Below are positions 1-64,000 of a stretch of 64,000 nucleotides of DNA, in pieces. Source of the DNA: an uncultured Thermoplasmatales archaeon (lineage in GTDB: Archaea > Thermoplasmatota > SW-10-69-26). Within the stretch, counting starts at the first letter, position 1. Each line of letters begins with the position of its first letter. The stretch covers positions 3,057 through 67,056 of the forward strand of contig CAYNEI010000009.1 of the NCBI GenBank assembly GCA_964396185.1. The letters run 5' to 3'. The notes beneath the pieces are model-generated. The model was given only the letters and a program-made list of their open reading frames with translations. It had not been told where the DNA came from and did not search any database. The position numbers and the translations under genes are program-made.

Positions 1-14
1 TACCCTAGCCATCC

Positions 15-680
15 ATGAAGCTGGCTGTCTGGCTTCCCGCCACCCAAAGGTTTTCCTGGAGCCTCGTCTACCTCCCCTTCGTGGGCCGCTCCTGGCACGA
101 GAAGCGCAAGCGCGACGGGTTCTACAAGAAGGCCAAGCGTGAGGGCTACCTCTCCCGAGCCGCCTACAAGCTCAAGGAGATCAACCGAGAGAACACGGTC
201 ATGCGCGAGGGAGCCACCGTGGTCGACCTCGGTGCCGCCCCTGGCGGCTGGAGCCAGGTGGCCAAGGAGATCGTAGGGGAGAGCGGCAAGGTCATCGCCG
301 TGGACCTCAAGCGCATCGACGCTGAGGACGTCATCGCCATCCGCGGCGACATGACCGAGGACGCCACCCTCGACGAGGTGCGCGAGGCCGCCGACGGACC
401 GGTGGACTGCGTGCTCTCGGACATGAGCCCGAACATCTCCGGCAACTACTCCATGGACCACGCCCGCTCGGTCTACCTCTGCGAGAGCGCCCTGGAGGCC
501 GCGCGCAAGCTCCTGCGCCCTGGCGGCGGCTTCGTGGTCAAGGTCTTCCAAGGCGACCTCTTCAAGCCGTTCTACGACGAGGTGGGCCGCGCCTTCGAGT
601 ACCACACAGCCACCTCGCCCAAGGCCACCCGCAAGGGGTCCAGCGAGATCTACGTCATCGGGGAGCGGTTCCGTGGCTGA
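15..680 (+). CDS. rlmE: 23S rRNA 2'-O-ribose methyltransferase, RlmE/FtsJ family
   Basis: FtsJ signatures YLSRAAYKL, SAM-binding VVDLGAAPGGWSQV, LSDMSPNISG and FVVKVFQG. The first ~22 aa look non-native; GTG at 81 is an alternative start. Confidence 0.9.
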   Translation: MKLAVWLPATQRFSWSLVYLPFVGRSWHEKRKRDGFYKKAKREGYLSRAAYKLKEINRENTVMREGATVVDLGAAPGGWSQVAKEIVGESGKVIAVDLKRIDAEDVIAIRGDMTEDATLDEVREAADGPVDCVLSDMSPNISGNYSMDHARSVYLCESALEAARKLLRPGGGFVVKVFQGDLFKPFYDEVGRAFEYHTATSPKATRKGSSEIYVIGERFRG

Positions 681-1215
681 CCTCCCATCCCCGCCCATCG
701 CACCGAAGCTCTCAGGCGAGGGCGTCCACATGGTCCGCGACGTGCTCCAGGGCCTCGACCAGCTCGAGGTCTTCGAGGAGATCCGCGGCGAGCTGGACGG
801 CGAGGAGCTGCTGGCCCAGGCAACGGTCCTCTGCTTCCATGGTGATGGCTACCCACGGGTCGACGATCACACCGGCCACATCCTATGCCCAGAGGAGTAC
901 ACGCGCACCCACGACCCCCTGATCGTCTACCTGGACATCCTCCACGAGCTCGTTCACGTGCGCCAGGTCCTCCAGGGTCAGCAGGTCTACCACTTCCCCG
1001 AGCCGTACGTGGATTGGCCCACGGAGATCGAGGCCTATGCCATCTCGTACCGGGAGGCCCAACGCCTCGGCGTGTCCGACGCGTGGTTCTGGGACTACCT
1101 GGTGGTGCCGTGGATGGAGATCGAGGACATGGCCCGGCTGGCAGGCTCGATCGGCTTGGAGGTCCCGGAGGGGGCGCTTGAGCCGTCCGACGACCGTGAG
1201 GGTGCCAGGCACTGA
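673..1215 (+). CDS. hypothetical protein with HExxH (HELVH) metalloprotease-like motif
   Basis: 180-aa ORF with a GTG start overlapping the rlmE stop by 8 nt. Single LHELVHV motif followed by EIEAY. GC3-rich codons. No family recognised by eye. Confidence 0.55.
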   Translation: MADLPSPPIAPKLSGEGVHMVRDVLQGLDQLEVFEEIRGELDGEELLAQATVLCFHGDGYPRVDDHTGHILCPEEYTRTHDPLIVYLDILHELVHVRQVLQGQQVYHFPEPYVDWPTEIEAYAISYREAQRLGVSDAWFWDYLVVPWMEIEDMARLAGSIGLEVPEGALEPSDDREGARH

Positions 1216-1293
1216 ATATCGAAGGTTTCGGGCCCCCTAAGCTCCGTCTTCCTTTTGTAGGGGCGGCGCCTCATCACAGGTGAGCTGTTGACC

Positions 1294-1797
1294 ATGCCTG
1301 CCCTCACCGAGGATCTCCGGGACCTCTGCAACGACCAGATCACCAACGAGCTGTACGCCAGCCACCTCTACCTCTCCATGGCCGCCTACTTCGACGACCG
1401 GGACCTGCCAGGCTGTGCGGCCTGGATGCGTGCCCAGTCCGACGAGGAGCGCGACCACGCCATGCGGTTCTACGACCACCTGGTCGAGCGCGAGGGCCGC
1501 ATCGAGCTCGAGGGGCTCGACGCCCCCGAGACGAGCTGGGAGAGCCCCCAGGCCGTCTTCGAGGAGGCTTTGGCCCACGAGGAGCGCGTCACTGGGCAGA
1601 TCTACGAGATCTACGCGGCAGCGGAGAAGAACGGTGACTACGCGCTCAAGGTGTTCCTGGACTGGTTCGTCGAGGAGCAGGTCGAGGAGGAGCGCACCGC
1701 CAAGCAGATCCTCCACCTCTTCCGGGCCATGGGCGACGACCCCGGCGCGGTCTACGAGATCGACCGGCGCCTGGCCGAGCGCGGCAGCGAGGTCTAA
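1294..1797 (+). CDS. ferritin (non-heme, Ftn-like)
   Basis: Ferritin di-iron site pattern (NELYASHLYLSMAAYF, DEERDHAMRFYDH, ALAHEERVT, FLDWFVEEQVEEE). ATG at 1294 preferred over the upstream TTG at 1288. Confidence 0.9.
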   Translation: MPALTEDLRDLCNDQITNELYASHLYLSMAAYFDDRDLPGCAAWMRAQSDEERDHAMRFYDHLVEREGRIELEGLDAPETSWESPQAVFEEALAHEERVTGQIYEIYAAAEKNGDYALKVFLDWFVEEQVEEERTAKQILHLFRAMGDDPGAVYEIDRRLAERGSEV

Positions 1798-1807
1798 GCG
1801 ACGACCG

Positions 1808-1846
1808 GAACACGAAGGCCACGAAGAGGACACGAAGGGCACGATG
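1808..1846. repeat. orphan half-arm of the periodic repeat family (CACGAAGG units)
   Basis: GAACACGAAGGCCACGAAGAGGACACGAAGGGCACGATG directly after the ferritin stop. No complementary CCTTCGTG arm before trm1. Confidence 0.6.
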
Positions 1847-1897
1847 CGGACCAGCGACGGCCGGCCGCTGCCGAGCGGGGCAGTGAGGTCTAGACGC

Positions 1898-3031
1898 TCA
1901 CTCACGAGGGAAGCTCAGCTTCTCGAAAACGCGCATAGCGTCCTTGCACGTGCCGTCGTACCCGATGGCCATGGGGCTGTAGTGGAGCCGTGCGGCTGGC
2001 AGCCCCGCCTCCTCGAGGGCCTTGAGGAGCGCGTTGCGCGGGGGTGGACCTGGCACGCTGAGCGCCTTGCTGGCCTGCTCGACATCCAGGTAGAACGGAC
2101 CCAGCGGGGCTTCTGCGATGAGCCGGTCGAGCAACCGCTGGGCCTCGACAGGCTCGGCGAGCTCGGCATCGTCGAGCTGGTCGCGCATCTGGGAGAGCAC
2201 CGTGGCGTCGTGGAGCGGACCCATGGCATACGGCCCCGTCGGCGCCCCCTGGCCGCACCGACACGCTTCTAGATCCCAGTGCTGACAGGCCCGGCAGAGC
2301 ACGACCTCCTCTAAGGCGCGCACGGCATCATCGGCCGCTGCTGCACCGTCCTGGATGCGAACGATGGCCCGGATGGCGTGCTGGTGGTGGTGCACGAGCA
2401 CAGGGCTGGCCGCCCGGTCGAAGCGAGCCGCCTCCCGGATCACCGCGCCCACCAGGTAGCGGCTGGCCGCCGCCTTCCAGCCAGGCGCATCCCGGGGTGG
2501 GGGCTCACCCATGTAGCGACGCCGGCCGGCCACGCGCTTGACGCCGTGAAGCGCGGTGGTGTCCGTGGCGGTCATGGCCAGCAGGCCTCCATCGCGCACA
2601 GCGCGCACCGCCAGCGAGAGGAACGGGACCGGTGAGCCGTACGGGTCCAGCTCCACGAAGGACCACGCGTTCGTTGACAAGAGCGCGTTGAGATCCCCTT
2701 GCCGCACCTCGACATCGAGCCCGGCAGCCTGGGCGCTGGCTTGCGCGACCTCCAGGGCCCGCGGCGAGCGGTCGTTGAGGGTGACTGCCCAGCCCGGTGC
2801 CTCGTTGGCCACACGCAGGCCACGGATCCCAGTGGCAGCCAACCCATCCAGGAAGCTCAGGGGCCGCGGGCCCTGGGTGACCTGAGCCAGCAGCACCGTG
2901 ATATCGCGCGTGAGCGCCATGGCTGGGTTGTAGAAGGCAGCGCTGGCCTTGCCGGGTCCCCGGTTCGGGCCGGCGTGGCGCTCGGGCACCTGGAAGGTGG
3001 TCGCCCCCTCGCTCACCTTGGCCAGGTCCAC
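1898..3031 (-). CDS. trm1: tRNA (guanine26-N2)-dimethyltransferase Trm1
   Basis: FYNPAMALTRD, LDGLAATGIRGLR, ELDPYGSPVPFL, and a Cys cluster (CRACQHW...CRCG) typical of archaeal Trm1. GTG start about 25 nt from an AT-rich box. Confidence 0.9.
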   Translation of the reverse strand: MDLAKVSEGATTFQVPERHAGPNRGPGKASAAFYNPAMALTRDITVLLAQVTQGPRPLSFLDGLAATGIRGLRVANEAPGWAVTLNDRSPRALEVAQASAQAAGLDVEVRQGDLNALLSTNAWSFVELDPYGSPVPFLSLAVRAVRDGGLLAMTATDTTALHGVKRVAGRRRYMGEPPPRDAPGWKAAASRYLVGAVIREAARFDRAASPVLVHHHQHAIRAIVRIQDGAAAADDAVRALEEVVLCRACQHWDLEACRCGQGAPTGPYAMGPLHDATVLSQMRDQLDDAELAEPVEAQRLLDRLIAEAPLGPFYLDVEQASKALSVPGPPPRNALLKALEEAGLPAARLHYSPMAIGYDGTCKDAMRVFEKLSFPRE

Positions 3032-3051
3032 GATGTCTCCAAGTCCGTGCT

Positions 3052-3061
3052 CCTTTTAAGG
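3052..3061. promoter_or_regulatory. shared AT-rich box (CCTTTTAAGG) in the 50-bp divergent trm1 / membrane-protein intergenic region
   Basis: The only AT-rich stretch between starts at 3031 (-) and 3082 (+), lying about 21-30 nt from each start codon. Confidence 0.5.
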
Positions 3062-3081
3062 ACCATCCCCCTGGGACGGGC

Positions 3082-3792
3082 GTGGTCTCCCAGCTGCTCC
3101 TGGGCGTGCTGAACTTCCTGCCGGGCCTCTTGCTGCTCTACATCGTGCTCGGCGGCTATGAGGCGCACTTCGACGACCGGGCCATGTTCTTCGCCATCAT
3201 GGGGGGCCTGATCCTCGGGATCCTGCTCTGGATCGCTGAGGGCTTCATCATCACCGATGCGGGCATCCTGTTCATCGTGCCGGCGCTCACCCTGGTGGAG
3301 ACCATGGGCAAGACCATGTTCGCTGGCCTCCCGCGCTTCAGGGGCGAGCGCCAGACCGTGCTGCTCACAGGGGCCATGGCCATCGTCTTGGCCCCCATGC
3401 TCTTGATGTTCTACAGCCGGTTCATCCAGAACGCCCCCGTCGACACCTCGCTCATCATCCGCATCCTCTCGGTGGCCGTGGGCTACACGCTGGTCCACTT
3501 CGTGACCGGGATGATCGTCGGCCAGGGCCCAGCCCGTGGGAACTTGTTCGAGGGGTTCCTGCAAGGCACGCTCTGGCTTCTTCCCGTGCACGTGCTGCTG
3601 GGCTTGCTCGCCCTGGTCGAGCTCGATGGTGGGCTCGCTATCGCTTGGATGCAGGGTGATCTCGTCTGGGCCGTGCTCATCGCCGTCTACGGGATCGCGC
3701 TGTTCCTCTGGAAAGGGCCACGGCTGCTCGTGGAGGGGCTAGACCGCAAGGAGCGCAAGGCGTGGTATCGACAGCAACGCGAGCAGGCATGA
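3082..3792 (+). CDS. integral membrane protein (about 7 hydrophobic segments), function unknown
   Basis: 236-aa ORF with successive hydrophobic helices and a basic C-terminal tail (RKERKAWYRQQREQA). GC3-rich. Confidence 0.6.
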   Translation: MVSQLLLGVLNFLPGLLLLYIVLGGYEAHFDDRAMFFAIMGGLILGILLWIAEGFIITDAGILFIVPALTLVETMGKTMFAGLPRFRGERQTVLLTGAMAIVLAPMLLMFYSRFIQNAPVDTSLIIRILSVAVGYTLVHFVTGMIVGQGPARGNLFEGFLQGTLWLLPVHVLLGLLALVELDGGLAIAWMQGDLVWAVLIAVYGIALFLWKGPRLLVEGLDRKERKAWYRQQREQA

Positions 3793-3820
3793 GGCCTCAG
3801 GCCTCGGCGACCGGGTCGGG

Positions 3821-4369
3821 CTACTCCCCGTCCTCGTCCTTCCACGTCGAGACGATCTCGTCCCGGCGGATCTCGAGGGCTTCCTTGGCCATGCGCACGT
3901 CTCTGCGCGCCTGGGCCATGATCTTGTGCTCCTCCTGGTAGGGCTCGGAGTCCGCCAACCACTGCTTGAGACCAAGAAGCGAGGTCTCGACCATGTCGGC
4001 GTGCTCAAGCGAGTCGTCGTCCTTGTCGAGCACCTCCTCTGCCTCGTCCATGAGCTGGGCGCCCACGGAGAGCAGCGCACCAACGTTGGTCTCCTCATCG
4101 TCGGCCTCGAGGGGATCGCCGAAGAACCCAGCGATGGACTCCTCGAGCTTCGTCTTGGCCTCCCGCGCCTCGGCTCGCACGCGCACGAGATCGTCGTCAC
4201 CGTCCAGCATCTCTGAGTCGGCCAGGAACTCGTCGATGGTGGCTAGCTGGTTTTCCCAGATGTAGAGCTGGTCCTCGTCCTTGACCTCACGGTCGAGCGC
4301 ATCCTCAGCGTTGCGGATGTACGTCTCGCCCATATGGACGGCTTCCTTGGGCGACTCGAAGGCGGGCAC
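3821..4369 (-). CDS. acidic hypothetical protein
   Basis: 182-aa ORF, strongly acidic (D/E rich) and predicted helical. GTG start; an ATG alternative lies at 4333. Confidence 0.5.
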   Translation of the reverse strand: MPAFESPKEAVHMGETYIRNAEDALDREVKDEDQLYIWENQLATIDEFLADSEMLDGDDDLVRVRAEAREAKTKLEESIAGFFGDPLEADDEETNVGALLSVGAQLMDEAEEVLDKDDDSLEHADMVETSLLGLKQWLADSEPYQEEHKIMAQARRDVRMAKEALEIRRDEIVSTWKDEDGE

Positions 4370-4576
4370 GAGAGGGACAGCAGTGTCCTCCCCTGATGAG
4401 CTTTCTGCTCTGGGGCCGGGGACAACCGCGTGCTTCGCGCCGGTCGCACTCGGCCAGGATCGCGCAGCTGCACCGTCCGACTCACGGGGGCTGAAAAGCG
4501 AAGGGTTGAACAGGGGTCAGGCCAGATGGTGGCTCGGGATGCACTTGCCTGCCTGTACGGCGCGAGTGCAGCCGAG

Positions 4577-4753
4577 ATGATCATCATGACCAAGGACCCC
4601 GTCTGCGGCGCATCTGTCGAGGTCGAGCGGCACACCCCGAAGAAGCTGGTCGGCGGCGTCGTCTACCACTTCTGCTCGGAAGACTGCCGCAAGGAGTTCA
4701 CCGAGAACCCTGGCGACCATGTACAGACCCGCCGCACCTCCCCGATGAGGTAG
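4577..4753 (+). CDS. YHS/TRASH-type metal-binding domain protein
   Basis: MIIMTKDPVCGASV...YHFCSEDCRKEF matches the DPVCGM...YxFCSxxC pattern of YHS/TRASH domains. The upstream part of the 107-aa ORF looks non-coding. Confidence 0.65.
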   Translation: MIIMTKDPVCGASVEVERHTPKKLVGGVVYHFCSEDCRKEFTENPGDHVQTRRTSPMR

Positions 4754-4820
4754 CGCACTCGCCCTCCCGGGTCCGCCTGCGCTCCGAGCGGTGCCTTCGC
4801 GCCTCGTATGTTCGCGGCAC

Positions 4821-5495
4821 CTAACGGCGCAACCCAGAGCGGTCGTCAGCGCCGCGAGCGCTTGCCTCGGACGCCCCGGCCTGAGCGCCGGGTTCCGAGA
4901 CGTCCGTCACCGTGGTGGCCAGGTGGCGCAACGCCGTGGTCTCCTGGCTCGTGTGCATGCCCGAGATGATGCGACCGACCGAGATGGAGCCCAACCGAGG
5001 CGCCATGCTCGAAAGCGCTTGGACCACCCGGTAGCAGCTGTTGAGCCCCTCGAGCAAGAGTAGGCTTGAGAGGGAGTCCACGAGCACGTAGTGCTCGGGC
5101 GCTCGCTCGATCAAGCCGGCCTGGGCCTCCGAGAGCCCGAGCAGCAAGCCATCAGGCCCGTCGGCCTCGACGAAGATCGTGGCCGGATCGGTGTGGGCCC
5201 ACCCGACGCGGTGGGCATGCGAGTCGACGTAGACGATCAGCCCATCCTGTTCGGCCTGCTGGACGTCCACCCCGTGGCGCTCCAGGGCAGCCCGGAACTG
5301 GGGCGTGGCCTGGTCGAGCAGCACCGCGATCACCGGCACCTCGCGCGAGATGGCATCGGCTGCGATGCGCTCGACAAGCGGAGCGCTCGGGCCGTGAGGC
5401 TCATCCAGGAACAGATGCAAGCCTGGTTGGCTCGGGACGACCCACGCAGCGTCCTCTGGAGGCACACCTACCAATGGCGTCTCGGGGCACTTCAA
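4821..5495 (-). CDS. hypothetical protein, possibly a degenerate RecA/KaiC-like fold (no Walker A seen)
   Basis: C-terminal ~200 aa of the 279-aa ORF resemble KaiC-type domains (HYVLVDSLSSLLLLEG, ISVGRIISGMH), but no GxxxxGK[ST]. The start is uncertain (TTG 5495, TTG 5474 or GTG 5465). The ORF upstream of 5553 overlaps vapC out of frame. Confidence 0.35.
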   Translation of the reverse strand: MKCPETPLVGVPPEDAAWVVPSQPGLHLFLDEPHGPSAPLVERIAADAISREVPVIAVLLDQATPQFRAALERHGVDVQQAEQDGLIVYVDSHAHRVGWAHTDPATIFVEADGPDGLLLGLSEAQAGLIERAPEHYVLVDSLSSLLLLEGLNSCYRVVQALSSMAPRLGSISVGRIISGMHTSQETTALRHLATTVTDVSEPGAQAGASEASARGADDRSGLRR

Positions 5496-5553
5496 GGGTG
5501 GGGGTCGGGGAGCAGGGGCCCAAGGGGAACAAGTGCACTCGAGCAGCGGCTCG

Positions 5554-5955
5554 TCACGGGACCTCGTGGATCCGCTCGATGCCCGCCTTGTCGAAGTCGT
5601 CGTCGAAGCTGACGATGGCATCCAAGCCCTCGCGCTCGACGACGAGGAGCGCGTAGGCATCCGAGAGGCTCAAGCTGCCATCGAACCTGACGACGAGTTC
5701 CATGCTCTCGTCCAGATCCTCGGCGGTGGGCATATGCAGGACCATGTCGTCGCGCATGGCCTCGTAGGCGTGGCGGGCAGCCGTACCGCCGCGTCTGGAA
5801 CCCACGTTGGCGACGACCTCGGCCACGGCCAGGGCGTGGACGTGGAACGGCCGGCGGGCGTCGACCTCGGGCTTGAGGGCTTGGACTGCAAGGTGCCAGG
5901 GGTCGCGTGGGTCTGCCAGCGCGATCATGAACGAGGCGTCGATGAAGACCGGCAT
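5554..5955 (-). CDS. vapC: PIN-domain ribonuclease toxin VapC
   Basis: MPVFIDASFMIAL (N-terminal acidic Asp), central E/D residues and C-terminal FDDDF, as in PIN domains. Immediately downstream of an AbrB-type antitoxin gene. Confidence 0.85.
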   Translation of the reverse strand: MPVFIDASFMIALADPRDPWHLAVQALKPEVDARRPFHVHALAVAEVVANVGSRRGGTAARHAYEAMRDDMVLHMPTAEDLDESMELVVRFDGSLSLSDAYALLVVEREGLDAIVSFDDDFDKAGIERIHEVP

Positions 5956-5980
5956 CTAGGAGGGCTCCTCGAGCGTTAGG

Positions 5981-6217
5981 CTAGGTCTCTCCGCGCTGAG
6001 CACGCTTCTTGGCCTCCACCGCATCGCCCCCGCCAGCCCCGGGCGCGATCCCGACGATGTCCCAGAGGGTCTTCTTCCGGCGGAAGCGCACCCGCACCTC
6101 GCCGTCCTCGGTCTCCTCCCAGACGACGAGGTCGCCGGGCTCGATGCCGAACTTGTGGCGCAGCTCGGCCGGCACCTGGGTCTGGTTCGCATCAGTGACC
6201 TTGGTGGACGTGGACAT
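5981..6217 (-). CDS. vapB: AbrB/SpoVT-family antitoxin VapB
   Basis: 78-aa product; VTDANQTQVPAELRHKFGIEPGDLVVWEE matches the swapped-hairpin AbrB/MazE motif. ATG at 6217. The 201-aa ORF in the track is an upstream read-through of non-coding DNA. Confidence 0.8.
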   Translation of the reverse strand: MSTSTKVTDANQTQVPAELRHKFGIEPGDLVVWEETEDGEVRVRFRRKKTLWDIVGIAPGAGGGDAVEAKKRAQRGET

Positions 6218-6249
6218 ACAATGTAGTTCTTCGTTTACAATGTATATAT
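6218..6249 (-). promoter_or_regulatory. vapBC promoter/operator: direct repeat ACAATGTA x2 plus TATATAT box
   Basis: ACAATGTA at 6218-6225 and 6237-6244, followed by the TATATAT tract. This is the only AT-rich patch upstream of vapB. Confidence 0.5.
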
Positions 6250-6438
6250 GGGTTGTCCTTGTAGAGAGCATAGTCGTGACATCGCGGTCCCGGTCCATCG
6301 CTCCCGCGTCGGCCTTCGGCGCTCCGCGGGGCGATGGCCGGGCGCATCCCGACCGATCGCACCGGCTCTCGCGGTTGGGCGGGCGCGCTCGGTCGGGGTG
6401 CTTCCACGCCGGCGCCGCGGTGTCGACCGGCCTGGAAG

Positions 6439-6475
6439 TGGGCCTAGGCGGATTCGAACCGCGAGGGTCCGAGCT
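6439..6475 (-). other. tRNA 3'-portion-like fragment (T-arm plus acceptor 3' strand plus discriminator), no 5' half
   Basis: TGGGCCTAGGCGGATTCGAACC (6439-6460, + strand) is identical to 6661-6682 inside tRNA-Met. Beyond the identity the fragment still forms a GCGG/CCGC T-stem. No GGGCCTA acceptor 5' strand was found nearby. Confidence 0.6.
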
Positions 6476-6660
6476 CGGCGCCGCTGTATCGACCGAGCTC
6501 GGGCTTCTCCCGAACCTGGTGCGGTTGGGGGGTTCGGGCTCGCCTTCGCGCCCGGCGAGACCGAGAAACGGGTGCGAAGGCCCCACGAGCCGGATCGATT
6601 GTAGCAGGCTCGTGAGGGTTCGAATCCGCCTCTCTGGACCTTGGTCGCGATCTGGGTCTA

Positions 6661-6734
6661 TGGGCCTAGGCGGATTCGAACCACCGACCGACGGGTTATG
6701 AGCCCGTCGCTCTACCAGGCTAAGCTATAGGCCC
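6661..6734 (-). tRNA. tRNA-Met (anticodon CAU; elongator type, or Ile2 if C34 is modified)
   Basis: Minus-strand read GGGCCTA-TA-GCTT-AGCCTGGTA-GAGC-G-ACGGG-CTCATAA-CCCGT-CGGTC-GGTGG-TTCGAAT-CCGCC-TAGGCCC-A folds as a 74-nt cloverleaf. The G1-C72 pair argues against an initiator. Confidence 0.9.
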
Positions 6735-6816
6735 GCGAGCCGGCCAACCCATCTCCTCTGCTTAGGCTTGCCGAAGCCATGGACCCCGGCTTGAGCCGGG
6801 TTGAGCCTGTCCGGGG

Positions 6817-9138
6817 TCAGCTACCGCCGTCCTCGCTCGGCTTGCTTCGCCGGCGCGTGCTGATGAGCAGGGCCACCAGGTAACCGGCGACCACGGAGAG
6901 CGCGAAGGGGAGCACCGGGCTGTCCATCAGGGTGAGCAGCACCACCAGGGCCACGATGAAGGTCAGTGCGCCCCACGCGATGCTGGCCAAGAGCTTCGGC
7001 TTCTCCCGCATCTGCACGGTCGCGCGCACCGGGGTGCGCTCGACGCCCACGGTGCGGAAGAGGAGCACCGGGATCCAGGCCCAGAGCAACAGCCCGGCAG
7101 CCAGGGTGAGCGAGAGCGGCAGGCCCGCCTCGGTCCCCAGTCCGATGTCCTCCCCAACGATGGGCAGGGATTGGAGCGCGAACCCGGTGAAGATGCCGAC
7201 CCCGAGCCAGATGGCCAGGATGACGGCGACCTTGAACAGGTCCTTGGTGGTGCGCATACGGGCGAGCACGTCCTCGTCCCAGCCCCGGAACTGGGCCAAC
7301 ACGATGGTCGTGGCCACGCCCGAGAGCAGCGCGATGAAGAACGGGAAGCCGAACAGGTCGTTGCCCACGGCCGAGAGCGCAGCCGCAGAGGCGTACAGGC
7401 CGAGCAGGAAGCCGCCCAGGAAGGCGAAGACGAGGATCACGGTGCGAGCGCGGCGCTTCTCGTCGGCGGCTTCGAGCACATCGTCCCCAAGGGCCAGATC
7501 ACGAGAGAGGGCAGCCACGGCCACCAGCCCCACCACAGCCCCCAGGGCAAACGCCAGGCCCACGTTTTCCAGGAAGGTGCCGATGGCGATGGTCGCGTAG
7601 AGGAAGGCGAGGGTGAACACGGCAGCGATGACCGCCATCTCGGCCCACCACGGGAGCTCGGCCACCGTGGCCCGCATCCCGGTGATCAGGCCCGTGGTAT
7701 GGGCGATGAGGTAGTTCACGCCAGCCGCGGCCAGCACGCTGACCAGGAAGGCGATGCGCACCTCGTCGAGGGCCAGCCCGATGGCCAGGAACGTGACGAT
7801 GAGCGTGGAGAAGAAGACGAGGCCTAGGATCAACGCCTCGCCCAGGGCTCCGTAGGACTCGAACTCCTCACCCAGGCCCTCGCCGAGGTCCAGGGTCCAG
7901 ATGAGCAGGCCGAGCACGAGACCAGCGAGGAGCATGCCGGCCAGGATCGCCAGCTCGACGATCTGGGCGGAGAGCGCGATGCCGAAGTACGCGTAGAGGG
8001 CCAGGAGCAGGAAGGTGGCCAGGAAGATGCCCATGCGGGCGGGGAGGCGTTGCTTGCGCACGATGCCGGGGATGTCCTGGGTGATGCCGAACGGGATCCC
8101 GGCAAGCAGGAAGAGCGCGAGCCCCGCGGGTAGACTGATGACGTAGGCGAGCTCGAAGTTGCTCGTGAGCACGACGATGGCCAGGAAGATCAAGGCCACC
8201 GAGAGGGGGAAGATGGGCAGCACGGCGAGCACCCGGTTGCCCTCGCCCAGGGAGACGAAGCTGGCCCAGAGATCACGCCAGGTGCGCACGGCGAAGGTGA
8301 CCGGGAGGAGCACGATCAGCGCGGCCACCAGTGAGAACGAGTAGCCCACGGTGGCGCTCTCGAGCACGCTGCCGTCTTCGGCGATGGTGCGCAGGCCGGG
8401 GCCGATGATCAACGCGAAGTAGAGCGTGAGCAGGACGAGCAGGATCGTGGAGGCCAGCAGGCGCAGGCCCCAGTGCCACTCAAGGATCTCGGCTTTCGCA
8501 TCCTTCCCCCAGCCCGTGAAGAACGAGGTGACACCGGCGCCCAGGATCAGGGCGGGCAGAAAGATGGCCAACCCGATGATGGCCTCCTCTAGCAGCATGA
8601 GGCCGAGCAGGAACCCGATGAGCCCGCTGGCCAATCCGATGGCCGCGAGGCCGATCAGCCGTGCAGCACCCGTGGAGTCCCGGACCCGTTGTGGGACATC
8701 GGAGAGCAGGCCCGTGAACCACACGATGGCACCGGTGGCAGCCGCCGAGACGAACACGACGGCCAGGATCATGAGCACGAAGACCTCGATCAGAGGGCCG
8801 AAGATGACCACGGAGAGCAGGAAGAGCACCGCGAAGACCGGGATCACGAGCAGAAGCCGAGCCCAGAGGGGCGCGCGCTTGCGTGCGGTGTCCACGCGTT
8901 CGAGCAGGCCGAGCGTGTGGCCGATGGCACCCGTCGCTGCGAGCCCGAGGATCGGACCGGCGATGAGCGCGATGGTGAAGCTGTCCGTCGGGAAGGCCAC
9001 TAGCAGGAAACAGAGGAACGAGAGGATGGGCCAGAGAACGAGCAGGATCCCCGCCGAGGCCCACGTGTTCCCGGCCGCCTTGTCGAGCCAGCCGTCCTCC
9101 TGCTCGGAGCCGGTGGAGGCGGCGGGCTCATCTGCCAT
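6817..9138 (-). CDS. very large polytopic membrane protein (more than 20 hydrophobic segments), function unknown
   Basis: 773-aa ORF that is almost entirely hydrophobic helices separated by short charged loops, with acidic N- and basic C-termini. The opposite-strand ORFs are Arg/Ser/Pro-rich shadows. Confidence 0.75.
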   Translation of the reverse strand: MADEPAASTGSEQEDGWLDKAAGNTWASAGILLVLWPILSFLCFLLVAFPTDSFTIALIAGPILGLAATGAIGHTLGLLERVDTARKRAPLWARLLLVIPVFAVLFLLSVVIFGPLIEVFVLMILAVVFVSAAATGAIVWFTGLLSDVPQRVRDSTGAARLIGLAAIGLASGLIGFLLGLMLLEEAIIGLAIFLPALILGAGVTSFFTGWGKDAKAEILEWHWGLRLLASTILLVLLTLYFALIIGPGLRTIAEDGSVLESATVGYSFSLVAALIVLLPVTFAVRTWRDLWASFVSLGEGNRVLAVLPIFPLSVALIFLAIVVLTSNFELAYVISLPAGLALFLLAGIPFGITQDIPGIVRKQRLPARMGIFLATFLLLALYAYFGIALSAQIVELAILAGMLLAGLVLGLLIWTLDLGEGLGEEFESYGALGEALILGLVFFSTLIVTFLAIGLALDEVRIAFLVSVLAAAGVNYLIAHTTGLITGMRATVAELPWWAEMAVIAAVFTLAFLYATIAIGTFLENVGLAFALGAVVGLVAVAALSRDLALGDDVLEAADEKRRARTVILVFAFLGGFLLGLYASAAALSAVGNDLFGFPFFIALLSGVATTIVLAQFRGWDEDVLARMRTTKDLFKVAVILAIWLGVGIFTGFALQSLPIVGEDIGLGTEAGLPLSLTLAAGLLLWAWIPVLLFRTVGVERTPVRATVQMREKPKLLASIAWGALTFIVALVVLLTLMDSPVLPFALSVVAGYLVALLISTRRRSKPSEDGGS

Positions 9139-9270
9139 ACGCGCGGCTCAAAAAGGTCCCTGGATAAAAGGATGCCGAGGAGGAAGTTGGAACGTCGGGT
9201 CCGACGCCCCGCCCCACGCCGCTCCCTGGAGGAAGCACTTGAGGTTGAGTCAAACGTCCCACCCACAAAG

Positions 9271-9280
9271 GTTATAAGCC
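9271..9280 (+). promoter_or_regulatory. AT-rich box GTTATAAGCC upstream of the envelope operon
   Basis: Same GTTATAAGC core as the box at 13894. About 115 nt upstream of the ATG at 9394, so this operon would carry a leader. Confidence 0.4.
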
Positions 9281-9393
9281 CACCCCGGTACTCCAGCAGC
9301 GAGTTACAACGCGGCCCTGTCAGGGACACGCGGTCTCCGAACCGCAACGGCCTTGAACAGAACCCCGCGTTGGACCTCGGAGGATAACGCACT

Positions 9394-10317
9394 ATGGTGG
9401 CACGCAAGCTGATGGTGATTGCCCTGCTCGTACCGGCCTTCATGGCTTTGGTCGCCTCGCCGGCCTCAGCGCAGGGCGGCGGCTCTGTCCAAATCGACTG
9501 CTCGAACGGTCCCCAACAGATTCAACCTCTGGGGGCGCCTGGCCAATGGGACTGCACGGCCCAGATCCAGTTCCCGCGAGGCCTTGGCGACCCAACGATC
9601 TTCTACACGCTGACGCTGCGTGACCAAGATAGCCCCTCGTGGGCGAACGTCATCATCTCACCAGGCGCGATCTCGGGCCAGTGGGAAGGGGATGGCGAGA
9701 CCACGCAGACCCGGAACTTCAAGCTCTCCGTGGGCTTGACCGCCAACGCGCCGGCCTTCGAGCCAACACGCGTAACCATCGGCGGCGAGATGGACACCAG
9801 TGGCAGCCCACAGCAGTTCACTGTCGCCCAGACCCAGATCACGGTCACGCCGGGCTACTTCAACCTGTACAACGTACGCATGGACAAGAAGATCGGCCAG
9901 GGCGGTCCCCAGGACTCGGTCGACTACCCGATCCAGATCGACAACTTCAGCAACGGCCAGACCCGCTTCGAGTTCGAGCTCGTGAGCGATGAGGTCCCGA
10001 CAGGCTTCCAGCCCGTCGTGCCCGAGCCCGTGGTGCTGGAAAGCCAAGCTGGCGGCGGCGAGCAGACCCAGGGTCAAGTGACCTTCTCGGTCTACACGCC
10101 CTTCCAGAACGGCTACGTGAACGACGTTGGTGCGATCCAGCTCCGAGTCAAGAGCTTCTACGCGCCGGACACGTCGATCCAGGGTGCGACCTCCCAGGTC
10201 TCCACTCTGACCCAGGCCCGCGGGTTCTACGTCCCCGGTCCAGCCGCGCCGTTGCTCGTGCTCGGTGTGCTCGGTGCCGCCGTGGGCATGGCCAAGGTCC
10301 GCGGTCCCGACGAGTAG
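9394..10317 (+). CDS. secreted beta-sandwich (CARDB/NEW3-like) surface protein with C-terminal PG-anchor
   Basis: Signal peptide MVARKLMVIALLVPAFMALVASPASAQ. The C-terminus GFYVPGPAAPLLVLGVLGAAVGMAKVRG is a PGF-CTERM-like hydrophobic tail plus basic residues. Confidence 0.7.
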   Translation: MVARKLMVIALLVPAFMALVASPASAQGGGSVQIDCSNGPQQIQPLGAPGQWDCTAQIQFPRGLGDPTIFYTLTLRDQDSPSWANVIISPGAISGQWEGDGETTQTRNFKLSVGLTANAPAFEPTRVTIGGEMDTSGSPQQFTVAQTQITVTPGYFNLYNVRMDKKIGQGGPQDSVDYPIQIDNFSNGQTRFEFELVSDEVPTGFQPVVPEPVVLESQAGGGEQTQGQVTFSVYTPFQNGYVNDVGAIQLRVKSFYAPDTSIQGATSQVSTLTQARGFYVPGPAAPLLVLGVLGAAVGMAKVRGPDE

Positions 10318-10336
10318 CTAACCAGTTGGTGCCACC

Positions 10337-11845
10337 ATGGATGGGAACAGGGCCCGCGGCCACCGTGACGCCCTGTTCTCCATCCTCCTTCTCCTTCTCG
10401 CGTCGTTGGCCGCTCCGGCGGTCACGGCGCAAGACCCACCTGACCCTTCACAGGCAGGGCGTTGGTTCGGCGTCGTCGTCACACCAGACCGCGGCGCTGT
10501 CCACGTGCCGTACATGCAGAACACGCTCGTGAACTTGACCCTGCTAGACGTGAGCAAGGGGGACGGAGAGCCACTCTCGTCGGGTCGAATCCTTCTTCAG
10601 GTAGACGTTCTCGGAGAGGATAGCCAAGGCTGGGAGGCTTCGTTGACGACCTCGGCCGTAACGACGCGACCCGGGCAGACCCACACGGTCGGCCTCTTCA
10701 TCGAGGCAGGAGCCATCATCACCGAACCCACCGCAGAGGTCCTCATCACGGCACGCTACGATGCTAGGATTGGCCAGGACTTCGAGACCAACCTCACGAT
10801 CCTGGCAGTCGCACAGCCGAATCCCATCGTCACCCTCCGCTTCGAAGGAACCTTCCCAGAGTTCTCCCCCGACGAGGAGAAGCGTGTCGGGTTAACCGTC
10901 ACGAACCAAGACTACTACCCGAACATGATCCTCTTCGACGTTCAAGCCCCTGAGGGTTGGATCATCTCGCCACCGAGCTCCATCCAGCTCGGACCGGGTG
11001 AAGAAAGGCAGGTGTTCTTCGACGTCAAAGCGCCCCAGGACCCTTGGTTCCGCCTCAACCCAACCAGCGATGTCTTCCTCGTCACAGCCGAAACCAGCCA
11101 GGCTGGTGGGAACCAACACACCGTTGCGATCCCGACCCCCCTGACAGGGTACTTCCTCCCCGGCTGGGTCATGCCCCACATCGTGCTCTTCTTCCTGGGC
11201 GCTGCCGTGCTGGCCAAGCGCTCCAAGGACAAGCACGAGGAGCGCAAGCTCGAGAAAGGCAAGCCGTCCTACCCTGGCCTCCCGGTCGAAAAGGAGGCCG
11301 AGCTCGAGGCGCTCAAGCAGACCGATCCCGACAAGGCCGAGCGCATGGAGGAGCGGTTGAAAGAGCTCCACGGGAAACGCTTGGCCGCCTGGAAGCAGGT
11401 CTACAAGCAGCGCAAGGAGAAGGAGAAGGAGCTGCGCGAGCGCGAGAGGGAGCGCCACGACGCGATCCTTCGCGAGCAGAAGAAGCAAGAGCGGGAACGC
11501 AAGAAGGCCGAGAAGGCCCGGCGCAAGAAATTGGCCAAGCTGCGCAAGCAGAAGCGCAAGAAGCGAAAGCGCCTAGAGCGCAAGCAACGCAAGGCCGAGA
11601 AGCGCGCAGCCAAGGCCCGGCGCGAAGAGGAGAAGCGCCTGGCCAAGCAGATGCGCAAGAAGGAGAAGCAGAAGGAGAAGCGCCTGGAGGAGCTCGAGGA
11701 GAAGCGCGCCAAGCTCCGCAAGGAGCAGGAGAAGCAGAAGCGCAAGGAGCTTGAAACCAAGCGCAAGCGCCTCGAGAAGCTTCGCAAGAAGAAAGAGCGA
11801 GGCGACGACAGCGACTCCCCCGCGTGGAAGTTCTGGAGGACCTGA
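10337..11845 (+). CDS. type I membrane protein: NEW3/CARDB-like ectodomain, one TM helix, long K/R/E-rich tail
   Basis: Signal peptide (LLLLLASLAAPAVTAQ), LTVTNQDYYPNMILFDVQAPEGW, TM helix GYFLPGWVMPHIVLFFLGAAVLAKRSK, then ~200 aa made almost only of K, R, E, L, A and Q. Confidence 0.75.
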   Translation: MDGNRARGHRDALFSILLLLLASLAAPAVTAQDPPDPSQAGRWFGVVVTPDRGAVHVPYMQNTLVNLTLLDVSKGDGEPLSSGRILLQVDVLGEDSQGWEASLTTSAVTTRPGQTHTVGLFIEAGAIITEPTAEVLITARYDARIGQDFETNLTILAVAQPNPIVTLRFEGTFPEFSPDEEKRVGLTVTNQDYYPNMILFDVQAPEGWIISPPSSIQLGPGEERQVFFDVKAPQDPWFRLNPTSDVFLVTAETSQAGGNQHTVAIPTPLTGYFLPGWVMPHIVLFFLGAAVLAKRSKDKHEERKLEKGKPSYPGLPVEKEAELEALKQTDPDKAERMEERLKELHGKRLAAWKQVYKQRKEKEKELRERERERHDAILREQKKQERERKKAEKARRKKLAKLRKQKRKKRKRLERKQRKAEKRAAKARREEEKRLAKQMRKKEKQKEKRLEELEEKRAKLRKEQEKQKRKELETKRKRLEKLRKKKERGDDSDSPAWKFWRT

Positions 11846-11927
11846 GCCGCATGGCCGTTGATCCCCTCGGGGCCACCTTCATGTACCGTCGGGTCAGGTG
11901 TCAAGTACGTCGTCGCGTCGCGCGTAG

Positions 11928-12761
11928 GTGAGAACCGTGCTCTGGGACCGAGTGAAAGCACACTGGCGCAAGCTCGCCGTCGTCTTGGCCGTCATCCTCA
12001 TCGTCCCACCGACCATGGGCGGTTTGACCGGCACCGACCAGCTCATCGTCTCCGCCGTGGCCCCAGAGAAAGGCGATACGATGACGGTCTCGATCGCAGC
12101 CAAGCAGAACCTTCTCTCGAAATGCAGTGGCAGCGCCACCGTCGAGGTCCTCAAAGGCGAGATCATCGTGTTCTCCGAGATCTTCGGAGATGTCCCCATG
12201 GATGGCTGCCGCGGATCCATCGACATCCCCTACCACAAGTTCGCCGACCGCAACGGCCAGTACACCGTACGAGCCAACTACGACGGCATCGTCTCCGAGG
12301 AGCGCATCCAGGTCAGCAAGGTCGTGAACTGGGTGCTCGTGCGCGCCTTCCCAGACGACGAGAACCAGCGCACCCGGATCGACGTGGCCTTCGATGCGAT
12401 CAAGGGCCAGCCACTCTCCAGCGGCATCTTCTCCTCCGGCACCCTCGTGCTCGAGATCCGCTGGGAGACGTGCGAGCAGGATCCGATCGATCGACTGCTC
12501 TCGGGTGGGGAGGAGTGCACCGCCCACCGAAACGTCGTCTGGTCAGCAGAGATCCCCATCGAGGACGAAGCCAGCACCCACGTCTTCGTCCCCTGGGAGA
12601 GCCTCGCTGGCGAGGACGAGGATGATCCCCACGAGGGCTACTACAACGTCACCGCCACCTACCACAACCAGGAGGCGAAAGCCAACTTCAACGTCCCCAT
12701 GGACCCGACGGTCTACCGCGAGGACCCGCCTGGGAACTGGTTCGAGGTGGACTACCCGTGA
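11928..12761 (+). CDS. membrane-anchored/secreted hypothetical protein
   Basis: N-terminal anchor WRKLAVVLAVILIVPP and an acidic, Cys-containing ectodomain. Its stop overlaps the next start (GTGA). Confidence 0.65.
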   Translation: MRTVLWDRVKAHWRKLAVVLAVILIVPPTMGGLTGTDQLIVSAVAPEKGDTMTVSIAAKQNLLSKCSGSATVEVLKGEIIVFSEIFGDVPMDGCRGSIDIPYHKFADRNGQYTVRANYDGIVSEERIQVSKVVNWVLVRAFPDDENQRTRIDVAFDAIKGQPLSSGIFSSGTLVLEIRWETCEQDPIDRLLSGGEECTAHRNVVWSAEIPIEDEASTHVFVPWESLAGEDEDDPHEGYYNVTATYHNQEAKANFNVPMDPTVYREDPPGNWFEVDYP

Positions 12762-13849
12762 GGACCGGGGTCGTCGTGCTCGCCCTGCTGCTCCCGGCCG
12801 TGCTGGCCGGGTGCGTCACCAACGACGACGGGGACGGACTCGACCCTGACGCTGAGGAGCAAGGCTGGGTCGTTACAGCGCGCTACCCGGATCTCTCCAC
12901 CGAGGAGTACAGGGTCAGCTCGGACCCAGAGCTGGCCGACACCGATGGTGATGGTCTCACGGACTTCCAGGAGTTCCAGCAGAGCACCGACCCCACGAGT
13001 ATCGACACGGACCGGGACCGCCTGCTCGATGGCGGCATCCTGTGCCCCGAGGCCGGCAGCAGCCTCGCCTCGGCCATCGCCGAGGCGCGCATCCTCGAGC
13101 ACCCGGAGCAGAGCGGGTGCTTCCTGGGTGAGGCCTCCTGGGAGCTCGACGGCGTGAGCATCCGCACGAAACCCACGGATGCTCACAGCGACAACGGCGT
13201 CGGCATCGGGGACGACCTGGCCGACGGCGTGGAGATCCAGGGCTGGACCGTGAACTTAGGTGATCGCTCCTACGAGACCTTCTCGAACCCGTCGGCTCGC
13301 TCCCCGGACAGCGACAACGACGGCCTCCACGATGGCCACGAGCTCGCCCTCTCGCTGGACCCGCGCAACCCGGACACCGACGGCGACGGCGTCGAGGACT
13401 ACCTGGACGCAGCCCCCCTGGGCAACCTCTTCGTCACCGTCACCCTGGAGCACATCGAGCTCAAGGAGAACAAGCGGGTCACCGGCGGGGCAGACCTGGT
13501 CGTCGACGTCTCCATCGGCGAACGGGATCGACAGCTGGGCCCCGAGCGCATCTCAAAGGGCGCCAACGACGTGGGTTTGTCGGCCAAGGTCGATGTCCCC
13601 GACAAGGCCACAGGCATCGGCCCCGAGGGCTACGGGCCCGGCAACTGGAACGCGCCGGTCACGCTCACGTTCTGGCACAGCTCCGGCAGCGGCCGCGACG
13701 AGATCGACGTGCGATCCGGCGACAGCCCGCACGTGCTCCTCCTTGAGTACGACGCGTTCGAGGACACCTGGACCGGGCACGCGCGCGGTGGAACGTCCAG
13801 CGGGGCAGATGCCACCGTCGAGATTGACGTGAGCGCCTCGATCGAGTAG
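12758..13849 (+). CDS. lipoprotein with thrombospondin type-3-like Ca-binding repeats
   Basis: Lipobox LLPAVLAGC. Repeated DxDxDGxxDxxE motifs (DTDGDGLTDFQE, DSDNDGLHDGHE, DTDGDGVEDYLD). Confidence 0.75.
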   Translation: MRTGVVVLALLLPAVLAGCVTNDDGDGLDPDAEEQGWVVTARYPDLSTEEYRVSSDPELADTDGDGLTDFQEFQQSTDPTSIDTDRDRLLDGGILCPEAGSSLASAIAEARILEHPEQSGCFLGEASWELDGVSIRTKPTDAHSDNGVGIGDDLADGVEIQGWTVNLGDRSYETFSNPSARSPDSDNDGLHDGHELALSLDPRNPDTDGDGVEDYLDAAPLGNLFVTVTLEHIELKENKRVTGGADLVVDVSIGERDRQLGPERISKGANDVGLSAKVDVPDKATGIGPEGYGPGNWNAPVTLTFWHSSGSGRDEIDVRSGDSPHVLLLEYDAFEDTWTGHARGGTSSGADATVEIDVSASIE

Positions 13850-13893
13850 CCCCACCTCGCATCCATGCGGCCGGCTCACAGCCCTCCCACGCC

Positions 13894-13903
13894 GTTATAA
13901 GCT
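13894..13903 (+). promoter_or_regulatory. AT-rich box GTTATAAGCT about 25 nt upstream of the EamA start
   Basis: Only AT-rich motif in the 13850-13922 spacer. The spacing to the TTG at 13923 fits a leaderless transcript. Confidence 0.45.
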
Positions 13904-13922
13904 CCCGCCGTATCCCACGCTG

Positions 13923-14843
13923 TTGCCCCTCCCAGCACGCACCACCGGGATCCTTGCCACCATGGGTGCAGCGGTGCTCTGGGGCAGCTCGTTCCCAGCC
14001 AACCAGATCGGCCTCGAGCACATGGGGCCCGGCGTCTTCGTGGCCGCGCGCTTCGCGCTGGCCGCGTTGATCGTGCTACCGTTCGCCTGGCGGCTCATCC
14101 GGGAGACCATGCAGCGCTGGGAACCCTGGGCCCTGGGCGCGGTCAACGCCGTGGCCTTCCTGCTGCAGTACGTCGGCCAGACCACCGCGCCGGCTGGGGC
14201 GGCTGGGCTGCTCGTCAACGCCAACGTCGTCGTCGTGGCGCTCGTGGCCTGGGTGTGGCTGGGCGAGGATCCCACCCGGCGCACCTGGGTGGCCATGGGG
14301 GCCGCTCTCGTGGGCGCATCGCTGATCATCTACGAGCCAGGCCAGGGCGCGATCCAACTCGGCCACCTGCTCGTCTTCCTGGCAGGGGCCACGTGGAGCT
14401 TCTACATCGTCGGCACGCGCGCCAGCTTGCTCGATGGGCACTCGCCCACCTCGCTCGCCCTGGCAACCTTCGTGACCAGCGGCGTGCTGCTCTCCCCCTT
14501 CCTGCTTCTCGAACCCCTGCCCACAGCAGCTGTCCCCGTGGCCATGATCGCCTGGACGGGGATCGCGTGCACCGTGGGCGCCTTCGCCCTCTGGCTGCAT
14601 GGCCTGCGCAGCGTAGGTGCTACCGCCAGCGCGGTGGTGCTCCTGCTGGAGGTCTTCGTGGCCGCTGCCCTGGGGGCCTGGCTGCTCGCCGAGCCCTTCC
14701 CGCCGCGCAAGCTGCTCGGTGGCCTGGCCATCGCGGTCTCGATCCTGGTGCTCTCTGGTCGGGGGGACGACCTTGAACCACAAGGCCACAAGGAGCACAA
14801 GGGGATCGCGGGGGAGGGGTACCACGGGGAAGACGCGGGATGA
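13923..14843 (+). CDS. EamA/DMT-family transporter
   Basis: Ten hydrophobic segments in two EamA-like halves (AAVLWGSSFPANQIGL...; ATWSFYIVGTRA...). TTG start, with an ATG alternative at 13962. The last ~22 codons are encoded by the repeat element at 14775. Confidence 0.8.
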   Translation: MPLPARTTGILATMGAAVLWGSSFPANQIGLEHMGPGVFVAARFALAALIVLPFAWRLIRETMQRWEPWALGAVNAVAFLLQYVGQTTAPAGAAGLLVNANVVVVALVAWVWLGEDPTRRTWVAMGAALVGASLIIYEPGQGAIQLGHLLVFLAGATWSFYIVGTRASLLDGHSPTSLALATFVTSGVLLSPFLLLEPLPTAAVPVAMIAWTGIACTVGAFALWLHGLRSVGATASAVVLLLEVFVAAALGAWLLAEPFPPRKLLGGLAIAVSILVLSGRGDDLEPQGHKEHKGIAGEGYHGEDAG

Positions 14844-14947
14844 GGTAGGCTCGGCCGCGTGTGGCTCAGGGAGGGCGCTCTACAGGCTGGGCCCGTCTCC
14901 CTGGTTCCGTTGTGGGCCGTTGTGCCGTAATGCCGTTGTGGTGAACC
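14775..14947. repeat. periodic-arm palindromic element (CACAAGG / CCGTTGTG type)
   Basis: Left arm GAACCACAAGGCCACAAGGAGCACAAGGGG plus a G/A-rich tract. Right arm CCGTTGTGGGCCGTTGTGCCGTAATGCCGTTGTGGTGAACC. Arms are complementary with periodic 1-nt bulges. Confidence 0.75.
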
Positions 14948-14959
14948 GTCGTCAGACCG

Positions 14960-15628
14960 TCAGGCCAGGAAGCCGAGGTAGAACAGCCCCAGCGTGGCCA
15001 CCCAGACGCCGAGGAACGCGAAGACGTTCCAGCGGATGATCTTGGAGCCGTCCAAGGGCTTGATGGGCAGCATGTTGAAGGCGGCCAGGATGACGTTGAT
15101 GAGCAGCGCGAGCTGGAAGAAATTGCCCGCCTGGGGCACCCCGATGTCGAAGGCCACGGACTGGTCGGTGAGCAACCAGAGGGGCAGAGCGATGGCGGCG
15201 AAGCCCAGGTTCACCAGCGGCCCGTTCACCGAGATGATGCCGGCTTCCTTCTTGCTGGCTGGCCCGCGGATGATGACCGCGCCTGGCGCGGCCACGACCA
15301 CGCCCAGGGCACCGCTGATGCCCAGTGCTATGAGCAGGCCCGGCATGCTGGCTCGGAACTCTGCCCAGAGCCCGTAGTACTGGGCGGTGAGCTTGTGGGC
15401 CAGCTCGTGGAGCACGAAGGCAGCCAGCACGAGGATCGTGCTCACCGGGAGGGCAGGCCAGAGGAAGGTGTCCCACTGGATGCCCGTGCACGCTTGGCTG
15501 AACAGTGCCACGAAGCAGGACTGGGAGAGCACGAAGCTGAACGCGGCGGCCAGCACGAGGGTGGAGAGGAGCAGATCCAGGATCTCTCGACCGCTGAAGT
15601 CGAAGATGGAGCTCAAGCCGCGTCTCAT
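14960..15628 (-). CDS. site-2 protease family (M50) intramembrane metalloprotease
   Basis: HELAH in a TM helix plus AAFNMLPIKPLDG (the NxxPxxxLDG motif). 222 aa from the ATG at 15628, which overlaps the traB-like stop (ATGA). The longer 363-aa ORF is an upstream read-through. Confidence 0.85.
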   Translation of the reverse strand: MRRGLSSIFDFSGREILDLLLSTLVLAAAFSFVLSQSCFVALFSQACTGIQWDTFLWPALPVSTILVLAAFVLHELAHKLTAQYYGLWAEFRASMPGLLIALGISGALGVVVAAPGAVIIRGPASKKEAGIISVNGPLVNLGFAAIALPLWLLTDQSVAFDIGVPQAGNFFQLALLINVILAAFNMLPIKPLDGSKIIRWNVFAFLGVWVATLGLFYLGFLA

Positions 15629-16800
15629 CTGAGGGCCACCTCTGCTAGCTTGGCAAACCCGATGGCCGAGCCCAGCATGGAGCCGAGGTTGGTGAGGGCT
15701 GCTACGAGGAGCACGCGCACGAGCCGGTTGCGCCGCATGTCCGCGAAGGTTTCGATCTTGGAGAGGCCCTCGACGTCGCCCACGGTGGGCTCCCGGCGCC
15801 AGGCTTCCACCGCACCAGCGAACCAGCCAGCGGCAAGGGCCGGGTTGAGGCTGGTCAGCGGTGATGCCAGGAAGGCTACGATGATGGCCAGGATGTGCCC
15901 GCCGGCGATGGCACACCCCAGCGCGGCCGGGATGCCGCTGATGATGAAGTAGTAGAGGAACCCCCGGCCGAGGTCGCTGAAATCGCCCGAGACGAAGCCC
16001 TGGTAGCCGAGCCAGCCGAACAGGCCCAAGATGGCCACGGCCATGCCCCAAGCGATGGTCTTGCCCCAGGGGAACTTGGTGGACCTCGTGCTACGCAGCG
16101 CATCCAAGTCGGCTCGCTCGTGGGCCTCGAGCTGGCGTTGCACCCCGCGCAGGTGGCCCGCGCCGAGCACGGCGACCACGAGCCCCTCGTGTTCATCGGC
16201 GGTCTCCTGGATGCGCGTGCTCATGTAGCTGTCGCGCTCGTCGATGAGCACGTGGCTAGCCGACGGCGCGGTCTCCGCCAGCTCCTCCATGGCAGCCGTG
16301 AGCACATCCTCCTGGAGCAGCTTGTCGATCTCCTCAGGGTCGAACTCCTCGGGGTCCTCCATGGCCACGCTGGCCTTGAGGATCTCCCACGTGATGCGCA
16401 TCTTCTCCCGGAACCCCATGGCCTGGAAGGCCCGGCGCAGCGTGATGCCCACCTCGCGGTCGGCCAGCACGACCTCGGCCCCGATCTCCCCGGCGACCTC
16501 CACGGCCGCGAGCAGCTCGGCGCCCGGCTGGACGCCGGTGGCCTCACCGATGCGCCGCTGGTAGGAGCCCAGCAAGACCTGGGCGAGCAGCTGGGGTCCC
16601 TTGCCCTCACGGATGAGGTCGAGCACCGGGATCTCGGCCCACGCTGTGGGGTCCTGGAGCGCTTGGAGCCGGGGCTCGTCGAGCTCGACGCACACGACGG
16701 TGGGCTGGAGCTCCCGGATCGTGTCGCGGACCTCCTCGACGCTCTTGGGCGAGACGTGGGCGGTGCCGACCAGGGTGACGTTCCCGGTGGTGACGCGCAA
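15625..16800 (-). CDS. TraB/PrgY/GumN-family protein with C-terminal TM domain
   Basis: VTLVGTAHVS, VCVELD, IDERDSYM, VLGAGHLRGV, then four hydrophobic helices. Start assigned to the TTG at 16800, about 26 nt downstream of an AT-rich box. The upstream 144 aa of the ORF are Arg/Pro/Gly/Ala read-through. Confidence 0.75.
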   Translation of the reverse strand: MRVTTGNVTLVGTAHVSPKSVEEVRDTIRELQPTVVCVELDEPRLQALQDPTAWAEIPVLDLIREGKGPQLLAQVLLGSYQRRIGEATGVQPGAELLAAVEVAGEIGAEVVLADREVGITLRRAFQAMGFREKMRITWEILKASVAMEDPEEFDPEEIDKLLQEDVLTAAMEELAETAPSASHVLIDERDSYMSTRIQETADEHEGLVVAVLGAGHLRGVQRQLEAHERADLDALRSTRSTKFPWGKTIAWGMAVAILGLFGWLGYQGFVSGDFSDLGRGFLYYFIISGIPAALGCAIAGGHILAIIVAFLASPLTSLNPALAAGWFAGAVEAWRREPTVGDVEGLSKIETFADMRRNRLVRVLLVAALTNLGSMLGSAIGFAKLAEVALR

Positions 16801-16826
16801 CGTGCCCGGACCACGAGGCCCCTTGA

Positions 16827-17219
16827 TAACACTACTTGTCCGCGGCGGCTGAGCCCGCGTCGGCGTGGGCGCTAGGACCCGCCAGGAGCGGGAGGCCGCG
16901 CCGGCAGGCGCGGAAACCAGCGCACACCAGTGCGCACCTCGATGGTCCCCCAGCGTACCGTCGACGGACGCTGGCCGAGCCTCCGGCTCGGCCGCGCCGG
17001 CGCTAGGCCCTGCGGGCCTGGCGCGCCGGCCGCGACGCCGCGCGTCCAGCGCCCACGCCGACCCCAAAGGGCCGAGACGCCAGGGGCTCGATGCGCCGAG
17101 CGCGTCAGGCTTCGTCGCTGGGTCCTCGAAAGGGCCTCCGACCCTTCCTTGCGGTCCAGCTCCTTGCCCTCGAACCCCTGGTGTCCGGCGCGGGCCAGCA
17201 CCGCGGGGAAGTAGTGTTA
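16827..17219. other. very GC-rich, hairpin-dense spacer bounded by an 11-bp inverted AT-rich box
   Basis: TAACACTACTT (16827-16837) and AAGTAGTGTTA (17209-17219). Internal 12-bp long-range complement GGCGTGGGCGCT (16862) / AGCGCCCACGCC (17048). Several 6-9 bp local stems. No credible coding frame. Confidence 0.6.
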
Positions 17220-17297
17220 GACATAACGGCACCGGTCGCCGCCTTCGGCGGCGGCGTATCGCACAACGCTTTTCAGCCTCGGGCGGGTGACCCGCGT

Positions 17298-17834
17298 ATG
17301 CGACGCTGCCTGGCTGGGTTGCTCGGCCTGCTGGTCCTCCTCTCCTTGTTCGCCCCCTCCACCGGGGCCCAGGAGGACGACGAGGTCCTGCGCACCCTGG
17401 AGGTGCAGCTCATGGACGAGGGCTGCCCAGAGGGCGCCGACCGGTTCTGCATCTCCCCTGCCGAGATCGAGCTGGAGGAAGGCCACACGCTCGTGCTTGA
17501 GATCACCAACGAAGGCCGGGTCAGCCACAATCTCACCTTCGCGCCTGGCACCCCAGCGCCCCTGGCAGACCACGGCATGAACGGGACCCTGGCACCCAAC
17601 GAGACCGTCGAGCTGCGCCTACCCTGGAGCGCCATCGAGGAGGCCTTCGAACAGAGCGGTCAGAGCGAGCTCGTGCTCCAGTGCGGCGTGGACGGGCACG
17701 CGACCTTGGGCGAGCGCATCGTGTTGACCGTGGCCGAGTCGATGCAGGGCGAGGAGCGCCCACAGCCCGGCCCGGGCGCGGTGCTCGCGCTGGCCGTGTT
17801 GATCGCTGTGGCGGCGCTTGTGCGCCGGCGATGA
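17298..17834 (+). CDS. cupredoxin-like (type 1 copper-like) protein with signal peptide and PG-type C-terminal anchor
   Basis: Signal peptide LLGLLVLLSLFAPSTGAQ. Ligand-like pattern SHNLTF ... QCGVDGHATL (His, Cys, His; Leu where Met is usual). The tail is PGPGAVLALAVLIAVAALVRRR. Confidence 0.65.
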   Translation: MRRCLAGLLGLLVLLSLFAPSTGAQEDDEVLRTLEVQLMDEGCPEGADRFCISPAEIELEEGHTLVLEITNEGRVSHNLTFAPGTPAPLADHGMNGTLAPNETVELRLPWSAIEEAFEQSGQSELVLQCGVDGHATLGERIVLTVAESMQGEERPQPGPGAVLALAVLIAVAALVRRR

Positions 17835-17849
17835 GCCGCGCCGGCAAGT

Positions 17850-18605
17850 TCAGGGCGGGCCGAGCTGGTCAGCGAAGCCCGCTGCAGCCTTGGCCGCTGC
17901 CTCAGGGAAGCTGCCCTCGGCCTGGCTGATGCCCCGGGAGACGTTGACCAGGAAGGGGCCGCCGCTGGCTGCCTGGGCGGCCAGGTCTGCATGGCCACCC
18001 TGGGCGCCGATCCCGGGCAGAAGCAGCGGGGCGTCGCCTGCGCTCTGCCGGACACCGCGCACCACTTCTGGGTCGTTGCCGGGAGCCACGAAGCCAGCAC
18101 CACGCACAGCGAAGAGCTGGATGACGCGCCCAGCTACGCCGCCCTGGATCTTGACCGCGCTCGGGTTGGTCGTGCGTGCGAGCACGAAGACGCCGAGCCC
18201 CTCGTCGAGGAAGGGATCGAGCACGTCTGTGCCCATGTAGGGGTTGAGCGTGACCGCGTCAGCGCCGACGACCTCGCGCGCGAACCGCGCGTACGCGGTG
18301 GCGGTGGAGCCGATGTCGGCGAACTTGGCATCAAGCAGGGTGAGCGCTCCAGTGCGCTTGGCAGCGTCCACCGTGGCTTCCAGGGCCTCGATGCCGGGGG
18401 GACCCATTTGGAGGAAGAAGGCGAGGTTCGGCTTGAAGGCCGCCGCGTGCTCGCTGGTGGCCTCCACCAGGTCCAGGCACCACTGTTGGAAACCTGCTGG
18501 CTCGTCGTACTCGGCCGGGAAGGCCTCCGGGCGGGGGTCGATGCCGACGCAGAGGTGACCGCGCTCGGCGTTGACCCGCTTGACATCCTCGCTCAGGGAG
18601 ACCAA
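17850..18605 (-). CDS. pyrF: orotidine 5'-phosphate decarboxylase (type 2)
   Basis: CVGIDP, LLDAKFADIGST (DxKxxDI), LPGIGAQGG, VNVSRGI. TTG start 10 nt after the aIF5A stop. Confidence 0.85.
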   Translation of the reverse strand: MVSLSEDVKRVNAERGHLCVGIDPRPEAFPAEYDEPAGFQQWCLDLVEATSEHAAAFKPNLAFFLQMGPPGIEALEATVDAAKRTGALTLLDAKFADIGSTATAYARFAREVVGADAVTLNPYMGTDVLDPFLDEGLGVFVLARTTNPSAVKIQGGVAGRVIQLFAVRGAGFVAPGNDPEVVRGVRQSAGDAPLLLPGIGAQGGHADLAAQAASGGPFLVNVSRGISQAEGSFPEAAAKAAAGFADQLGPP

Positions 18606-18615
18606 AGTGGGCCTC

Positions 18616-19002
18616 TCAGGCGCGGGTGATCAGGCGCCGGCCCATGGCCTCGAGGTAGGAGACCTCTTGGCCTGGCTCGATGTCGTCCTTGAAGTCCGCG
18701 GGCATCTTGAGCTCGAAGGTCTCGTAGGAGGCCATGTCCATGAGCTGGATGACATCGCCTGTGACCGAGACGACCTGGGCGCTCTTCTTATCGATCATGG
18801 GGACCTGGACGCGCTCGGTCACGGGCGCGCTCATGTTCCGTTTGGAGCCGTCGAAGATGCCGACCGCTTCGATCTTGGCCTTCGCGCTGCCATGCTTACC
18901 GGGCTTGGCGGTGGAGATCGATTTGATCTTGCAGGGTTCCCCGTCGATGACGACGTAGCGCCCTTCTCGGAGCTGTCGGACTTCCGCGGTCGTCGTACTC
19001 AT
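18616..19002 (-). CDS. eif5a: translation initiation factor 5A (aIF5A)
   Basis: Hypusination loop STAKPGKHGSAKA, followed by an OB-fold C-terminal half. 128 aa from the ATG at 19002. Confidence 0.92.
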   Translation of the reverse strand: MSTTTAEVRQLREGRYVVIDGEPCKIKSISTAKPGKHGSAKAKIEAVGIFDGSKRNMSAPVTERVQVPMIDKKSAQVVSVTGDVIQLMDMASYETFELKMPADFKDDIEPGQEVSYLEAMGRRLITRA

Positions 19003-19330
19003 CGTGGCTCGATGCGGGCAAGGGCACTCTTGGGTTAAGCCTTTCCGCCCAGCTTTTTCTTTGTCGGGCCACCAGGGACCCGCGGCCGGCGCAAAGAAAA
19101 AGTTGGCAAACAAGAAACGCCGGCCGCGCGCTTCCCGTGGCCCAAGGACGCAAGGCGGGTGAGAGGGAGGCGTGAGATGTCGCTATCCGAGAATCTCTGC
19201 GCTTGAAATCGCCTTGTCTTCGGCGCTGCTGGGTCTTCGCTTGCGCCCGCGCTGTTCGTCGTTCTCTGTGGCCCGTCGCGGTGAACCTCGGTTGGGTTGC
19301 GGCCCTGGCGGCCGCCCCAGATACCGCGGA

Positions 19331-20911
19331 TCACGAAGGCCCAGCCACAGCCTGCCGGAGCCGCTCGAGCACCCAGTCCCGCTCCATGCCGGCCAGGAAC
19401 GGGCCCAGACGCGGGCCTCGGCCGGTGCCCAGCACGGCCAGATAGGCCGCCTTGAAGATGGAGCCCGCGCCTGTGTCGGTCTGCTCGGCGGCTTGGTAGA
19501 CGGCGTTTTGGACGCTGTCTGCGTCCCAGTGGACATCCTCCAGGGCTTCCAGGAAGGCTTGCAGGCGTTCCCGGTGGATGTCCTGGAGCAGCCCGTGGGG
19601 GACCTCGTCGGGGAGCTCGAACTTCACCATGTCCGGGGCGAAGGAGGCGATCCAGTTGCGGGTGTGCTCTATGCGCAGGCGCAGGAGGTCCTCCTCGGCC
19701 TTCGTGATCTCATCGAGGTCCCCGCTGCGTCGCACGCTTGCCAGCACGGCGTCGGTCTCGTCGTAGAGCTGGACGAGGGTGGCCAGGTGGCGCATGGGGA
19801 CGCTCTGGCCAGGACGCTCGGGTAGCTGGCCGGTGGGTTGGCTGAGCCAAAGCACGCGCTCGACGTCGTTGATCTCCTGACTCTCACCTTGCTCGTGCCA
19901 GTCCACGAGCGTGCGATCGTATTCGTCCACCAGGTCCAGGATGCCCATGCCTGGGTCGAACTCCACGTGCTTGGCGGGCTGGTAGCGCATGAACAGGAAC
20001 CGCAGGGCCTCTGGAGGCGTGACGTCGAGCACGTCCTCGGCAGCGATCCCGGTGCCTGTGGAGGAGTGCATGGCGCCTTCGCCCTTGACGTGGATGAACT
20101 CGTAGGTCGTGTGGTGCGGGGGCTCGTGGTCGAAGACCTGGCGAGCGATGGGCTGGGCGGTATCCCAGCTGCCGCCGCTGGCGGCGTGGTCCTTGCCGAA
20201 GGCCTCGAACGTGACACCCAGGAACGACCAGCGGGCCGGCCAGTCCACGCGCCAGGCGAGCTTGCCGATGCCAGGCTCCCGGATATCCACGCTGCCCTCG
20301 TGACCACACGCGCACATGTACTCCACCTCCGGGTACTCGTAGAGCACTGGCGTCGTGGCTGAGATGGAGCCGCAGGCTTGGCAGCGCACGTTGAGCGGGA
20401 TCCATGTCGGTTCGAGATCGCGCCCGGAGACCTCGGTCAGGATCCCCCGGATGAGCTCGGCGCTGGCCATGGCCTTCTCGATGCTTTCGGCATAGGCTCC
20501 GCCCTCGTAGAGCTCGTGGGCCAGCTTGACCTCAGGCCGGATGCCCAGGTCCTCTAGCGCGCCCAGGAATGGCTCGAGGAAGTGGTGGGCGTAGCTCTCA
20601 TGCTCGCTGCAGGGGCAGGGGATCGCGGAGAGGGGCTGGCCGACGTGGGCCTCGTAGTCGATGCCCGCCGTGTTGACCGCCGGGTCCTCGAGGAACGGGG
20701 AGACCTTGCGCAGCGGGTCGTAGGTGTCCCCGATGTAGAGCAGGGTCGAGTTGCCTCCGAGATCCTCTAGAGAGCGGTGCACGGCCTCGGTGGTCGCCAC
20801 CTCGCGCAGGTTGCCCACATGGATCGGTCCCGACGGGGTGATCCCCGTGGCCAGCGTGTGGGTCGAGGCTTGCTCGAGGAGCTCCCGGGCCAGGACGTCT
20901 GCCCAATGCAT
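19331..20911 (-). CDS. lysK: lysyl-tRNA synthetase, class I
   Basis: TPSGPIHVGNLREV (HIGH-type), a Cys cluster (CQACG...CACGH), and the length and architecture of archaeal class I LysRS. Confidence 0.9.
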   Translation of the reverse strand: MHWADVLARELLEQASTHTLATGITPSGPIHVGNLREVATTEAVHRSLEDLGGNSTLLYIGDTYDPLRKVSPFLEDPAVNTAGIDYEAHVGQPLSAIPCPCSEHESYAHHFLEPFLGALEDLGIRPEVKLAHELYEGGAYAESIEKAMASAELIRGILTEVSGRDLEPTWIPLNVRCQACGSISATTPVLYEYPEVEYMCACGHEGSVDIREPGIGKLAWRVDWPARWSFLGVTFEAFGKDHAASGGSWDTAQPIARQVFDHEPPHHTTYEFIHVKGEGAMHSSTGTGIAAEDVLDVTPPEALRFLFMRYQPAKHVEFDPGMGILDLVDEYDRTLVDWHEQGESQEINDVERVLWLSQPTGQLPERPGQSVPMRHLATLVQLYDETDAVLASVRRSGDLDEITKAEEDLLRLRIEHTRNWIASFAPDMVKFELPDEVPHGLLQDIHRERLQAFLEALEDVHWDADSVQNAVYQAAEQTDTGAGSIFKAAYLAVLGTGRGPRLGPFLAGMERDWVLERLRQAVAGPS

Positions 20912-21004
20912 CAGCCCCCCAAGGGGACCCCGCTCTTGAGTTTATGCGCTCCACACGCGACCGGGCGCGGCCGCCGAGGTCCTACAGCGAAGTTTTGCCG
21001 AGGG

Positions 21005-21015
21005 GTTAAGTAGTG
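21005..21015 (+). promoter_or_regulatory. AT-rich box GTTAAGTAGTG about 25 nt upstream of the cold-shock gene
   Basis: The same GTTAAGTAG core lies about 27 nt upstream of thrS (39582-39590). Related AAGTAGTGTTA boxes are at 16827 and 17209. Confidence 0.5.
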
Positions 21016-21034
21016 GTCAGAGCTCTGTAGGGCC

Positions 21035-21229
21035 ATGGCCTCCGGTACGGTCAGGTTCTTCCATGATCGGAAGGGCTACGGTTTCATCGAGACAGACGAC
21101 GCAGACGACGACATCTTCTTCCATGTCGATGACCTCGGCGGGGAAGAACCCCAAGAGGGTCAGCAGGTCACGTTCGATATCGAACAGGCACCTCGCGGCC
21201 CGCGCGCGAAGAACATCGAGTTCGCCTAG
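21035..21229 (+). CDS. csp: cold-shock domain protein
   Basis: GTVRFFHDRKGYGFIE and IFFHV (RNP1/RNP2-like motifs), 64 aa. Confidence 0.9.
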   Translation: MASGTVRFFHDRKGYGFIETDDADDDIFFHVDDLGGEEPQEGQQVTFDIEQAPRGPRAKNIEFA

Positions 21230-21336
21230 AGCCCATTCATCACCAGAGGCTCAGGGCGTTCTCTGAGCCGCCGGGCCCTAGCGGTCCCGCGTCAGTGCTT
21301 CGTCCGCTGCCGCGTGGCCGCCGGCCCGCGATTTCT

Positions 21337-21510
21337 CTACTCCTCCGAATCGTCCTCAGATGACTCTTGGAACTCCGTGTAGCCACAGGCACCGCACGCG
21401 GTCCGGTTCGGGTGCTCGGCCATGAAGACGCCGGGCCCGCACTTGGGGCAGGCCTTGCGCTTGCGAACCAGCTCGTCGCCATCGATCTCGTAGAGCTCTC
21501 GCTTGTTCAT
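21337..21510 (-). CDS. rps27ae: 30S ribosomal protein S27ae (eS31), zinc ribbon
   Basis: Not in the ORF track (57 aa). My translation is [57 protein letters not shown]. It has CPKCG...CGACG knuckles and sits directly after rps24e, as in other archaea. Confidence 0.85.
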
Positions 21511-21512
21511 CC

Positions 21513-21806
21513 TCAGGCCTCCTCGGTGATCAGGCCGTTGCGGGCCAAGAGGTGCTTGGGCTCGGTCTCGAGCGCGGCCTCCTTGGTCTCGTAGAGCTTG
21601 GCGTACCCCTTGGTGCTGGAGCGGCCGTACTCCGTGTTGAGACGGTCCACGATCACGTTGTCCTTGCTCCCTCCGAGCGCGTCTGCCACGACACCGCGGA
21701 CCGCGTCCCGGGTGGGCGTGGTCTCTCCAGGGTGGTGGAGGACGAACTCGAGCTCTACCCGCTTGAGCAGCGGGTTCTCACGCTTGTTCTTGGTTTCCAT
21801 TTGCAT
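21513..21806 (-). CDS. rps24e: 30S ribosomal protein S24e
   Basis: [27 protein letters not shown]...[13 protein letters not shown] matches the S24e family. Confidence 0.9.
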
Positions 21807-21807
21807 C

Positions 21808-22302
21808 TCAGACGACCTCCATCTGAGCGAGCACGTCGAGGGCCCGCTCTCGGGTGATCTGATCGACGGTGACGACCACGGCTCCCTCGTCCGGCTGACC
21901 GTACACGACGTTGGCGCCTTCGGGAGCGTGGACGATGGCTGGCAAGGTGGCTAGATCCTCCTCGCCGTCCACTTCGATGAGCGTGCAGGATGCGTTGGCA
22001 TACGCCGTGGCCACGGCTTGCCAGAGCGCATCGGTGATGCGTGCTGCCGGGTTCTCGACAGGCACGCGGTGAAGTTGATCGGGCAGGTCCAGGGGGTCGG
22101 CTTGCTCGGTCCGCTTGGTCTTGCCGTCGATGATCATGACCTCGGGCAGCACGTCGGCCTCCAGGGCATCACGTGTGACCACGTCGCCTACGGTGGCGAT
22201 GGGGCCCTCCCCGAGCGCGTCGGTGAACTCCCCCGAGATCACTGGCCCGAAAGGCTCCTTGAGAGCGGTTCGCAGCGAGTCGGGGAGGATGTACATCAAC
22301 AA
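21808..22302 (-). CDS. DUF359/COG1909 protein (GTP-dependent dephospho-CoA kinase family)
   Basis: LKEPFG, VGDVV, IIDGKTKR motifs. Conserved archaeal position between spt4 and rps24e. TTG start, with an ATG alternative at 22296. Confidence 0.75.
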   Translation of the reverse strand: MLMYILPDSLRTALKEPFGPVISGEFTDALGEGPIATVGDVVTRDALEADVLPEVMIIDGKTKRTEQADPLDLPDQLHRVPVENPAARITDALWQAVATAYANASCTLIEVDGEEDLATLPAIVHAPEGANVVYGQPDEGAVVVTVDQITRERALDVLAQMEVV

Positions 22303-22315
22303 GCCCCCTCACACA

Positions 22316-22504
22316 TCAGCGCACCTTCAGCGCGTACTTCCCGGGCGTTTCGATGCCCATCTTCTGGGCGATCATGGACTGCTCGTGGTCGAGGATGATC
22401 ACGTAGCCCAGGTAGTCCTTGGACAGATCCGTGCTCTGGCAGGCCGGGCACTCCTCACTGTTGGTGATGGTGTGGCACTGGCGGCACGCGAGCTCTTTGC
22501 TCAC
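22316..22504 (-). CDS. spt4: transcription elongation factor Spt4 / RpoE''
   Basis: 62 aa with zinc ribbon CRQC...CPAC and C-terminal GKYALKV. Overlaps the rpo7 stop by 4 nt. Confidence 0.88.
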   Translation of the reverse strand: MSKELACRQCHTITNSEECPACQSTDLSKDYLGYVIILDHEQSMIAQKMGIETPGKYALKVR

Positions 22505-23163
22505 GCTTCGGCCTCCTGTTCCTCTTCAGCGGCGTCCTCGTCGTCATCGTCGCCGGACTGCGCCTTGCGTTGGAGCTCCTTCTCGATCTCCGTGGCGCCG
22601 ACGGCGGTGTCGATGGGGACCCCGATGTCCTCCTCGAGCCACTCGAACTTGCCGAGACCGTCCTGGCGCATGGTGAGACCGATGCGGGACTCTCGCGGGC
22701 TAACCTCGTTGAGGCTCACGGTCACAAGCCGGGCCCGGACCTTGTCGCCCAAGCCAAGCGTGCGGCCGCTCTCCTTGCCCACCAGGCGCTGGTTGCCCAG
22801 GTCGACGTTGAGGAAGTCGTTGAGGATCTGGCTCATGTGGAGCAGGCCGTCCAGGGGCCCGAACCGTAGGAACGCGCCGAACTCGGCGACCTCGCAGATC
22901 GTGCCCTCGACGAGCTCACCGACGTCCGGCTTGAACGTGAGCGCCTTGAACTTGACCCGCTGGTAGACGCCTCCGTCGCCGTGGATCACGCGCCCGGGGC
23001 CTTCCCGGTTGACATCCGTGGCCAGCACGAGGAAGCCGCGCTCCTTGGAGAGGCGGCCCTCGAACGTCTTCCACACGAGCTCCTTGACGACCTGGTCTGG
23101 GTCGCGGTGGAGCTCGTCGGGCGGGATGCGCACCGTGTCCTCGATCTCAGCGAGCCAGTACAT
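22501..23163 (-). CDS. rpoE: DNA-directed RNA polymerase subunit Rpo7 (E')
   Basis: [16 protein letters not shown]-terminal domain plus an S1 domain ([28 protein letters not shown]), then an unusual acidic tail. ATG at 23163; the upstream 38 codons of the ORF are rejected. Confidence 0.88.
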
Positions 23164-23165
23164 GG

Positions 23166-25328
<2,163 letters not shown>

Positions 25329-25336
25329 CGATCTGC

Positions 25337-25350
25337 GGGCCTATAGGCCC
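25337..25350 (-). promoter_or_regulatory. perfect 14-bp palindrome GGGCCTATAGGCCC, candidate TATA region of hppA
   Basis: Self-complementary with a central TATA. About 26 nt upstream of the ATG at 25319. Confidence 0.45.
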
Positions 25351-25473
25351 GGGAAGGTGGCCGGGCATTGCAGAGGTCCTATATAAGCGCGGAGGGTGGC
25401 AAGGCACCCGGCGACTGCGGGTCCGGGATCGGGGGGCGCGTGTGCTGGTCCAGAAGCTTGAAGCCGCCCACGC

Positions 25474-26238
25474 GTGTGGAGCAGCGTGGCTGCCCTGCCT
25501 GCCAGCGAGCACCTGTGGCTCACCGAGCCCCGGCGCAAGACGTGCCTAGCCGAGGTGGTGGAGCGCTCCGGGTCGGCCTTCCGGGTGGACCGCGCGTTGT
25601 TCCGGCCGAAGAGCCGTGGCTACCGGCACCCCCAGCGCGCCGACCAGGGCACGGTGTGGGTCCAGGGCGGGGACAAGCACGTGCTCACGACTGCGTTCTG
25701 GCGGGGACGGCGCGTCTGGTACCGCATCGATGGCGATGCACCGAGCGTGGGGGCGCAGCTCCAGTGTCACCTCGACCAGGATCGCCGCGAGCTGGACTCC
25801 CGCTGCCACACCGCCATGCACCTGCTCCTGGCCGCCATGGGCACCGACGGGCCACCGCTGGCCGCGGACCCGGAGGTCAAGGGCGGGGGCCGCTTCCGGC
25901 TTGATCTGCGCACGTGGCAGCTGGATCCCAACGAGCTGGCTGCATGGCTCGAGCACGTCAACGCGTGGATCGAGCAGGACCGCCAGGTCTCCAGGAGCTA
26001 CGTGCCCCGGGATGCCACGAGCCACGCCGTGGAGGAGCAACCCTTCGAGCAGGGCGAGCGGATCCCTGGGCCAGACGGATCCATCGAGGTCGTGGAGATC
26101 GACGGGGTGTGCACCCTCCCGTGCGATGGCACGCACGCCGATCGGACCAGCGAGCTAGGCCGCGTGGTCATGCGCGACCTCGTGAACAAGGGGGACGGCA
26201 CCGTCGTGGTCATCGGCGAGGTCCCCCGGGACCCCTGA
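25474..26238 (+). CDS. AlaX-like tRNA trans-editing domain protein (Thr/Ala-tRNA synthetase SAD family)
   Basis: Zinc-binding pairs CHTAMHLL (HxxxH) and PCDGTHA (CxxxH), characteristic of the AlaRS/ThrRS second additional domain. GTG start. Confidence 0.7.
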   Translation: MWSSVAALPASEHLWLTEPRRKTCLAEVVERSGSAFRVDRALFRPKSRGYRHPQRADQGTVWVQGGDKHVLTTAFWRGRRVWYRIDGDAPSVGAQLQCHLDQDRRELDSRCHTAMHLLLAAMGTDGPPLAADPEVKGGGRFRLDLRTWQLDPNELAAWLEHVNAWIEQDRQVSRSYVPRDATSHAVEEQPFEQGERIPGPDGSIEVVEIDGVCTLPCDGTHADRTSELGRVVMRDLVNKGDGTVVVIGEVPRDP

Positions 26239-26247
26239 GCCCCACGC

Positions 26248-27030
26248 TCAGCGGGGGAAGGTCTCCAGCTCGACACCCGGCAGCTCGCCCTCGATGGTCA
26301 GCGACTCGATGATCACGGGCTCGACGGGCCGATCCTGGCCGTCGGTCTCGACGTCACCGATCTCCCGCACCACGTCCATCCCATCGACCACCTTGCCGAA
26401 GACAGCGTGCGTGCCGTCCAGGTGGGGGGTGGCATCCAGCGTGATGAACCACTGGCTCCCACCGGTGCGGGCTTGGCCGGTGTTGGCCATGGAGAGCACG
26501 CCTGCCTCGTCGTGGCTGAGCGCGAACCCACCGTGGTCGTCGCACTGGTCGCTGGCCTCGCGGTACCCGCTCCACTCGTTCGTGGTGGTCCCGTCCTCGC
26601 AGGCGAACTCGTCCAGGATCGTGTAGCCGGGCCCGCCGCTTCCCCAGCGTTCCTCGGCGCTGTCGTTCTTGGTCAACGGGTCGCCGGCCTGGATCATGAA
26701 CCCGTTGGGGAAGCTGCCGCCGGGGCCGATGACGCGGTGGAACTTCACCTCGTCGTAGAAACCATCCTCGGCCAGGTGACCGAAGTTCTGGACGGTCTGT
26801 GGGGTCTGCTCGCAGTGGAGCAGGAGCACGATGGTGCCGTGGTTCGTGTCCATCACGGCCACGGGGCCATCCAGCTCCTCCGTGACGCCCTCGGGGGCTG
26901 TCTCGGGGGGTGCACAGTCGAGCTCGCTGGTCTCGTTCGTCCCATCGTTCGTCTCATCCGGCTCTGCTGGCGTGGCACAGCCCGCCAGGCCAGTGGTCAC
27001 GAGGATGAGGGCCAACCACATCGCCTTCAT
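26248..27030 (-). CDS. cyclophilin-type peptidyl-prolyl isomerase, lipoprotein
   Basis: Lipobox TTGLAGC. VQNFGHLAEDGFYDEVKFHRVI, FMIQAGDP, LSMANTG..TGGSQWFITL, VFGKVVDGMDVV. Confidence 0.9.
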   Translation of the reverse strand: MKAMWLALILVTTGLAGCATPAEPDETNDGTNETSELDCAPPETAPEGVTEELDGPVAVMDTNHGTIVLLLHCEQTPQTVQNFGHLAEDGFYDEVKFHRVIGPGGSFPNGFMIQAGDPLTKNDSAEERWGSGGPGYTILDEFACEDGTTTNEWSGYREASDQCDDHGGFALSHDEAGVLSMANTGQARTGGSQWFITLDATPHLDGTHAVFGKVVDGMDVVREIGDVETDGQDRPVEPVIIESLTIEGELPGVELETFPR

Positions 27031-27179
27031 GGGTCCCCCGAGTCGGGCGGGCCACTTAACCTTTCAGAATCGAACGAGGGACGAGAGAGGATGAGGAGGG
27101 AGAGACGGGCCCAGGGAGCCCGTGGCAGAGGAGAGGGCGGCCCGGGGCCTTAGCCCGGGGCCGCCGGTGGCCTGGCGGG

Positions 27180-28544
27180 TCACTCGACGATGGTGACCAG
27201 GTGGAGGCCTTCCTGGTGGAAGGCGTTCTCGGTCATGCCGTCGAAGTCGATGGTGACCAGGCCGCTGGAGAGCACGCTGGGGTCGTAGTGCTCGTCGCTG
27301 CCGGCGCGCACACCGAAGGCGTTGACCAGGGCGTTGTACTCGTAGGCGGTGTCGTTGCCGAAGCCCACGTGGAGGCTCTCGAACGCGTCGACATCGTAGC
27401 TGTCATGCCACAGGTCCAACAGCGGCGTCTCGAGCTCGATCTCGCTGTCCTCGTGGACCTCGAGGGCGTCGAGCTCGAGGACCTCGGCGTCGTCGAGGAG
27501 GTTCTCGCCGTCGGCGTCGGCGATGGTCAGCGCGCCGTCGACGTGGCCGGCGCGCACGAAGAGGATGTAGGTGTCGGGCTCGAGCTCGAGCGCGATCTCC
27601 TGGGGCTCCACGTGGTTGTGGTACCGGTAGTCCCAGGGCGTGCAATCCTCAAGGCTGTGGCAGTAGTTGCGCGAGTCCTCGAGGGGTGCGCCGAGGTGGA
27701 GGTACTCCACTTGGGTCCCGTTGCTGGCGAAGAGGCTGGCGTCTAGCATGTAGCCCTCGTGGATATCGAAGGTCACGACGGCCCCGTTGGGCGCATGGAA
27801 GCGCAGGGGCACGTAGTCAGCCTCGGTGATGTTCATGGCCTTGAGCTCGGGCTCCTCGGCCTCGATCTCCTCGTCGGCCTCATCGATGTCCTCGGGCAGG
27901 ATGGGCGTGAGCAGGGTGACGTAGACGGCGCCGTCCAGGGCGTCGGCTTGGATGCTGACGTCGAGCACGCCGTCGGCAAGCGCCTCGGCGGCCTCCTCGG
28001 CAGCCGCGGCTTCGACGCCGGAATCGCTGGCGCGGAAGACCGTGCCGGAGTCGCTGGAGCCCACGATGAGCAGGTTCTCAGCCGCACCGTCGATGGCGCC
28101 CGAGACGCCGACCAGGCGCTCTGGGAGGTCGATGGTGACCGTGGTGTCCACGGCGTCGCCGTCTTCCTCGACGAGCTTGATGCGGCGTTCGTCGGTGTCG
28201 AGCTCGGTGACGTCGCCGTCGCCTGTGGCCGAGACCACGGCCTCGCCGGCGAAGAGCGCGACGATGGCGCTGCCGCCGTCGAGGATGAAGTCGTGGGAAT
28301 CGCCGGCACCGATGGAGCGGGCGACCACGAGCTCACCGTCCAGATCGTAGACCAGGGCCTCGGTGGCTTCCTCGGCCTCGATCCGGAACCGGTCGTCGTC
28401 CGCCTCGACGAAGTAGACGCCGGTGGCCACGGCGCCGATGCGGTCGTACTCTGATGCGTTAACAGCCATGGGGGCAAGCGCGCCGATCAGCAGTGCGATG
28501 GCGCCCAACGCGATGTATCTCCTCTGCATGGGGGATCTCTCCAA
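27180..28544 (-). CDS. secreted acidic hypothetical protein
   Basis: Signal peptide RRYIALGAIALLIGALAPMAVNA, then a D/E-rich 430-aa body. An AT-rich box (TTTTATACCC on the minus strand, 28561-28570) lies about 20 nt upstream. Confidence 0.65.
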   Translation of the reverse strand: MERSPMQRRYIALGAIALLIGALAPMAVNASEYDRIGAVATGVYFVEADDDRFRIEAEEATEALVYDLDGELVVARSIGAGDSHDFILDGGSAIVALFAGEAVVSATGDGDVTELDTDERRIKLVEEDGDAVDTTVTIDLPERLVGVSGAIDGAAENLLIVGSSDSGTVFRASDSGVEAAAAEEAAEALADGVLDVSIQADALDGAVYVTLLTPILPEDIDEADEEIEAEEPELKAMNITEADYVPLRFHAPNGAVVTFDIHEGYMLDASLFASNGTQVEYLHLGAPLEDSRNYCHSLEDCTPWDYRYHNHVEPQEIALELEPDTYILFVRAGHVDGALTIADADGENLLDDAEVLELDALEVHEDSEIELETPLLDLWHDSYDVDAFESLHVGFGNDTAYEYNALVNAFGVRAGSDEHYDPSVLSSGLVTIDFDGMTENAFHQEGLHLVTIVE

Positions 28545-28620
28545 GCCACCCGACGGGTGGGGGTATAAAAGCTTGATTGGTCAATCTGTTGAAACGAAGG
28601 GCAGAGTGCCGCGAGACGTT

Positions 28621-28808
28621 CAACACGGAGGCACGGAGACACGGAGCGAACGGAGGAAAGGGGGACGTGGAAGGACCGGAAAGGCGGGATAATCGAGGCG
28701 GTCAAAGAGATGTGGTCCGTCATCCCGCTCACGATGGACAAAATTATAGGATTATAGCAGTTCAGCACGGATCCTTCCGTTCTCCGTTCGCTACGTGCCT
28801 CCGTGTTA
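28621..28808. repeat. periodic-arm palindromic element (CACGGAG / CTCCGTG type), paralogue of 35001-35279
   Basis: AACACGGAGGCACG (28622-28635) pairs perfectly with CGTGCCTCCGTGTT (28794-28807), and AGCGAACGGAG pairs with CTCCGTTCGCT. The first 36 nt match the 35001 copy with 1 mismatch. Confidence 0.85.
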
Positions 28809-28839
28809 GACGGTTGTCTCGGTGCCTCCACGCCCTCCC

Positions 28840-30201
28840 TCACCGCTCCCCGAAGCGTTCCAGCACCCGGCCGAAGGCTTCGCTCCCCTTCCAGAAGTGC
28901 TCCAGGCGGAAGAACTCGTCCGGGGCGTGGAGACGCTCATCGGTCATGCCGTACCCCATGAGCACCACGGGCCCCAGGCTCTCCAGGGTCGGGATCACCG
29001 GGATCGTGGCCCCCTCCCGGATGTAGAGGGTCTCGTTCCCGAAGGCCTCGGTGAGGCATCCGCCAGCGATCTCGAGCACCGGGTGGTCCGGGGAGGCGTA
29101 CCAGGCCGGCGCTGCTTGGAGCACCTCGCCTTCCAGGCGCACGCCAGTGGGCAGCAAGCCTTCGAGATGATCGAGCACCGCTTGCCCGATGGCGTCGGGG
29201 TTCTGGTCGGGCACGGTTCGCACGCTGAGTTTGACCGTGGCGGAGGCGGGCAGCACGGTCTTGAAGCCGTCGCCAGCGTACCCGCCGGTGAGCCCGTTGA
29301 CCTCCAGGCTCGGCCTGGCCCACAGCTGCTCCTGGGGTGTGTAGCCGGCCTCACCCATGGGCACCTCCACGCCCGTGCCTGCCAGGAAGGCCTCCGCGCT
29401 GAACGGGACGGCATCCATCAAGCTGCGTTGAGCGTCATCGAGCTCGCGCACGTCATCGTAGAACCCGGGAACGGTGACGTGCAGGTCCCCGTCCTTGAGC
29501 CCACCGACGGCGCGTGCGAGGGCTTCTGCGGGGTTCATCACGATCCCGCCGAACTGGCCGGAATGGAGGTCGCGATCCGGCCCGTGGACCGTGGCCTCCA
29601 TGGTGACGATGCCGCGCATGCCGTGCACGATGGACGGGGTCTGGGCATCCCACAGGTGGGTATCCGAGACGATGACCACGTCGCTGGCCAGCGCGTCCCG
29701 GTTCTCCTGGATGTAGCGGGGCAGGCTGTGGCCCCCCACCTCCTCTTCCCCCTCGATGAGCACGCGCAAGTTGACCTCGAGCGTGCCGGCAGCCACGTGG
29801 GCCTCGATGGCGCGCAGGTTGGCGAAGAGCTGGCCCTTGTCGTCGGTGGCCCCGCGAGCCCGGATCCGATCGCCGTCGTAGACCGTGGGTTCGAAGGGTG
29901 GCGTGGTCCAGGCATCCAGGGGATCAGGCGGCTGCACATCGTAGTGGCCGTACAGGCAGACCCAGTCGGCCTCCGGGTCCAGCTCGAGCTCCATGTGGAT
30001 GAGCGGGAGGCCGTCGTCCACGACCTCGAGCCCGCCTTGGAAGCCCAGGGCCTGCAGGCGATCGACCAACCATTCGGCCGCCTTGCGGCAATCTTCCCGG
30101 TGTCCCGGGTCTGTGCTCACGCTCGGGATGCTCAAAAGCTCCTTGAGCGACGCCAGGCCCTCGTCCTGGCTGGCCTCCAACCGGTCGAGCCATGCGGGCA
30201 T
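28840..30201 (-). CDS. M20-family metallopeptidase (dipeptidase/ArgE-DapE-like)
   Basis: LYGHYDVQP, ARGATDDKGQ, IEGEEEVGG, HSGQFGG. 453 aa from the ATG at 30201. The 640-aa ORF upstream part and the 629-aa antisense ORF are rejected. Confidence 0.85.
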   Translation of the reverse strand: MPAWLDRLEASQDEGLASLKELLSIPSVSTDPGHREDCRKAAEWLVDRLQALGFQGGLEVVDDGLPLIHMELELDPEADWVCLYGHYDVQPPDPLDAWTTPPFEPTVYDGDRIRARGATDDKGQLFANLRAIEAHVAAGTLEVNLRVLIEGEEEVGGHSLPRYIQENRDALASDVVIVSDTHLWDAQTPSIVHGMRGIVTMEATVHGPDRDLHSGQFGGIVMNPAEALARAVGGLKDGDLHVTVPGFYDDVRELDDAQRSLMDAVPFSAEAFLAGTGVEVPMGEAGYTPQEQLWARPSLEVNGLTGGYAGDGFKTVLPASATVKLSVRTVPDQNPDAIGQAVLDHLEGLLPTGVRLEGEVLQAAPAWYASPDHPVLEIAGGCLTEAFGNETLYIREGATIPVIPTLESLGPVVLMGYGMTDERLHAPDEFFRLEHFWKGSEAFGRVLERFGER

Positions 30202-30327
30202 GAGATGGCCAATGCACCCTGTGCCTTTGAACTTGAAGCATCGGCCCGCTGCAAGGGATGCTTGTCTCCATCCAGCGTGGGTTTCGCCCTCTACTTGACA
30301 CATGCCCGGCGAGTTCCCAGGGATGAG

Positions 30328-30711
30328 GTGTTCCCGCTGAGCCGCCTGGACCCCCTTGCGCGCATCCTCCAGGAGGTCGTCCAGACCACACGTTCGGACT
30401 ACGCCGCGCTCATGGACGCAGGTGGTGAGGCCGTGGTCTCCATCGGCGAGCCTTCGGTGGATCTGGGCGTGCTGGCGGGCATGGCCGGCGCGATCGACGC
30501 GCTCGCGGTCCGCGACCCAGAGACCGCTCGCCACGGTTGCGCGGTGCTCGCCTCCGAGAACCGTTCCCTGGTCTTCTGCCGCCTCGAACCCGACCACCAC
30601 CTCGTCTTCCTCTACGAGGAGGAGCTGAGCATCGGTGAGCTGCTCAACACCGTGGCCACGGCTTTGGAGGGCGCGCTCGCCCAAGAGTTCAGCCCTGAGC
30701 CTCGCCGGTGA
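30328..30711 (+). CDS. Roadblock/LC7 (MglB-like) domain protein
   Basis: 127 aa from a GTG. The pattern LARILQEVVQTTRSDYAALMDAGGEAVVSIG...GCAVLASENRSLVFCRLEPDHHLVFLYEEE resembles Robl/LC7 alpha-beta-alpha sandwiches. It is the in-frame tail of a long antisense shadow ORF. Confidence 0.5.
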   Translation: MFPLSRLDPLARILQEVVQTTRSDYAALMDAGGEAVVSIGEPSVDLGVLAGMAGAIDALAVRDPETARHGCAVLASENRSLVFCRLEPDHHLVFLYEEELSIGELLNTVATALEGALAQEFSPEPRR

Positions 30712-30713
30712 TT

Positions 30714-31196
30714 TCACAACTCGAGCCGCTCGAGCACGTCCGTGCCAGGATCGTATGTGCACACGCTCGGGGGGCTGGCCCGGTGCACCGCGCCTGGGTT
30801 GACCACGCGCGTCGACCCCACGCGCTCGTCCCGGAACGTATGCGTGTGCCCGTGGACCACGAGATCGAAAGCTCCGCTGTTGATCATCCCCTCCAGCCTG
30901 CGCCCATCGTCCCCATGGATCAAGCCAACGCGCTTGGCGCCCAGCTCAAGCTCGTGGACCCGGGCGTAGCGGATTTCGGCCCCGCTCGCGGTGACCGCTT
31001 CCTGGATGCCCGAGGCGTCGTCCACGTTGCCCTCGGCCAGGTGAACCATCCAGCCCGCCAGCAGGGGGACCAGGCGTCCTGTGGCCAGATCCCCGGCGTG
31101 CAGCAGGTGCTGGACGCCAGCCTCTTGGAGCAGGGAGAGAGCCGCGCGCGTGCGCTCCTCGTTGTCGTGCGTGTCCGAGAGCAGGCCGACGAGCAT
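30714..31196 (-). CDS. MJ0936/YfcE-family metallophosphoesterase
   Basis: LLSDTHDN, HAGD, GNVD, HGHTH motif series, 160 aa. Confidence 0.85.
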   Translation of the reverse strand: MLVGLLSDTHDNEERTRAALSLLQEAGVQHLLHAGDLATGRLVPLLAGWMVHLAEGNVDDASGIQEAVTASGAEIRYARVHELELGAKRVGLIHGDDGRRLEGMINSGAFDLVVHGHTHTFRDERVGSTRVVNPGAVHRASPPSVCTYDPGTDVLERLEL

Positions 31197-31225
31197 GGTC
31201 AGGGGGTGAAGACGTCCATCGCCCT

Positions 31226-31942
31226 TCAGACTGACCGCTGGTCACCGACGCGGGTGGCTGGCACGCCGCTCCACTTGGTCCCTGGCGGGATGATGGTGTC
31301 CCTAGGGACCACCGAGCCAGCTCCGATCACGGCGCCGGCGCCGATCTTGGCGCCAGGGAAGATGATGGCCGCCTCGCCGATGCTGGCGTTCTCGCCGATC
31401 TCGATGGGCGCGATGTACATGTCGTCGCCTTGGCCCATGTGCGCCATGATCACCGAGGAGCCCCCGATGGTGGCGTGGTCCCCGATGGTGAGCTGGTTGA
31501 GGTCGTAGACGTGGGTCGAGTTCATGATCACGCTGCGCCCGATGTCAGCACCCATGCCCCGGTAGAAGGCGACGTTGATCTGGGTGGCACGCGTCATCCA
31601 GAGGAAGAAGTACCGGGCCACCATCACGAGGAGATTGTAGACGAAGAACCGGGTCGTGGCCCAAGAGCGCAGAGGATGCGTGCCTGCTGGCACGGAGAGA
31701 CGCGTGAGCACGCGAACGACCACGATGATGAGCAACAGGGATAGGCCCCAGACCAGGTAGCTTGCGAACGCCAGGGCGCCGAAGGCGGCTCCGAAGGCTA
31801 CGACCGGGAGGCCGTCGAGCAAGGGCCACCACCAGGCCACGAACGGCCACGCCAGGGCTGTGGCTCCTGCGAAAAGCAGGGCTCCGATGGTGTAGCCGAC
31901 CAGCGCCGGCATGTGCATGAGGATCCGGACCTTCAGCGACAC
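31226..31942 (-). CDS. membrane-anchored hexapeptide-repeat (left-handed beta-helix) acyltransferase
   Basis: N-terminal hydrophobic helices, then [LIV]-G-x4 repeats (IGDHATIGGSSVI, IGENASIGEAAII, IGAGAVIGAGSVV). Confidence 0.75.
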   Translation of the reverse strand: MSLKVRILMHMPALVGYTIGALLFAGATALAWPFVAWWWPLLDGLPVVAFGAAFGALAFASYLVWGLSLLLIIVVVRVLTRLSVPAGTHPLRSWATTRFFVYNLLVMVARYFFLWMTRATQINVAFYRGMGADIGRSVIMNSTHVYDLNQLTIGDHATIGGSSVIMAHMGQGDDMYIAPIEIGENASIGEAAIIFPGAKIGAGAVIGAGSVVPRDTIIPPGTKWSGVPATRVGDQRSV

Positions 31943-31998
31943 GTGGACCGCCGTAGCCGGCAGATGGATAAAAAGGCGAGGCCCGTCATGCCCCGAGT

Positions 31999-32847
31999 GT
32001 GTCCCGCCTCGTCGACCTCCAGTCGCACTCCACCTACAGTGACGGTACCTGCACGCCTCGCGAGATCGTCGAGCTCGCAGCCCAGGCGGGTCTGGCCGCG
32101 GTGGCGCTAACAGACCACGATACCGTGGCAGGCGTGCCTGAGTTCATCGACGCCGGTTCAGAGCTCGGTGTCGAGACCCTGCCGGCCATCGAGCTCTCCG
32201 TGACCGCGGCACAGGCCCGCGTGGACATCCTGGGCTACCTGATCGATCCAGCCTCGCGACCCCTCACCGAGCTGATCCAGCAAGCCCGCGCCTATCGAGC
32301 TGAGCGGCTGCCGGAGATGCTCGAGGCCCTCGACGAGGCCGACGTTCCCCTCGAGCGCGAGGCCGTGGAGGCCATCGCGGGTGGCACGGCGATCGGGCGG
32401 CCGCACATCGCCCAAGCCCTGGTGGCAGCAGGGCACGCTGGTAGCGTGGGCGAAGCCTTCGACGAGCTCATCGGCCGTGGCCAACCGGGCTACGTGCCCA
32501 AGCGACGCCTCGACCCTGCCGAGGCCATCGAGGCGATCCACGCCGCTGGCGGGGTCGCCGTGCTCGCCCATCCATGTTTGATCCATCCCGCCCAACTGAT
32601 GCCGGTGCTCGACGCGCTCACCCCTCGAGGCCTCGACGGTCTGGAGGTCTACTACAGCGCGCACGATGCTGAGCACGTGCGAGCGTTCACCCAGATCGCC
32701 GAGGCCCGCGGGCTCGTCAAGACCGGGGGCTCGGATTTCCACGGCGAGAACCGGCCGGAGATCCAGTTGGGCACCGGGCGTGGGGACCTGGCGGTGCCCT
32801 ACGACTGCGTCGAGGCGCTCAAGCAGCGAGCCAAGCGCTACGCGTAG
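31999..32847 (+). CDS. PHP-domain phosphoesterase (TrpH/YciV-like)
   Basis: VDLQSHSTYSDG, ALTDHDTVAG, VLAHP, GGSDFHG. GTG start about 27 nt after GGATAAAAAGG. Confidence 0.85.
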   Translation: MSRLVDLQSHSTYSDGTCTPREIVELAAQAGLAAVALTDHDTVAGVPEFIDAGSELGVETLPAIELSVTAAQARVDILGYLIDPASRPLTELIQQARAYRAERLPEMLEALDEADVPLEREAVEAIAGGTAIGRPHIAQALVAAGHAGSVGEAFDELIGRGQPGYVPKRRLDPAEAIEAIHAAGGVAVLAHPCLIHPAQLMPVLDALTPRGLDGLEVYYSAHDAEHVRAFTQIAEARGLVKTGGSDFHGENRPEIQLGTGRGDLAVPYDCVEALKQRAKRYA

Positions 32848-32853
32848 CCCGGT

Positions 32854-33285
32854 TCACGGCCCGCCGACGGCTCCCGGGTCGTCGGGGAACTCCACCAGCT
32901 CAACCAGGGTCCCGAAGGTGCCCTTGGGGTGCAGGAAGGCGATGCGCGAGCCTTCGACCCCGCTTCGCGGCTCGGTGTCGACCAGCTCGAGCCCCTGGCC
33001 CTCGGCGTGATCCATGGCTACCTCCAGGTCGTGGACCTCGAAGGCGATGTGGTGCAGGCCCGGGCCTCGCTTGTCCAGGTGCTTGGCGATGGGTCCGGTT
33101 CCCTCCAGGGGGAGCAGGAGCTCGACCTTCGTCTCCCCGACATGGTAGATGAGCGTGCGCACACCCTGCTCCTCGACGACCTCGGTGACCGGTGGCTCGA
33201 AACCGAAGACCCCCTCGAGCACTGCGCGAGCCTCCTCGTCGTCCGGAACGGCGATGCCGATGTGGTCGATCCCTCGGACCTGCAT
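32854..33285 (-). CDS. mce: methylmalonyl-CoA epimerase (VOC/glyoxalase fold)
   Basis: IDHIGIAV, VELLLPL, GPGLHHIAFEV, GSRIAFLHPK. Confidence 0.85.
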   Translation of the reverse strand: MQVRGIDHIGIAVPDDEEARAVLEGVFGFEPPVTEVVEEQGVRTLIYHVGETKVELLLPLEGTGPIAKHLDKRGPGLHHIAFEVHDLEVAMDHAEGQGLELVDTEPRSGVEGSRIAFLHPKGTFGTLVELVEFPDDPGAVGGP

Positions 33286-33335
33286 GGTGCCTGCAAGGCC
33301 GCGGGCAAGAAGGGCCTTGCGGCTCGCCTCGGAAC

Positions 33336-33476
33336 GATCACCACGCCGAGCAAGCTCACCACACCGGAAAGCTCACCACAAGGGCACAAAGGACACAACG
33401 GGCCAGAAGGGGACGATCGAAGCGGTCCCCATGGTCCTCGGGAGATGTTCGTGTCCGTTGTGACGTTGTGGTGAGG
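33336..33476. repeat. periodic-arm palindromic element (CACAAGG / CCGTTGTG type)
   Basis: CTCACCACAAGGGCACAAAGGACACAACGGG (33372-33402) faces GTTCGTGTCCGTTGTGACGTTGTGGTGAGG (33447-33476). Degenerate extra units lie at 33336-33371. Confidence 0.75.
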
Positions 33477-33541
33477 GGGAGATGGTCAAGTTGCCGCGTG
33501 GGTGACCTTTATCAGGCTGAACGCATCAAGGAGACACGGCG

Positions 33542-33931
33542 GTGAGCACCATGGATCCCCCCGAGCACGATGAAGTCCTCCTCCGCGACGCAGTGGATGC
33601 GCTGCTGGGGATCGCATGGGAGCAAGCTCCCCCCGAGACGGCGCGTGCCCTTCGTGCCCAGCTCGACGAGCTCGGTCCCGAGGAGTGCGAGCAGCTGCTT
33701 ACCGGCATGGTCGATACCGACACCTTGCGGGTCTTGATCGATGGAGCTGACGAAGCTGGGACCGAGCCCGAGCTCCCATCCTTCGAGGACGATCAGATGC
33801 TCAAGGTCGACGCGGCCCTGGAGCCTCTGGCCAAGCTCACCGCCGGACGAGCAGGTGCAGAGCGTGTGGGCCGGCTCACCCCGGGTAGGCGGGCGCACAT
33901 CTTGTTCTCCTCCCTCGGGCGTCGCCCCTGA
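33542..33931 (+). CDS. acidic hypothetical protein
   Basis: 129-aa ORF with strong GC3 bias and an acidic helical composition. Competes with a 128-aa antisense ORF of poorer composition. Confidence 0.45.
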   Translation: MSTMDPPEHDEVLLRDAVDALLGIAWEQAPPETARALRAQLDELGPEECEQLLTGMVDTDTLRVLIDGADEAGTEPELPSFEDDQMLKVDAALEPLAKLTAGRAGAERVGRLTPGRRAHILFSSLGRRP

Positions 33932-33960
33932 GCAGCCTCACCCCTGAGCAGGGTCACCCT

Positions 33961-33968
33961 GATAAGCT
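33961..33968 (+). promoter_or_regulatory. AT-rich box GATAAGCT about 25 nt upstream of the ATG at 33989
   Basis: Shares the ATAAGCT core with boxes at 13896 and 37066. Confidence 0.45.
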
Positions 33969-33988
33969 GGCGCCTCCTGGTCTGCCCG

Positions 33989-34993
33989 ATGCGTTCGAGC
34001 GCGCTGCTCGCCTGCTGCCTCTTGCTGGCCGCCGGCTGTCTGGCCACCGAGGAGCCCAACAGCCGATCCCCAGGCTCACAGAGCGCGACAGAGCGCTTCG
34101 AGCTCCCGGAGACCCTCTACCTCGACGCAGACACCCGGCTGAGAGGCGATGCGCCCACGGACCAGGAGGCCGAGGGGGTCCCGGTGGGGAGCTTTTACAC
34201 CGCTTGGGCTGAGGGCGCCGAGCAGCCCACGTGGACGGGGCCCGCGCTCTCGAGCCCAGCGAGGGTCACCAACGCGACCCTGACGTTCTACTACACGGCG
34301 GAGACCACGGTGGCGACCACCGGGCCCCAGGACCAGGGCTTCCCCGAGTTCGTGGTCTACTTGGGGACCGAGCAAGCCCCCATGGGCTGGGCCAGCCTCC
34401 AGGGCCCGGACGTTGTCCAGCAAGGCGACCAGGTGGAGATCACCGGAGAGCTGTCGCTGCCAGCCGGTGGCTTGGTCTACAGGACCGGGGATGCACCCGT
34501 GGTCAAGATCGCTCCGGTCCAAGCCCAGGGCGACGAGGGCTCCCGGCTGATCATCCTGGTCGACGGAGCCGAGGCCCCCAGCCGTGTGGACATGGACGTC
34601 GAGCCCGTCACGCTCCCAGGCTGGACGCCCGGCACCCCCATCCAGCACGACGGGACCTTGGCCGGAAGCGCGTATGCGACGGGCCCGCAGGAGGGCACGA
34701 CGGCAGCCTCCTTCCCGGTGGATCTCCGGCCCGGGCACGCGGGCATCATCGTGGACCTTGAGCGCGCCACGGGGGCGGGCATCGCGGACATCGACCTGGA
34801 GCTGATCGGCCCCGACGGGGTGGTGGTCGCCCGGAGCGTCACCCCTGAGGACGACGAAGGCTTGGCCCTCTTCGCGCCGAACGTTGAGGCCATCGGGCAC
34901 GGGACCTGGACCCTGCGCGTGGTCAACTACGGCAACGTGGCGGTCCAGTTCGAGCTGACGGGGAACGTGCTGGACGAGCTGGCCGGCACGTAA
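33989..34993 (+). CDS. lipoprotein with C-terminal pre-peptidase (PPC)-like beta-sandwich
   Basis: Lipobox LLLAAGC. The C-terminal IIVDLERATGAGIADIDLELIGPDG...GTWTLRVVNYG resembles PPC/P-domain modules. Confidence 0.65.
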   Translation: MRSSALLACCLLLAAGCLATEEPNSRSPGSQSATERFELPETLYLDADTRLRGDAPTDQEAEGVPVGSFYTAWAEGAEQPTWTGPALSSPARVTNATLTFYYTAETTVATTGPQDQGFPEFVVYLGTEQAPMGWASLQGPDVVQQGDQVEITGELSLPAGGLVYRTGDAPVVKIAPVQAQGDEGSRLIILVDGAEAPSRVDMDVEPVTLPGWTPGTPIQHDGTLAGSAYATGPQEGTTAASFPVDLRPGHAGIIVDLERATGAGIADIDLELIGPDGVVVARSVTPEDDEGLALFAPNVEAIGHGTWTLRVVNYGNVAVQFELTGNVLDELAGT

Positions 34994-35000
34994 GACCCAT

Positions 35001-35279
35001 CAACACGGAGGCACGGAGACACGGAGGGAACGGAGACAGGAGGAGGGTGTGGAAGGACGGGAAGGGGAGGGAGACTGGAGGAAGACCAAGAGATGAGTGG
35101 GCCGGCGTCGAGCTTCGGATGGACTGAGTTAGAATGAGTATGACAGTTCCGGGGCCCCTATAGATCGCCTCTCTGCCGTCTGCCGCTCCGTTCGATGAAG
35201 GCCATCGTCTTTTGCGCGGACGCGCGCTCCTCTCGAATCTGGCGATTTGGTCTCCGTTCGCTCCGTGTCTCCGCGTTGT
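35001..35279. repeat. periodic-arm palindromic element (CACGGAG / CTCCGTG type), paralogue of 28621-28808
   Basis: GGAGACACGGAGGGAACGGAGAC in the left arm pairs with GTCTCCGTTCGCTCCGTGTCTCC (35250-35272), with 1 mismatch. The interior is also homologous to the 28621 copy, plus an extra ~90 nt. Confidence 0.85.
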
Positions 35280-35291
35280 ATCCCTCACCGC

Positions 35292-36896
<1,605 letters not shown>

Positions 36897-37090
36897 CGGT
36901 GGGGCCAGTTGTCCCGATGGCTAAAGGCTTGCGGCCCGCAGCCACGGGCGGCAAGAGCTCGCGCCTGTGGCGCGAGCAAGGCGCGATAGGTTCGTTCGGA
37001 GGGACGACGTTCGCCACCACTACGTAGCCAGCGCGTACTTCCGCCCTGGGCCCGAACGCCTGCTCATAAGCTGCCAGCCGATGGGCAACC

Positions 37091-37486
37091 TTGATGTCCC
37101 CTGAACGCGAATCCGAGCTCATGGACCTGGACGATGTCGAACGCATCTGCTGGTGGGGTGCCGGCATCTCCTGGGTCATCTTCTTCACCGCCTTGGCCGG
37201 CGAGGTGTTCGGCTGGTGGAACGACGCTGGTGAGATCGCCATCTCGGTCACTGGCGTGCTCGGTTCCTTGCTCGCTGTCATCGCGTTGCTCGTCGCAGCG
37301 ACCAAGGGCCAGGTCCGCGCCGCCACGGAGGGCGTGACAGACAACGGACGCCGTCTTGGGTTGATCCACCACCAGCTCATCGACGTCGGGGGCGATGTCG
37401 AACCCTTGCACGGGGATATGGGGACCCTGCATGACGACATGGGCGACGTCAAGGGCCTGCTCGTCGAGATCCGCGACCGGCTCTGA
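37091..37486 (+). CDS. small membrane protein (2 TM) with H/D-rich C-terminus
   Basis: WWGAGISWVIFFTALAG and GVLGSLLAVIALLVAA helices. GC3-rich. TCATAAGCT box about 25 nt upstream. ATG at 37094 is an alternative start. Confidence 0.55.
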   Translation: MMSPERESELMDLDDVERICWWGAGISWVIFFTALAGEVFGWWNDAGEIAISVTGVLGSLLAVIALLVAATKGQVRAATEGVTDNGRRLGLIHHQLIDVGGDVEPLHGDMGTLHDDMGDVKGLLVEIRDRL

Positions 37487-37593
37487 CCCAGCCTGCACTC
37501 CGCCGGCACGCCTGATCGCGGCGAAGCCGCGAACCCTTGGTGGGGGACGCACCACCCACAACACCTATCTCCTCCATCCGCTTGGTTGACCTC

Positions 37594-38337
37594 ATGCGAA
37601 CCGTCTTGATCGCCCTGCTGCTCGCTGCCTCCGGCCTGGCCGGATGCATCGGCGGGGAGGACCCGGCTCCAGAGCTCGGGAGCTACACGCCGGTGGACGC
37701 TCAGGCTGCTGGTGGGGGCGGCCACCAGCATGGAGGCAGCGGAGGCCTCGACCACGCCGCCCAGCTCGACCACTTCAACGCCAGCCACGCCATGACCTTC
37801 GAGGTCGACGAGACCCCCGTGGCCTTCAATCTCACTTGGGAGCTCGCCTCGGGTAACGCTACCCTGATGGTCTCGGATGACGCCGGAGCCACCGTGCTTG
37901 AGCGCGTGCTCACAGCACCCAATGGCTCCCTGCTCGAGGAGCTCGACGGTGAACCAGGCACCTGGACGATGAACGTGACCGGGACGGACGCCACGGGCTC
38001 GTTGGCCGCCAACGCTGGCGACCCTGCCCACTACGGTCTGCGCCAGGACGACCCCATCAGCCACGAGGAGACGTACACTGTAGGCACGGGGAGCCAGGAC
38101 TGGAGCTGGACGAGCGCGGGCACGGCCCGGATCGACTTCCTCATCCAGGGCGCGGCCGGCTCCGCGGCCATCCGCATCCTGGGCATGATGGGTGAGCCCA
38201 TCGACACCGTGGAGCTCGACGGAGCAGGCATGGCCGAGGGCACCTACACCATCCAGGGTGCTCCAGGCCCCTGGGACGTGGCCATCCAGACCGACGGCTT
38301 CACGGGCACCATCGAGTTCAGCCTGGCCGGAGCGTGA
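37594..38337 (+). CDS. lipoprotein with PPC-like C-terminal domain
   Basis: MRTVLIALLLAASGLAGC lipobox. The C-terminal IDFLIQGAAGSAAIRILGMMGEPID...GPWDVAIQTDG is similar in style to the 33989 protein. Confidence 0.65.
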   Translation: MRTVLIALLLAASGLAGCIGGEDPAPELGSYTPVDAQAAGGGGHQHGGSGGLDHAAQLDHFNASHAMTFEVDETPVAFNLTWELASGNATLMVSDDAGATVLERVLTAPNGSLLEELDGEPGTWTMNVTGTDATGSLAANAGDPAHYGLRQDDPISHEETYTVGTGSQDWSWTSAGTARIDFLIQGAAGSAAIRILGMMGEPIDTVELDGAGMAEGTYTIQGAPGPWDVAIQTDGFTGTIEFSLAGA

Positions 38338-38346
38338 ACCTCCCTC

Positions 38347-39447
38347 ATGGCCAAGCCAGCCCCGCTGGCGGATACGCTGCGCGCACGGATCCAGGCCGAC
38401 GGGCCGCTGGCCTTCTCGGAGTGGATGGAGGCCTGCCTCTACCACCACGAGCACGGCTACTACGCCCAGGCCACGTTCACCACGGGCCGCCAAGGGGACT
38501 TCGCCACTGCGCCCGACGCCGGGCCTCTTATGGGACGCACCCTGGCCCAGCTCGTGGAGACGTTCGCGCGCGAGCCCGGCCGGCTCATCGAGGTTGGCCC
38601 AGGCAGCGGCCGCTTGATGGGGGACATCCTGGACGCGCTATCGCCTGAGGCCCTGGACCACCTCGAGCTCGGCCTCGTCGAGCCCTTCGAACAGCGCCAC
38701 GCGCCGCTCCACGCAGAGCTCGAAAGCCACCCCGTCGAGGCCCAAGTCCTCCAGAGCACCGACGAGCTCGACCCCGCGCGCACCCTCCTGCTCGCCAACG
38801 AGCTGCTCGACGCGCTGCCAACCGACATCGTCCGCCGAGACGCGCAGGGCTGGGAGCAACTGGCTGTGACCATGCAGGGGGACGGCTTCGCGGAGACCTG
38901 GCAGCCGGCCACCGATGCGGTTGCACGGTTCGCCGACGAGCACGCCAGCCAACTGCCGGACGGCCACCGGTACGAGGCCTCCCCGGCCATCGGCGAGATG
39001 CTCGCATCCATGGCCCGCGTCGTCGACCCGGGCTGCCTGGTGCTCTTCGATTACGGAGGCCGCTTCCGGGACATCTGGCCCCAGCGGGAGACCGGAACGC
39101 TGCGCGCCTTCCACGACCACCAGCACGTCGACCCCCTGAGCGCTCCTGGCCGGTGCGATCTCACCTTCGATGTGGACTTCACCATGGTCCAGCGGGAGGC
39201 CGCTCGCCTGGAGCTGGACACGGTCGCCTTCGGGCCTCAAGAGAACCTTCTTGTCCACCTTGGCCTGGTGGACCAAGCGCGAGCCAGCGGCGAGATGCTG
39301 GCCATCAAGCAGCTCGTCGTGCCGGGGTCCTTCGCCGGACGGTTCCAAGCCCTCGTGCTGGATCGGGGCGCTCTGGCGAGCGAACTCGACCTCAAGGTGG
39401 ACCTCCAGGACCCATCCATCTGGGAACGAGCGGGCGGCTTGTTCTGA
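38347..39447 (+). CDS. MidA/NDUFAF7-family (DUF185) SAM-dependent methyltransferase
   Basis: FSEWMEACLYHHEHGYY, GDFATAP, LIEVGPGSGRLMGDIL, ANELLDALP. Confidence 0.8.
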   Translation: MAKPAPLADTLRARIQADGPLAFSEWMEACLYHHEHGYYAQATFTTGRQGDFATAPDAGPLMGRTLAQLVETFAREPGRLIEVGPGSGRLMGDILDALSPEALDHLELGLVEPFEQRHAPLHAELESHPVEAQVLQSTDELDPARTLLLANELLDALPTDIVRRDAQGWEQLAVTMQGDGFAETWQPATDAVARFADEHASQLPDGHRYEASPAIGEMLASMARVVDPGCLVLFDYGGRFRDIWPQRETGTLRAFHDHQHVDPLSAPGRCDLTFDVDFTMVQREAARLELDTVAFGPQENLLVHLGLVDQARASGEMLAIKQLVVPGSFAGRFQALVLDRGALASELDLKVDLQDPSIWERAGGLF

Positions 39448-39612
39448 CCAGGATCGGATGCGTGGCCGGGTTCGCCGCGAGCCTCATGGGCTGGTCAAGC
39501 GTCCCGCGTAGGTCCACATTGCCGCTCACGTGACCGGGAACGACTCCTCTCAGGAGTGGTTCGTCCCTTGCCCCTGTTAGCGTTAAGTAGGAGGAGGGGT
39601 TTGGACGGCCGA

Positions 39613-41493
39613 ATGCGACTCCTGCTCATCCACGCTGATCGCATCCGCTTCCAGGCCAAGAAGGCCATCAAGCGTTTGGCTGAGGATCTGGAGTCCACGA
39701 CCGGCGAGCAGGATGGGCTCGAGGAGACCCTGGTCGCCTTCTGCACCATCGAGTCTGGCGACGAGGGGAACCCCGAGGGGATCATCGAGAACGCTGTGGC
39801 CACGATCCGTGACCACGCGGACCAGGTGAAGGTCGAGCGCGTCTTCGTCTACCCCTACGCGCACCTCTCTGACGACCTCGCCTCACCCAAGTTCGCCACG
39901 GACCTGACCATCCAGCTCACCGAGGCCCTGACCGATGCGGGCTTCGAGACCAAGCGCTCGCCGTTCGGCTGGTACAAGTCCTTCCAACTCGAGGCCAAGG
40001 GCCACCCCCTGGCCGAGCTCTCCCGCACCATCACGGCGGAGGGCGAGGGCAGCGAGCTCGAGGTCGAGGCCGGCACCGATGCCGAGTCGGCTGCGGTGGC
40101 CAAGGAGACCCAACTGGCCAAGGAGTGGAAGATCCTCACCACCGACGGCGAGCTCGTTGATCCGGATGACTTCGATTTCACCGACCACGCGGACCTTGAA
40201 GCCCTCTACCAGCATGAGGCCCACGGCTCGCGCAAGGCCAAGGGCAAGCCTGCCCACGTGGAGCTCATGCAGGAGCTCGAGCTCGTGGACTACGAGCCCG
40301 GCGCGGATGCAGGCAACTTCCGCTGGTACCCGAAGGGTGCGCTGGTCAAGCGCCTCATCGAGGCCCACGTGAGCGAGATCGCAGGCGAGTTCGGTGGCAT
40401 GCGGGTCGAGACGCCGATCATGTACGACTACGAGCACCCGGCGCTCAAGAAGTACCTCGACCGGTTCCCCGCCCGCCAGTACATCCTGAAGAGCGAGGAC
40501 AAGGAGTACTTCCTCCGGTTCGCGGCCTGCTTCGGCCAGTACCTCATCGCCCACGACATGACCCTCTCCTACCGGCACCTGCCCGCCCGGCTCTACGAGC
40601 TAACCCACTACTCGTTCCGGCGCGAGCAGACCGGCGAGCTCAGCGGGCTGCGCCGGCTGAGAACGTTCACAATGCCGGACATGCACACCATCGTGCGCGA
40701 CGTCGACCAAGCCAAGGAGGAGTTCCTGGCCCAGTACCGGGAGAGCGCCCGTTTCATGGCGGACCTGGACCTCCCATACTACCCAGCCCTTCGGTTCGTG
40801 CGCAGCTTCTACGAGGAGAACCAGGACCTGGCCGCCCAGCTCGTGGAGACCATCGGCAAGCCAGCCCTCGTCGAGCTCTGGGACGACCGGTTCTTCTACT
40901 TCGTCATGAAGTTCGAGTTCAACGTCGTGGACACCCAGGGCAAGGCCAGTGCCTTGTCCACCGTCCAGATCGACGTGGAGAACTGCGAGCGCTTCGACAT
41001 CACGTACACGAACGAGGAGGGCCAGAAGGCCACGCCTCTGATCCTCCACGCCTCCTTCAGCGGCAGCGTGGACCGCGACGTCTACGCGCTCCTGGAGACC
41101 GCAGCCCGACGAGCTGGCGCGGGCGAGAAACCCTCGCTCCCGTACTGGCTCTCACCGACCCAAGTACGGTTCATCCCCGTCTCGGACGATTTCGTACCCC
41201 ACTGCCTCGAGCTCGCGGGAGAGCTCGACGCACGGGCCGATGTGGACGACCGGGACGAGACCGTGGGGCGGCGGATCCGGGATGCCGAGAAGGAGTGGGT
41301 TCCGATCATCATCGTCGTCGGCGACCGGGAGCTGGACAGTGGGGAATACCCTGTCCGCGCCCGCACCGGCGAGGAACGCGAGCTCGACCGCGAGGGCCTC
41401 CAGGCCCACGTGCGAGAGCTCCAAGGGGGGTTACCAACCGAGCCGCTACCGCTACCGGTGCGCGTCTCTGCACGACCGATCTTCAGAGGTTGA
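39613..41493 (+). CDS. thrS: threonyl-tRNA synthetase, archaeal type with N-terminal editing domain
   Basis: MRLLLIHADRIRF (archaeal DTD-like editing domain), class II core (FRREQTGELSGLRRLRTFTMPDMH), and an anticodon-binding end (PTQVRFIPV). ATG at 39613 preferred over 39556. Confidence 0.92.
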   Translation: MRLLLIHADRIRFQAKKAIKRLAEDLESTTGEQDGLEETLVAFCTIESGDEGNPEGIIENAVATIRDHADQVKVERVFVYPYAHLSDDLASPKFATDLTIQLTEALTDAGFETKRSPFGWYKSFQLEAKGHPLAELSRTITAEGEGSELEVEAGTDAESAAVAKETQLAKEWKILTTDGELVDPDDFDFTDHADLEALYQHEAHGSRKAKGKPAHVELMQELELVDYEPGADAGNFRWYPKGALVKRLIEAHVSEIAGEFGGMRVETPIMYDYEHPALKKYLDRFPARQYILKSEDKEYFLRFAACFGQYLIAHDMTLSYRHLPARLYELTHYSFRREQTGELSGLRRLRTFTMPDMHTIVRDVDQAKEEFLAQYRESARFMADLDLPYYPALRFVRSFYEENQDLAAQLVETIGKPALVELWDDRFFYFVMKFEFNVVDTQGKASALSTVQIDVENCERFDITYTNEEGQKATPLILHASFSGSVDRDVYALLETAARRAGAGEKPSLPYWLSPTQVRFIPVSDDFVPHCLELAGELDARADVDDRDETVGRRIRDAEKEWVPIIIVVGDRELDSGEYPVRARTGEERELDREGLQAHVRELQGGLPTEPLPLPVRVSARPIFRG

Positions 41494-41499
41494 GGAAAG

Positions 41500-42414
41500 A
41501 TGTCCAAGGACTATCAGGTCTTCGTGAACGGCGAGTTCGTACCCGAGAACGAGGCGCGCGTCAGCGTCTTCGACCACGGCTTCCTCTACGGGGATGGCGT
41601 GTTCGAAGGCATCCGCGCCTACGATGGCCGGGTCTTCCGGCTCAAGGAGCACATGGATCGGCTCTACGATTCCGCCAAGGCCATCGACCTCCACCCCCCC
41701 TACGACCAGGAGGAGATGACGGACCTGATCCTCGAGGCGTGCAGGCTCAACGAGCTCCAGGACGCCTACATCCGCCCCATCTTCAGCCGCGGCATCGGTG
41801 ATCTGGGCCTGGACCCGCGCAAGTGCAAGACGCCCACGACGATCATCATCGCACGCGAGTTCCCCACCCTCTACGGAGCAGAGCTCTACGAGACCGGACT
41901 GACCGTGGCCACGGTCTCCAACCGCCGCAACCCACCTGAGTGCCTCTCGCCCAACATCAAGTCGCTCAACTACCTCAACAACATCCTTGGACGCATCGAT
42001 GCCAACCAGCGGGGCGTGGACGAGGGCCTGATGCTCGACATCCGGGGCTTCGTGAGCGAGGCCACCGCGGACAACGTGTTCATCATCACGGATGGCGTGG
42101 TCAAGACGCCACCGTACCACAACAGCCTCAAGGGCATCACGCGCCGGACCGCCATGGATGTCGCCGAGCGCGAGGGCTTGGTCGTCGAAGAGACACCCAT
42201 GACCCTCTTCGACATCTACAGCGCGGACGAGATGTTCATCACGGGCACGGCTGCAGAGATCGCACCCGTCGTCGAGGTCGACGAGCGCCAGATCGGGGAT
42301 GGCACCCCGGGCCGCATCACCAAGCAACTCGTGGACGCCTTCAAGCGTTTCACGCGCTCGCCGCAGAACTCCACGGCCATTTACCCGGAGACCGAGGAGA
42401 AGGTCGAGGCGTAG
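41500..42414 (+). CDS. ilvE: branched-chain amino acid aminotransferase (fold type IV)
   Basis: [31 protein letters not shown] (catalytic Lys), [14 protein letters not shown]. Confidence 0.88.
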
Positions 42415-42429
42415 CGGCTGGAGATCCTG

Positions 42430-44058
42430 CTAGGCATCCGTCTCGGGGTCGTGCTCGAAGGCTGGATGTTCGTAGCCGCCTTGGACGTCCTCGGCGAACG
42501 CCTGGGTGAACCCCTGCATGAACGCAGCGTTGGAGAGCCCTGCCGAGGCCGAGCCGACCAACACCAAGATCGGCGCGAGCACGAGGCCTGGTTGCTCCTC
42601 TTGTAGGACCGTCAGGCTCTCGGCTGTGAGCACGAACTCGAGCTCTGCGGTCCGGAGAGCGTCGGTGACGTTGGCCAGCTCTGCCTCGTACTCGCTGGCC
42701 CGGGGATCGATCTCCTGGACAGCTTCGAGGCAGGCGGCGAGCTGGGGCCCATCCATGGATCGGTGGTGCTTGGCATCCGCGAGCACCGGTAGGAAGCTCG
42801 TTGCGCTGATCCAGAACTCGTTGGACCGGGTCTCATCCCCGCTGCAGGCCACACTGGGCTCGGGGAGGTCCATGTCCACGCGCTGGTGGAGGCGGAAGGC
42901 GTCCAGGGTGGGTCCACCGGGGAGCGCCTTGTCCTCTCGGGCCAGCACCTGGGTGACCGCTTCGAGCTGACCGGTACCAGTGCCATCGGGGAGCTCGGCG
43001 GTGAACCGGAACTCGTCACCGACAGCGAGATCAAGAGCCCAGAACCGCTCGGCGAGATCGACGGCTGCAGGGTCCGGGAGCTGCTCGGCGGGATCCGGAT
43101 CGAAGGTCTCCTCCGAGTACGGTTCATCGTGCTCGTACCACGGGTGCTCCTCGGTGCCCGGCACCGGCTCCCAGTCGGCATCAGCGCCGAACCGGTAGCG
43201 TGCCACCCCATCCAGCCACGCCGAAGCAGAAGCCCCGGCTCGCTCAACGACCCCGGTGGGGCCGATGAACAGCGAGGCATCAGACATGAGCTCCCACTCG
43301 GCGTCGAGCTCTGCTGCGGCGTCGATCTCCTGCTCAGGATCGTGGCCGAGCACCTCTCCCATGAAACTCGGTTCACCGTCGCTCTGGAAGGCGATCTTCA
43401 CCTCGCTGGCGTCCTCCAGGGCTTGGATGCGCAACGTGTTCTCCACGGGGATGGCGAAGCGCTCGTGGAAGCGCTCGAGCATCGCCTCCCCCTCTTCGAA
43501 CCCGCTCTCGGGCGCCACGGCGCCGACGTCGAGGTCGGCCAGGGTGAACTCGAACGAGCTCTCGATGTTCTGGGTCCAGCGGGCCAGCGCGCCGGGCGAC
43601 ATGGCCAGGGGCACCGGGAAGCCGCCGACGTCGGTCCATGGCGCCTGGATCTCGGTGCGCTCGGCCAGGGTCTCGGTGGCCAGGGTGAGCTTGAGCGTCG
43701 TGACCGGGTAGAGCCCCCGGATCTGGATGCGGTCCCCGTCTTCGACCATCGATTGGCCGGTGAACGCGTCCAGGGAGGTCGTCGCTGGGATGCCCTCGGC
43801 GTCGATGTGGTGGACCGTGACCGAGCTCGGGTCCACGGGCTCACCGTCGTGTGTGTAGGTGAACGTCGTCGCCAGGGCTTCCTGGATGTCCTGGGGCGTC
43901 TCGAAGTCGAGCTCCCCGTCCAGGTTGACGGCCATGGTGCGCGTCAACCGGTGAGCGGCATGCGCCTCGTCCTGATCCCCTTGCTCGACGATGCACCCTG
44001 CAAGCCCTGTGAGAACCAGGGCGATCCCCATGAGCAACGAAAGCCCCGCTCGCGGCAT
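42430..44058 (-). CDS. large acidic lipoprotein, function unknown
   Basis: MPRAGLSLLMGIALVLTGLAGC lipobox from the ATG at 44058, with a 540-aa acidic body. Confidence 0.65.
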   Translation of the reverse strand: MPRAGLSLLMGIALVLTGLAGCIVEQGDQDEAHAAHRLTRTMAVNLDGELDFETPQDIQEALATTFTYTHDGEPVDPSSVTVHHIDAEGIPATTSLDAFTGQSMVEDGDRIQIRGLYPVTTLKLTLATETLAERTEIQAPWTDVGGFPVPLAMSPGALARWTQNIESSFEFTLADLDVGAVAPESGFEEGEAMLERFHERFAIPVENTLRIQALEDASEVKIAFQSDGEPSFMGEVLGHDPEQEIDAAAELDAEWELMSDASLFIGPTGVVERAGASASAWLDGVARYRFGADADWEPVPGTEEHPWYEHDEPYSEETFDPDPAEQLPDPAAVDLAERFWALDLAVGDEFRFTAELPDGTGTGQLEAVTQVLAREDKALPGGPTLDAFRLHQRVDMDLPEPSVACSGDETRSNEFWISATSFLPVLADAKHHRSMDGPQLAACLEAVQEIDPRASEYEAELANVTDALRTAELEFVLTAESLTVLQEEQPGLVLAPILVLVGSASAGLSNAAFMQGFTQAFAEDVQGGYEHPAFEHDPETDA

Positions 44059-44195
44059 GGCCCATGCACGCAAGTGGCAAGGTGATAACGCTTGCGAGTT
44101 CGGGACAGGGTGGCGTGCCCGCATGCTGGCCCCCCATGGCCACTCCAACGTCGTGACCAGAGCGTTTAAGACCCCATCGAGCCACTCGCGATCTC

Positions 44196-45164
44196 ATGCG
44201 GGGAGCATGGCTGCTTGCCCTCCTGCTCACAACCCCGGTCTTGGCCGGTTGCCTAGGTGGAGGGGAGGGCGGAGATGAGGGCGACGAACTGCGTCGGCAA
44301 CGCGCTGAGGTGACCAGCCAACTTGGAGGGATCGAGGGATCCGTCACGGACACCGCGATCCAGCCCATCGAGGGCATCAACGTGACCCTTCAGGAGACCG
44401 GCGACGTGGCGGGGACCGCCGTGGACGGGAGCTTCGCCTTCTCGAAGCTCACGCCCGGCAGCTACACCGTGGTCGTGCAGGGCGATGGGTTCGTGAGTCA
44501 GCAAGCCGAGGCGAGCGTGCAAGCCGGCGATGCAGCCGTCGTGGATTTCATCCTCGAGCCCCTGGCCAGCCAGGAGGCTTACACGCAACAGCTTGAGCTC
44601 GCAGGGTTCTTCGAGTGCGGTGCCGAGGTTGGCTGGAACATCAGCCAGCTCCCGGTGCTCGGCTACTTCTTCTATGGCCGCTCGGTCTGCTCGACCCCGA
44701 ACGGCATCTTGGGCGGCAACGCCACGAACGACAGGTTCGCCCACTTCTTCAGCCTGGATGCCCCCATCGAGACCGTCGTCTACGAGATGGTCTGGGACCC
44801 GACCAACCGGATGAGCGAGTGGATGACCACGCGCATGGAGATCGAGGGCTTCGCCAACGACGGCATCGGCACGATCTTCCGCACCCAGGGCCCCAGTCCC
44901 ATCCACGTCCGCATGGACCGCCCCGTCTGGGAGGGGCTCCAGGAGAACTACACCGCCGAGTGCGAGGAGGGCGAGGACGCGTACTGCGGCTACAGCTTCT
45001 TCGACGGAGGCTGGGATCTCCAGACCCGCGTCTTCCCGGCCTGGCAGTGCGCCGATGAGCGCGGCGGTGGCTGCGTGGTCGTGCAACAGGAGTTCACGCA
45101 CTTCGTGAGCGCCTTCTACAACGCGCCAGCCCCGGACGGGTTCGCCGTGGCCAACGGCGGCTGA
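44196..45164 (+). CDS. lipoprotein with carboxypeptidase-regulatory-like domain (paralogue A)
   Basis: Lipobox TPVLAGC. GSVTDTAIQPIEGINVTL...DGSFAFSKLTPGSYTVVV is CarboxypepD_reg-like. Colinear similarity to the 45354 product. Confidence 0.75.
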   Translation: MRGAWLLALLLTTPVLAGCLGGGEGGDEGDELRRQRAEVTSQLGGIEGSVTDTAIQPIEGINVTLQETGDVAGTAVDGSFAFSKLTPGSYTVVVQGDGFVSQQAEASVQAGDAAVVDFILEPLASQEAYTQQLELAGFFECGAEVGWNISQLPVLGYFFYGRSVCSTPNGILGGNATNDRFAHFFSLDAPIETVVYEMVWDPTNRMSEWMTTRMEIEGFANDGIGTIFRTQGPSPIHVRMDRPVWEGLQENYTAECEEGEDAYCGYSFFDGGWDLQTRVFPAWQCADERGGGCVVVQQEFTHFVSAFYNAPAPDGFAVANGG

Positions 45165-45171
45165 TCTGCGG

Positions 45172-45278
45172 GCTCACCACAACGCCACAACGGGCACAAG
45201 GACCCCGGACGGGCGGGAACCCTCCCCCTGTTCCCGGTCCCATCGTGAGCCGTTGTGCCCTTCGTGCCGTTGTCGTCG
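45172..45278. repeat. periodic-arm palindromic element (CACAACGG type), imperfect
   Basis: CTCACCACAACGCCACAACGGGCACAAGGACC, central hairpin GGGAAC-cctccccct-GTTCCC, then GTGAGCCGTTGTGCCCTTCGTGCCGTTGTCGTCG. Confidence 0.65.
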
Positions 45279-45353
45279 ACCCCATGAAGGCTGGCCAACC
45301 GATCAAGAAGCTGCCCGCAAAGGTTTTGAACCCCCACGAGAGCTGAGGGACTG

Positions 45354-46328
45354 ATGCGTCCTTGGGTCCTAGCCATCGTGCTCCTGCTCCCGGCCTTCGT
45401 CGGTTGCCTTGGAGGGGACGAAGACTCGAACGAGGACGTGGTCCGACAGCGAGCCGAGGTCACCGGGGAGCTCGGAGGCATCGAAGGCGTGGTCACCGAC
45501 CCCGCCATCCAACCGATCGAGGGCGCCACGGTGCTCCTGGTCGAGACGAACGAAACGGTCGAGACCGCCCAGGATGGCAGCTATGCGTTCTCACGCGTCG
45601 AGCCTGGCACGTACACGATCCAGGTGCGCGCCGAAGGGTTCGTCCCTGACGAGCAGACCGTCCAGGTCCGCACCGGGCGCGCAGCCGTGGTGGACTTCAT
45701 CATCAGCCACGGAGCCATCCAGGAAGCCTACACCCAAGAGCTCGAGATGGCCGGCTTCGTCGAGTGCGGGATCGGCTGGCGCCAGGACCTCGCCGACATG
45801 CCCACCGTGCTGCTCGAAGACAGCGCGTTCGCAGCCTGCGCGGTCCCGAACCTCCAGCTCGGCGGGAACGCCACCAACGACCGGTTCCTGCACACCTTCG
45901 AGCTCGAGGCCCCCATCGCCACCGTGGTCTACGAGCTGGATTGGCCCAGCGGTGGACCGGCCGTGGCAGACCCGGCGCTGCGTACGATCATGGAGATCGA
46001 CGGCTTCATCAACCAGAACGGATCGCGCCTCATGGACACTCGTGGTGGCAGCCCCATCGTGGTCCGCATGGACGAACCTGTCTGGGAGCAGATGGACCAG
46101 AATTTCACCGACCGCTGCGAGGGTCTCAACGGTTCCGAGGCCAACGACGCGTGGTGCGGGTTCAACTTCTGGGACAACGGCTGGCCCCTCGTGCTTCGCG
46201 TGTTCGCCACCGGTGATTGCGCGGACACGCCCGTTGCGGCCTGCTTGGTTTTCCAGCAGGAGTTCACCCACTACGTGAGCGCTTTCTACAACGAGCCAGC
46301 GCCCAGCGGGTACCAGATCACAGGCTGA
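45354..46328 (+). CDS. lipoprotein with carboxypeptidase-regulatory-like domain (paralogue B)
   Basis: Lipobox LPAFVGC. RQRAEVTGELGGIEGVVTDPAIQPIEGATV... and the C-terminal QQEFTHYVSAFYNEPAPSGY mirror paralogue A. Confidence 0.75.
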   Translation: MRPWVLAIVLLLPAFVGCLGGDEDSNEDVVRQRAEVTGELGGIEGVVTDPAIQPIEGATVLLVETNETVETAQDGSYAFSRVEPGTYTIQVRAEGFVPDEQTVQVRTGRAAVVDFIISHGAIQEAYTQELEMAGFVECGIGWRQDLADMPTVLLEDSAFAACAVPNLQLGGNATNDRFLHTFELEAPIATVVYELDWPSGGPAVADPALRTIMEIDGFINQNGSRLMDTRGGSPIVVRMDEPVWEQMDQNFTDRCEGLNGSEANDAWCGFNFWDNGWPLVLRVFATGDCADTPVAACLVFQQEFTHYVSAFYNEPAPSGYQITG

Positions 46329-46353
46329 GCTCCGCTCACAGGGTGAGCTTGCA

Positions 46354-47403
46354 TCAAAGCGTGACCTCGAGGACCTGGTGGGCGACACCCTCGACCAACA
46401 CCTGGCCCGGTCCGCCAGCCAGCGCTCTGTACGTCCAGGTCCCCACGGGCTCGTCCACGTGCAGCGGTTGCAGCGAGCCGGTCTGGCCGGGAAGCACGGT
46501 GAGTTGGTGCTCGGTGCCTGAGGGCTCGGTCACGAGCAGATCGTAGGCCCCTGGCGGGGTCATGCCCCCGGGCTGCTCGATCGGAGCGACGAGCAAGGCC
46601 CCCGTCACCTTCTCGTAGCCGTCTGGGATCTCGAAGGTGCCCTCCGGGCCGCCGGGCTGGAGCTCGCAACCTTGGACACCGGCTGGACCGAGCTGGCCGT
46701 GGCACAGGAGCAGATCCTGCTCGTACGGGACCTCGACCGGGCCTTCGTACCCGAAGCCATGGTCGACGAGCTCCAGGCTGTAGCTGGCGTCAGGATCCGG
46801 CTGGAAGGAGACGATGTTGCCGACCTCAGCGTCGTAGGCGAGCGTACCCACGATGTCGCCGGTGTCGCTGGGCCGGGTGAGCGAGATCTCGGCGACGGTG
46901 TCCGTGGTGCCCTCGACCTCGAGGGTCATGGGCGCACTCCCCCAGTACGTACCCTCCCATGACTTACCCTCTTCGAGCGGGAAGTCCAGGAGCTGGAAGG
47001 GCTCGTCGTGGGCATCGTAGACCAGATCCTCTCGTGCGACCTTGCCGATGCCGGGCGCGTGGAAGATGACGCCGTGGACGTCCTCTTGGCCCGCTGGGAT
47101 CCCCACGAGGTAGTGGTCGTCGGTGTCGCCAGCGACCACGAGGGTGAACGTGCCCTCGGAGGCATACTCCGTGGCCTGCATCTCGTAGGTCCACCACTCA
47201 CCCAGGGCCCAAGCCGGTGTCTCGGCCAAGCTCGTGTTCTCCCGGGCAAGGGGCAGATCGCTCTGAGACCCGAGGCGGGTGCCTTCGGGGCTGGGCCCCT
47301 CGTCTGCGTCATCCCGGATGGCGGGGTCTTCGTCGCTGGTGCCCAGACAGCCTGCGGTCAACATGCAGGCAGCCAGCAGCAGCCCAGTGGCCCTCCCAAG
47401 CAT
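46354..47403 (-). CDS. lipoprotein, function unknown
   Basis: MLGRATGLLLAACMLTAGC lipobox, 349 aa, acidic. Confidence 0.65.
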   Translation of the reverse strand: MLGRATGLLLAACMLTAGCLGTSDEDPAIRDDADEGPSPEGTRLGSQSDLPLARENTSLAETPAWALGEWWTYEMQATEYASEGTFTLVVAGDTDDHYLVGIPAGQEDVHGVIFHAPGIGKVAREDLVYDAHDEPFQLLDFPLEEGKSWEGTYWGSAPMTLEVEGTTDTVAEISLTRPSDTGDIVGTLAYDAEVGNIVSFQPDPDASYSLELVDHGFGYEGPVEVPYEQDLLLCHGQLGPAGVQGCELQPGGPEGTFEIPDGYEKVTGALLVAPIEQPGGMTPPGAYDLLVTEPSGTEHQLTVLPGQTGSLQPLHVDEPVGTWTYRALAGGPGQVLVEGVAHQVLEVTL

Positions 47404-47456
47404 GTTCCCAGCAAGCTCGCGGGAGCCAAAAGGTTGTGCCCTGTGAACGTGCTTAG

Positions 47457-48260
47457 GTGGCCGTGGAGCTCCTGGTGGGCACGTGCGGTTGGTCGTACAA
47501 CGATTGGCTGGGCCCCTTCTACCCGAAGGGCACGCCGGCCGGGGAGATGCTGAAGCGCTACGCCGAGGTCTTCGACACCGTCGAGGTCAACAGCACCTTC
47601 TACGCCGTGCCCCCACGCCAGCGAGTCGCCGCGTGGGCGGGGAGCGTGCCTGACGGCTTCACCTTCAGCGTGAAAGCCCCGCAAGGGCTGACCCACGAGG
47701 CCCGGCTGACGCTCTCAGCCGGCCGCGAGGTCCTGGATGCCTTCCTGGCCGCCATCGAGCCCCTTGGTGACAAGCTGGGCTGCGTGCTCCTCCAGCTCCC
47801 GCCAGGCTTAGACCGCGCCGAAGGCCTGGACAGGCTCGACCGGTTGCTCTCCGAGGAGCCATTCTGGACCCAGGTGGCCGTGGAAGCCCGCCACCCGTCC
47901 TGGGACCATGCCGAGGTCCTCGAGACCCTGCGCGCTCACCAAGCCGGCTGGGTGTGGAGCGAGAACATGCATTGGACGAGCCAACCCGAGCTCACCGCGG
48001 GCCACGCTTACCTGCGCTTGATCGGGGATCGGGAGCTGGAAACATTCGATCGGCTCCAGCGGGACCCCGCGCCAGCGGCTGGGGCGTGGTGGGAGCGCTT
48101 GCACGCCCGGGAGGGTGAGCTGGAGACGGCCCGGGTCTACGCGAACAACCACTTCGCCGGCTTCGGGCCTGGCACGGCTAACGCGTTCCTGGAGGCTGCC
48201 GGCCAGTCTCCGCGCGCGTGGCGCGGCGGCACGCAGGCCCGCCTGGGCGAGTTCGAGTAG
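47457..48260 (+). CDS. DUF72 (UPF0759) family protein
   Basis: VGTCGWSYNDWLGPFYP, FDTVEVNSTFYA, FSVKAPQGLTH, LLQLPP, VYANNHFAG. Confidence 0.85.
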   Translation: MAVELLVGTCGWSYNDWLGPFYPKGTPAGEMLKRYAEVFDTVEVNSTFYAVPPRQRVAAWAGSVPDGFTFSVKAPQGLTHEARLTLSAGREVLDAFLAAIEPLGDKLGCVLLQLPPGLDRAEGLDRLDRLLSEEPFWTQVAVEARHPSWDHAEVLETLRAHQAGWVWSENMHWTSQPELTAGHAYLRLIGDRELETFDRLQRDPAPAAGAWWERLHAREGELETARVYANNHFAGFGPGTANAFLEAAGQSPRAWRGGTQARLGEFE

Positions 48261-48290
48261 ATCGCAGGCGCCAGGGTTCGAAGAGCCGGC

Positions 48291-48809
48291 TCACGACATC
48301 GTGCAGACCTGGGGAGAGGTGGCCGTGATCGTGGCGTTGTACGCGATCGGGCCGCCGAGCAGGTGGATGACGTGAAGCTCGAAAGCTCCCGGCCCCAGCT
48401 CGCCCGAGACGTAGGTGCCTGTGCCGTTCGTGGCCAGCCAGGGCCCGGCCACGGTGTGGCCATCAGGAGTCCGGATCTCCAGGCGCATGCTGGCCTCCTC
48501 GCCCAGCACGGGCGCGGGCCCGGCCGCCCGCGTGATGGACGCGTAGTTGAACTCGACGGTGAGCCAGGCGGGGCAGTGGTCGATGTGGAAGCCATGGCTC
48601 GCATGGCTCACAGGAGCAAGGCCCGCCTCGGGCACGGGGTCCCCGTCGTCGATGTCCCCGACGGCGACCACGAGCGTGCCGGCGAGCAGCTCGCCCTCGG
48701 CCTCGAGGACCTCGCGCTCCTCGTCGATCGAGGCGTGGACCACCGGCGTGAGGACCAGCAGAGCCACGAGCCCGATCCCTGGCCGCGTCACCTGTGCCGC
48801 CTCCGCCAT
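48291..48809 (-). CDS. secreted hypothetical protein
   Basis: Signal/anchor GIGLVALLVLTPVVHA, 172 aa. The start overlaps the end of the upstream gene by 22 nt. Confidence 0.55.
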   Translation of the reverse strand: MAEAAQVTRPGIGLVALLVLTPVVHASIDEEREVLEAEGELLAGTLVVAVGDIDDGDPVPEAGLAPVSHASHGFHIDHCPAWLTVEFNYASITRAAGPAPVLGEEASMRLEIRTPDGHTVAGPWLATNGTGTYVSGELGPGAFELHVIHLLGGPIAYNATITATSPQVCTMS

Positions 48810-50494
48810 GCCGTGGCCAGGCTCGCGGTGACCAGCGCGGCAGCCAGGCCAGGTGCCGGGATCGACCGATCCTCGCCGGACGATGGGTCGCCAAGCTCAC
48901 CGTCGGTGCCGTTGGGTCCTTCCCCGCGGTGGATCTCGGCCACGGTGGCCGAGCCGTGGCGGAGCCTGTAGAGCTCGAGGATGTCCTCATCGGGCTCCTG
49001 GACCTCGACGTCGGTGAGCGTGAGCTCGGTCTGGCTCCCAGGCTCCCCGGTGGCCACGATGGTCACGAGCGCGATCCTGGCAGAGCGGACCAGGGGCTCC
49101 TCGAAGGTGGCAGCCAGGGAAAGCCGCCCGGTCTCGCTGGCCGCCTCGACGGTCCCGTTCAGCCGGGGAGCGAGCTCGACGTCGGTGAGCCGGACCACGC
49201 CTGGGTCGTAGCGGACCGTGAGCCGGACGCGTTCCACCCCCTCCAGGCTCGGGCGGACCAGGGTCAACCGGTAGGTGTGCTCCCGGTCGGGCTGGACGGC
49301 CCCGGTCTCGAGCTTGAGCACCACGCCGTACCCGAGAAGGGCCACCTCGGCTAGCCCGTCGCGGATCGTGCCTGCCGCGTCGTCGGCGCGCTCGCTCTGG
49401 CTGGCCTGGACGGCCTCGACGAGATCACCGTAGGCCTCGGTGACGTTGTCCAGGCTCCCCTCGCCCTGGAGCTGGATCCCAGGTCGGTCGGCAGCGTAGA
49501 GGCTCAGGGTGCCGTTGACCAGGGCCGAGGCCCGGCCCGGATCCTCGCGCAGCGCACGGGCGCTGATCAGCGCGGCGTCCACGTTGCGGCTGGCCTGGAC
49601 CTCCAAGGGCTCCACGTCGTGCTGGTACTCCAGCGCCGTAAGCGGTGCGAGCAGGCCAGCCAGGGCGTGGGTGCCGGGGGCTTGGCGTTCCACGTTCCGG
49701 ATCGCCTTGTGGACCGTGGAGAGGTTGGTTTTGAACGCCTCGGCCATCCCCGTGGGTAGCGAGCGCTCGACGGTGGGTGCCAAGGTCTGGAGCCACGGGC
49801 GCGCGGCGTCCGCGCTCGTGCGCGCCGCCCCGTCGGCGCCCTCCAGGTGGAAGGCCAGACCCTGGACCACCAGCTCGCGGGCCCGGATGGCCACCAGGGC
49901 GGTCTTGTGCTCCTCGGCGGGCTCCACCGGGGCTCGGCCTTCGCTTGGTTCGAGGGTGGGCGTAGCTCGCGCCTCGCCGCTGATGCGCGACCACGGGAGC
50001 TCGAGCCAGGCTGCTGCCAGGGCCGTGTCGCCTGCCGTGGCCGCACGCGAGGAGGCATCGAAGGTGAAGAGGGTGAGGGCCAGCTCTGCGCGGGAGAGCC
50101 GCTCGTCCAGGCTCGTGTGCTCCCGCTCCGAGACCGCCCGCCAGGCATCCTCGAGGCCTCCCTGGTGGGCCTCGGTGGTGGGGAAGACCTCCTGTTGCAT
50201 GCGCTCGAGGGGGGCCTGGTCGGGCTCGATGCCCTGGCGGGCCTGGGCGACGAGGTCCTGGAAAGCCTCCACCGCGGTGGCTGGAGCCTCCATGGGGTCC
50301 GGATCTCCCTGGGCGATGGTCCCTGGCGCCCCGAGGATCAACAACCCTGCGAGCAGGGGCACGCAGGCACGCTGGATCAGATCCACGTCGGCCACAAGGG
50401 GTCCAGGCTCATGAAGGTCTCGTGCGTCACGGAAGAGAAGAAGAGAGGACGGGGGGCCCGCGGGCCCCCCGGAAGCTTCGGGGTCCACCCGCAT
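48788..50494 (-). CDS. secreted protein with cohesin-like domain and PG-type C-terminal anchor
   Basis: RVRLTVRYDPGVVRLTDVE...GRLSLAATFEEPL...ALVTIVATGEPGSQTELTL resembles cohesin modules. The tail is PAPGLAAALVTASLATAWRRRHR. ATG at 50494 overlaps the subtilase stop. GTG at 50395 gives a better signal peptide. Confidence 0.6.
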   Translation of the reverse strand: MRVDPEASGGPAGPPSSLLLFRDARDLHEPGPLVADVDLIQRACVPLLAGLLILGAPGTIAQGDPDPMEAPATAVEAFQDLVAQARQGIEPDQAPLERMQQEVFPTTEAHQGGLEDAWRAVSEREHTSLDERLSRAELALTLFTFDASSRAATAGDTALAAAWLELPWSRISGEARATPTLEPSEGRAPVEPAEEHKTALVAIRARELVVQGLAFHLEGADGAARTSADAARPWLQTLAPTVERSLPTGMAEAFKTNLSTVHKAIRNVERQAPGTHALAGLLAPLTALEYQHDVEPLEVQASRNVDAALISARALREDPGRASALVNGTLSLYAADRPGIQLQGEGSLDNVTEAYGDLVEAVQASQSERADDAAGTIRDGLAEVALLGYGVVLKLETGAVQPDREHTYRLTLVRPSLEGVERVRLTVRYDPGVVRLTDVELAPRLNGTVEAASETGRLSLAATFEEPLVRSARIALVTIVATGEPGSQTELTLTDVEVQEPDEDILELYRLRHGSATVAEIHRGEGPNGTDGELGDPSSGEDRSIPAPGLAAALVTASLATAWRRRHR

Positions 50495-51723
50495 CAGCCG
50501 ACGTGGGGCAGCCCGAGCCCGCTGGCCGGATCGCAGCCAGTGGTGGCATCCTGGCCCTTGGTGATGTCCTCGACCAGGGACTTGATGTTGGACTCCGTGG
50601 TGGCACCGTCGCCGCCCCACTCCTTGAGGGCCAGACCAGCCACGTGCGGGGTGGCCATGCTGGTACCGCTCTTCGTGCCGTAGCTGTCACCCGGCTCGGT
50701 GGACATGACGCTCACACCGGCAGCGGCTAGATCGACGTCGTGCCGTGTGGTGCCACAGTTGCCGTCGTCGTCGCCGCGGCTGGAGAAGTCAGCCACGGTC
50801 TTGGTGTCGTCGATGGCGGCCACGGCGATCGTGGTCTCCAGCGCGGCGGGGAAGTCGATGCTGCCGATGGAGGGCCCGTCGTTCCCGGCGGCGGCCACGA
50901 AGATGCCGCCTGCGTCGACGAAGGCCTGGATCGCGCTCGAGGTGGATGTGCTCTCGCTGTCGCCACCGATGCTGAACGTGATGACATCGCACTTCCGGTT
51001 GCCGTTGTTCGTGCAGTCCTGGATGGCGGCGTTGATGTCCGTGGTGCTGCAGAACATGTTGCAGACCTTGTAGGATCGGATGCTGGCCTCGGAGGCCACG
51101 CCGTAGATGCCCAGATCGTCGCTGCCGGCATCGGCTGCCGCAGTACCCGCGGTGTGGGTGCCGTGGCCGTTCTTGTCGTCCGCGTCGGCGAACACGACGC
51201 GGTTCTGGAGGTCCAGGTGGTCGGCGTCGATGCCGGTGTCGATGTGGCCCAGGACCACGCCTGCGCCGCCGCTGGTGGCGGTGATCGTCGAGTCGTCGTA
51301 GATCTGCTCGATACCGTACGGGGTCTGGTCGGCCACGCGGGGGTCGCTGCTGCCGCCGTCATCGCCACCATCGTCGCCGCCATCACAGCCCTTGTTGTCG
51401 TTCCCGTTCGCGTGGCACAGGATCTTCCACTGGGCGGCGTCCTCCACGGTCACGTCGGGTCGCACTTTGAGCTCGTGGTACTTGACCAAATCCAGCTCGC
51501 CGCCGATCCAGCCGATCTCGTACCAGAGGTAGGTGGCCTCGAAGCCGGGGTGTTCGCTGATCTCTTCCAGGATGTCCTGGCTTGCTTGGATGTTGACCTC
51601 CTTGGTCGCCTCCTCCTCGAGGAGCTCGACGCCGGGCGACCCGGCCACAGCCGGCAGGGTCATCCCGATGGTCAACAGAGCTGTCGCTATGACGATAGGT
51701 TTCGAATCGATCATCTCGTTCAA
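50494..51723 (-). CDS. subtilisin-like serine protease (S8)
   Basis: Catalytic triad contexts HIDTGID, HGTHTAGT, GTSMATPHVAG. Signal peptide. TTG at 51723 or ATG at 51714. Confidence 0.9.
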   Translation of the reverse strand: MNEMIDSKPIVIATALLTIGMTLPAVAGSPGVELLEEEATKEVNIQASQDILEEISEHPGFEATYLWYEIGWIGGELDLVKYHELKVRPDVTVEDAAQWKILCHANGNDNKGCDGGDDGGDDGGSSDPRVADQTPYGIEQIYDDSTITATSGGAGVVLGHIDTGIDADHLDLQNRVVFADADDKNGHGTHTAGTAAADAGSDDLGIYGVASEASIRSYKVCNMFCSTTDINAAIQDCTNNGNRKCDVITFSIGGDSESTSTSSAIQAFVDAGGIFVAAAGNDGPSIGSIDFPAALETTIAVAAIDDTKTVADFSSRGDDDGNCGTTRHDVDLAAAGVSVMSTEPGDSYGTKSGTSMATPHVAGLALKEWGGDGATTESNIKSLVEDITKGQDATTGCDPASGLGLPHVG

Positions 51724-51911
51724 CCTCGTGTGGAAGCCGCCTCGTCCCAGGCGTCTTCCCTCAGCCCCCAGCGCAACGCTGGGTGGTGCCGGGGAACGAA
51801 GCTACCGCTCAAGAACCTTGTTGACCGGATGAATCCATCAACACCCATAGACCGTGTACCGAGAACGCCACAGACACCCATTTGTACTGCGACTCCTTTC
51901 CGTAGTAGACG

Positions 51912-53033
51912 ATGCCCTTCCACTTGACCGACGAGCAGGAGATGATCCGCCGGGTCGTCTCCGAGTTCGCTCAGAAGACCGTCGAGCCCGCCGCGAGAGC
52001 CGTGGATCGCGAGCGGCGCGCCCCCACCGAGGCGCTGGAAGGCATGCGTGGGCTGGGCTTGATGGGCATGATGGCGCCCCCCGAGCACGGCGGCTCCGGG
52101 GCCGATGCGGTGACGTACTGCATCGCCGTGGAAGAGCTCGCCAAAGCGTGCGCGTCTACGGCAGCGCTCATGGGCGTGACCAACGCGCTGGCCGTGCTCC
52201 CTCTCTCGCTGCTCGGCACCGACGAGCAGAAAGAGGCGTGGCTGGAGCCCTTGGCCACGGGCGCCAAGCTTGGATCCTTCGCTCTCACCGAACCCAACGC
52301 CGGCGCGGACGTCTCGCACCTGGACACCAAACTGACCCCCGAGGGCGACGGTTGGGTCTTGAACGGCCAGAAGAGTTGGATACTAGCCGCTCCCCTGGCC
52401 GACGTCCTCTTCGTCGTCGCGCGCTCCCCCGATGGACCCGCCATCGCCGTGGTCCCAACCGATGCCGACGGCGTGGAAGCGGGCCCACCCGAGCGCATGC
52501 TCGGGTTGCACGGGACCCAGACCGGGCCGCTCTACTTCGAGGACGTCGAGATCGACCCCAGCGATGTGCTCGGCGAGGTGGGCACGGGCCTGGACCAGAT
52601 GGCCGAACCCCTGCGTGTCTCGCGGTTGGCCATCGCCGCGTGTGCCACGGGCTTGATCGAGGCCGCCCTGGAGGCCTCAACGGAATTCGCCGACCAGCGT
52701 GAGCAGTTCAACCAACCGATCCGCGGCTTCCAAGCGATCCAGAATCGGCTGGCCAGCATGCAGGTCGCTGCGACCACCTCGCGCCAGACGACGCTGGCGG
52801 CCGCTGACATCCGAGACCGAGGCGAGCCGTTCAGCGTGCAGGCCAGCGAGGCGAAGTGGTACGCCACCGAGGCGGCCAAGACGGAGACGCGCTCGGCGAT
52901 CCGGCTCCACGGTGGCACGGGCTTCATGCGGGATGCGCCGGTGGAGCGCTACTACCGGGACGCGCGCAGCCTGGTGGTGATGGGTGGCCCGAACCAGCTC
53001 CACAGGCAACGCATCGTGGAAGCTCGCTACTGA
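51912..53033 (+). CDS. acyl-CoA dehydrogenase
   Basis: FALTEPNAGADVS, GQKSWI, RQTTLAAA, YATEAAKTETRSAIRLHGGTGF, YRDAR. Confidence 0.88.
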   Translation: MPFHLTDEQEMIRRVVSEFAQKTVEPAARAVDRERRAPTEALEGMRGLGLMGMMAPPEHGGSGADAVTYCIAVEELAKACASTAALMGVTNALAVLPLSLLGTDEQKEAWLEPLATGAKLGSFALTEPNAGADVSHLDTKLTPEGDGWVLNGQKSWILAAPLADVLFVVARSPDGPAIAVVPTDADGVEAGPPERMLGLHGTQTGPLYFEDVEIDPSDVLGEVGTGLDQMAEPLRVSRLAIAACATGLIEAALEASTEFADQREQFNQPIRGFQAIQNRLASMQVAATTSRQTTLAAADIRDRGEPFSVQASEAKWYATEAAKTETRSAIRLHGGTGFMRDAPVERYYRDARSLVVMGGPNQLHRQRIVEARY

Positions 53034-53956
53034 CGGCTGGCGATCAGCGCGCTCCCGTCCTCGGTCAGGAAGAACCGGCGCAGGGGGCCGACGCGCTCGT
53101 CCCCGATGAGGCCCTTCTCCTCGAGCTGGTCGAGTTGGTACTTCACCGTGGCCTTGGCTGCGCCCAACTGGCGTGCAAGCTCTGAGAGATGGATGCCTGG
53201 TTCGTCGGCCAAGAGCGCCAGGGTGCGGCGTTGGCCCGGTGCCAGGCGCTCCAGCGTGGCCGTGGGTTGGTCGGGTAGGTGCCAGAGCAGCTCGCCCCGG
53301 TTGCCATGGGAGCAGAGCAGATCGAAGCGAGCCAGTTTGTCCAGGTGGTGGCGGGCGGTGCGGTAGCAGACGCCCAGCGCCCGGGCGATGTCGGCTGCGG
53401 ACATCGGGCCCTGGTCGTCGATCAACGAGAGGATCTCGCGCCGGCGAGGATGATCCAGCGCGCGGTCCTTGGTGAGCTTGTGGTAGAGCGCGATGGCCAC
53501 CAGGCCAGCCAGCACGCCTGCAGCTTGCCCGGCTTTCTCGGGCCAGGGGACCTGTTCGCCGTGGACCGAGGCCGAGCTGGAGTGTGCCGCGTGCTCCCAC
53601 CCCGGATCCAAGGGCTCCCTGGCAACGGGTGTGGCGGTGTGGGCTGCATGGTGGCTGGCCAGCTCGGTCGTCGGCGGCCGAGCCCGTTCCCGCTCATCGG
53701 GATCGTCGGCCGGCTGGAGGCCACGAGGGTCAAGCGGTGTCTTGGGACCAGGCAGCTCGGCGGCCAAGAGCACGTGGTGGTCCAGCCCGATGGAGCCCTG
53801 GAGCTCACCGAACAAGGTGGCGATGGCTGGATCCAGAGCGACATCCACCTCGGGCGGAGCGATGGCCAGCTCGGGAGCCTGCGGGCAGTCGATGGTGGGA
53901 CAGCCCAAGCCGAGCACGAGCGCGGCGGCTGCCAACGCGAGGCTGGCCTCCGGCAT
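53027..53956 (-). CDS. membrane-tethered transcriptional regulator: His-rich ectodomain, TM helix, two winged-HTH (ArsR-like) domains
   Basis: N-terminal anchor SLALAAAALVLGLGC, H-rich segment (ASHHAAHTATP...WEHAAHSSSASVHGE), TM helix AAGVLAGLVAIALY, then RRREILSLIDDQGPMSAADIARALGVCYRTARHHLDKL and QRRTLALLADEPGIHLSELARQLGAAKATVKYQLDQLEEKGLI. Confidence 0.65.
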   Translation of the reverse strand: MPEASLALAAAALVLGLGCPTIDCPQAPELAIAPPEVDVALDPAIATLFGELQGSIGLDHHVLLAAELPGPKTPLDPRGLQPADDPDERERARPPTTELASHHAAHTATPVAREPLDPGWEHAAHSSSASVHGEQVPWPEKAGQAAGVLAGLVAIALYHKLTKDRALDHPRRREILSLIDDQGPMSAADIARALGVCYRTARHHLDKLARFDLLCSHGNRGELLWHLPDQPTATLERLAPGQRRTLALLADEPGIHLSELARQLGAAKATVKYQLDQLEEKGLIGDERVGPLRRFFLTEDGSALIASRQ

Positions 53957-54063
53957 GGGTCTCACGGGCTCCAGAGGGGTATTTAACTCTTCGTCAACGA
54001 GGGTTGAACGGCCGTTCGAGCCTCCTGGCCGGAGCTCAAGTGGTCCTGTGGAGCCGCCCCACC

Positions 54064-54621
54064 ATGGGTTCACGATCCACCCCCCGAAACACGGCGCGCG
54101 TGCTCGAGTACCTCTGGGAGCATCCCGGTCGCCGGCCCTCGGATGTGGCCGCCGAGCTGGACATCCACCCATCCACCGCCCAGTACCACCTCCGAAAGCT
54201 CTCACGGGACGGGTCCGTGGCCACCGAGAAGGTGGGCCGCGAGCTGCACCACTACCCAACAGGTGCGGGCTGGTGTCAGGGATCTCGGGCCGTGCACGCT
54301 CGGTTGACCGATGCGACGCGCTCGGCGTTCTGGTTAGCGTTGCGGCAGGGGGCCACTTCCAGGCGCGCCGTCGTCCAGGCTGGCCACACGCGCTCGGCCA
54401 CGCGGTGGGCGATCAGCCAGCTGCTCGACTCTGGGACGGTCGAGCGCATCGGCTGGGGGGTCTACCGGTTACGCGAGAGCCGAGAGGCCTGCGTGCGAGC
54501 CGCCTTGCTGGAGCGGCCGTGTGCTGCGTGCAACGAGGGTTCGCGGGTCGAGGCTCATCGGCGGTACGCGACGAGCAACCCATCCCCGAGGGGAAGGATG
54601 GATGCCTCGAGCTCTGGGTGA
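54064..54621 (+). CDS. winged-HTH (ArsR-like) transcriptional regulator
   Basis: ARVLEYLWEHPGRRPSDVAAELDIHPSTAQYHLRKLSRDGSV. ATG at 54064, in frame inside a longer ORF. Its 3' end overlaps the convergent methyltransferase gene by 67 nt, so the end is uncertain. Confidence 0.5.
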   Translation: MGSRSTPRNTARVLEYLWEHPGRRPSDVAAELDIHPSTAQYHLRKLSRDGSVATEKVGRELHHYPTGAGWCQGSRAVHARLTDATRSAFWLALRQGATSRRAVVQAGHTRSATRWAISQLLDSGTVERIGWGVYRLRESREACVRAALLERPCAACNEGSRVEAHRRYATSNPSPRGRMDASSSG

Positions 54622-55190
54622 TCGATGGCGGCCTGGACGAAAGTCCGGACCTCCTCGGAGCCCTCGATGCTGCCGGTCTCGGAGAAGACCGAGCCGTGCC
54701 AGAAGACGTTGTCGGCCAGGAGCATGCCACCGTGGCGCAGGAGCTTGATGCCGAAGTCGAAGTAAGTGGGCATCTGCTCCTTGTCCGCGTCCACGAACAC
54801 CGCGTCGTAGCGCTTCGTCGGGAGGGTGGGCAGCACGCCCAAAGCCTTGCCCTTGAGCACGTCCACCCGGTCGGCCACGCCAGCCTTCCGGAACCACTCC
54901 TCGGCCTCCGCGGCTCGCTCCTTGTTGAGCTCGATGGTCTCCAGCTTCCCGCCCTCGGCCAGGCCCCTGGCGATCCAGACGCCTGAGTAGCCCAGGCACG
55001 TTCCGATCTCGAGCACGCGCTTGGCTCCGGTGGCGAGCATGAGGACCTGGAGGAAGCGGCCCGCCTCTGGCGTGATGCTGGGGAGATCGCGCTTCCGGCA
55101 CGCGCCCTTGATGGATGCGAGCACACCGTCCTCGGTGGCGGCGGTCCGGCGAATGTAGGCCAGCGCCCGCTCGTTGACGAAGTTCGCCAC
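54555..55190 (-). CDS. class I SAM-dependent O-methyltransferase (family 3, CCoAOMT/YrrM-like)
   Basis: RVLEIGTCLGYSGVWIA, LETIELN, AVFVDADK, LLRHGGMLLADNVFWHG. GTG start. Confidence 0.85.
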   Translation of the reverse strand: MANFVNERALAYIRRTAATEDGVLASIKGACRKRDLPSITPEAGRFLQVLMLATGAKRVLEIGTCLGYSGVWIARGLAEGGKLETIELNKERAAEAEEWFRKAGVADRVDVLKGKALGVLPTLPTKRYDAVFVDADKEQMPTYFDFGIKLLRHGGMLLADNVFWHGSVFSETGSIEGSEEVRTFVQAAIDHPELEASILPLGDGLLVAYRR

Positions 55191-55292
55191 GACCCCGCGA
55201 TAGGGGCCGTGGCGTAAGTAGTTGCGGTCATCGCTTCGGCGCGGAGGACGCGCTCCGACCGCACAGGAACGAGGGCAGAACCCGGGCAGGGC

Positions 55293-57149
55293 TCACACGC
55301 GCTCGCGCTTGTACGCGGCCCGACCAGGTTCGTCCAGGGATCCGAAGTAGCAGGGGGGGCAGGCGTGGATGCGGCGCCACGACGGACCGCTGGCTTGGCC
55401 GCGTGTGGCTCGCTTCGCATGCGTGGCCCCGTTGGCGGTGGTGGTGTACGAGACCGGGCCCTGGACGGATTGCTCGCAGAGATGGCAGGTGCGTACCAGT
55501 CCAGTGGCGGGGCCAACCGCTGAGCCTGGCGCGGCAGGGGCAGCGGAAGGATGAGGGGTGGGAGAAGGACCCGGGGCGGATGCCTGGCTGTGGGCGTCGA
55601 GCTCGGGGAGCCAGCGCCAGGCGATGAGCGCTGCAAGCAACGTGACGATGGCGCCGGCCACGAAGGTCCAGGTCATGGCATCGACGAAGGCCAGCTTGGC
55701 TGCCGCGGCCAAGGCTGCTCCCTGCTCACCGCCAACGCGCTCGGCCATGGTGAGCGCAGCACCGACGCTGTTGGTCACGGCCTCCCGGGCCTGGCTCGGC
55801 ACGCTGGCCGGGATGGCTTCCGAGAGGTTGCGTTGGTAGCCCTCGTTGAGGATGCTGCCGAGCACCGCGATGCCCACGGCACCGCCGACCTCGCGGCTCG
55901 TGTCGTTGACCGCTGAGCCCACCCCGGCCTTGCGCTCCGGGACGCTGTCCATGATGGTCGTCGTAGCAGGCGCCATGGCGAAGCCCATGCCGAGCCCGCT
56001 CATCAGGAAGAAGGGGGCCTGGCGCCAGTAGGCCGTGTCGACCTGGAAGAGCGCGAAGGCGACGAGGCTGCCGGAGAGCATGAGCATGCCGAAGGCGACG
56101 ATGCGGGGGGTGCCGAACCTGCGGGCCAGCCGGTCGCTGTTGGGCGCACCCAGCATCATGCCGCCAGCGAAGGGGAGCACGCGGATCCCGGCTTGGAGGG
56201 GGGAGTAGCCTTGGACGAACTGGAGGTACTGGGTGAGCACGAAGAAGACGGCGAACATGCCGAAGAAGGTCATCGAGATGGTCGTGGTGCCCACGCTGAA
56301 GCCGCGCTCGCGGAAGAAGCCCAGCGGCAGCATGGGGTGCTCGGTGGTGAGCTCCCAGAGGATGAAGGCGAGCCCGGTGATGGCCGCAAGAGCGAACCCG
56401 GTGAGCACGAGCTCGTCGGTCCAGCCGCGCTCGGGTCCCTCGATGATGGCGAAGAGCAGGCCCGTGAGCGAGACGATGGAGAGCAGGGCACCGACGGGGT
56501 CGAGCTTGCCCTGCTCGGGATCCTTGCTCGTGGGGACCAGCAGCCAGCCACCGATGAGCGCCAGGGCGACCACGGGGATGTTGATGGCGAAGATGGAGGG
56601 CCAGCTGAAGTGCTCGAGCAGCCAACCACCAACCACGGGCCCGATGGCACCCCCGAGGCCCGCGAAGGCGGCCCAGATGCCCATGGCCTTGCCGCGCTCG
56701 CCTCGGGGGAAGACCGTGATCAGGATGGAGAGGGTGGCGGGCATGACCAGGGCAGCCCCGATGCCCATGACAGCCCGGATGGCGATGAGGTGCTCCGGCG
56801 TGGTGGCCCAGAACGCTGTGGCCGAGGCAGCACCGAAGATCACAAGCCCGGCCTTGAGCGCACCTCCGCGGCCGAAGCGGTCGCCCAGCGCGCCCATGGT
56901 CAAAAGCAGGCTGCCGAAGACGAGCGCGTAGGCGTCCACGATCCACTGGAGCTCGGCGTTCGTGGCATCCAGCTCGAACACCAGCGTGGGCAGGGCGACG
57001 TTGAGCACGCTGTTGCCGAGGACGATGAGCACGAGGCTCAGGTTCAGGACAGCAAGCGTCCACCAGCGCTTGGCGTAGATGTGCTCGGGGATGCCCGATG
57101 GAGCCCCGGCTGCCTGAGTCGTAGGCGCCTCGGCTCGCTCGCTGGGCAC
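55293..57149 (-). CDS. MFS transporter (14-TM DHA2/EmrB-like) with C-terminal zinc-ribbon extension
   Basis: GALGDRFGRGGALK (motif A) and 14 hydrophobic segments. The C-terminal ~105 aa contain CHLC...CPPC. Start set to the GTG at 57149, about 22 nt from TTTTTAAGG on the minus strand. The ATG at 57251 would overlap the divergent gene. Confidence 0.8.
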   Translation of the reverse strand: MPSERAEAPTTQAAGAPSGIPEHIYAKRWWTLAVLNLSLVLIVLGNSVLNVALPTLVFELDATNAELQWIVDAYALVFGSLLLTMGALGDRFGRGGALKAGLVIFGAASATAFWATTPEHLIAIRAVMGIGAALVMPATLSILITVFPRGERGKAMGIWAAFAGLGGAIGPVVGGWLLEHFSWPSIFAINIPVVALALIGGWLLVPTSKDPEQGKLDPVGALLSIVSLTGLLFAIIEGPERGWTDELVLTGFALAAITGLAFILWELTTEHPMLPLGFFRERGFSVGTTTISMTFFGMFAVFFVLTQYLQFVQGYSPLQAGIRVLPFAGGMMLGAPNSDRLARRFGTPRIVAFGMLMLSGSLVAFALFQVDTAYWRQAPFFLMSGLGMGFAMAPATTTIMDSVPERKAGVGSAVNDTSREVGGAVGIAVLGSILNEGYQRNLSEAIPASVPSQAREAVTNSVGAALTMAERVGGEQGAALAAAAKLAFVDAMTWTFVAGAIVTLLAALIAWRWLPELDAHSQASAPGPSPTPHPSAAPAAPGSAVGPATGLVRTCHLCEQSVQGPVSYTTTANGATHAKRATRGQASGPSWRRIHACPPCYFGSLDEPGRAAYKRERV

Positions 57150-57249
57150 GGCCGGAGCTAGTAAGCCTCCCTTAAAAACCTCACGGCCCGCGGCCCTCCA
57201 GAGCTCGTATATAGCTAACGGTTCCCGAGCCAGCCGCCGGGATGATAGC

Positions 57250-58152
57250 ATGCGGGAAATCTACATTTGGCTGATCGCAGCGATGTTCGTCGGTTCTGCC
57301 GCCGCGGTGATGGCGGCAAAGCCGGTGAAAGTGCAAGAATGGAGCAACGGCTTCCCAAGCGGGGAGCACTTCAACCTGAACATACACGGGAAGAAGGCAA
57401 GCTACGAGTGCGAGCCCGACGGAGGCGGCGGATCCCTGTTCGTCCCCGAGTTCGGTGACTCGCGGATCGACTTCATGATGAACAAGAAGTCGAAGATCGA
57501 GAACCTGACCATCCACGACAAGTGCGGGGACGCCTTCGACGGGGACCCAGCCCTCGTCGAGCTCCCCGACGGGGAGTACCAGGTCTACGCTCGGATCCTG
57601 GCCAAGCCTGCCAAGGCCGGAGAGCCGAGCGAGGTCGTGTTCTCGCCGAGCCTCGTCGAGGCGTGCAACGACTCAGGCACCGAGAACTTCACCGAGGCCA
57701 CCGATTGCGAGGAGTCCTTCCTGCTGGGCACCGGTGTCGTGACCAAGGATGGTGCGTACACCGTGGAATCCGGGGAACTGGTCCGGTTCGACTCCAGCGA
57801 AGAGGAGGAGAAGGGCCCCAAGGGCAAGGGTGGCGGTGGCAAGGGTAAGAGCACTGCTGAGGACATCAGCGGGCTCTTCCAATGGAGCGGCTGGGCCTGC
57901 GACCAGGTCTACGACACGAACGGTGACGGAGAGATCACCATCGAGGATCTCAACGGCACGGACCTGAACGGTGACAACGTGACCGACGAGCAGGACCTGG
58001 AGATCTACCTGGCGGAGAACTGCACGGAGTTCACCGACGAGTGGATCTTCAACATCGCTGACCTGGTGGTCAGTGGTTGGGACTACAAGAACAACGGCGC
58101 CAAGCTCGTGCAGATCCGGTTCTACCCGGTCGACACGACCACGTTCGAGTAG
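57250..58152 (+). CDS. secreted protein with dockerin/EF-hand-like Ca-binding repeats
   Basis: Signal peptide IWLIAAMFVGSAAAVMA. DTNGDGEITIEDLNGTDLNGDNVTDEQDL has two DxNxDG-type loops. G/K-rich linker KGPKGKGGGGKGK. GTATATAGC box about 35 nt upstream. Confidence 0.7.
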   Translation: MREIYIWLIAAMFVGSAAAVMAAKPVKVQEWSNGFPSGEHFNLNIHGKKASYECEPDGGGGSLFVPEFGDSRIDFMMNKKSKIENLTIHDKCGDAFDGDPALVELPDGEYQVYARILAKPAKAGEPSEVVFSPSLVEACNDSGTENFTEATDCEESFLLGTGVVTKDGAYTVESGELVRFDSSEEEEKGPKGKGGGGKGKSTAEDISGLFQWSGWACDQVYDTNGDGEITIEDLNGTDLNGDNVTDEQDLEIYLAENCTEFTDEWIFNIADLVVSGWDYKNNGAKLVQIRFYPVDTTTFE

Positions 58153-58162
58153 GCCACACTCC

Positions 58163-58208
58163 GTGGTGCCCTGGCTGATCCGGGGCACCACCTCTCTTCC
58201 TTTCTTTA
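58163..58208 (+). terminator. hairpin plus pyrimidine/T-rich tract after the 57250 gene
   Basis: GTGGTGCCC (58163-58171) pairs with GGGCACCAC (58183-58191), followed by CTCTCTTCCTTTCTTTAC. Confidence 0.5.
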
Positions 58209-58250
58209 CGCTCCCAGCACTCCGGCTTCCTTCACCTAAGCTTCCGCCTG

Positions 58251-58979
58251 CTAAGCTTCCAAGTCGTACACGATCCGGGTGCGCCCGCTCCCCTTGTTCT
58301 CCGTGCGAAGGATGCGCATCTCGCCGATCTCGCCTGTGGACTTGACGTGCGTGCCGGCGCACGGGCAGATGTCGATGTCCGGGATCTCCACGACGCGCAG
58401 GGTCTGGATGAAGTCCGGGATGAGGTGGAGCAGCGTGCGCTCGGTATCGATGCGCTCGGCCAGGCTGGAACGGTCCTCCTCATAGCCCAGGACCTCGAGG
58501 TCGTCGTCGAAGACCTCGTTGCACGCGGCCTGGATCTCCTCGAGCTGCGCGTCCGTGAAGGCGTCCGTTTCGAAGTCGACGCGAGAGTAGTCGGTGCTGA
58601 TGTTGTTGCCGCAGGTCTTCATGCCGTCGTAGCGCTCGTAGGCGATGGCCGAGAGCACGTGCTGGGCGGTGTGCATACGCATGAGCGTGTGGCGGCGGTT
58701 CCAATCGATCTCGCCGACCACCTCGGCTCCCGTCTCCGGCAGCCCACCAGCGAGCTTGTGGATGGGGTCCCCCTTCTGTTTGCGCACATCCGTGACCTGG
58801 ACCGGCTCATCGCCGACGCGGAGCACGCCCGTGTCGTGGGGCTGGCCTCCACCGGTGGCGTAGAAGAGGGTCTGGTCGAGCTTGACGTGGTTCTCGCTTG
58901 CATCCACGACCCTGGCCTCGAACGTCTTCTGGTAGGCCTTGTCCGGCTCGGGGAGGTAGAGGATGTCCGTGGTCGCCAT
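58251..58979 (-). CDS. alaX: AlaX-M-type alanyl-tRNA editing protein
   Basis: TLFYATGGGQPHDTG, RMHTAQHVLS (HxxxH), ICPCAGTHV (CxxxH). ATG at 58979 preferred; the TTG at 59024 lies in the repeat flank. Confidence 0.82.
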   Translation of the reverse strand: MATTDILYLPEPDKAYQKTFEARVVDASENHVKLDQTLFYATGGGQPHDTGVLRVGDEPVQVTDVRKQKGDPIHKLAGGLPETGAEVVGEIDWNRRHTLMRMHTAQHVLSAIAYERYDGMKTCGNNISTDYSRVDFETDAFTDAQLEEIQAACNEVFDDDLEVLGYEEDRSSLAERIDTERTLLHLIPDFIQTLRVVEIPDIDICPCAGTHVKSTGEIGEMRILRTENKGSGRTRIVYDLEA

Positions 58980-59028
58980 GGATGCCAAGAGATGGGCGGG
59001 GTAGAAGGGGTTTGCGCTGGCCAACCAA

Positions 59029-59416
59029 CCTAGATCACGAAGGGCACGAAGGGGTCACCAAGGACACGAAGGAGGAAGAGGGGGAGGAGCGGGAAGAGCG
59101 GGAAGAGGTGGAAGAGGGACATGACGGATGATCCAGGGCCTTCCCGTGCTGGCCAGCCAACCTAGATCATGAAGTGCACCAAGTGGTCACCAAGGACACG
59201 AAGGAGGAAGAGAGGGAGGAGCGGGAAGAGAGAGGGAAGAGGTGGAAGAGGGAGACGACGGGCGGTCGAGTGCCCGCCCGTTGTTCCTCTCGCCCCTGGT
59301 GCCCTTCGAGCTTCTTCGTGTCCTTCGTGATCCAGGTCCTGGGCCTTCACCCACCCACCCGTGTTCCTGCTATCCTTGGTGCCCTTCGAGCTTCTTCGTG
59401 TCCTTCGTGATCTAGG
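59029..59416. repeat. compound periodic-arm palindromic element (CACGAAGG / CCTTCGTG type): two left arms, two right arms
   Basis: Left arms start CCTAGATCA[C/T]GAAG at 59029 and 59161. Right arms GGTGCCCTTCGAGCTTCTTCGTGTCCTTCGTGATC at 59298 and 59378 are identical over 35 nt. Termini GATCACGAAGG and CCTTCGTGATC are perfect inverted repeats. Confidence 0.88.
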
Positions 59417-59461
59417 TCGTCGGTCGGAAGGGCTTAACCGACCAGCCTCTATCTCGACGCG

Positions 59462-60355
59462 ATGGACGTGCGGATCATCGGTGTCCCCATGGATCTGGGG
59501 GCGGCTCGGCGTGGGACCGACATGGGGCCGTCTGCGGTCCGCGCCGCTCGCCTGCAAGGACGCCTGGAGGAGCTAGGCCACACGGTCAAGGACGGTGGCA
59601 ACGTGTTCGCCGTGGAACCCGAGACCCGCAAGGGAGATCGCACGGATGCCCGGTTCCTGGCCGAGATCGTCCGGACCTGCGAGACCCTGGCCCGGCGCGT
59701 GGCCAAAGCCAAGCAGGCCGACGAGGTGCCACTCATCATCGGGGGGGACCACAGCATCGCCATGGGCACCGGGGCGGGCGTCGCCACGGGGGATACGCGC
59801 GTGGGCGTGCTCTGGATCGACGCGCACACCGATTTCAACACACCCGAGATCAGCCCCAGCGGGAACATCCACGGCATGCCTCTCGCGACCCTGGTCGGTC
59901 GGGGCAACCCCCGGCTCTGCGAGATCGGGGGCATCGCTCCCAAGGTCCGCGAGGAGGACGTGGTCATCATCGGGGCCCGGTCGATCGATGGGGAGGAACG
60001 CGACCTGCTCTCCAAGAGCGACGTCACCGTGTTCACCATGCGCGACATCGACGAGAACGGGATGAGCTCCGTGATGGGGCAGGCACTTGAGATCGTCGCC
60101 GACGGACCCGAGTGGATGCACGTGAGCCTCGACATGGACGCTGTCGACCCCACCATCGCCCCTGGCGTGGGCACCCCGAAGAAAGGGGGGCTCACGTACC
60201 GAGAGGCCCACCTCGCGTGCGAGATGATCAACGACTCAGGCCTGCTCTCCTCCATGGAGATCGTAGAGGTCAACCCCATCCTGGACGAGGGCAACAAGAC
60301 CGCCGAGCTCGCCGTCGATCTTGCGCGCAGCGCCTTCGGCAAGCAGATCTTGTGA
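59462..60355 (+). CDS. rocF: arginase (ureohydrolase family)
   Basis: GGDHSIAMG, WIDAHTDFNTP, SPSGNIHGMPLA, SLDMDAVDP, EVNP. Confidence 0.88.
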   Translation: MDVRIIGVPMDLGAARRGTDMGPSAVRAARLQGRLEELGHTVKDGGNVFAVEPETRKGDRTDARFLAEIVRTCETLARRVAKAKQADEVPLIIGGDHSIAMGTGAGVATGDTRVGVLWIDAHTDFNTPEISPSGNIHGMPLATLVGRGNPRLCEIGGIAPKVREEDVVIIGARSIDGEERDLLSKSDVTVFTMRDIDENGMSSVMGQALEIVADGPEWMHVSLDMDAVDPTIAPGVGTPKKGGLTYREAHLACEMINDSGLLSSMEIVEVNPILDEGNKTAELAVDLARSAFGKQIL

Positions 60356-60366
60356 CCAACAGGCGG

Positions 60367-60525
60367 GAACCACAAAGTCACAACGGACACAACGACCACG
60401 ACGTGAGATGAGTCGGTCCATCATGGAGGTGCCCAGCAGCCCGTGGATCCACCAACATGGCCGGGTCGTGGCAGGTCGTACTGGGTCGTGGTGGGTCGTT
60501 GTGCCCCTTGTGCCGTTGTGGTTGG
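60367..60525. repeat. periodic-arm palindromic element (CACAACGG / CCGTTGTG type)
   Basis: AACCACAAAGTCACAACGGACACAACG (left) faces CGTTGTGCCCCTTGTGCCGTTGTGGTT (right), about 27-nt arms with a few mismatches. Extra GTCGTGG units on the right. Confidence 0.78.
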
Positions 60526-60531
60526 CCTGGC

Positions 60532-61206
60532 TTAGAGCTTGAGCTGGCGGGGTGCACCCTCGAAGCGCCAGCCAGCGATGCCCACGAAGGGTTCGAGCTG
60601 GCGGAAGAGCTCTGGGAGCACGCGGGGGCCCAGCGCGGCCGGCCCGGCGGCCACGAGCAACGCCCGATCGCTCTTCTCGTGCAGCGCGGTCCGTTGACCG
60701 TCCCGATGGAGCACGAGGCCCACGACGCCCTCGTCATCGGCCCAGATGGGCAGGCCTTCCTCTAGCGTCATGGCATCTCCGCCGATGGGCTGGAAGGGTT
60801 GGTCCTGCTCGGAGACATCCAGCCGGAGCTCGCCTTGGACTTCGCCCGCGTCGAACGCGCTCACAGGCACGAGCGTGGCGGCTGAAGCGAGGTTGTAGGC
60901 ATCGACCAGCGGGAGGATCGAGGGCAGACCCTTGCCCTGCGCGACCCGTCGAGCCAGGGCCTCCCCAGCGGGCCGCTGCTTGGTCGGATCGATCCCCAGG
61001 TCCCAGAAGAGCGCGCGGTAGGCCTGGGCGATGGGATCCTCGGCCAAGCTCTCGGGCCTGCGGGCCGGGATGACGCGCTCTGGGGATGGAAGCTCGTTGG
61101 CCTCACCGTCGCGCTGGACCGGGACCCAGTCCACGCGGAGCCCACCGAGCAGCTCGCACGCCCTCTCCGTCGCCTCGACCACGAGCAACCGAATGGGGAC
61201 ACCCAA
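60532..61206 (-). CDS. stand-alone B3/B4 (PheRS-beta-like) tRNA-binding domain protein
   Basis: QAYRALFWDLGIDPTKQRPAGEALARRV..GKGLPSILPLVDAYNLASAATLVPVSAFD matches the B3_4 domain pattern. TTG start. Confidence 0.65.
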   Translation of the reverse strand: MGVPIRLLVVEATERACELLGGLRVDWVPVQRDGEANELPSPERVIPARRPESLAEDPIAQAYRALFWDLGIDPTKQRPAGEALARRVAQGKGLPSILPLVDAYNLASAATLVPVSAFDAGEVQGELRLDVSEQDQPFQPIGGDAMTLEEGLPIWADDEGVVGLVLHRDGQRTALHEKSDRALLVAAGPAALGPRVLPELFRQLEPFVGIAGWRFEGAPRQLKL

Positions 61207-61266
61207 GAAAAGCGGCTCGGCTGGCCGGGCCCGTCAACACCTTAACGGTGGCGACCATGCCCCGGC

Positions 61267-61938
61267 GTGGAGCCTCGAAGCATCGAAGCTGTCGTGTTCG
61301 ATTTCGATGGTGTCCTGGCGCGATCGATCGAGCTGCATGCGGTGGCCTACCAGCTCGTCCTGCACCCGTTCGGGGTGCCGGTCTCGCCCCACGACATTTT
61401 CCTGCGCGAGGGAGCCAGGTCCGAGACGATCATCGAGGAGCTCATGCAGGCGGCTGGCCTCGAGCCCGATGCCGGCCAAGTCCAGCGGCTCTCGCATCTC
61501 AAGCAGCGTGTCTTCGAGCGCATCGGGACCCCGGCCACCTTCCCTTGGGCCCGCCAGGTCGTCGAAGAGGTGGGGGAGCGAGGCTTCCCCATGGCCATCG
61601 CCACGGGCACGCGGCGCGAGAACGTGCCCGCCATCGCCGCAGCGTTCGTGGATCGCTTCGCCTTCCTCTCGACCCAGGAGAGCTACGAGCACGACAAACC
61701 CCATCCAGAGCCATTCCTGACCGCAGCCGAGGGGCTGGGGGTGGACCCGGAACGGTGCCTTGCGATCGAGAACGCGCCGCGTGGGATCGCGAGCGCGAAG
61801 GACGCGGGCATGTTCGTGGTGGCGTTGACGACGACGCTGACCGCGGACGACGTAGGCGAGGCGCACCTCGTGCTCGAGACCCTGCCTGAGGTGCTTGATG
61901 TGCTCCCACAGCGGCCCGGTGGACGCGTCGAGCTGTGA
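61267..61938 (+). CDS. HAD-superfamily hydrolase (beta-phosphoglucomutase/phosphatase-like)
   Basis: VVFDFDGVL (motif I), IATGT (motif II), KPHPEPF, ENAPRGIASAKDAGM. GTG start. Confidence 0.82.
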   Translation: MEPRSIEAVVFDFDGVLARSIELHAVAYQLVLHPFGVPVSPHDIFLREGARSETIIEELMQAAGLEPDAGQVQRLSHLKQRVFERIGTPATFPWARQVVEEVGERGFPMAIATGTRRENVPAIAAAFVDRFAFLSTQESYEHDKPHPEPFLTAAEGLGVDPERCLAIENAPRGIASAKDAGMFVVALTTTLTADDVGEAHLVLETLPEVLDVLPQRPGGRVEL

Positions 61939-61944
61939 GGGCTG

Positions 61945-62553
61945 TTAGAGCCCCAGATCGTCCCACGCCTCCACGAAGTCCTGGACGAGGTCGTCCGGCG
62001 GCGGGTGCTCGGCGAGCAGGTGCAGCACCCGGTCCCGGTCGGCCAGGTGGATGATCCTGGAGCGGCCGTCCTTCTTGACGTGGATGAGCTCCTCGTCGCG
62101 CATCCGTGAGATGTGGTGGCTGGCGGTGCTCGCGGCCACGCCGCAGGCATCTGCGAGCTCGCCTGCAGTCAGGGGGCCTTGGTCGAGCAGGGCCACGACA
62201 GCGCGGAGCACCGGTGGCCGGCGCAAGAGCGTGATCAGCTGCTTGTCCTGTGGGCTCAAGGGGCTCGCGCTGCCCGCCTCGGTACGCTTGAGGGGGTAGA
62301 TGCGCCGGTGCTCGGACTGGGTCTCGGAGCGCGCCAGGCCCGCCTTCTCCAGCACGCGGACGTGGTAGCGGGCTAGGGACTCATCGTAGCCAGCGGTGCG
62401 CGCGAGCTCGGCCAGCGTGAGGCCCGGGTAGCGGTTGATGGTGACGAAGACGCGGCGCCGGGTCTCCAGGTCGAGGGGATCCTCCCCAGGACGAGCCACC
62501 AGGAGCACGAGGAACCCGGCGGGCTGGTGCTGGCTCGTGGTTCCCGGTTGCAC
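61945..62553 (-). CDS. double winged-HTH (ArsR-like) transcriptional regulator
   Basis: RRRVFVTINRYPGLTLAELARTAGYDESLARYHVRVLEKAGL and LRAVVALLDQGPLTAGELADACGVAASTASHHISRMRDEELI. Confidence 0.75.
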   Translation of the reverse strand: MQPGTTSQHQPAGFLVLLVARPGEDPLDLETRRRVFVTINRYPGLTLAELARTAGYDESLARYHVRVLEKAGLARSETQSEHRRIYPLKRTEAGSASPLSPQDKQLITLLRRPPVLRAVVALLDQGPLTAGELADACGVAASTASHHISRMRDEELIHVKKDGRSRIIHLADRDRVLHLLAEHPPPDDLVQDFVEAWDDLGL

Positions 62554-62556
62554 GGC

Positions 62557-62829
62557 TCACACCCTCAGCAGCGCGATGTAGATCAGGAGCATCGCAGCCC
62601 CGTGGGCGATGGGGACCGAGAGCCACTCGGGGGGCAGATCGGCCTGGGCTTGGAGCAGGAACGCGGTGACGGCTGCTTGGACGGCGCTGACAAGGAAGGC
62701 GGCCGAGAGCCAGATGCTGCGCGCCGAGCGGGTGCGCCGCCACGCCTGGAGGGCGAGCACGGTGAGCACGATGGCCAGCACGGCGGCTGCCCCGGCAGCT
62801 CCGGCTGCGATGTCCGCGACGGTCGCCAT
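62557..62829 (-). CDS. small membrane protein (3 TM)
   Basis: 90 aa with three hydrophobic helices. Its stop is 3 nt before the downstream regulator start. Confidence 0.55.
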   Translation of the reverse strand: MATVADIAAGAAGAAAVLAIVLTVLALQAWRRTRSARSIWLSAAFLVSAVQAAVTAFLLQAQADLPPEWLSVPIAHGAAMLLIYIALLRV

Positions 62830-62882
62830 GGCCCCACATCGGGCCCTAGCTTATCAACTCGCACGGTCCTGCAACACGGGCC

Positions 62883-64000
62883 TTACGAGGGGCCTCGCCG
62901 GCGCGTGGCCACGGTGATGGCCACGATGCCCATGGCTGCGATGGCTCCCACGAGGATCGACCATGGGCTGGCCGTCAAGGCGCGAGCCAGCACGGTGCCC
63001 GCGCTCTGGATGGCGACCGTGGGGTCGTGTTCCATCGTGTCCCCGGCGGGGTAGGCCACGAGCACGCTGACCGTTCCGTCGCTCTGGGCGAGGATGGCGT
63101 GGTTCGCCCAGGCCGGCGCGCCGTCGACGCTGACGGGGCCGGCGGCACTGTAGACCGCGCGCATGGTGCCGTTCTCCACGATGACCCCGTCGGCTGTAGG
63201 CGTCAGGGTCGCGTTGTCCGGAGCGCGCGCGACGGTCTCGAGCACGAACAGCGTGCCCGGGGGCGCGTTGAGGTCTTCGACCGCGTAGGTGACCTTGGCC
63301 GTGCCTTGACCTGGCTCGACGGTGAGGGTCAGGTTGCCGGACCACAGGGGGAAGGTCGTGACCAACGCGTCGCCTTGGACGGTGATGTTGCCCTCGCCCA
63401 GGGGTGCGGTGATCAACGCGGGTTCGCCGATGCCCACGTGGCCGTCGCCGTCCGTGTCCTGGATGAGCATGGCGCGGGTCAGGGTGAGCGAGAGGCCGAC
63501 AGCGCCGGTGGACCCGTTGAGCTCCCCTTGGAACTGGGTGAGGAGCTCGCCGGGCTGGTCGCTTCGAACCTGGAAGCTCGAGCCGTTCTCTGTCGTCTCC
63601 AGGCCCGGTGTCGGGCCCGGTGTGCGGGCGGGTCGCTCCTGCGAGGGGACGTGGTCGACGGGCGTCTGGTCGGAGAGGCCCTGGCTGGGTCGCTGGACGC
63701 GTAGGTCGAGCTGGTCCTCTTGGATGGTCAAGAGGACCTTGGCGCCAGAGGGGAGGCTCTGCGTTGGTGGGATCTCGGTGGTGACGCGCTCGCCCTCGAT
63801 GCGCAACTGGACCGTGGGCGCATCGATGGCGCGCACCTCGAACCCGTCCCCCTCCGCCTGGAACATCGCACCGGCTCGTCGGGTCTCCGAGAGGGAGCTG
63901 GCGTTGAACGTGATGGAACCCACGGGGACGCCGTGGATGGTGAGGTTCTCAAGCCCTGTGTGGTTGAGCAGGAAGCTGACGTAGCGACCCTCGAAGCTCA
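62883..64000 (-). CDS. surface protein with C-terminal TM anchor (5' end outside window)
   Basis: The reading frame stays open from 63923 to the window edge (..SFEGRYVSFLLNHTGLENLTIHGVPV..). The C-terminal anchor is WSILVGAIAAMGIVAITVATRRRG. Confidence 0.65.
   Translation of the reverse strand, partial: SFEGRYVSFLLNHTGLENLTIHGVPVGSITFNASSLSETRRAGAMFQAEGDGFEVRAIDAPTVQLRIEGERVTTEIPPTQSLPSGAKVLLTIQEDQLDLRVQRPSQGLSDQTPVDHVPSQERPARTPGPTPGLETTENGSSFQVRSDQPGELLTQFQGELNGSTGAVGLSLTLTRAMLIQDTDGDGHVGIGEPALITAPLGEGNITVQGDALVTTFPLWSGNLTLTVEPGQGTAKVTYAVEDLNAPPGTLFVLETVARAPDNATLTPTADGVIVENGTMRAVYSAAGPVSVDGAPAWANHAILAQSDGTVSVLVAYPAGDTMEHDPTVAIQSAGTVLARALTASPWSILVGAIAAMGIVAITVATRRRGPS

Follow-up and report, generated by a model that had tools for sequence, protein, structure and literature searches.

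A duplicated tRNA-Met tail and its hairpins as a probable unit of a lineage-specific hairpin-module family at gene 3′ flanks in soil Thermoplasmata

The locus described here lies within a 64,000-nucleotide stretch of DNA, hereafter the window, from the 3.17-Mb assembly of an uncultured soil Thermoplasmata archaeon (G000), a MAG that is 89.5% complete and has a G+C content of 67%. The features of interest all lie on the minus strand and begin with an intact tRNA-Met(CAT) gene at 6661..6734, recognized by ARAGORN and by Rfam model RF00005 (69.6 bits). The last 22 nt of this tRNA (6661-6682) are the first copy of a sequence that we call X. Read along the tRNA strand, the tRNA ending in X is followed by a spacer, a partial inverted copy of X (X′), four hairpins (h1-h4), the second copy of X and a module A made up of hairpins hp1, hp2 and hp3, after which comes the next gene.

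The spacer between the tRNA end and X′ is 29 nt long (6632..6660) and holds a weak GACC/GGTC stem; it was delimited by sequence comparison. X′ (6617..6631), identified by repeat search and folding, repeats the first 15 nt of X (the T-loop and the T-stem 3′ strand) exactly but in inverted orientation. Hairpins h1 (6582-6616, short and hp2-like) and h2 (6542-6581) together fill 6542..6616 and were defined from the predicted fold and from strain contigs, while h3 (6509-6538, loop CCCCAACCGCACCA, hp2-like) and h4 (6469-6502, loop TCGATACAGCGGCG, hp1-like) fill 6469..6538 and were assigned from the fold and from comparison of their loops with the module A alignment. X copy 2 (6439..6460) is an exact 22-nt direct copy running from the T-loop to the discriminator, with a 4-bp mimic of the T-stem before it. 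Next comes module A hairpin hp1 (6401..6438), with the stem CTTCCA..TGGAAG and the loop GGTCGACACCGCGGCG, supported by the module alignment and by 70% blastn identity to the tRNA-Met trailer of a related genome (G005), and then hairpins hp2 and hp3 (6288..6402; arms 6344-6366/6379-6401). Directly after the array, as context outside the element, come an AT-rich promoter and the genes recognized by Pfam as vapB (AbrB/MazE-type, 5956-6192) and vapC (PIN, 5554-5955), which together span 5554..6254. A Trm1 gene is found at window positions 1898-3031.

An earlier note on this DNA had reported the 22-nt duplication, and our searches bear it out: TGGGCCTAGGCGGATTCGAACC occurs at 6439-6460 and at 6661-6682, and these two copies are the only ones in the whole 3.17-Mb assembly. 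Allowing up to 3 mismatches reveals no further copy in the window, where shuffled sequences lead one to expect 0. The inverted 15-mer GGTTCGAATCCGCCT is likewise present at 6617-6631, which makes 3 copies in all against 0.02 expected, and the T-arm-like GCGG-TTCGAAT-CCGC is there together with the acceptor 3′ strand and the discriminator A. The count of four hairpins also stands; the description of them as perfect was slightly generous, as h1 contains one G-U pair. X and X′ have a common boundary in the window, at GG|TTCGAA, and X′ is able to pair with either copy of X. In the predicted minus-strand fold of the 222 nt behind the tRNA, X′ pairs with the second X over 15 bp and so encloses h1-h4, with an MFE of -109.7 kcal/mol and a z-score against shuffled sequences of -4.3 (-6.1 for the opposite strand). 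Contigs from three soil metagenome runs, assembled independently, showed 0 differences across the region, demonstrating that the array is not an assembly artefact. The loops of the array match those of hp1 and hp2 in the forward direction (h1 and h3 being hp2-type and h4 hp1-type). Because these hairpins run forward relative to module A, the interval from X′ to X is not a simple inverted copy of the trailer, a candidate that the inverted-triplication test thus ruled out for this interval.

What the earlier note missed is that the interval belongs to a genome-wide, lineage-specific family of modules. Module A consists of three conserved hairpins found behind about 15 tRNA genes and at least four protein genes. 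The first, hp1, begins at or within the tRNA end and has a loop near TTCTCCGATAGCGCA; hp2 has a stem of 15-18 bp; and hp3 is conserved towards its apex, which reads GACCCCCGA(U)AGGGCGGAG. In an alignment of ten module A copies, compensatory changes were seen in 25 of 37 predicted pairs and the loops were conserved. We built a covariance model, R1, from hp2 and hp3, and this model finds about 20 distinct loci in the genome, window positions 6288-6402 among them. The sequence that follows the second X, at 6438-6288, can therefore be called a regular module A, given its R1 match at 62.8 bits (E 7.6e-10), and it shares 70% identity with what stands right behind tRNA-Met in G005.

Wherever the upstream gene is known, the module is oriented with it (19/19 loci). 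G-U pairs outnumber A-C pairs in the sense-strand stems by 28 to 14 across alignment rows that are related to one another, and this excess hints weakly at selection at the RNA level. TTTT or TTCTCC occurs right behind several of the tRNAs, within the first hairpin; termination of transcription at these motifs would leave most of the module out of the RNA. The 10-mer CCGATAGCGC from the hp1 loop was tried as a marker of the family and gave 11 matches, 6 of them behind tRNAs; it was dropped since at least one of the others falls in the rRNA region of contig C20 and several are probably due to chance.

Known RNA families do not account for these structures. At the Rfam gathering score, the tRNA alone matches in the window, and a covariance search of 17 module loci at E up to 1 returned only tRNAs and chance matches to miRNA-type hairpins, so that the known family raised as a possibility in the earlier note did not emerge. 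A described RNA family, a group II intron and a small ribozyme were each set aside for want of an Rfam match. Full-text literature searches found no description of archaeal arrays of this kind, and the repeat family is apparently new to description. On contig C18, a module-type hairpin (loop TTCCCAACTGCGTA) and other module hairpins are immediately preceded by about 300 nt (L085, 3820-4130) of G+C-rich, non-coding-looking sequence without an Rfam match; this stretch is possibly an RNA gene missed in annotation, and one likewise equipped with a module.

Copying of a gene's own end is not confined to tRNA-Met. We scanned all 42 tRNAs that ARAGORN identifies in the assembly for exact 13-mers of their own tails within 700 nt downstream, and found direct cognate copies behind 7/42 and inverted copies behind 9/42. 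The same 13-mer test with non-cognate tails gave 3 direct and 7 inverted copies among 1584 pairs. Inverted copies of the gene's own tail lie 18-30 nt downstream of Leu-CAA, Leu-GAG, Leu-CAG, Gln-CTG, Gly-TCC, Arg-CCT and a second Met, and at 86 nt behind Ile-GAT. Direct copies lie 55-600 nt downstream of Ser-GCT (three copies), Pro-TGG (two), Lys-CTT (two), Gln, Ser-TGA and Ala-TGC, the last of these in an rRNA operon spacer (C20, 184-330) where tRNA-Ala(TGC) has a 14-nt direct tail copy 55 nt downstream, before the 23S rRNA. The full order X, loop, X′, payload, X recurs behind tRNA-Arg, Ser, Gln, Pro and Lys and behind an aaRS gene. Folding energies over the 200 nt 3′ of tRNAs average -0.479 kcal/mol per nt, as against -0.41 upstream. 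Behind tRNA-Thr(CGT) (C17, ~17300-18050, L037), near-identical tandem units of about 130 nt, each with hp1 and further hairpins, precede a regular module A; these units exclude the tRNA end, indicating that the boundaries of tandem duplication vary by locus.

Protein genes show the same arrangement. Copies of R1 follow genes for COX3, a class II aaRS and an AMP-binding enzyme as well as one further ORF, with the stop codon 13-27 nt upstream of hp2. In the first hairpin at these genes, the final 10-18 nt of the coding sequence pair with an inverted copy of themselves, so that the stop codon is enclosed. At the class II aaRS gene (C27, ~9330-9620), the stop-codon hairpin has the stem TTCCCGAGGGACCGCA / TGCGGTCCCTCGGGAA and is followed by hp2 and hp3, after which comes an exact 14-nt direct copy of the end of the coding sequence (GACCGCACGCGCCT). 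This succession of direct, inverted and direct copies is the X / X′ / X layout of the tRNA-Met locus.

The family has a narrow distribution. R1 matched 4 of 61 genomes, all of them in family f1 (genera g1, g3 and g4), and found nothing in the 55 genomes that belong to other families within the class and phylum. The sister genome G001 (genus g2) has no modules, and 0/31 of its tRNAs have cognate direct or inverted copies; lacking both, it indicates that modules and end copies go together. At the tRNA-Met locus of G005 and G002 the order is tRNA-A-X′-B-X-A-X′, and in G005 two copies that start 287 nt apart share 234 nt at 99% identity. The part of module A at 6401-6438 in the window is orthologous to the sequence right behind tRNA-Met in G005. 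The 29-nt spacer resembles the end of module A in relatives (GACC.GATCGCG), and from this likeness the first module A was probably deleted in the present lineage, with the spacer as its probable remnant. At the orthologous tRNA-Met of G003, which belongs to the same genus as G005, and at that of G001, the array is absent and the flanks differ.

Variation is also seen between close strains. The tRNA, X′, X and module A are retained in contigs of related strains (~90-95% identical), whose differences fall within the interval: in runs X5 and X6, positions 6542-6617 (h1 and h2, 76 nt) are cleanly missing, and in another run a single 39-nt hairpin stands between X′ and X. Since strains differ by whole hairpins, the interior of the interval is modular and dispensable. 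Runs of N interrupt the tRNA-Met array of G002 (L007, 1597-1625) and the array on C18, and copy numbers from MAGs are to be read as lower bounds, because arrays break or gap short-read assemblies.

The earlier note had called for a synteny comparison of this tRNA locus, and the sister genome provides one: in G001, the homologue of window positions 4710-3839 lies about 115 nt past tRNA-Met. In our genome, a KaiC-like gene without an obvious P-loop and vapBC (window 4821-6254) stand between the array and the genes syntenic with G001. As G001 has none of them in between, the array, vapBC and the KaiC-like gene amount to about 1.9 kb of extra sequence here. A search across the window for degenerate copies of X that might bound vapBC as a cassette gave only chance-level matches at 3 mismatches.

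The earlier note had offered three explanations for the second tail copy, namely att-site scars, half of a split or disrupted tRNA, and a structured RNA with a tRNA tail, none of which holds as stated. In its classical form, the att scar reading takes the two 22-mers as attL and attR cores of a tyrosine-integrase element that entered the T-loop of tRNA-Met and decayed to 200 bp. It has in its favor that the direct repeat extends from the T-loop as far as the tRNA end, as is usual for att sites of the T-loop class, that the tRNA-Met flank is variable, with some 1.9 kb more than in G001, and that a real integrase adjoins tRNA-Val(CAC) elsewhere in the genome. However, the extra genes lie outside the repeat pair rather than between its copies, the content bounded by the repeats consists of the same hairpin types as the genome-wide modules, and the pattern recurs at more than 15 loci, ends of protein genes included. 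No integrase is encoded on the contig, nor did Pfam searches of the neighbouring ORFs reveal an integrase or a remnant of one between or beside the repeats. Gene ends are copied behind many tRNAs and protein genes, and strain variants differ inside the interval, where they change 76 nt or replace sequence within the unit; occupied and empty sites differing precisely at the repeat were not seen. We therefore consider this reading very improbable. The genome has two PF00589 tyrosine recombinases, a Xer-like one on C12 and one on C16 (44504-45214, 39 bits), the latter 127 nt from the 3′ end of tRNA-Val(CAC) with no hairpin module there; the C16 locus is a candidate for a genuine integrative element and a useful internal contrast. 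The second 22-mer has next to no chance of being a split-tRNA 3′ half or a tRNA pseudogene. The copy does carry a T-arm-like hairpin, the acceptor 3′ strand and a discriminator, but its likeness to the tRNA ends 2 nt before the T-loop, an intact tRNA-Met stands directly upstream and the genome has three CAT tRNAs. A search of the 89.5%-complete assembly for a matching, orphan 5′ half (up to 8 mismatches in 37 nt) found none, and no second tRNA-like unit was recognized by ARAGORN or, at E up to 1, by the Rfam tRNA model. The primer-binding site of a tRNA-primed retroelement was rejected as well: X′ is continued by the complement of the genomic trailer rather than by TGG, the complement of CCA. 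The third of these explanations comes nearest in form, as the interval is a structured module ending in the tail of the tRNA. A dedicated trailer RNA of this sort would be co-transcribed with tRNA-Met, with the second X and its T-arm mimic serving as a repeated 3′ processing signal of tRNA type, through which a stable, hairpin-rich RNA some 220 nt long is released; in another version, cleavage or termination would be directed by pairing of X′ with the end of the transcript. Orientation with the upstream gene at 19/19 loci, covarying stems with conserved loops across about 3-4 genera and the preponderance of G-U over A-C on the sense strand (28 vs 14) speak for it, and some E. coli tRNA-linked repeats (TLRs) are processed small RNAs in which the repeated end acts as a processing signal (PMC8144298). 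Yet close strains can do without interior hairpins of the h1-h4 set, the array is missing altogether from the orthologous locus in a congener of G005 and in the sister genus, a transcribed X′ would compete with correct folding of the tRNA, and the interval folds better on the antisense strand than on the sense strand; on balance we think such an RNA unlikely.

Another possibility is that the unit is a mobile hairpin cassette, that is, an integrated small non-coding circle, possibly single-stranded, whose folded X-loop-X′ attachment site mimics the double-stranded end of the target gene. A single exchange of strands with the chromosome and subsequent replication would yield X-loop-X′-payload-X, in a manner comparable to integron attC and CTX-phage attP. 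The window and the flanks of tRNA-Arg, Ser, Gln, Pro and Lys and of the aaRS gene show precisely the order that such an integration predicts, X and X′ share their boundary at GG|TTCGAA, the conserved loops suggest recognition by a protein, and some genera have both modules and cognate copies where G001 has neither, as would be the case for an invading element. Against this, at least 25 different target sequences confront two tyrosine recombinases and no Y1 transposase, a stem that matches a new target must first be copied from that target, strains differ by whole-hairpin indels within units rather than by gain or loss of units at X, and no circular or empty-site form was seen in the contigs. 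With so many targets, so few recombinases and variants that are not bounded by X, the folded-site cassette is a doubtful proposition. We are equally hesitant about its wider form, in which a non-autonomous archaeal insertion element would dock at the 3′ ends of tRNA and protein genes in a reaction driven by a loop-reading, trans-acting protein, and would restore the end of the gene as it integrates.

Comparison with known systems helps to place the array. The closest known kind is the TLRs of E. coli (Egan & Landy 1978 and Rudd 1999, as cited in PMC8144298), which end in 18-19 bp of the end of the upstream tRNA or rRNA gene and number 22 copies at ten loci, with unknown function (PMC8144298); the array may be seen as an archaeal counterpart in kind. 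As in TLRs, the archaeal units, that of the window included, lie directly behind a gene in the same orientation, are often tandem and have as their 3′ end the end of the upstream gene, matched here over 22/22 nt as opposed to 18-19 bp in E. coli. The archaeal units differ from TLRs in their host and share no sequence relation with them, and they add an inverted copy of the gene end, are built from shared long perfect hairpins with conserved loops and also stand behind protein genes. Attachment sites of the T-loop class resemble the locus in that a repeat runs from the T-loop to the tRNA end within a variable region beside a tRNA; they differ in that the archaeal locus has no integrase and no cargo between the repeats, and in that many genes, protein-gene ends among them, are affected in a genome with two tyrosine recombinases.

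REP, BIME and REPIN sequences are likewise dispersed intergenic palindromic units behind genes (about 20 loci by R1 here), with a conserved motif, covarying stems and a lineage-specific distribution. In contrast to them, every archaeal unit points the same way as its upstream gene instead of alternating in orientation, and the units include copies of the flanking gene end. The RAYT/Y1 transposase domain PF01797 was found in 0/6 genomes of family f1, while control genomes matched. With integron attC and CTX-phage attP the array shares an inverted repeat that can fold into a target-mimicking hairpin, and the integrated layout fits; here, however, there is no integron integrase and there are no gene cassettes (no ORF lies between the X copies), and the targets vary by locus. 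Finally, template-switch hairpins and small inverted triplications (PMC8794818, PMC13100816, PMC13334657) also present direct-inverted-direct copies, perfect stems and apparent multi-base compensatory changes, but they represent a class of mutation rather than a family of elements, and on their own leave the loops conserved at about 20 loci unexplained.

These observations define a family of modules that are structured, oriented with the upstream gene, furnished with copies of that gene's own end, confined to three genera and polymorphic by whole hairpins. We favor the reading that the interval between the tRNA-Met tail copies is one unit of this lineage-specific family at gene 3′ flanks, TLR-like in kind and remodelled by template switching and slippage, and we put its probability at roughly 0.55. 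Template switching is reported both to make and maintain perfect hairpins (PMC8794818) and to expand the arms of inverted repeats (PMC13100816). Under the favored reading, arrays would arise and change in place through replication errors at gene ends: foldback template switching would produce the inverted copy of the gene end and keep the stems perfect, slippage or unequal exchange between units would produce the direct copies and the tandem stacks, and copying between loci would spread the common hairpins, with no part for an integrase. Template switching in place does not easily explain why the same hp2 and hp3 stand at about 20 loci, and we infer that copying between loci or mobility would be needed. 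Conservation of the loops, most of all of GACCCCCGA(U)AGGGCGGAG in hp3, implies some trans-acting recognition factor, which would presumably read them. Judging from sequence and position, the strict placement of the modules at gene ends, always in one orientation, suggests that they are retained for the structure they give to 3′ ends, perhaps a barrier, an insulator or a processing signal that sets a strongly transcribed gene apart from the next one, and a role in 3′-end formation is possible.

For annotators, the locus carries a warning against reading every short duplication of a tRNA end as the footprint of an integrase, for such duplications are not always that. More broadly, the principle embodied by TLRs, which have been familiar from E. 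coli since 1978 with their origin and function unexplained, appears here in a much richer form, and in a system that is defined and countable, with a covariance model, lineages that have or lack the modules and natural variants. Three questions thereby become addressable, namely whether such arrays are by-products of replication trouble at the ends of strongly transcribed genes, mobile hairpin cassettes or signals for the formation of 3′ ends, the last of these being a question that concerns GC-rich archaea without T-rich terminators.

Follow-up and report, generated by a model that had tools for sequence, protein, structure and literature searches.

The stretch of DNA analysed here, hereafter the window, is 64,000 nucleotides long. 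It is archaeal, a point that the initial annotation had not noticed, as is shown by its genes for aIF5A, for a class I lysyl-tRNA synthetase and for a threonyl-tRNA synthetase whose editing domain is archaea-specific; a Trm1 gene is also present. The best named relatives of the threonyl-tRNA synthetase come from Thermoplasmatota MAGs, with about 60% identity. Two long palindromes of one subfamily, called copy 1 and copy 2, lie next to an M20 peptidase gene, whose relatives adjoin volactin, CdpA and PAC2 genes, and next to a methylmalonyl-CoA mutase gene (Table 1).

Table 1. Positions of the palindromic elements, their parts and the neighbouring genes in the window.
Feature	Position	Strand	Remarks
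Copy 1, whole imperfect palindrome, gene-less	28617-28812		Between the M20 peptidase stop and the start of the next minus-strand gene; palindrome scan and fold z = -6.07
Copy 1, 5' periodic arm	28621-28655	+	CAA, then CACGGAG G CACGGAG A CACGGAG CG AACGGAG; period 8, 4.0 copies
Copy 1, CACGGAG units	28624-28630, 28632-28638, 28640-28646
Copy 1, AACGGAG unit	28649-28655
Copy 1, perfect 14-bp stem	28622-28635 with 28794-28807
Copy 1, perfect 11-bp stem	28645-28655 with 28782-28792
Copy 1, G/A-rich tract 3' of the 5' arm	28656-28683	+	Common to copy 2 and the window's other periodic-arm elements
Copy 1, AT-rich core of the interior	28741-28758		AAATTATAGGATTATAGC
Copy 1, 3' arm	28776-28808	+	CCGTTCTCCGTTCGCTACGTGCCTCCGTGTT; complement of the 5' arm minus one unit; nearly A-free
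12-mer CCCTCACCGCTC, first site	28837-28848	+	Last two codons and stop of the M20 gene
M20 peptidase gene	28840-30201	-	Pfam; TGA stop at 28840-28842, inside the 12-mer
Gene convergent with the mutase gene	33989-34993	+
Copy 2, same subfamily as copy 1	35001-35278		Fills the gap between the convergent genes; interior longer than that of copy 1
Copy 2, arms	35001-35043 and 35250-35278
12-mer CCCTCACCGCTC, second site	35282-35293	+	3 nt past copy 2; overlaps the mutase stop codon
Methylmalonyl-CoA mutase gene	35292-36896	-
Solo periodic arm, CACGAAGG type	1806-1845	+	Without detectable partner
Periodic-arm palindrome	14776-14950		Arms GAAC-CACAAGG x3 and CCGTTGTG x3-GTGAAC; 5' arm followed by a G/A-rich tract
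Periodic-arm palindrome, CTCAC-CACAAGG / CACAAAGG type	33372-33475
Periodic-arm palindrome, CACGAAGG unit type	59028-59417		Second copy of the same family nested in the centre, 59160-59337
Periodic-arm palindrome, CACAA(A/C)G type	60368-60523		Fills the intergenic gap

Copy 1 is about 190 nt long, has stop codons in four of the six frames and contains no ORF. Its left arm had been described as a tandem array, and four units were indeed found there (CACGGAG three times, then AACGGAG), together with the 14-bp and 11-bp perfect stems, both of which the coordinates confirmed. The palindrome lies where it had been placed and runs slightly further than was claimed. The inner stems GCGGGAT/ATCCCGC and GGACC/GGTCC both appear in the minimum free energy fold, and the AT-rich core is present as described, reading TATAAT twice on the minus strand. 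A promoter and terminator scan around copy 1 gave no signal, with models that are bacterial for a host that is archaeal. The fold energy of copy 1 was -88.6 kcal/mol; relative to shuffled sequence, the plus strand had a z of -6.07 and the minus strand one of -5.37. Over the whole window the arm pattern matched 8 times versus 1.68 expected, and none of 100 shuffles reached 8. Searching copy 1 against plasmids with blastn returned no match.

The two copies had been called a near-identical pair, which is true of their arms but not of their interiors, since these share about 80% identity across roughly 95 nt and diverge beyond, and since the copies measure 188 and 278 nt, copy 2 being 90 nt longer. 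Between the right arms there are 3 differences in 27 nt, as claimed; the single mismatch reported for the first 36 nt holds within the first 35, and there are two differences in 36. Copy 2 folds with z = -2.7, and in both copies folding favours the plus strand over the minus strand by 11-18 kcal/mol. Both copies start a few bases from stop codons. The 12-mer CCCTCACCGCTC does lie beside both of them and does hold the M20 stop at copy 1, and its only exact occurrences in the window are these two. Assemblies of this organism in public databases stop precisely within the arms of both copies, which is typical assembler behaviour at repeats.

Besides this pair, at least five more elements with periodic arms, built from different units, are present in the window; they had escaped the initial annotation. 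They start with GAAC, TCAC or similar, and in this genome a G/A-rich tract comes next. Mismatches in their stems are not biased toward wobble pairs.

We then looked at how far the arm extends outside this genome. The initial annotation had made its reading depend on a family existing beyond the local copies, and arms were indeed found across phyla; their presence in many bacterial phyla and in phages had not been foreseen. The three-unit arm CACGGAGNCACGGAGNCACGGAG gave at least 120 matches in one-genome-per-species contigs and was present in 44 IMG/VR viral contigs, and the four-unit variant, with AACGGAG as last unit as in the window copies, gave at least 120 matches in metagenome contigs. 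Among the matches listed, paired arms occurred in at least 9 bacterial phyla, and the taxa included Planctomycetota, Acidobacteriota, Chloroflexota, Myxococcota, Geobacter/Geobacteraceae, Nitrospirota, Gemmatimonadota, Thiotrichales, Kiritimatiellia, Lentisphaeria, Opitutaceae and others. For cyanobacteria, Pirellulales and actinomycetes, a few of the matches consist of long tandem arrays on one side only and could be something else. We also considered a sequencing artefact and dropped it, the arm being present in long-read assemblies and in isolate genomes.

In most loci a complementary partner arm lies 10 to about 600 nt away (63-71 paired elements). The arm has a fixed layout, namely an A-rich stretch, TTCAC or a variant of it, three units with a purine spacer and a few purines. 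At the variable spacer position the two arms were complementary in 77 of 138 cases versus 54 expected (p = 2e-4). When interiors were searched against 2.1 Mb of related loci, the arms alone matched. The genes that neighbour the elements are unrelated from locus to locus. In three IMG/VR loci the arms have portal, major-head and head-decoration genes as neighbours, a few hundred bases away at most; this position beside phage structural genes makes phages plausible carriers, and it is plausible that they help to carry the element between lineages. Transfer alone can hardly explain why the arm is almost identical in different domains, and a conserved host factor may be the reason instead.

The element is apparently undescribed, as the initial annotation had suspected. 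At the gathering threshold, Rfam found one tRNA in the whole window and no match for the element, and at a relaxed threshold it returned only two plant microRNA hairpin models at 18-20 bits versus cut-offs of 137-168; neither threshold gave a relevant match in 14 related loci. A literature search with the arm strings, the translated peptides and the term GxxExxY, within a scope that left most subscription journals outside, found no description of the element.

A property of the arms that bears on where the element can live is their composition. The first T of copy 1 stands at position 48, the 47 nt before it being T-free; the 5' arm lacks T and the 3' arm is nearly A-free, and as a stop codon always needs both T and A, no stop can arise in the arms on either strand. 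Elements had on average 3.31 stop-free frames of six, versus 1.89 in composition-matched shuffles (n = 58 paired, p = 1e-9). As the period of 8 nt is not a multiple of three, one arm passes through all three frames, and it follows from the sequence that each frame of the arm reads as a cyclic version of one hydrophilic peptide of the HGGTE(A/T)RR type. This frame-rotating period may be an adaptation.

Copies inside genes were found in relatives. A planctomycete locus (L006) carries two copies in frame inside an Lhr-type helicase gene, where, in an alignment with the sequence of the Mycobacterium smegmatis Lhr structure (PDB), they form linker inserts of roughly 90 amino acids; further in-frame Lhr copies occur in L293 and L294, and at L099 an in-frame copy splits a DNA methyltransferase. 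We aligned orthologous Lhr helicases of one planctomycete clade with 77-83% identity (alignment A2). At site 1 the element-derived peptide DSPRRHGGTE...PPCLRGES is found in P0241 only. Site 2 is filled in P0241 and P0245, degenerate in P0244 and absent in P0243, P0247 and P0248, and site 3 is filled in P0249, degenerate in P0242 and absent elsewhere in the alignment; at the DNA level, site 3 is filled in L293 and empty in L294. Such presence and absence at three sites of orthologous genes is insertion polymorphism, which means that the element is mobile. The insertion polymorphism that the initial annotation had proposed to look for was seen in these relatives, and its suggestion of a MITE-like mobile palindrome agrees with a very large family that keeps its termini while the interiors vary.

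No target-site duplication was detected at four sharp-ended insertions (GATTCACC...GGTGAATC), where a duplication of 1-2 bp would still be possible without a closely matched empty site, and none was detected at copies 1 and 2 of the window. Copies also settle in the centres of other palindromes: a second palindrome family (GGCGAGCGGGGCGGCGTCAGCCCCCC) is nested inside a CACGGAG element in L293, the reverse nesting occurs in L006, and the window element at 59028-59417 holds a copy of its own family. For copy 1 we searched for an empty site through relatives of the M20 peptidase; the closest ones, with 57-64% protein identity, are without the element and too distant to place the insertion point. 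The mobilising transposase suggested by the initial annotation was not found in the 64-kb window, whose 61 ORFs gave no match to a transposase, an integrase, a RAYT (Y1 HUH) or PDDEXK_3.

Some relatives carry a gene, another feature that had gone unnoticed. The few elements whose loops reach about 375-600 nt code for a protein of about 120 amino acids (L033, L103, L099 and L232), which matches TIGR04256, 'GxxExxY protein', and Pfam PF13366, PDDEXK_3, of the PD-(D/E)XK nuclease family. Including these four loci, the periodic-arm architecture surrounds GxxExxY genes in seven (also L288, L289 and L290). An HMM search of 2.1 Mb of arm-selected loci placed all six GxxExxY genes found there inside or directly beside arms, and about 2% of arms enclose such a gene. 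At L099, gene-carrying and gene-less copies have identical termini. The protein gave no match in PDB, PADLOC or PHROG. A survey from 2012 lists GxxExxY among the families without known function and gives it many transfers between divisions (PMC3424549).

The arms of the window copies are built as in these cassettes, with a TTCAC-type start, three to four purine-rich units of 8-9 nt and the complement at the other end. An HMM made from two GxxExxY proteins found no match in the six-frame translation of the window; there being neither gene nor remnant, we filed the window copies as gene-less relatives and not as cassettes.

An independent sample consisted of eight plasmid-borne GxxExxY genes. 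Three of the eight, from Bacteroides, Bernardetia and Sphingomonas, are flanked by clear inverted repeats of the periodic-arm kind, with the TTCAC start and other units (CACAGAGG, CGCGAAGG). Around the Treponema gene the inverted repeat is short and includes one CACGGAT unit, in Gemmatirosa a periodic hairpin adjoins the gene, and of the remaining three genes two show direct repeats and the last shows nothing of the kind. The Sphingomonas cassette lies between fabD and fabG, and another GxxExxY gene is located after radA. The link between GxxExxY genes and arms is thus frequent and not universal. As half of this sample is without clear periodic arms, the nuclease could be a passenger and not the driver.

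Taking these results together, the reading that we favour, and which we regard as probable, is that copy 1 is a non-autonomous, selfish, MITE-like palindrome belonging to a periodic-arm superfamily whose full-length members carry a GxxExxY gene, and that it is mobilised in trans by a nuclease recognising the arms. Its parts are not equally firm. There is good support for the element being a palindrome that is selfish and mobile, most likely the window copies serve no host function, and the idea that the putative GxxExxY nuclease drives the element is a reasoned guess. Members of the superfamily would share ends of the form (A-rich)-TTCAC/CAAC-[CACGGAG+R] x3-4 with the complement opposite and a loop of any content, and the window copies would have lost the GxxExxY gene or never had it. 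As to how the element moves, we infer that copies would be mobilised in trans by a nuclease, with the GxxExxY protein as the obvious candidate, that recognises the arm repeats, the folded hairpin or a cruciform, and that copying would proceed by cut-and-repair, a homing-like route favouring palindrome centres. The stop-free arms would let insertions inside genes survive. About 98% of arms are without a GxxExxY gene and no target duplication is visible, two observations that stand against this explanation.

The same two observations fit the idea that the hairpins are mobile by themselves through a host or phage enzyme acting on single-stranded hairpin DNA, the GxxExxY genes being separate selfish genes that settle in safe loops and the window copies being ordinary members. 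Missing target duplication would agree with hairpin-based HUH-type insertion, loops also take in other palindrome families and copies of the same family, and some GxxExxY genes have direct repeats or no arms. We nevertheless consider this explanation unlikely, as arms with a TTCAC start and differing units flank GxxExxY genes in unrelated phyla, which looks like a property of the cassette and not like chance landing, as gene-carrying and gene-less copies share termini within one genome (L099), and as no HUH or other transposase was found near any copy examined. An extragenic palindrome of the REP/BIME type moved by a RAYT (IS200-like TnpA) would also be multi-copy, intergenic and without target duplication. 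The REP-like label given by the initial annotation found no support, and we give this origin very little credence: the ends are CAAC/TTCAC-CACGGAG and lack a GT[AG]G (GTAG) or CGTC head, the stems of 30-40 bp with loops of up to hundreds of nucleotides make an element much longer than REP units of 20-40 nt, the window ORFs gave no match to a Y1 transposase, and the CACGGAG arm crosses phyla, whereas REP families are lineage-specific.

The palindrome could instead act as RNA, either as a functional cis-acting hairpin serving as a processing site, mRNA stabiliser or barrier between transcripts or as a small RNA, maintained by selection on RNA structure. Its very stable predicted folds (z = -6.1 and -2.7 for copies 1 and 2, better on the plus strand in both), the position of both copies just after stop codons and the above-chance complementarity of the spacers speak for such a role. 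We judge it quite improbable, though, and the structured RNA family proposed in the initial annotation was not borne out. Loops vary in sequence and length, and outside this genome the arms alone are conserved; the covariation that had been proposed as a check was almost nil in 30 members of a 53-copy low-GC subfamily, whose three pairs with double changes and covariation term of -0.28 come from sequences that are too similar. The other window elements show no wobble bias in their mismatches, copies occur as in-frame parts of coding regions, the bacterial scan gave no terminator- or promoter-like signal, Rfam gave no match, and the plus strand, which folds better, runs antisense to the two genes flanking copy 1. 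The asymmetry between G:U and A:C in stems is uninformative here, as a palindrome of random strand makes the two classes symmetric by construction. The element may still have side effects on transcripts. Arrays of GGA for CsrA binding were considered and dropped, the motifs being buried in perfect duplex, and so was an archaeal bulge-helix-bulge intron, the stem having no such motif. We likewise give very little credence to the idea that the tandem units are an array of regulator binding sites on double-stranded DNA with the palindrome as a by-product; three to four identical units with fixed spacing and conserved sequence would suit it, but units spaced by 8 bp do not keep helical phase, the sites are found after stops, between convergent genes and in coding regions and not at promoters, and the neighbouring genes are unrelated across loci, with largely no consistent gene class.

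Returning to the reading of a palindrome mobilised in trans, a broader version of it is conceivable, if doubtful: a pan-prokaryotic class of mobile DNA in Bacteria, Archaea and viruses, in which the GxxExxY nuclease would read the arm units or the extruded hairpin and copy the element into palindrome centres without target duplication, while translation-neutral arms would allow it to colonise genes as well as gaps. If true, the explanation would provide a very common family annotated without function (GxxExxY / PDDEXK_3) with a name and a probable role, and it would account for recurrent odd low-complexity inserts in proteins (…SPRRHGGTE…PPCLRGES…) and for the breaks of metagenome assemblies at these sites. 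If the link with the nuclease is real, it would represent a new, hairpin-targeting route of DNA mobility and, after the Rickettsia elements, a second and far wider case of in-frame selfish DNA.

Among known systems, bacterial MITEs such as Correia/NEMIS of Neisseria come from a known IS, and its transposase duplicates the target site (TA in the Correia case), as reviewed in PMC10969869. They share with our element terminal inverted repeats, small size, the absence of coding capacity, many dispersed copies, variable interiors and longer relatives with the same ends, and here too the dispersed copies come with evidence of insertion. The difference is that no duplication was found at four well-defined insertions and that no transposase-encoding parent was found, the longer same-end relatives encoding a PD-(D/E)XK-type protein (GxxExxY / PF13366) and not a recognised transposase. 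REP/BIME sequences with their RAYT are 20-40 nt long, have a GTAG or CGTC head and are lineage-specific (PMC3733652). They resemble the CACGGAG element as abundant extragenic palindromes without target duplication that are perhaps active as single-stranded hairpins, and differ from it in that the latter is headless, with periodic stems of 30-40 bp and large loops, stem plus loop taking 190-280 nt.

Intervening sequences (IVS) of 23S rRNA sit in rRNA helices, and their stems are cut from the rRNA by RNase III. The likeness lies in a small selfish ORF inside a long terminal-inverted-repeat stem, with ORF-less versions at like sites, while here the hosts are intergenic gaps and protein genes and the cargo belongs to another protein family. 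A four-helix-bundle '23S rRNA IVS protein' family (PF05635) is mentioned in PMC11270868. Free-standing homing endonuclease genes likewise place a small nuclease gene between housekeeping genes, as seen here between fabD and fabG and after radA, but they are not normally enclosed in periodic inverted repeats. For the GxxExxY proteins themselves we know of no cleavage activity or target.

The Rickettsia palindromic elements (RPEs), reportedly described by Ogata et al. in Science in 2000, are said to be short palindromic selfish repeats found in intergenic regions and in frame within genes. Like them, the CACGGAG element is palindromic and ORF-less, has no obvious target duplication and occurs both between genes and in frame, where it adds a tolerated peptide, although in-frame insertion was seen in the relatives (Lhr, methyltransferase) and not in the window. 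RPEs occur only in Rickettsia and its close relatives, have arms that do not consist of tandem units and are not known to have a cargo-carrying form, whereas the CACGGAG arm is present in an archaeon, in at least 9 bacterial phyla and in phages, and its longer copies carry a putative nuclease gene. Small palindromic repeats are normally lineage-specific, most of them with a known or suspected IS parent; here, one arm is common to an archaeon, many phyla and phages.

The window carries eight periodic-arm elements (two of the CACGGAG type, two nested CACGAAGG copies and four others), about one per 8 kb. Its DNA comes from an archaeon, probably a member of the Thermoplasmatota, and encodes aIF5A, Trm1, a class I LysRS and a ThrRS that bears the archaea-specific editing domain (19331-20911, 39556-41493 and the window as a whole). 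The closest named relatives of this ThrRS are about 60% identical to it. In the nested CACGAAGG pair, the halves follow one another as left half 1, left half 2, right half 2 and right half 1.

Features discussed in this part, in the window and in related loci from public collections
Feature	Location
CACGAAGG-type periodic-arm palindrome	window 59028-59417
Second CACGAAGG-family copy, nested centrally in the preceding palindrome	window 59160-59337
Periodic-arm element, unit CACAACG	window 60368-60523
Periodic-arm element, unit CACAAGG	window 33372-33475
Periodic-arm element, unit CACAAGG	window 14776-14950
Solo periodic arm, unit CACGAAGG	window 1806-1845
One-sided CACGGAGA arrays	L023, L032, L072, L020, L042, L029
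Low-GC version of the element	L148 2112-2351 and 52 further distinct copies (L124-L242)
Second and third palindrome families in Lhr genes	L006 1500-1760 and 3060-3350; L293, L295 (Lhr site 3)
GxxExxY cassette, Sphingomonas plasmid (L290)	between fabD and fabG
GxxExxY cassette, Bacteroides plasmid (L289)	between radA and FAD protein gene
GxxExxY cassette, Bernardetia plasmid (L288)	between ade and mannose-1-P guanylyltransferase gene

We found the exact 12-mer CCCTCACCGCTC beside both CACGGAG-type copies, at 28837-28848, 29 nt past copy 1, and at 35282-35293, 3 nt past copy 2, with no other exact match in the window. Each occurrence overlaps a minus-strand gene's stop codon. The 12-mer may belong to the element, reflect a preferred target or be there by chance. 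Contigs of the same organism from two Logan assemblies (L121 and L122; SRR12687320/1) end within the arms of copy 1 and copy 2, and short-read assemblies are therefore broken by the arms.

A version of 213-279 nt is present in multiple copies in a low-GC lineage (about 40% GC), several on each contig, with layered arms and conserved AT-rich flanks (TTTGAAGCAA ... CCTATTATATAAGA); neighbouring genes there encode DUF4132 and AAA-ATPase_like plus PDDEXK_9 proteins. Among the IMG/VR contigs, CACGGAG arms adjoin phage portal/adaptor, major head and head-decoration genes (L251 3291, L263 7683, L268 8887).

GxxExxY genes are found in the loops of longer elements. Three plasmid GxxExxY cassettes sit between housekeeping genes, co-oriented with both neighbours, and on a Fusobacteria plasmid (L298) and a Prevotella plasmid (L299) the gene lies between direct, not inverted, repeats of about 22 and 60 nt, respectively. 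At 5704-6308 of a Polyangiaceae MAG contig (L099), the order on the gene's strand is 5' arm, proximal 3' arm, GxxExxY gene and second 3' arm; the single 5' arm thus has two possible partners, and the hairpin would exclude the gene with the proximal 3' arm and enclose it with the second.

In planctomycete Lhr helicase genes, a second palindrome family lies in frame (arms GGCGAGCGGGGCGGCGTCAGCCCCCC, peptide GERGGVSPP...GGLTPP), and there is also a third, GTGAGCGGCACGGCGCTAGCCGCCGG; these occur nested inside the CACGGAG element as well as around it. At Lhr site 2 of L295, which is "empty" of the CACGGAG element, we found instead a perfect small palindrome, AAAGCCCAGGGGTT/AACCCCTGGGCTTT. The Lhr linkers seem to gather palindromes of diverse kinds.

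Arm units also occur by themselves, as in Pirellulales, Frigoriglobus and Nostocaceae, where CACGGAGA forms long one-sided tandem arrays of 5 to more than 8 units that run into CAGGGAGA or CAAGGAGA arrays. Because these arrays are long and one-sided, with no inverted partner at any of the tabulated loci, they suggest an arm expanded by slippage.

Follow-up and report, generated by a model that had tools for sequence, protein, structure and literature searches.

What kind of element fills the short gap between two convergent genes at positions 35001 to 35278 of the 64-kb window (the whole stretch of DNA that was analysed)? The locus is a long inverted repeat of about 280 bases whose arms are composed of 3-4 tandem octamers (CACGGAGN). 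It begins 7 nt after the TAA (34991-34993) of an upstream 334-aa gene (33989-34993, + strand) and ends 13 nt before the stop codon (35292-35294) of a convergent methylmalonyl-CoA mutase gene (35292-36896, - strand). The left (5') arm (35001-35036) is purine-rich with a period of 8, and reads CAA followed by CACGGAGG (35004-35011), CACGGAGA (35012-35019), CACGGAGG (35020-35027), and GAACGGAGA (35028-35036). The right (3') arm (35250-35278), GTCTCCGTTC GCTCCGTG TCTCCGCG TTG, mirrors the left arm but is one unit shorter. Inverted-repeat detection pairs 35014-35037 with 35250-35273, giving 24 nt that are 96% complementary and 212 nt apart. The motif is well above chance, since CACGGAGNCACGGAG with up to 2 mismatches occurs 8 times in the window, while shuffles give 1.68 and 0 of 100 shuffles reach 8. 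Predicted folding energies are -129.4 kcal/mol for + strand RNA (z -2.3), -111.6 for - strand RNA (z -2.2), and -64.3 for DNA (z -3.0), and in each fold the periodic arms form the closing stem.

The initial annotation described this element as a second, longer paralogue of a periodic-arm palindrome at 28621, with the difference in length arising by internal insertion or deletion. Each of its descriptive claims holds, and the alignments support this interpretation. Both copies begin CAACACGGAGGCACGGAGACACGGAG[G/C]GAACGGAG, at 35001 (copy 2) and at 28621 (copy 1), and differ at one base in 36. Copy 1 (28621-28808) pairs 28632-28655 with 28782-28805 (24 nt, 92%), and lies 32 nt downstream of the stop of an M20 peptidase gene (28840-30762, - strand) and upstream of a TATA-like box (28564-28571) of the next gene. 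With the arms excluded, a local alignment of the interiors scores 48 against 16.8 +/- 2.5 for dinucleotide shuffles (z = 12.6), corresponding to about 69% identity over about 110 nt. The shared interior (35037-35149 in copy 2, G/A-rich in its first half, aligned to 28658-28763) includes the motifs listed in the initial annotation. Thus, the similarity is not confined to the arms, and the copies are true paralogues. Copy 2 then carries a block of about 100 nt (35150-35249) where copy 1 has about 18 nt, and the right arm of copy 1 aligns to the terminal right arm of copy 2. The extra block has no other copy in the window or in any fetched locus. It does contain a small hairpin (35193-35207) followed by TCTTTT on the + strand.

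These features bear on two other explanations. A discrete small RNA gene of about 280 nt with its own promoter would be consistent with the stable predicted fold on both strands and with the partly conserved interior. However, the only Rfam match in the window is one tRNA, there is no match up to E = 10 in 34900-35400, no promoter-like site was seen, and the palindromic design gives no defined strand. In addition, loop content is not conserved across the wider family described below, making this the least likely of the alternatives. An intrinsic terminator is also not indicated, since the loop is 212 nt and no T run follows the right arm; the only terminator-like site is the small internal hairpin (35193-35213).

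The element is not a local oddity. Five more elements with the same grammar but other units are present in the window, and all are intergenic. An element at 14773-14945, with unit CACAAGG x3, lies between convergent genes, and the upstream ORF runs into its left arm. One at 33371-33475, with units CACAAGG/CACAAAGG and arms of 25 nt that are 88% complementary, sits in a divergent intergenic region. One at 45172-45276, with units CACAACG/CACAAGG, lies between two same-strand paralogous genes, 8 nt after a stop codon. A compound element at 59028-59417, with unit CACGAAGG, has two left arms (59028, 59160) and two right arms (59314, 59394). Finally, an element at 60365-60523, with units CACAAAG/CACAACG and arms of 30 nt that are 87% complementary, lies 10 nt after the stop of an arginase-family gene, between convergent genes.

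Beyond the window, the exact 23-mer arm occurs in more than 119 genome stretches from Planctomycetota, Acidobacteriota, Nitrospirota, Verrucomicrobiota, Chloroflexota, Spirochaetota, Alpha- and Deltaproteobacteria, Lentisphaeria, Gemmatimonas, and others. With the two spacer bases left free (CACGGAGNCACGGAGNCACGGAG), the motif is also found in 44 IMG/VR stretches. A BLAST search of plasmids found only long octamer microsatellites in Burkholderia. The flanks of the 23-mer are conserved (aaaaTTCAC-[23-mer]-AAaa). The window has TCAA-CACGGAG where the consensus is TTCAC-CACGGAG, but AAC/AAA variants occur in several bacterial loci. About 62 of 119 arms have a mirror arm downstream within 450 nt (distance 6 or less of 23) and none has one upstream, indicating that on either strand the element reads purine arm first. 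Loops range from 6 to 420 nt, and interiors are not conserved between genomes. Of 51 complete hairpins away from contig ends, 30 lie between same-strand genes, 14 between convergent genes, and 7 between divergent genes, usually starting 6-20 nt after a stop codon.

The host of the window is probably archaeal. The window encodes a class I lysyl-tRNA synthetase of the archaeal type, an archaeal-type threonyl-tRNA synthetase, Trm1, and an AlaX-M-like editing protein, and the TATA-like box next to copy 1 lies about 35 nt before the start codon. In addition, a distant homologue of the flanking protein is annotated Thermoplasmatota. A further possibility is that the arms are a protein-binding array, such as a sponge for a GGA-binding regulator like CsrA or phased sites for a multimeric DNA-binding protein that regulates the neighbouring genes. 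The units do contain GGA/GGAG phased at 8 nt, positions C1, C3, A6, and G7 are invariant across unit variants, and acidobacterial loci show same-strand arrays of modules without mirror arms. However, the GGA motifs are sequestered in the stem, other units in the same window (CACAACG) lack GGA, there is no consistent position relative to promoters, and CsrA appears to be unknown in archaea. A CsrA-type sponge was therefore rejected, and a binding array in general is unlikely.

Clustering of the ORFs around the arms revealed one family that recurs directly at the hairpins: Pfam PF13366 PDDEXK_3, which is NCBIfam TIGR04256 "GxxExxY protein". A profile search of all of the arm-anchored loci found 8 genes or gene fragments, every one inside or directly beside a CACGGAG hairpin, including a decayed remnant in a 194-nt loop. 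As an unbiased reverse test, 80 GxxExxY loci were fetched from metagenomes without reference to any DNA motif. Of the 77 with enough flank, 61 have at least two C[A/G]CNNAG units upstream and at least two mirrored units downstream, compared with 6 of 77 in the wrong-orientation control. The period is 8 or 9, and three units per arm is the mode. Cassettes span 421-648 nt, the stop codon lies a median of 9.5 nt before the first mirrored unit, and in many the start codon follows the last unit by 0-28 nt, so that the preceding unit offers a GGAG/AGAG Shine-Dalgarno. Arms of the copy 2 type (CACGGAG x3, purine arm 5') flank 16 of the 77 sampled genes and 7 genes in the arm-anchored loci. A search of IMG/VR for GxxExxY gave only two distant homologues without arms and was uninformative.

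The GxxExxY protein keeps a D...ExK motif and is confidently modeled by AlphaFold (pLDDT 94) as a minimal PD-(D/E)XK domain. The nearest solved structures to the model are Cas4 SSO0001, lambda exonuclease, and LHK-Exo (E about 2e-3, TM about 0.5), while no solved structure matches by sequence. The family is huge, with 7989 clusters at E of 1e-10 or better among 8000 candidates, and it is listed as of unknown function, with multiple transfers and mixed bacterial and archaeal clades (PMC3424549). Within the unit, positions 1, 3, 6, and 7 are constant, while positions 2, 4, and 5 define "flavours". Flavours do not follow nuclease phylogeny (permutation p = 0.75), so sequence-specific recognition of the arms by the nuclease is unproven.

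Evidence of insertion comes from a junction between genes for an HdrA-like polyferredoxin and FlpD. In one locus (L254), the left arm (TTAGCCACAGAGCCACTGAGACACTGAG) abuts the ATG of GxxExxY, the upstream ORF now ends inside the arm, and the right arm is followed by the SD and start codon of flpD. In an orthologue at 78% protein identity (L264), the same slot holds GxxExxY plus arms. In another at 76% identity (L265), the slot is empty, and the hdrA-like stop overlaps the flpD ATG. In a fourth at 83% identity, known from protein only, the slot holds a 105-aa 23S_rRNA_IVP gene. L265 also shows six GTGGTCGR octamers immediately before another IVP gene, and a further locus (L064) has an IVP gene flanked by inverted arms made of short tandem units. 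The cassettes are therefore insertions, with arms and cargo arriving as a unit at sites that had no hairpin, and at least two unrelated small genes use this container. For copy 2 itself, insertion is inferred; relatives of its flanking gene at 50-60% identity have different neighbours or are too diverged for an empty-site comparison.

These comparisons bear on the main alternative, which is that the element is a host-serving 3'-end RNA hairpin (terminator, insulator, or mRNA stabiliser, like REP/BIME) that evolved in place with incidental periodic arms, and that nuclease genes merely insert preferentially into such loops. Consistent with this idea, the elements sit just after stop codons and between convergent genes, most hairpins have short loops unrelated to any ORF, copy 2 contains a small hairpin plus T run, and in a few cases the palindrome continues beyond the periodic arms into unique sequence, as if a module sat inside an older hairpin. 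However, the empty site at L265 has no hairpin at all, an identical 23-mer with conserved flanks across phyla and domains is not expected from local evolution, no U tract follows the arms in the window, and two of the seven window elements lie in divergent, 5' intergenic regions. The mismatches in the arms also give no support for selection on the sense transcript. Although G:T outnumbers C:A (59 against 10), this reflects conservation of the CAC part of the unit, and when oriented by flanking genes, wobble-compatible mismatches are fewer on the sense strand (13 against 26). This alternative thus remains possible but unlikely.

A second alternative is that the element is a by-product of mutation, in which octamer slippage makes tandem arrays and template switching copies them into inverted repeats, without function or mobility. 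Arms do differ by whole units, Burkholderia carries long (CACGGAGG)n arrays, units within an element share variable positions three times more often than between elements (0.43-0.46 against 0.15), and the same loci contain many other hairpins whose arms are tandem 7-9-nt units of unrelated sequence. Yet slippage does not explain the conserved TTCAC...AA flanks, the fixed purine-arm-first orientation, the near-exclusive association with one gene family, or the 110-nt interior homology between two copies 6 kb apart. As a complete explanation, it is improbable.

The closest known design is that of the intervening sequences (IVS) of bacterial 23S rRNA genes (Salmonella, Leptospira, Coxiella), in which terminal inverted repeats form a stem of about 24-28 bp that closes a loop of about 100-450 nt. 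The IVS of Coxiella burnetii is a 428-nt selfish element with a 28-bp terminal stem, and its 5' part has an AG-rich SD and three tandem heptamers (GACAGAT, two or three copies depending on the strain) just before an S23p/IVP ORF. RNase III excises it by cutting in the stem, at the start of the first repeat (PMC4990558). ORF decay and ORF-less forms occur, and IVS are sporadically distributed and thought to be horizontally transferred (PMC4990558, PMC11270868). The window element differs in that it lies between protein-coding genes rather than in helix 25 or helix 45 of a 23S rRNA gene, its unit is an octamer, the usual cargo of its relatives is a PD-(D/E)XK nuclease rather than the four-helix IVP protein, and its host is probably an archaeon. 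It is not an IVS in the strict sense, because it is not in an rRNA gene.

REP/REPIN elements and their RAYT transposases are likewise short extragenic palindromes in many copies, mostly after genes, in which hairpin doublets without a gene far outnumber the copies that flank the enzyme gene; a RAYT flanked by REPs turned up among the loci as a positive control. Here, however, there is no GTAG/CGTC tag, the arms are tandem octamers, the associated protein is not a Y1 HUH transposase, and the gene occurs in very many versions. MITEs are also non-coding, intergenic, and about 100-300 nt, with terminal inverted repeats and interiors that differ through indels. However, no known transposase is linked, palindromy sometimes continues beyond the arms, and no consistent direct repeats flank 45 bacterial elements, so no target-site duplication was detected. 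Copy 2 is flanked by CCC on both sides and copy 1 by nothing comparable.

Together, this work suggests, with a probability of roughly 0.6, that copy 2 is an ORF-less, MITE/REPIN-like member of a widespread family of small insertion cassettes built like the IVS. A cassette is a hairpin whose 5' arm is 3-5 tandem purine-rich units of 8-9 nt, with consensus (TT)CAC-C[A/G]CN[A/G]AG-N, whose 3' arm is its mirror image, and whose loop carries either one small gene or none. In bacteria the gene is mostly a GxxExxY/PDDEXK_3 nuclease and sometimes a 23S_rRNA_IVP protein. The link between copy 2 and this cargo rests on shared arms with bacterial elements. No GxxExxY or IVP gene lies in the window, a profile search of all six frames of the copy 2 interior with filters off gave a best E of 3.4, no ORF remnant was detected in the other window elements, and only 5 of 58 complete CACGGAG hairpins hold the gene or a remnant. 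Moreover, every cargo-bearing example examined is bacterial or of unknown origin. No description of the arms or of a GxxExxY cassette was found in the searchable literature, either by sequence or by topic, which is not proof of novelty.

By analogy with IVS, it is inferred that read-through transcripts from either flanking gene fold the arms into a dsRNA stem of about 24-30 bp that loops the insert out of the host transcript. In bacteria RNase III would cut this stem, making the insertion tolerable and giving the neighbouring mRNAs defined ends; most archaea, however, probably lack RNase III. The purine arm would supply an SD for cargo in either orientation, which would explain the fixed polarity. 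Gain or loss of units by slippage would explain why copy 2 has four units on the left and three on the right. The encoded nuclease is the obvious candidate for the enzyme that moves the cassettes. A more tentative idea is that periodic-arm hairpins are a previously unrecognised, cross-domain class of mobile element, moved by the GxxExxY nuclease or by a host factor that reads the CNCNNAG phasing, with ORF-less copies spreading in trans as REPINs do with RAYTs. The 23S rRNA IVS would then be the rRNA-resident members of this class, which would explain their long-unknown origin.

If the main reading is correct, it links three things so far treated apart: anonymous extragenic palindromes in many environmental phyla, the very large but uncharacterised GxxExxY/PDDEXK_3 family, and the 23S rRNA IVS, whose origin and mobility have apparently been open since about 1990 (PMC4990558). 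It also provides a concrete, testable substrate for the nuclease, namely hairpins or cruciforms with CNCNNAG octamer arms. It explains why short-read assemblies break at these sites, as do contigs carrying the 334-aa gene, which break inside the left arm of copy 2, and why gene callers extend ORFs into the arms. Finally, it extends the design to an apparently archaeal genome. For the window itself, the element is most likely a neutral insertion that shapes the 3' ends of two convergent transcripts.

The element at 59028-59417 in the window is compound. Its two near-identical left halves (59016-59098 and 59148-59230, 93% identity) and two right arms (59314-59337 and 59394-59417) look like a tandem or nested duplication of a CACGAAGG-type hairpin, and a long GA-rich tract follows each left arm. 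At 44196-45164 and 45354-46328, two adjacent same-strand genes are paralogues, with about 70% DNA identity over several blocks. Here a periodic-arm element (45172-45276) sits exactly between them.

The arms also affect the apparent ends of neighboring genes. The mechanical ORF of an EamA-like transporter (13923-14843) runs about 70 nt into the left arm of the 14773 element before reaching a stop, and the same happens to the hdrA-like gene in L254, one of the fetched loci. Gene callers will therefore add arm-encoded tails, with peptides such as HGGTE or RVSVPP, to neighboring proteins. Assembly is affected as well. Both of the short-read contigs that carry the 334-aa gene (Logan contigs L120 and L121, from SRR12687320 and SRR12687321) end 36 nt after its stop codon, inside the left arm of copy 2, the longer of the two paralogous elements; the element breaks de Bruijn assemblies. 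Copy 1, the shorter paralogue, lies just upstream of a TATA-box-like motif (28564-28571, - strand CTTTTATA), which is itself located about 35 nt upstream of the ATG (28527-28529) of the gene at 27180-28529. This arrangement fits an archaeal promoter with a very short leader.

In two distant relatives of the window organism (loci L124, 3820-4010, and L126, 3520-3600), a tRNA-Ser(GGA) is present downstream of the homologous gene. After it come repeated simple hairpins of the form CCACGAACGCC...GGCGTTCGTG, a non-periodic palindrome family that starts with CACGAA like the window's 59028 element. Repetition within a single locus is also seen in L110, another fetched locus, which contains three identical copies of a 124-nt hairpin (4246-4369, 5730-5853, and 7019-7142; unit CACGGAGT, 9-10-nt period) spaced about 1.3-1.5 kb apart, suggesting a recent local duplication or a repeated gene-plus-hairpin unit.

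Repeat units also occur without mirror arms. Acidobacteria-type loci (L088, 2630-2930, and also L094, L102, L108, and L040) show arrays of up to six different tri-repeat modules on one strand (ACCACGGAG.., ACCGCGGAT.., GCCACAGAT.., ACCCCTGAT..), in which A/G-rich spacers separate the modules and no mirror arms are nearby. The hairpin model does not explain these arrays. In addition, a Burkholderia stagnalis replicon (NZ_CP156686.1; locus L171, 1300-1540) carries a long head-to-tail octamer microsatellite composed of (GCACGGAG)n, then (ACGCGGAG)n, (ACACGCAG)n, and (ACACGGAG)n. The same octamer occurs here as a pure tandem array, with no inverted partner seen.

The screen for palindromes flanking genes also picked up an IS200-like Y1 transposase (RAYT) flanked by REP-type hairpins (AGCCCAGGGCGGCAGCCCTGGG) at 3694-4201 of locus L060, which makes it a useful positive control for the method. 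Finally, hairpins or arms built from GTGGTC/CAGTGG-type octamers are present in four of the fetched loci: L265 (3790-3858), L080 (1056-1324), L106 (6963-7049), and L011 (1636-1788). In L265, such an arm directly precedes a 23S_rRNA_IVP gene. Different arm types may go with different cargo.

Follow-up and report, generated by a model that had tools for sequence, protein, structure and literature searches.

A compound hairpin repeat in a Thermoplasmatota archaeon belongs to a widespread foldback family associated with GxxExxY genes

Architecture of the compound element

The window, by which we mean the whole 64,000-nt stretch of DNA that was analysed, comes from a Thermoplasmatota archaeon with a GC content of 67%. 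Near its right end, two divergent genes are both transcribed away from a compound element. The left gene (58251–58979, minus strand) encodes an AlaX-like tRNA-editing protein with tRNA_SAD and tRNA-synt_2c C-terminal domains, and the right gene (59462–60355, plus strand) encodes an arginase-family protein. Between them, at 59016–59426, a base-for-base check identifies two copies of a gene-free hairpin repeat, one within the other. The outer left unit (L1), inner left unit (L2), inner right arm (R2) and outer right arm (R1) follow each other in the order L1–L2–R2–R1. This and all other elements are given on the plus strand.

L1 (59016–59147) bears the terminus GCTGGCCAACCAACCTAGATC and contains four CACGAAGG/CACCAAGG units in the order CACGAAGG-G-CACGAAGG-GGT-CACCAAGG-A-CACGAAGG, of which the right arms are the complement. 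It also bears a degenerate version of the central stem-loop and ends in the direct repeat GGGCCTTCCCGT (59136–59147), which abuts the inner copy on the left. The inner copy (59148–59340) taken alone is a 193-nt foldback element with a fold z-score of -4.95. It comprises L2 (59148–59281), whose end includes the central stem (59258–59281), and R2 (59282–59340), which ends in GATCCAGGTCCT. The central stem is formed by ACGGGCGG (59258–59265) and CCGCCCGT (59274–59281), a perfect 8-bp pairing around an 8-nt loop. On the right, the inner copy is abutted by the direct repeat GGGCCTTC[ACCCACCCAC]CCGT (59341–59362), the final 9 nt of which are also similar to the 3' half of the central stem. R1 (59363–59426) closes the element with the terminus GATCTAGGT, weak pairing extending to about 59426.

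An earlier reading made from the sequence only had described two left units of roughly 130 bp starting at 59029 and 59161, each a run of short units followed by a purine tract, and two right units identical over 35 nt. These descriptions hold. The left units align over ~132 nt each with 89% identity, rising to 93% across the first 83 nt, and in both of them the CACGAAGG/CACCAAGG run is followed by a purine tract of 9-nt period (Tandem Repeats Finder, TRF, intervals 59036–59072 and 59070–59118). Four substitutions in the first two units of L2 weaken its pairing with the right arms. In the right arms, GGTGCCCTTCGAGCTTCTTCGTGTCCTTCGTGATC begins at 59298 and 59378, and the identical 35-mers occupy 59298–59332 in R2 and 59378–59412 in R1, as confirmed base by base; over 62 nt the two arms are 85% identical. 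The terminus CCTAGATC is found at 59029 and 59161 and its partner GATCTAGG at 59409, the inner copy ending in GATCCAGG, so that the perfect inverted repeats claimed for the outer termini, the inner end and the perfect central stem are likewise present in the sequence. The outer arms (59028–59051 and 59394–59417) are 96% complementary over 24 nt.

The predicted fold of the compound element is nested, with L1 paired to R1, L2 to R2, and the central stem inside. Its z-scores are -6.2 for the plus-strand RNA, -7.25 for the minus-strand RNA and -4.7 for DNA, and no shuffled sequence equals them. The unit arrays greatly exceed chance: for the motif CACRRVGNNCACRRVG, 13 occurrences compare with 0.26 expected, and for the 8-nt spacing 10 compare with 0.19.

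Related elements in the window

The proposal that the element belongs to a repeat family is borne out by eight loci in the 64 kb, the compound element and seven more, and by hundreds of copies elsewhere. The eight loci fall into three unit subtypes, are all intergenic and are far more numerous than expected by chance. E1 (1807–1846) is a solo left arm of the CACGAAGG type that lacks both a partner and a significant fold, and runs unbroken through the Logan contig L048. E2 (14773–14948; z -2.7) has a left arm of CACAAGG units and a right arm of CCGTTGTG units, and its left terminus contains the stop codon of the upstream ORF. E3 (28618–28812; z -5.5), with the terminus TTCAACACGGAGG, and E5 (34999–35283) are both of the CACGGAG type. 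In a BLAST comparison they share ~75% identity over ~150 nt with the interior included, and are therefore paralogues and not convergent hairpins. E4 (33371–33477; z -5.8) is of the CACAAGG/CACAACG type, and its left terminus is present in triplicate as a 17-nt tandem repeat (33330–33380). E6 (45172–45280; z -3.5) is of the CACAACG type, and E8 (60366–60525; z -4.1), of the CACAACG/CACGACC type, begins 10 nt past the arginase stop codon.

The termini are TCAACAC in E3 and E5, CTCACCAC in E4 and E6, and GAACCAC in E2 and E8. Those of the compound element, CTAGATCAC and GTGATCTAG, are a variant nearest to the TCATCAC termini of contigs L060 and L168. The terminus CCTAGATC itself has no occurrence in the 64-kb window outside the compound locus. 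Upstream, 4 kb of the 80.6-kb source contig (L047) contain no family copies, and in a search of the window with Rfam 15 at the gathering threshold the sole match is a tRNA.

In the ~23 kb available from the nearest relatives, whose ThrRS is 72–73% and whose arginase is 73% identical at the amino-acid level, there are no family copies, and synteny is lost at the compound locus. This applies to L002, which encodes the best arginase relative (73%) and is not syntenic, and to the ThrRS relatives L043 and L044, which carry no copies. No empty-site allele was found for any of the window copies; the search suggested by the sequence-only reading succeeded with a gene-bearing relative, described below.

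A repeat family found in an archaeon and in bacteria

The left arm of the family consists of three to five tandem CAC-RRR-G(G) units with a period of 7–10 nt behind a short terminus. Next come a tract rich in purines and a small stem-loop at the centre, and the right arm repeats the left one in reverse complement. We define a family arm as at least three units C[A/G]C-R-R-[A/C/G]-G at a 7–10-nt period, a definition that the compound locus fits. The pattern CACGRAGN{1,4}CACGRAGN{1,4}CACSRAG is found in at least 120 stretches of metagenome contigs and at least 120 of IMG/VR viral contigs. Among the matches listed, most start with (T)TCACCACGRAG or a near variant ((T)AACCAC...), and about half of the arms have a complementary partner (75 paired elements, ~67 after merging of overlaps, against 61 unpaired arms), with loops mostly of 9–120 nt. 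In a strict parse of the unit arrays among these matches, 43 pairs have the left-then-right order and 3 the reverse. The gene-less form is the majority form outside the window too, and solo arms such as E1 are common. A CACAA-type pattern was less productive in viral contigs: its matches are mostly repeats after GG(T/A/C)C, presumably coding, and only 1 of 172 arm matches is a hairpin of the tandem-unit family.

The family is not confined to one lineage: its members occur in an archaeon, in bacteria of several phyla and in viral contigs collected in IMG/VR. It is very widespread and apparently undescribed so far. A search of seven representative loci against Rfam at E ≤ 1 returned two chance-level matches and no family, and literature searches on GxxExxY proteins, the arm sequences, REPIN/RAYT and 23S intervening-sequence proteins yielded no account of such arms.

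The two arms of an element change in step, as had been claimed: when a left arm is compared with its reverse-complemented right arm, 81% of unit cores are identical, whereas shuffling the pairings gives 40%. The variable position of the unit shows 19–21 A-U and 8–9 G-C pairs, and few are broken. The further claim that the hairpin and not the primary sequence is conserved is overstated or unsupported. Window arms are 93–100% identical over 23–30 nt to arms in unrelated metagenome contigs, and the unit CAC-RRR-G and the terminus (T)TCA[C/A]CAC are kept across contigs of 33–72% GC, from the archaeon to several bacterial phyla. In addition, the bases that separate the units agree in just 36% of cases, and many arms stand alone. 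The near-identity of arms between the archaeon and unrelated contigs of such different composition, together with gene-bearing copies in several bacterial phyla, implies either horizontal spread or strong sequence-specific recognition.

The complete form encloses a GxxExxY gene

A scan of ORFs of 70–260 aa beside the arms reveals a single recurrent family, the GxxExxY proteins of ~125 aa (TIGR04256, E ~1e-42 to 1e-44; PF13366, 1.6e-41), and no other recurrent small ORF. In contigs L054, L093, L099, L111 and L160 the gene lies within the loop. All five GxxExxY genes sampled by the length of their contigs are bracketed by inverted C[A/G]C-RRR-G arrays with the termini TTCACC[A/G]C and G[T/C]GGTGAA. 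The closer plasmid homologues from Bacteroides, Bernardetia, Gemmatirosa and Sphingomonas are also flanked by arms (4 of 4), Gemmatirosa on one side only, with a complete hairpin on one side of the gene and a single unit on the other. The gene-bearing copy in L418 has a purine tract behind its left arm, like the compound locus. The complete form of the family is two arms around one small GxxExxY gene, encoding a predicted PD-(D/E)XK-fold nuclease.

The AlphaFold model of the protein has a pLDDT of 90 and weakly resembles PD-(D/E)XK nucleases, namely Cas4 SSO0001, lambda exonuclease and a splicing endonuclease; the sequence has no matches in the PDB. Since Foldseek returns generic PD-(D/E)XK neighbors only (E ≥ 5e-3), the model points to a fold and not to a specific activity. 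GxxExxY genes may often be present in multiple copies, and the GxxExxY/PDDEXK_3 family counts more than 8000 candidates among the matches listed. A 2012 survey gives its function as unknown (PMC3424549).

Gene-bearing copies insert as a whole between host genes, and the site is often within an operon. In Sphingomonas parapaucimobilis the arms and the GxxExxY gene lie between fabD and fabG. In the sister species S. paeninsulae and other alphaproteobacteria these two genes are adjacent and the region is ~430–450 bp shorter, which represents the empty site. Another copy (L423) is located between an ABC ATPase gene and the permease gene of the same transporter. In their flanks, 64 simple copies of the family show no excess of target-site duplications over shuffled flank pairings.

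Candidate transposases, which the sequence-only reading had proposed as binding partners of the hairpin, were not found in the scan of ORFs of 70–260 aa, a range outside typical transposase length; the associated protein is the predicted PD-(D/E)XK nuclease. A tblastn search with three GxxExxY proteins detects no such gene in the window or in the loops of its elements, and the window copies are therefore non-autonomous.

Origin of the compound element

We consider the locus to be two non-autonomous foldback repeats of this large GxxExxY-linked family, one inside the other, which probably arose by nested insertion, with mobilization by the nuclease as a proposed mechanism (we put the probability of this reading at roughly 55%). 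The data show that the locus belongs to the family, that arms and GxxExxY genes go together in other genomes and that a gene-bearing copy has inserted; the part of the nuclease in mobilization and the nested history of this locus are inferred. By analogy with REPIN/RAYT, the GxxExxY nuclease or a host enzyme would recognize the repeated units or the folded arms, and would mobilize gene-bearing copies as well as gene-less copies in trans. Most likely, one CACGAAGG-type copy (59148–59340) landed in the apical region of another, producing the order L1–L2–R2–R1, and its insertion would have left GGGCCTTC..CCGT on either side. In the window, the L1 unit has GGGCCTTC at its end and the string recurs directly after R2, but the inner centre (GAGTGCCCG) lacks it. 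Such a 12-nt repeat around the inner copy is of ambiguous origin and atypical for the family, given the 64 simple copies without target-site duplication. L2, which would be the younger unit, pairs worse with either right arm (≤83%) than L1 does (92–96%).

Composites in other genomes support the capacity for nesting. L122 contains two composites that combine unlike unit types in their outer and inner arms, one complete and one with paired left arms only; L155 contains one complete composite, again with inner and outer arms of unlike type; and L097 has two successive left arms of unlike types. Local duplication cannot yield such combinations, so that insertion of copy into copy is a credible habit of the family. 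The earlier proposal of nested insertion and mobility is thus supported by composites elsewhere, but at the compound locus itself nested insertion is only slightly favored over local duplication with deletion and is not clearly the better explanation.

In the local scenario, which we regard as somewhat unlikely, the same family is involved and no second insertion takes place: a tandem duplication or triplication that included the right flank would have been followed by microhomology-mediated deletions. The end of L1, TGATCCAGG-GCCTTC-CCCGT, aligns with the end of R2 plus flank, TGATCCAGGTCCTGGGCCTTCACCCACCCACCCGT, with two gaps in simple repeats, and can also be interpreted as a shortened right terminus followed by flank, as tandem copies with internal deletions would give. 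The lengths agree as well, since the 132 nt of the L1 unit and ~83 deleted nt add up to 215 nt, the distance from L2 through the flank. L1 and L2, and R1 and R2, are all of one subtype and 85–93% identical. Tandem amplification within the family is seen in the triplicated terminus of E4 and in L058, where six left arms stand in tandem (ABABAB) with no right arms and no nesting, and the lack of target-site duplications in simple copies also fits. Against this, at least two duplications and two to three deletions are required in place of one insertion, and the family does nest, as the unlike-type composites show. Furthermore, the segment preceding R1, CCCACCCGT-GTTCC, is homologous to the normal junction of centre and right arm, CCCGCCCGT-TGTTCC, as expected if R1 keeps its own centre. 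An error of short-read metagenome assembly could also duplicate arms, and we judge it highly improbable. Two runs were assembled independently by Logan, and these assemblies bear out both flanks as well as the outer ends of L1 and R1. They stop inside L1 (~59062) and R1 (~59389) without spanning the interior, so that the internal order L1–L2–R2–R1 comes from one deposited contig, and the locus contains repeats of 28–35 nt. The many differences between L1 and L2 and between R1 and R2 nevertheless indicate separate sequences rather than one path that was collapsed or used twice. The break in R1 falls within the 35-mer shared with R2, long enough to branch a 31-mer graph, 31 being what we take to be the k-mer size of the Logan assembly graph. 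The break in L1 is less clear-cut, the longest L1/L2 identity there being 28 nt. The L–L–R–R layout also occurs in the unrelated assemblies L122 and L155.

The hairpins might instead be kept mainly by selection for a host or RNA function, as a processing or insulating stem enclosing an inserted cistron, a stabilizer of mRNA 3' ends or a protein-binding array, and not by ongoing mobility. We find this improbable, despite several features that agree with it. Five of the eight window copies begin within ~10 nt of an upstream stop codon, RNA folds are good on both strands, and gene-bearing copies lie in operons in the orientation of the host genes with short spacers. The stem enclosing the ORF in L418 seems to be ~130 nt long when judged by eye. 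In two gene-bearing copies inspected by hand, G:U and A:C mismatches offer too few informative sites to tell RNA from DNA pairing. The purine units contain the Shine-Dalgarno-like strings GGAGG and GAAGG, which in L093 and L111 stand just 5' of the GxxExxY start codon. Against this reading, the symmetric element occurs in convergent, divergent and co-directional settings, and therefore has no consistent transcript context. Its right flank is A-rich and not T-rich, which argues against an intrinsic terminator. To our knowledge, most archaea lack a bacterial-type RNase III, and yet the family is expanded in an archaeon. The frequency of solo arms and the absence of an Rfam match also count against such a function. 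It would also leave the multi-copy spread unexplained, and it is compatible with mobility.

Comparison with known systems

REPIN/RAYT systems (Bertels & Rainey 2011, PMC3116915; Di Nocera et al. 2013, PMC3733652) resemble the family in their short intergenic palindromic hairpins, their many non-autonomous copies, the single small enzyme gene between inverted repeat copies, the lack of an obvious target-site duplication, and the formation of clusters and composites. In contrast to the single 20–40-nt palindrome of REPs, the arms described here are arrays of 7–10-nt tandem units. A GTAG or CGTC tag is part of the REP definition (PMC3733652), and by inspection none is present at the termini here. 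The bracketed gene encodes a ~125-aa PF13366 GxxExxY protein of PD-(D/E)XK fold and not a Y1 HUH transposase, and the family occurs in an archaeon and several bacterial phyla and is abundant in metagenome and IMG/VR contigs.

With MITEs such as Correia, Nezha and Chunjie, the elements share small size, lack of genes, multiple copies, intergenic location and inverted repeats at the borders, and they can be tolerated in operons without disrupting them. They differ in having no fixed-length target-site duplication in the 64 simple copies, in that the ORF scan (70–260 aa) found no insertion sequence with a DDE transposase and matching termini, and in their inverted repeats, which are themselves repetitive and account for most of the element. 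Foldback (FB) transposons of eukaryotes have long inverted arms, kilobases in scale, built of short tandem subrepeats; many copies are non-coding, and a gene within the loop is limited to a minority. The family shares the subrepeat-built inverted arms, the mostly non-coding copies and the gene-in-loop minority. FB transposons are far larger and have another associated protein, and there is no evidence of common descent.

Intervening sequences (IVS) of 23S rRNA with an ORF, such as the Coxiella IVS encoding S23p (PMC4990558), are similar in being a selfish long stem around one small ORF, an insertion that the host tolerates within a transcribed unit. The IVS occupies helix 25 or 45 of 23S rRNA, from which RNase III removes it, and its ORF encodes a four-helix-bundle protein, whereas the copies here are intergenic and their gene encodes GxxExxY. 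Integron attC sites are likewise imperfect inverted repeats beside single small gene cassettes, in which both fold and sequence matter. By inspection the arms do not fit the GTTRRRY/RYYYAAC core sites, a non-exhaustive look at the stretches examined shows no integrase gene or cassette array, and the repeat here is found on both sides of the gene and alone in hundreds of copies. Two other classes were rejected: an intrinsic terminator, as the right flanks read GGTGAAA... and the left TTTCACC with no T run, in an archaeal host; and a CRISPR array, as the units are 7–10 nt long and contiguous, with the halves inverted.

Implications

Tentatively, the CAC-RRR-G arrays and the GxxExxY PD-(D/E)XK nuclease may constitute an undescribed selfish system of bacteria and archaea, comparable to REPIN/RAYT with another class of enzyme, which would land preferentially in existing hairpins and mobilize gene-less hairpins in trans. 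If true, a very large family of "hypothetical" nucleases would gain a function, and a common class of intergenic repeats would be accounted for. The association of GxxExxY genes with an easily recognized flanking repeat provides a testable hypothesis for both protein and repeat.

Their abundance is sufficient for the repeats to interrupt short-read assemblies. In annotation, the arms can serve to flag small selfish cassettes inserted inside operons. The arm arrays also create spurious ORFs, for example ones encoding low-complexity peptides.

Architecture of the compound element

The compound element (59016-59426) fills the space between two divergent genes: one AlaX-like, on the minus strand (58251-58979), the other of the arginase family, on the plus strand (59462-60355). 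As proposed in the sequence-only reading, it contains two left units, L1 (59016-59147) and L2 (59148-59281), whose sequences agree at 93% of positions across 83 nt and at 89% from end to end. Both open with GCTGGCCA[A/G]CCAACCTAGATCA, followed by four CACGAAGG/CACCAAGG units and a tract of purines that repeats every 9 nt. The two right units, R2 and R1, likewise share the identical 35-mer reported before (starts at 59298 and 59378); across 62 nt their identity is 85%. Complementarity between the outer arms (59028-59051 with 59394-59417) is 96%, and the perfect 8-bp central stem is present, with 59258-59265 pairing with 59274-59281. The computed fold pairs L1 with R1 and, nested inside, L2 with R2 and the two halves of the centre; z-scores lie between -4.7 and -7.25, and none of the shuffles folds equally well.

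Independent Logan assemblies from two sequencing runs, SRR12687320 and SRR12687321, confirm both flanks. The Logan contigs of this locus (L045 and L046, position 1; L001, position 1) end within L1 (~59062) and begin within R1 (~59389). The R1 break falls in the 35-mer common to R1 and R2; the L1 break is less clearly explained, the longest identical L1/L2 stretch there being 28 nt. The internal L1-L2-R2-R1 order is read from the single deposited contig, and a collapsed or re-used assembly path appears disfavoured, because L1 and L2, and R1 and R2, differ at many positions.

Copies of the family in the window

The wider repeat family noticed earlier is indeed present, with seven copies besides the compound element: E1 (1807-1846), a solo arm of CACGAAGG type; E2 (14773-14948), with CACAAGG on the left and CACAACGG on the right; E3 (28618-28812) and E5 (34999-35283), both of CACGGAG type; E4 (33371-33477; CACAAGG/CACAACG); E6 (45172-45280; CACAACG); and E8 (60366-60525; CACAACG/CACGACC). 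For two-unit patterns the window has 13 and 10 occurrences where 0.26 and 0.19 would be expected. Fold z-scores range from -2.7 to -5.8 for E2-E8, and no significant fold was obtained for the solo arm E1. The copies occupy convergent, co-directional and divergent intergenic regions. They are paralogues, since by BLAST and alignment E3 and E5 are ~75% identical over ~150 nt, interior included.

Distribution and pairing of the arms

We scanned JGI metagenome contigs with CACGRAGN{1,4}CACGRAGN{1,4}CACSRAG, which matched at least 120 stretches. Most of the matches listed start with (T)TCACCACGRAG or a near variant ((T)AACCAC...), so chance matches are few. Among the matches listed, contig GC spans 33% to 72%, 75 paired elements (~67 once overlaps are merged) stand against 61 unpaired arms, the loops of paired elements are mostly 9-120 nt long, and the arm in the purine sense precedes its partner in 43 cases and follows it in 3. 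The same CACGRAG pattern recovered the family in IMG/VR contigs, again with at least 120 stretches. The family is not lineage-specific, and its repeat architecture is conserved. A CACAAVG pattern in IMG/VR gave, among the matches listed (L297-L416), one hairpin (L402); the others are 9-nt-period repeats after GG(T/A/C)C, which look like coding repeats and do not belong to this family.

It had been suggested that the hairpin, and not the primary sequence, is conserved. This is overstated: the E3 and E5 arms match unrelated contigs at 93-100% identity over 23-30 nt, and primary sequence is therefore conserved far more than had been thought. The companion claim, that the arms change in step, was borne out. 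In 32 aligned elements the variable unit position forms A-U pairs in 19-21 and G-C pairs in 8-9, with few broken pairs. Between the two arms, 81% of unit cores match (null 40%) but only 36% of spacers (null 9%).

A PD-(D/E)XK gene between the arms

Among the matches listed, the sole recurrent ORF in loops of at least 190 nt encodes a ~125-aa GxxExxY protein (TIGR04256, E ~1e-42 to 1e-44; PF13366 PDDEXK_3, E 1.6e-41), which is also the only ORF family recurring next to arms. In the reverse test, GxxExxY genes were found independently and their flanks then inspected for arms. All four closer plasmid or chromid homologues (Bacteroides, Bernardetia, Gemmatirosa, Sphingomonas) have CACAGAGG, CGCAGAGG or CGCGAAGG arms next to them, that of Gemmatirosa having a complete hairpin on one side only and a single unit on the other. 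Such arms also lie on both sides of 5/5 homologues picked solely for long contigs. Four homologues that are less closely related (37-44% identity) carry other repeats in place of unit-array arms: direct repeats of ~20-60 nt bracket the gene on plasmids of low-GC bacteria (Persicobacter, Fusobacteria and Prevotella; L173, L175, L176), and a simple, single 11-nt inverted repeat, CACACGGATTCG, brackets it in Treponema (L174). The association of the family with this gene is specific. Short-read assemblies break up at copies of the family, and among the matches listed many contigs with a GxxExxY gene are only 1-3 kb.

Host genes around the cassettes are co-directional, as with fabD|fabG in one case and an ABC ATPase|permease pair in another. 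Sphingomonas paeninsulae and other alphaproteobacteria have an empty site between fabD and fabG, where their spacer is shorter by ~430-450 bp; the gene-bearing copy was inserted. Gene-less copies are abundant, and those of the window are of this form, as the window has no GxxExxY gene. The protein model is confident (pLDDT 90) and resembles PD-(D/E)XK nucleases, though only in a generic way; a sequence search of the PDB returned no relative.

A 2012 survey (PMC3424549) gave the function of PDDEXK_3 as unknown and its clades as mixed bacterial and archaeal. Rfam 15 yielded no family match, and the arms were not found described in the searchable literature, whose coverage is incomplete, so that a common repeat may be noted elsewhere. 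The nearest analogues are REPIN/RAYT, MITEs, eukaryotic Foldback elements, ORF-bearing 23S rRNA intervening sequences and attC sites. At least one defining feature of each of them is absent here; the broader kind is that of selfish hairpin repeats served by a small enzyme of their own.

Origin of the compound element and mechanism of spread

The arm order had been attributed to insertion of one copy into another. Composites on other contigs support such events: L122 carries two (one complete, the other visible only as paired left arms) and L155 one complete composite, the outer arms of each differing in unit type from the inner ones, and L097 has two consecutive left arms of differing unit type. 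In L122 the outer stem extends as far as the foot of the inner arms, suggesting that insertion took place at a hairpin apex. At the present locus, nested insertion is favoured only slightly (probability about 0.55). The inner copy (59148-59340) is bordered by GGGCCTTCCCGT (59136-59147) on the left and by GGGCCTTC[ACCCACCCAC]CCGT (59341-59362) on the right. The 8-mer GGGCCTTC is missing from the inner centre (GAGTGCCCG), and the segment preceding R1 has its homologue at the junction between centre and right arm in a normal copy, which counts for nesting.

Local duplication with deletion is a less probable, tentative origin. It would accommodate the way the L1 unit ends (TGATCCAGG-GCCTTC-CCCGT), a stretch that can also be aligned to the R2 end and flank, the 83-nt length difference, which is compatible with internal deletions, and the pairing of L2, which is worse with either right arm than that of L1. 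It would also suit the simple copies, where no target-site duplication was found, and contig L058 (2526-2722), where six left arms of alternating CCACAGAG... and CACCACGAAG... types lie head to tail with zero right arms, so that arms can amplify in tandem. The unlike-type composites of L122 and L155, together with the L097 left arms, argue instead for nesting.

By analogy with REPINs, on which RAYTs act, the units or the fold may be recognised by the nuclease, or by a host factor, that then mobilises the copies. Unit-wise recognition by a protein fits better than a plain duplex requirement, because periodic spacer mismatches and solo arms exist. A role at the RNA level, for instance in insulating an inserted cistron or in processing it, is possible and compatible with mobility, but it does not account for the spread of copies and is awkward in an archaeal host, since most archaea lack bacterial-type RNase III.

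Host and sequence context of the window copies

The window (67% GC) encodes a ThrRS with an archaea-specific editing domain and a class I LysRS. The closest relatives of its ThrRS and arginase are Thermoplasmatota/Thermoplasmata MAG proteins, at only 73% identity; together these genes point to a poorly sampled Thermoplasmatota archaeon as the host.

Five of the eight copies (E1, E2, E5, E6, E8) start within ~10 nt of the stop codon of an upstream plus-strand gene, and the left terminus of E2 contains the TGA stop (14774-14776) of ORF 14255-14776. Purine-rich tracts next to one arm of a window copy always lie on the plus strand: 14800-14840 (E2), 28657-28690 (E3), 35040-35090 (E5), and 59070-59118 and 59202-59254 (E7, the compound element). 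The gene-bearing copy L418 has the same tract upstream of GxxExxY, on the coding strand. A 17-nt tandem repeat, CGGAAAGCTCACCACAC (2.9 copies, 33330-33380), triplicates the E4 left terminus GCTCACCAC, suggesting slippage or repeated events at the element end. Tandem repeats rich in AGAAGCGC, with periods of 12, 24 and 33 nt (11545-11707, inside ORF 10337-11845), are unrelated to the hairpin family. Just outside E3, GGTATAAAAGC (28560-28575; TTTTATA on the minus strand) resembles an archaeal TATA box and precedes the start of the minus-strand gene 27180-28544 by ~20-40 nt.
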